A stretch of DNA of 10,158 nucleotides, taken from the IMG/VR virus record IMGVR_UViG_3300042731_004120; one strand, given 5' to 3'. Every line of letters starts with the position of its first letter. Positions within the stretch are counted from its first letter, which is position 1. Source of the DNA: a virus. Below, one piece after another: positions 1 through 10,158 of the stretch. The notes beneath the pieces were generated by a model. The model saw only the letters and a list, made by a program, of their open reading frames with translations, was not told the DNA's origin and did not search any database. The position numbers were made by a program, and so were the translations under genes.

Positions 1-2
1 AG

Positions 3-149
3 TTCGCCAAGGTGTACGACGGGTGGGGCGTGGTGACCGAGGCCATGATCATGATCGTAGAGGGCGAGGGCGAGGCGCGGGTGAGCCTCAGAATACGGGG
101 TTGGCGGACAATCCCCAAGGAGCAGGACGATGGGCGGACATCTGATTGA
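3..149 (+). CDS. 3' end of an upstream CDS (C-terminal fragment, ...FAKVYDGWGVVTEAMIMIVEGEGEARVSLRIRGWRTIPKEQDDGRTSD*). Hypothetical protein.
   Basis: Frame 3 is open from the window edge to TGA at 147-149 and shows strong GC3 bias. It overlaps the next gene's start by 20 nt. It is missing from the ORF track because it has no start inside the window. Confidence 0.45.
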   Translation, partial: FAKVYDGWGVVTEAMIMIVEGEGEARVSLRIRGWRTIPKEQDDGRTSD

Positions 150-333
150 GAACGCGGTGGCGATCAAGAACAGCGATAGCGGCAAGGCGTTGCTGGTCGA
201 GGCCCCGGACTTTGACAAGCCCGAGTGGATTCCTCACAGCCAGATCCGGGACGAGAGCGAGGTGTACAAGCCTGGGACGTCTGGGAACCTGGTGGTGACC
301 GAGTGGTTTGCCGAGCAACGGGGATGGGTATGA
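130..333 (+). CDS. Hypothetical small protein (67 aa).
   Basis: ATG at 130 is preceded by AAGGAG at 116-121 with 8-nt spacing. GC3 bias is strong. The stop TGA at 331-333 overlaps the next ATG (ATGA). Confidence 0.7.
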   Translation: MGGHLIENAVAIKNSDSGKALLVEAPDFDKPEWIPHSQIRDESEVYKPGTSGNLVVTEWFAEQRGWV

Positions 334-539
334 GCAAGGTGTATGACGAGCGACCGACGCGCAACGGGTCGGCAGCGCAGAAGGCGTGGGACTACCTGGT
401 CAAGAACAACCGGCGCAACTCGATGATCAGGATGCAGTACGTCGAGGCGCAGAAGGGCTGGGAGGCCAAGATGACCGCGAGCTGCCCCTACGTGTCGAGG
501 CCGGTCACGCGGTTCGTCGCGTCGAGGAGCCTGCGTTAA
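330..539 (+). CDS. Hypothetical small protein (about 69 aa, MSKVYDERPTRNG...).
   Basis: ATG at 330 overlaps the upstream stop (ATGA), and GGGGA lies 6 nt upstream. GC3 bias is strong and the ORF ends at TAA 537-539. The track's longer 225 start would overlap the previous gene and is rejected. Confidence 0.65.
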   Translation: MSKVYDERPTRNGSAAQKAWDYLVKNNRRNSMIRMQYVEAQKGWEAKMTASCPYVSRPVTRFVASRSLR

Positions 540-543
540 GCGT

Positions 544-561
544 GCCGCATTCGAGTGCGGC
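544..561 (+). other. Intergenic hairpin: GCCGCA / loop TTCGAG / TGCGGC. Possible RNA structure or weak terminator between genes.
   Basis: A perfect 6-bp inverted repeat read directly from the sequence. It sits between the stop at 539 and the RBS AAAGGA at 564-569. No T-tract follows it. Confidence 0.3.
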
Positions 562-576
562 GGAAAGGATTGTGAC

Positions 577-1065
577 ATGGACACGAGCAGGCTCAAGGCG
601 GTGCTCCAGTCCGGGCTCGACTGGATATGGGAGTCGGAGCACCCCGAGGGCGCTCTCATCCAGCACCACGGCATCTGGTGTACCGAGGGGCCGTTCCTGG
701 ATGGCCGCGTGAAGCTGCGAATCATCCCCGAGGGCCACAAGACGGGCCCGGTCGTGGTGTTCGACCTGCACGAGAAGGAGTACGGGCCCGAGTACGAGCT
801 GCTCAACCCGTTCACCAAGGATGAGATTGATTTACTGAGGAGCCTGGTCGTGGCCTGTGGCAGTGACGTCGTGGACGAGTGGAATGGCGAGGGGTACGCG
901 ACGGTCAGCCTGTCGCCAGCCAGACGGGCCTCACACGGCGTTCTACAGCTCGTGGATACCTACAGGCAGGGTTGCCCCGAACACCCCAGGAAGGGCGTGT
1001 TCTGCAACTGTGGATGGTTCTCAGCGGGCAAGGACAAGGTAAGGTTCCCAGAGGGCTGGCATTGA
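577..1065 (+). CDS. Hypothetical protein (162 aa) with a C-terminal Cys/His cluster (GCPEHPRKGVFCNCGW).
   Basis: ATG at 577 with RBS AAAGGA 7 nt upstream. GC3 bias is strong throughout and the stop is TGA 1063-1065. Confidence 0.8.
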   Translation: MDTSRLKAVLQSGLDWIWESEHPEGALIQHHGIWCTEGPFLDGRVKLRIIPEGHKTGPVVVFDLHEKEYGPEYELLNPFTKDEIDLLRSLVVACGSDVVDEWNGEGYATVSLSPARRASHGVLQLVDTYRQGCPEHPRKGVFCNCGWFSAGKDKVRFPEGWH

Positions 1066-1214
1066 GCAAGGACCCACACTCCTTGTGGAGTGCCTGGAAG
1101 ACCCTGCTCGGGTTCGTCTTTACCAGGTACAGGCGACGGTACCGGCAACGACGGGAAACAGTGAGAGCGGAATTACAACGGGGGTCTGAGCAAGAAGAAG
1201 GGAGGGAAACGGGC
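1066..1214 (+). promoter_or_regulatory. Non-coding gap of about 150 bp. It is lower-GC and A-rich, carries several hairpins, and is a candidate promoter / regulatory or processing region.
   Basis: No frame here shows GC3 bias. Hairpins: CACTCC-TTGT-GGAGTG at 1077-1092, and CCAGGTAC...GTACCGG around 1119-1143. An A-rich stretch lies at about 1240-1250. It is the only sizeable non-coding stretch in the first 8 kb. Confidence 0.3.
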
Positions 1215-1478
1215 GTGCCAAAAGAAAGATCGACGGGCAAAAAAAGCATCGACAAATATGAGCCGCCCGATAGACGTCTGACCGAGGGCGGGTGGTGGCG
1301 CAGGAAACTACCGCCGTTCGACCGGGCTCGTGTGCTCAAGGTTGGGGTCGCGGGCAAGACCGAGTTCAAGGGCGAGATGGTGGTCCGACTCAAGATGCAG
1401 TCGGGTGAGACACTGAACTATCTGGAGGATGATTTCCTCCTGTTGTTCGAGCCGATCATATCGGCAGTGGAGGGCTAG
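1215..1478 (+). CDS. Hypothetical small protein; the start is uncertain (GTG 1215, with alternatives GTG 1332 or ATG 1375).
   Basis: The 3' portion of track ORF 879..1478 shows GC3 bias and protein-like sequence (…KTEFKGEMVVRLKMQSGETLNYLEDDFLLLFEPIISAVEG). GGAGGG at 1200-1205 lies 9 nt before GTG 1215. The 5' two-thirds of the track ORF overlaps the 577..1065 gene and is R/G-rich junk. Confidence 0.45.
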   Translation: MPKERSTGKKSIDKYEPPDRRLTEGGWWRRKLPPFDRARVLKVGVAGKTEFKGEMVVRLKMQSGETLNYLEDDFLLLFEPIISAVEG

Positions 1479-1664
1479 ATGATCGAGTACGTGACCATCG
1501 TCGGTGGCCAGGGCATGACCGAGGCGGAGCAGGAGAGGTGCTTCTGTGAGTGCTCGGAGTGCGGGAGTGTGGCAGAGGAGCACATCCGGGTGGATGACGT
1601 CTTGTACTGCGTCGAGTGCGCGGTCGGTGTGTGGAATGATGAGCGAGCCAAGAAGGAGGACTAG
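1479..1664 (+). CDS. Small zinc-ribbon protein (61 aa; CFCECSECG...CVECA).
   Basis: TAGATG start/stop overlap and GGAGGG upstream. Two CxxC pairs with the spacing typical of a Zn ribbon. GC3 bias. Confidence 0.75.
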   Translation: MIEYVTIVGGQGMTEAEQERCFCECSECGSVAEEHIRVDDVLYCVECAVGVWNDERAKKED

Positions 1665-1832
1665 ATGGCAACGTGGGAAAGCATGACAGAGGAAGCATTG
1701 AAGCGCCTGGTCGAGGGCGTGCGTGGTGGCAAGTACGGGCGCGGTGACGAGTTCGACGTGGAGGCGTTCATCGAGGACGGCGATGCGGAGATCGAGGCGC
1801 TCAGGGAGGCGAAGGACTCCGAGGGGGGCTAG
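1665..1832 (+). CDS. Small acidic hypothetical protein (55 aa, MATWESMTEEALKRLVEG...).
   Basis: ATG at 1665 directly follows TAG 1662-1664 and has a strong RBS, AAGGAGGA, 6 nt upstream. The frame is open to TAG 1830-1832, which abuts the next ATG. It is below the ORF-track length cutoff. Confidence 0.6.
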   Translation: MATWESMTEEALKRLVEGVRGGKYGRGDEFDVEAFIEDGDAEIEALREAKDSEGG

Positions 1833-2414
1833 ATGGACTGTCCAGAGTGTGGCTGTGAGATGAGAGGCGATGGTCGGGGGTTCGCCGTGTGCATTCCGTG
1901 TTTGCATCGGGAGAGCAACGGGCGGAAGGACAGGATCGACGTGCTGTTTTTCGAGAACGAGACGCGGACTCACCAGTTGGAGGTGGCTGCCCGGCTCATG
2001 ACCGTGGCCCGGCTGTTGCTCAAGCGAGCGGTGAGGCACGACGCGAGCAAGCTCCAGAGTGGCGAGCGGGACACGTTCATTCGTGTGACTCCCCGGCTCA
2101 AGGAGCTGGACTACGGGTCGGATGCGTACAATGCCCAGCTCAAGGACATGAAGCTGGCGCTGGAGCACCACTACCTGGAGAACGCCCATCACCCGGAGCA
2201 CTACAGCGAGGCGGGGGTCAACGGCATGAACCTGGTAGACGTCGTGGAGATGTTCTGTGATTGGTGCGCGGCGGTGAAGCGTCACGACTCGGGCGACATC
2301 CAGGAGAGTATTGAGCACAACGAGGTCCGGTTCGGTATCAGTCCTCAGTTGAGCCAGATCTTCCGCAACACGGTCGAGCGGTTCCCTGCGATCGAGCACG
2401 GTGGGGAGCGATGA
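1833..2414 (+). CDS. N-terminal zinc ribbon fused to an HD-domain phosphohydrolase, probably YfbR/OxsA-like 5'-deoxynucleotidase family.
   Basis: CPECGC...CIPC at the N-terminus. 'THQLEVAARLMTVARLL' then 'RHDASK' then 'EHHYLENAHHPEH' then 'VDVVEMFCDW' gives an H...HD...H..H...D order. This resembles the YfbR motifs 'EHSLQVAMVAHALA' and 'YHDASE', which I recall from memory. GGGGGG RBS upstream and an ATGA overlap with the next gene. Confidence 0.75.
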   Translation: MDCPECGCEMRGDGRGFAVCIPCLHRESNGRKDRIDVLFFENETRTHQLEVAARLMTVARLLLKRAVRHDASKLQSGERDTFIRVTPRLKELDYGSDAYNAQLKDMKLALEHHYLENAHHPEHYSEAGVNGMNLVDVVEMFCDWCAAVKRHDSGDIQESIEHNEVRFGISPQLSQIFRNTVERFPAIEHGGER

Positions 2415-2605
2415 AAAACCGGGCGTGGCGCAAGCTGGCTCACAGGTGTCGGTACCGGACACGAGATGGTAGCAGGAGGCCCCCGTACCTTGGGCACTGG
2501 CTCTGTGGGTATGGCATGGTCACTCGCTGTATGCAGCGCGTGTGTCCGATGGACGAGTGGTGGGACAAGGGCTCGGGCCAGGAGGCGTTGCACAAGGAGG
2601 GTTAG
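2411..2605 (+). CDS. Small Cys/Trp-rich basic hypothetical protein (64 aa).
   Basis: ATGA overlap with the upstream stop and GGGGAG upstream. Moderate GC3 bias. Ends at TAG 2603-2605, abutting the next ATG. Confidence 0.55.
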   Translation: MKNRAWRKLAHRCRYRTRDGSRRPPYLGHWLCGYGMVTRCMQRVCPMDEWWDKGSGQEALHKEG

Positions 2606-2848
2606 ATGGAGCTGTACATCCCTACAACGTGGCTCGTATTGGTGCTGGCCGGGCTCGGCGTGGCCCTGGTGTTCTTCTTGATCGGTCGGGCGTGTGGTAG
2701 GCGGGTCGAGAACAAGAAGTGGCTGGCGTTCATCGAGGCGCAGTGTCGGATGAGCTTCGGGCACAGCCAGGAGAATCCCCTGGAGTCGATATTGGCAGAG
2801 CGCAGTGCAGCGAGAGAGAGACGTCTGCACAGGAGGGACGAGCGATGA
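2606..2848 (+). CDS. Small membrane protein (80 aa). It has one N-terminal TM helix (WLVLVLAGLGVALVFFLIG) followed by a basic cytoplasmic tail.
   Basis: TAGATG junction with an excellent RBS, AAGGAGGG, at 2595-2601. A hydrophobic 20-aa stretch follows the start. GC3 bias. Confidence 0.7.
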   Translation: MELYIPTTWLVLVLAGLGVALVFFLIGRACGRRVENKKWLAFIEAQCRMSFGHSQENPLESILAERSAARERRLHRRDER

Positions 2849-3180
2849 GGGAAGACGAACTGAGAAAGAGATCAACGTGCGGGCTGTGCGGTAAGAAGAT
2901 AGGGGAAGCGGGCACGCCCATGTTCTATACGGTGAAGGTCGAGCGGCACATCGTGGACTTGCAGGCGGTTCAGCGGCAGACCGGGCTCGCCATGATGCTC
3001 GGTGGTGCGGCACCGTTGGCCAGGGTCATGGGCCCGGACGAGGAGATGACCAAATCACTTCCGTCGTTCGAGTTCACGGTGTGTGGCGGTTGCGATACCA
3101 AGTCGCGCAGCATTGCCGCGCTGGAGGAACGATTCCTACATGGCAACGAGTTGGACGGGGAGGACGAGGATGAGCACTAG
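2845..3180 (+). CDS. Zinc-ribbon hypothetical protein (111 aa; CGLCGK ... CGGCD), with an acidic C-terminus.
   Basis: ATG 2845 overlaps the upstream TGA (ATGA), with GGAGGG 9 nt upstream. GC3 bias begins only at 2845, so the track's 2719 start is rejected. Confidence 0.7.
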   Translation: MREDELRKRSTCGLCGKKIGEAGTPMFYTVKVERHIVDLQAVQRQTGLAMMLGGAAPLARVMGPDEEMTKSLPSFEFTVCGGCDTKSRSIAALEERFLHGNELDGEDEDEH

Positions 3181-3454
3181 ACCAAGGCTTATGGGCTATC
3201 GCCCGCCGGACGAGAAGTGGAAAAAAATGAAAGAGGTGTGGGACGCTTGCAACGCGGCGGGCGTCGATGTGCCTCAAGAGGTAGGCGAGTTCTTCGAGTG
3301 GGAAACCCCGGCAGAAGAAGGCGTGGAAGTCGATATTGAGAAGCACGAGTGCTGTGCGACGATGGGTCGAGAGTTCGAGCCGACCGGCTTCATCGTGGAC
3401 GTGACCAAGCTGCCGAAGGACGTGACGCTGCTCAGGTTCTTGGCCTACTACTAG
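3170..3454 (+). CDS. Hypothetical protein (94 aa, MSTRPRLMGYRPPDEKWKK...).
   Basis: ATG 3170 overlaps the upstream gene by 11 nt, with GGAGGA upstream. GC3 bias. The track's 3083 start lies inside the previous gene and is rejected. Confidence 0.65.
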   Translation: MSTRPRLMGYRPPDEKWKKMKEVWDACNAAGVDVPQEVGEFFEWETPAEEGVEVDIEKHECCATMGREFEPTGFIVDVTKLPKDVTLLRFLAYY

Positions 3455-3462
3455 GAGACGTC

Positions 3463-4473
3463 ATGGGAGAGATGGATAGCAAACGGTTGGCCGAGGAGAA
3501 CCGAATCCTGGAGGTGAGGGTCGGCTCGCATCTGTTCGGCACGGACAATGAGGACTCGGACCTGGATCTGGTCGGCGTGTACATGCCGTGGGATGACATC
3601 CTGTTCGGCGTGCGGTCCAAGAACGAGGTGGACCTGAGCGTCCAGGTCAAGGACGATACGGGACGCAATCTGCCGGAGTCCGTGGACAGGAAGTTCCACG
3701 ACATTCGCAAGTTCTTCCGGCTGTGCATCAAGGGCGCTCCGAACATCCTGCATGTGCTCATGGCGGACGAGCGGAACATCGTCTACAAGGACCCGTTCGG
3801 CTTCGCAGACCGGCTCATGGCCAAGGGCCCGGAGTTCATCTCGCTGGAGGCGCACGAGCGGTTCCTGGGCTACGCCAAGGCCCAGCGCCACAAGATGAAG
3901 ATCAAGCCCGAGAACTACCGGCAGTTGGAGGTTGGTCTGGAAGTGCTGTCGTGCTTCCAGGATCACATGGTCTTGGCAGACGTCGTGGCCGACAGTGCCC
4001 GGTGGGAAAAGACCGGAGCGTTCAAGGACGAGGGCCAGGGCAAGCACGTCAAGTGCGGGGATCTGAGTATCGAGCGCGGGACGTTCGTGAAGAAGGCCAG
4101 GAAGATGATTGAGCACCGGCTGTCCAGGGCCACGAACCGCGCCGTGTTGTTCACCAAGTACGGGTACGACGTGAAGTTCGCCAGCAACCTCATCCAGCTT
4201 CTCCTGGAGCTGAACGAGCTGGTAGAGACGGGCTGGATCGAGATGCCGTTGACCTACGCGCAGGACATTCTGGACATCAAGGCTGGCAAGTACCCGGTCG
4301 AGTACATTGACGAGTGGTCGGAGAAGCTGATCCTCGAAGCCGAGATGTTGGCCCAGGACAGTCCGCTGCCAGCACATCCCCCGTGGGACGATCTACACGA
4401 CTGGCTCATGTGCGAGGTGTGGAAGTGGGTGAGTCATCACACCAAGTATTGGGGTCAATCTCTCGAAGGTTGA
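3463..4473 (+). CDS. Pol-beta superfamily nucleotidyltransferase (337 aa). It resembles the PF10127-type 'predicted nucleotidyltransferase' common in actinophages.
   Basis: 'RVGSHLFGTDNEDSDLDLVGVY' matches the [GS]-x9-13-DxD minimal nucleotidyltransferase signature, with a large helical C-terminal region. ATG 3463 has GGAGA 4 nt upstream, directly after the TAG of the previous gene. The track's 3349 start overlaps the previous gene and is rejected. Confidence 0.85.
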   Translation: MGEMDSKRLAEENRILEVRVGSHLFGTDNEDSDLDLVGVYMPWDDILFGVRSKNEVDLSVQVKDDTGRNLPESVDRKFHDIRKFFRLCIKGAPNILHVLMADERNIVYKDPFGFADRLMAKGPEFISLEAHERFLGYAKAQRHKMKIKPENYRQLEVGLEVLSCFQDHMVLADVVADSARWEKTGAFKDEGQGKHVKCGDLSIERGTFVKKARKMIEHRLSRATNRAVLFTKYGYDVKFASNLIQLLLELNELVETGWIEMPLTYAQDILDIKAGKYPVEYIDEWSEKLILEAEMLAQDSPLPAHPPWDDLHDWLMCEVWKWVSHHTKYWGQSLEG

Positions 4474-4543
4474 CGAATTCGAGTGCGCCTGGTAGAGTCT
4501 GGGTCCTAGCCTGGCGAGAGCCAGAGGAAGTCCGGGGTGAATC

Positions 4544-4825
4544 ATGGAATCCAAGACGTCTAACGACACGCGAGAAGTGACCGTCAAGCTGGAGTCTGGT
4601 GCGGTCAACACGGTCGATACGAACGGCGAGCTGTGCAACCACGGCAAGCTCTGTCGGTGGCTGGGCATGGATTACGGGTTCGACAAGTGCACGCTGTTCA
4701 ACGAGCTGGTGCACCAGCACATCATGGGCAAGAAGGTCGGCAAGATCGACCGGCTCGACGTGTGCAAGCAGGCCGAGGCCAGGTTCGCTGGCAAGCTGCC
4801 GATGGAGGGCGGTCATGGACGCTGA
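4544..4825 (+). CDS. Hypothetical protein (93 aa).
   Basis: ATG 4544 follows a 70-bp gap with GGGGTGA upstream. GC3 bias. It overlaps the next gene by 11 nt. Confidence 0.7.
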   Translation: MESKTSNDTREVTVKLESGAVNTVDTNGELCNHGKLCRWLGMDYGFDKCTLFNELVHQHIMGKKVGKIDRLDVCKQAEARFAGKLPMEGGHGR

Positions 4826-5549
4826 GAAAATCAAGCCCCCGATCATCGACGGGCGCGAGGTGAAAGTCGGCGACAAGCTGGAGGGCATCGTGGAGTGGAC
4901 CGGGCGCGACCAGTATCTCGAAGGCGTGGTGTCCGAGATCACGAAGTACGAGATCGTGATCGACACGCCGCAAGGCGAGATTCGAGCGCAGCGGTCGAAG
5001 GTCTGCGACCCGGAGCCGATGAACGTGTTCACGGGCTGTACCGAGTGCGGCAAGAACACCGACAGGCTCACGACGGACAGGGAGCTGCCGGGCAAGCGAT
5101 TTTGTGTCGAGTGCTGGGACTCGTATCGCAGAGCGCATCCCAAGGTCATCGTGCTGTGCGGCAGCTCGCGGTTCGTAGACGTCATGGCCGTGTGCGCGTG
5201 GCTCTTGGAGAAGAACGAGGGCGCGATCGTGATGGGGCTCCACCTGTTGCCAGCCTGGTACAGCGAGGAGTCGATACCGGACCACCTGGCCGAGCACGAG
5301 GGTGTGGCCGAGCAGATGGACGAGCTTCACTTGCGGAAGATCGACATGGCGGACGAGGTGTTCGTCGTGAACGTCAAACACTACATCGGCGACAGCACGA
5401 CACGAGAGGTGGAGTACGCCAAGGACAAGGGCGTTCCGATTCGCTGGTACACGGATGACCCGATGGGCGAGCGAGTCCAGAACATGATCGAGGAGTTCCT
5501 CAAGAAGCACGAGCGGGGCGACCCGACGATGAAAGTGAGCAGGCGATGA
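4815..5549 (+). CDS. Zinc-ribbon (CTECGK...CVEC) fused to a Rossmann-like DUF4406 / nucleoside 2-deoxyribosyltransferase-like (SLOG superfamily) domain. 244 aa.
   Basis: ATG 4815 has GGAGGG 5 nt upstream. 'KVIVLCGSSRF' then 'DEVFVVNVKHYIGDSTTREVEYAKDKGVPIRWY' matches the DUF4406 pattern I recall (IYxxGP ... CDAIYxLpGWexSxGaxxExxxAxxxGxpV). The stop overlaps the RtcB start (ATGA). The track's 4599 start is rejected. Confidence 0.8.
   Translation: MDAEKIKPPIIDGREVKVGDKLEGIVEWTGRDQYLEGVVSEITKYEIVIDTPQGEIRAQRSKVCDPEPMNVFTGCTECGKNTDRLTTDRELPGKRFCVECWDSYRRAHPKVIVLCGSSRFVDVMAVCAWLLEKNEGAIVMGLHLLPAWYSEESIPDHLAEHEGVAEQMDELHLRKIDMADEVFVVNVKHYIGDSTTREVEYAKDKGVPIRWYTDDPMGERVQNMIEEFLKKHERGDPTMKVSRR

Positions 5550-10158: not shown

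Follow-up and report, generated by a model that had tools for sequence, protein, structure and literature searches.

A divergent N-(deoxy)ribosyltransferase-like domain encoded next to rtcB in a phage genome belongs to a very large family of mostly stand-alone proteins

The superfamily of N-(deoxy)ribosyltransferase-like proteins comprises the N-deoxyribosyltransferases (NDT), DNPH1, PA1492 and ADP-ribosyl cyclase. In NDT and DNPH1 enzymes, the catalytic triad is composed of Tyr, Asp and Glu (PMC10603095, PMC12884076), and a Phe at the Tyr site, as found in MilB and AvNRT, goes with ribo-substrates (PMC10603095, PMC7308715). In human DNPH1, activation of water and stabilisation of the departing base are the task of residues E55-H56 (PMC10603095). 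The DNPH1 site is completed by dimer contacts, and in DNPH1 and MilB the 5'-phosphate pocket consists of the b1 loop, a Ser preceding the nucleophile and a residue from the partner subunit. A phage version of this chemistry is known from the DutZ-DmtZ pair, in which a dNTPase feeds an NDT-like dAMP glycosidase/transferase (PMC12884076). Here we describe a phage protein encoded in a 10,158-nucleotide stretch of DNA (IMG/VR record IMGVR_UViG_3300042731_004120, hereafter the window), which is a divergent and very abundant variant within this known superfamily.

The open reading frame at positions 4815-5549 of the plus strand is a complete coding sequence of 244 amino acids plus stop and specifies a three-part phage protein. 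It is a genuine gene, as 599 homologues and 7,287 representative clusters exclude a chance ORF. A Shine-Dalgarno-like GGAGGG is located at 4804-4809 (+), 5 nt before the ATG at 4815 and within the 3' end of the ORF 4544-4825, whose stop is overlapped by the start of the gene by 11 nt. The N-terminal residues MDAEKIKPPII are matched by P0002 (MSDEKIKPAII), a full-length orthologue with 65% identity, and by the orthologue P0388. Three parts follow each other on the plus strand: a small N-terminal beta-barrel of SH3/Tudor/KOW-like type (residues 1-66, 4815-5012), a four-cysteine element detected by a regular expression (C75-x2-C78-x18-C97-x2-C100, 5037-5114), and an N-(deoxy)ribosyltransferase-like / TIR-like domain of flavodoxin fold (residues ~108-235, 5136-5519). 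The preceding ORF 4544-4825 (+) encodes 93 amino acids, has no Pfam or PHROG match and is absent from a syntenic relative of the window (L119). A promoter-like site is found before it at 4470-4498, such sites being no more numerous here than in shuffles.

Neither the 66-residue barrel nor RlaP and RtcB as RNA-repair neighbours had been part of the original prediction for this gene. In L119, the barrel is encoded by a separate gene of 65 amino acids (P0388), while the NDT-like protein has a different N-terminus and lacks the zinc ribbon; this split is a fusion/fission event linking barrel and enzyme. The four-cysteine element is a putative C4 zinc ribbon. All four cysteines are kept in P0002, the predicted model places a beta-hairpin at residues 86-96, and searches including Pfam gave DksA/TraR-type zinc-finger matches, all sub-threshold. 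A ribbon with four cysteines had been anticipated, but with a CxxC-x17-CxxC spacing, which is x18 in the sequence. It had also been called unusual, although N- or C-terminal CxxC...CxxC elements of zinc-ribbon type occur in about 6% of the relatives. Homologues of the N-terminal 108 residues are restricted to the clade of the window phage. Barrel and ribbon would be lineage-specific additions that probably tether or regulate the enzyme.

The C-terminal domain is the part that defines the family. One search returned 599 homologues sharing a core of about 130 amino acids that is 60-70% identical to the window copy, and most of them are stand-alone proteins of 134-150 amino acids. An exhaustive profile search recovered 7,287 representative clusters at 50% identity (E<=1e-3), with 4,574 of them at E<=1e-10. 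The family was found at 181 loci in IMG/VR and at 30 in GTDB genomes, the latter mostly on MAG contigs that are attributed to a methanogen and to many phyla of bacteria. GenBank phages gave only three weak matches (37-39% identity). It is a very large, strongly conserved and mostly stand-alone family, nearly confined to uncultured phages. None of the 599 homologues has a Pfam match on the NDT-like domain, their name, where one is given, is "hypothetical protein", and neither Pfam nor PHROGs, NCBIfam or PADLOC contains a model of the family.

Extensions of the domain are frequent and diverse among the relatives. In P0111, found on two contigs from two samples, it is followed by a C-terminal dATP/dGTP pyrophosphohydrolase domain (PF04447, E 5.7e-19). 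The N-terminus of P0231 resembles MazG/PRA-PH proteins in sub-threshold Pfam matches and has no PDB relative, so the MazG assignment was kept as a hint only. A metagenomic protein of 276 amino acids (P0033) contains a tandem duplication of the domain, whose second copy lacks the LHLLPxWY...DHLAEHEG segment and keeps CGSTRF, LHLRKID and YIGESTxxE; this copy, which has no Pfam match, may represent a sister family. A module of about 60 amino acids is fused to the domain at the C-terminus of P0003 and P0038 and at the N-terminus of P0124. It has the pattern …MRPY.x.GEDL.GVSVS..D.P..G.MIARN..N..D.W.V...Y….YE, has no Pfam match and was not found in the fetched loci.

Sequence comparisons did not connect the domain with a described family. 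The original prediction had expected a match to the DUF4406 or PF05014 profiles, but the window protein gave no Pfam match to DUF4406, PF05014, LOG or TIR models even at E<=10. No significant match to the protein was obtained in PHROGs, NCBIfam or PADLOC, and the family profile returned 0 matches among PDB sequences at E<=10. Membership of DUF4406 (PF14359) was rejected because the Pfam gathering score was not reached and no match was obtained at E<=10; nor was PF14359 among the top families for 147 relatives. Membership by sequence of Nuc_deoxyrib_tr (PF05014, which covers NDT, DNPH1 and MilB) was rejected because its gathering score was not reached either; four of the 147 relatives matched PF05014 below threshold, with a best E of 7.3e-4. 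A family alignment of 263 sequences was then compared by hhalign with the PDB-verified templates rat Rcl (2KHZ) and Lactobacillus leichmannii NDT (LlNDT). Comparisons with rat Rcl alone, with a vertebrate DNPH1 profile and with LlNDT were not significant (E 0.045-0.1). The value for the DNPH1 profile was 0.063, this profile having limited power as its 120 sequences are all from vertebrates and of low diversity. A forced global hhalign alignment was meaningless and was discarded.

In the predicted model, the C-terminal domain has a flavodoxin-like three-layer alpha/beta fold with a parallel sheet, which assigns it, at the level of a model, to the superfamily of N-(deoxy)ribosyltransferase-like proteins. 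Its elements are b1 (111-116), a1 (118-135), b2 (138-140), a short helix (158-161), a helix (165-177), b3 (181-185), a helix (193-205), b4 (209-211) and a last helix (216-233), and its loop residues are all located at the C-terminal ends of strands. Listed figures in the structural comparisons were 11.0 for PA1492 (1T1J), 10.7 and 10.4 for the N-deoxyribosyltransferases 6EVS and 7O62, 10.2 for the SARM1 TIR domain, 9.7 for MilB, 9.5 for ThsB, 9.2 for YtoQ and 9.0 for Rcl/DNPH1. Foldseek against viral models placed an annotated viral N-deoxyribosyltransferase at the top (E 8.7e-9, 32% identity), followed by other NDT, DUF7768, DUF4406 and SLOG proteins; one DUF4406 viral protein was a weak structural match only (rank 35, E 6.6e-3). 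The proposal that the domain shares its fold with N-deoxyribosyltransferases and Rcl/DNPH1 was thus borne out, and the non-Rossmann fold that would have spoken against it was not what the model predicts.

The conserved residues of the family outline a candidate active site. Among 263 domains, 90-100% conservation was found at C115/G116/S117, P146, Y149, H157, E160, H172, K175, Y190, G192, S194, T195 and E198, and W129, E132, H143, D169 and D177 are also near-invariant. The b1-a1 loop C115-G116-S117-S118-R119-F120 (5157-5174, +), a predicted phosphate/lid loop, is conserved at 86-97% (C115 90%, G116 97%, S117 97%) and resembles C15-G16-S17-I18-R19-G20 of DNPH1/Rcl. It contains the VLCGSS stretch pointed out earlier, which is present and family-conserved but, with a single Gly, is not Gly-rich. 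A family-specific segment, L142-H-L-L-P146-x-W-Y149...D156-H157-L-A-E160-H-E162-G163 (5238-5303, +), lies between b2 and the next long helix, and its residues P146, H157 and E160 are 99-100% conserved. H172 (codon 5328-5330, +), located before b3, and K175 are both 100% conserved. The last conserved motif, Y190-I-G192-x-S194-T195-x-x-E198-x-x-Y-A, includes G192 (100%), S194 (95%), T195 (98%) and E198 (99%; codon GAG, 5406-5408, +). The acidic residue highlighted in GDSTTREVEYA is thus indeed conserved as E198, E200 not being conserved in the family, and the GVPI sequence is present and leads into the strand 209-211, as had been proposed.

Comparison with the canonical triad suggests that only the nucleophile is retained. 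E198, at the N-terminal end of the helix that follows b3, is the predicted nucleophile. It falls on E93 of Rcl and on E98 of LlNDT within the only well-scored hhalign stretch for both templates; the scores are individually weak and non-significant, but the two alignments agree, in line with the conserved Glu pointed out originally. The triad Tyr (Phe in ribo-specific members), located in b1 three residues before the loop Gly, is replaced by V113, an I/V position in the family. The general-acid Asp (Asn in some members) of the helix before b3 has no Asp or Asn counterpart at the aligned position. This site appears to be occupied by either H172 or K175, the choice being ambiguous: hhalign places K175 there in a low-confidence extended alignment, and our reading of the motif [D/H]-L-x-x-[I/L]-x-x-x-D, aligned before b3 in Rcl, LlNDT and the family, places H172. 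Low-confidence hhalign MAC alignments also pair LCGSSRF with the Rcl loop FCGSIRG and, for Rcl and LlNDT, P-D156-H157-L-A-E with T-E44-H45-V-A-D of Rcl, which corresponds to E55-H56 of human DNPH1. For the 5'-phosphate pocket, CGSSR resembles CGSIR in the same low-confidence alignment, and S194/T195 precede E198 by 3-4 residues, compared with 6 for Ser87 and E93 of Rcl. Judged from the sequence, the family would carry a distinct active-site set on a known scaffold, with Val/His/Glu together with an invariant Lys and His.

This set differs from each of the closest described systems. Neither DNPH1/Rcl, the 2'-deoxynucleoside 5'-phosphate N-hydrolase (2KHZ, 4FYH, 8OS9), nor the CMP/hmCMP N-glycosidases MilB/BcmB (4OHR) show significant sequence or profile similarity to the window domain. 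Compared with DNPH1 and MilB, the window family has Val in place of the triad Tyr/Phe and His172 or Lys175 in place of the general-acid Asp, as well as the extra conserved LHLLPxWY and invariant K175, E132 and Y190 with no described counterpart. With respect to NDT enzymes (PF05014; 6EVS, 7O62, 1F8X), PF05014 is unmatched, equivalents of Tyr7 and Asp72 are absent, and G192 with S194/T195 is found instead of an Asp92-type ligand of the 5'-OH. The phage enzyme DmtZ keeps Tyr6/Asn77/Glu103 (PMC12884076). The pyrophosphatase fusions P0111 and, by sub-threshold matches, P0231 parallel the DutZ-DmtZ pair. One further structural relative among the closest systems has 14% identity, and the window domain has no Pfam match to its family; being itself an uncharacterised protein (PMC7308715), it offers no function to transfer. 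TIR proteins (SARM1, ThsB, MyD88) and SLOG/LOG proteins differ in that the window domain has no TIR or LOG Pfam match, no defence-system context and no PADLOC match. On these grounds a TIR domain was rejected, as was a LOG/SLOG assignment, which calls for the motifs GGGxGxMG and PGGxGTxxE, the first of them being absent.

We consider that the domain may act as an N-glycosidase or transferase (base exchange) on a nucleoside-monophosphate-like substrate, a tentative reading to which we give a probability of about 45%. In such a mechanism, the b1 loop C115-G-S-S-R119 and the G192-x-S194-T195 loop would hold the 5'-phosphate of the ligand, and E198 would attack C1' of the sugar, so that a covalent glycosyl-enzyme intermediate forms and the N-glycosidic bond is broken. 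Both the departing base and the water or acceptor base that enters would be handled by H172 (or K175) at the general-acid position together with D156-H157...E160, an element located after b2 whose D156-H157 is the possible counterpart of DNPH1 E55-H56. With Val113 in place of the triad Tyr, the sugar may be ribose, given the association of Phe at this site with ribo-substrates in MilB and AvNRT, or sugar discrimination may differ. During infection, the enzyme would serve to destroy one nucleotide species or to give it another base. The two NTP pyrophosphatase fusions, one clear (P0111) and one sub-threshold (P0231), support this reading, and the 60-70% identity across phages and MAGs assigned to many phyla of bacteria and archaea would agree with a small molecule of universal occurrence as substrate. 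Counting against it, there is no significant sequence-profile link to a characterised NDT or DNPH1, conservation is lacking at two of the three canonical triad positions, and the roughly 270 sequences examined contained a single clear fusion to an NTP pyrophosphatase. Remodelling of the dNMP pool, as proposed originally, is a reasonable hypothesis and not a finding.

Analysis of the gene environment in the window revealed an RNA-repair context. An RlaP-family RNA-repair nucleotidyltransferase is encoded upstream in the same gene string (3460-4473, +; PF10127, E 4.1e-16; phrog_388, E 1.7e-46), and the RtcB RNA ligase directly downstream (5546-6727, +; PF01139, E 1.2e-109). RlaP and RtcB are a recognised RNA-repair pair (PMC12776372, PMC7824862). 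The stop of the NDT-like gene and the start of rtcB share the ATGA at 5546-5549 (+), and no plus-strand terminator was detected in 3300-7300. The 4-nt overlap recurs in L115, which carries a fused orthologue, and in L119. The arrangement described earlier as coupling to rtcB is thus present; it is consistent with translational coupling and is kept only within one clade. This clade consists of the window phage, L115 and L119/L120, in which the order RlaP, barrel, NDT-like, RtcB is kept. L119/L120 are fully syntenic with the window (59-85% protein identity); the RlaP/RtcB pair of L119 (3082-6263) is 75-85% identical to that of the window, with 75% for RlaP. The closest RtcB from a cultured phage is only 43% identical (Caulobacter phiCbK), which indicates a phage lineage without close cultured relatives.

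Other genes of the window include thyX (7224-8054) and a DUF5662 gene (1833-2414; PF18907, E 4.7e-36) with a RHDASK/HH motif. The latter, which has no PDB relative by sequence, is the gene originally taken for an HD-type deoxynucleotidase; its function is putative, and ThyX occurs near the domain in only about two other relatives. The nucleotide-metabolism context invoked at first is thus a weak argument that does not carry over to the family. The unrelated contig L123 has a distant DUF5662 gene (5692-6150; pairwise E 5e-4) right behind a stand-alone member of the family. An HMM built from three sequences found this co-occurrence in L119 and L123 only among about 120 loci, too few to be retained. 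Next to thyX, an ORF at 8521-10158 (+) runs off the 3' end of the window with 546 amino acids visible, and matches repeat domains of the Major Vault Protein (MVP), namely Vault_3 (PF17795, E 2.3e-10, above the cutoff) and, more weakly, Vault and Vault_4, which makes it an MVP-like protein on a phage-like contig; in L119 (8322-9373), the product of the syntenic counterpart has 879 amino acids and includes MVP_shoulder. On the minus strand, long antisense ORFs (300-430 amino acids; e.g., 1308-2462, 3451-4377, 8527-9816) overlap plus-strand genes; they are most likely G+C-rich artefacts, as the conserved genes are all on the plus strand.

We further compared the neighbourhoods of the family as a whole. 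When every window protein was searched by tblastn against 115 loci, RtcB was found within 6 kb in L115 only and ThyX in L096 only; ThyX is also present about 8 kb away on the contig of P0114. This result rejects a functional linkage to RtcB, RlaP or ThyX as a family property. When 1,527 ORFs taken from 84 loci were clustered all against all, no conserved partner emerged; the neighbour that recurred best, a DNA methyltransferase, was present at 10 of about 71 loci. The 147 directly flanking genes, scanned with Pfam, were heterogeneous and had functions in replication, recombination, packaging (terminase) and lysis, none of them recurring in more than two loci, and on long contigs the gene is located among small early genes, methylases, HNH and DUF5131 genes. 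No nucleotide-metabolism neighbour was conserved in about 120 loci, a further point against the reading preferred above. The lack of a conserved neighbour in these analyses suggests that the function of the family is autonomous.

This bears directly on whether the protein is a clade-specific accessory of the RlaP-RtcB module, with barrel and ribbon bringing the domain to damaged RNA or to the ligase. The location of the gene between RlaP and RtcB with a stop/start overlap and no intervening terminator, the gene order shared with L115 and L119/L120 (65-85% protein identity), and the frequent binding of nucleic acids by SH3-like barrels and zinc ribbons would all fit. However, the three genomes are closely related and syntenic, and common ancestry may account for the order they have in common; RtcB or RlaP was found within 6 kb in none of 114 other loci carrying a 60-70% identical domain; L119 lacks the ribbon; and we know of no NDT-like enzyme acting on RNA. 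We regard an accessory role as very unlikely. Least likely of the possibilities considered here is a more specific form, in which an NDT-like N-glycosidase/transglycosylase of the operon removes or exchanges a toxin-damaged or modified RNA base, or clears a nucleotide by-product that blocks ligation; if true, this would be a base-level step new to RNA repair, found in no known RNA-repair pathway.

Two other readings retain a small-molecule ligand. An anti-defence protein could bind (as a sponge) or cleave an immune signal derived from nucleotides (cADPR isomers, His-ADPR, cyclic oligonucleotides or cyclic mononucleotides, for example) and thereby blunt Thoeris-, CBASS- or Pycsar-type immunity. 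We consider this possible but rather unlikely, since there is no PADLOC match, the fusions are to NTP pyrophosphatases and not to known signal-degrading domains, and the highest structural scores belong to NDT and (d)NMP-glycosidase structures. An invariant Glu/His/Lys set would be superfluous in a pure sponge, and our literature searches yielded no link between NDT-like proteins and anti-defence and nothing relevant on the function of DUF7768 or PA1492. Alternatively, a glycohydrolase or base-exchange enzyme directed at NAD+/NMN could act in the takeover of the host or in the salvage of NAD. Nicotinamide leaves readily, and its release requires no general-acid Asp; TIR domains are an example, as are the NDT-like effectors of retrons. 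Nevertheless, destruction of NAD+ would normally hurt the phage, NadV, Nudix and Macro were not seen among the neighbours examined, and the pyrophosphatase fusions point to (d)NMPs, which makes an NAD-directed activity distinctly unlikely.

With N-glycosidase or transferase activity on a nucleoside-monophosphate-like substrate as the preferred reading, the family appears, from its sequence, to combine the scaffold and the nucleophile of enzymes that cut or swap nucleobases with a different catalytic set. It would provide a new NDT-type biocatalyst scaffold, and the stand-alone domain, being small, should lend itself to expression and screening. Its substrate could reveal either a counter-defence enzyme of wide distribution or a common editing of the nucleotide pool by phages, comparable to that by DmtZ in the case of Z-genomes.
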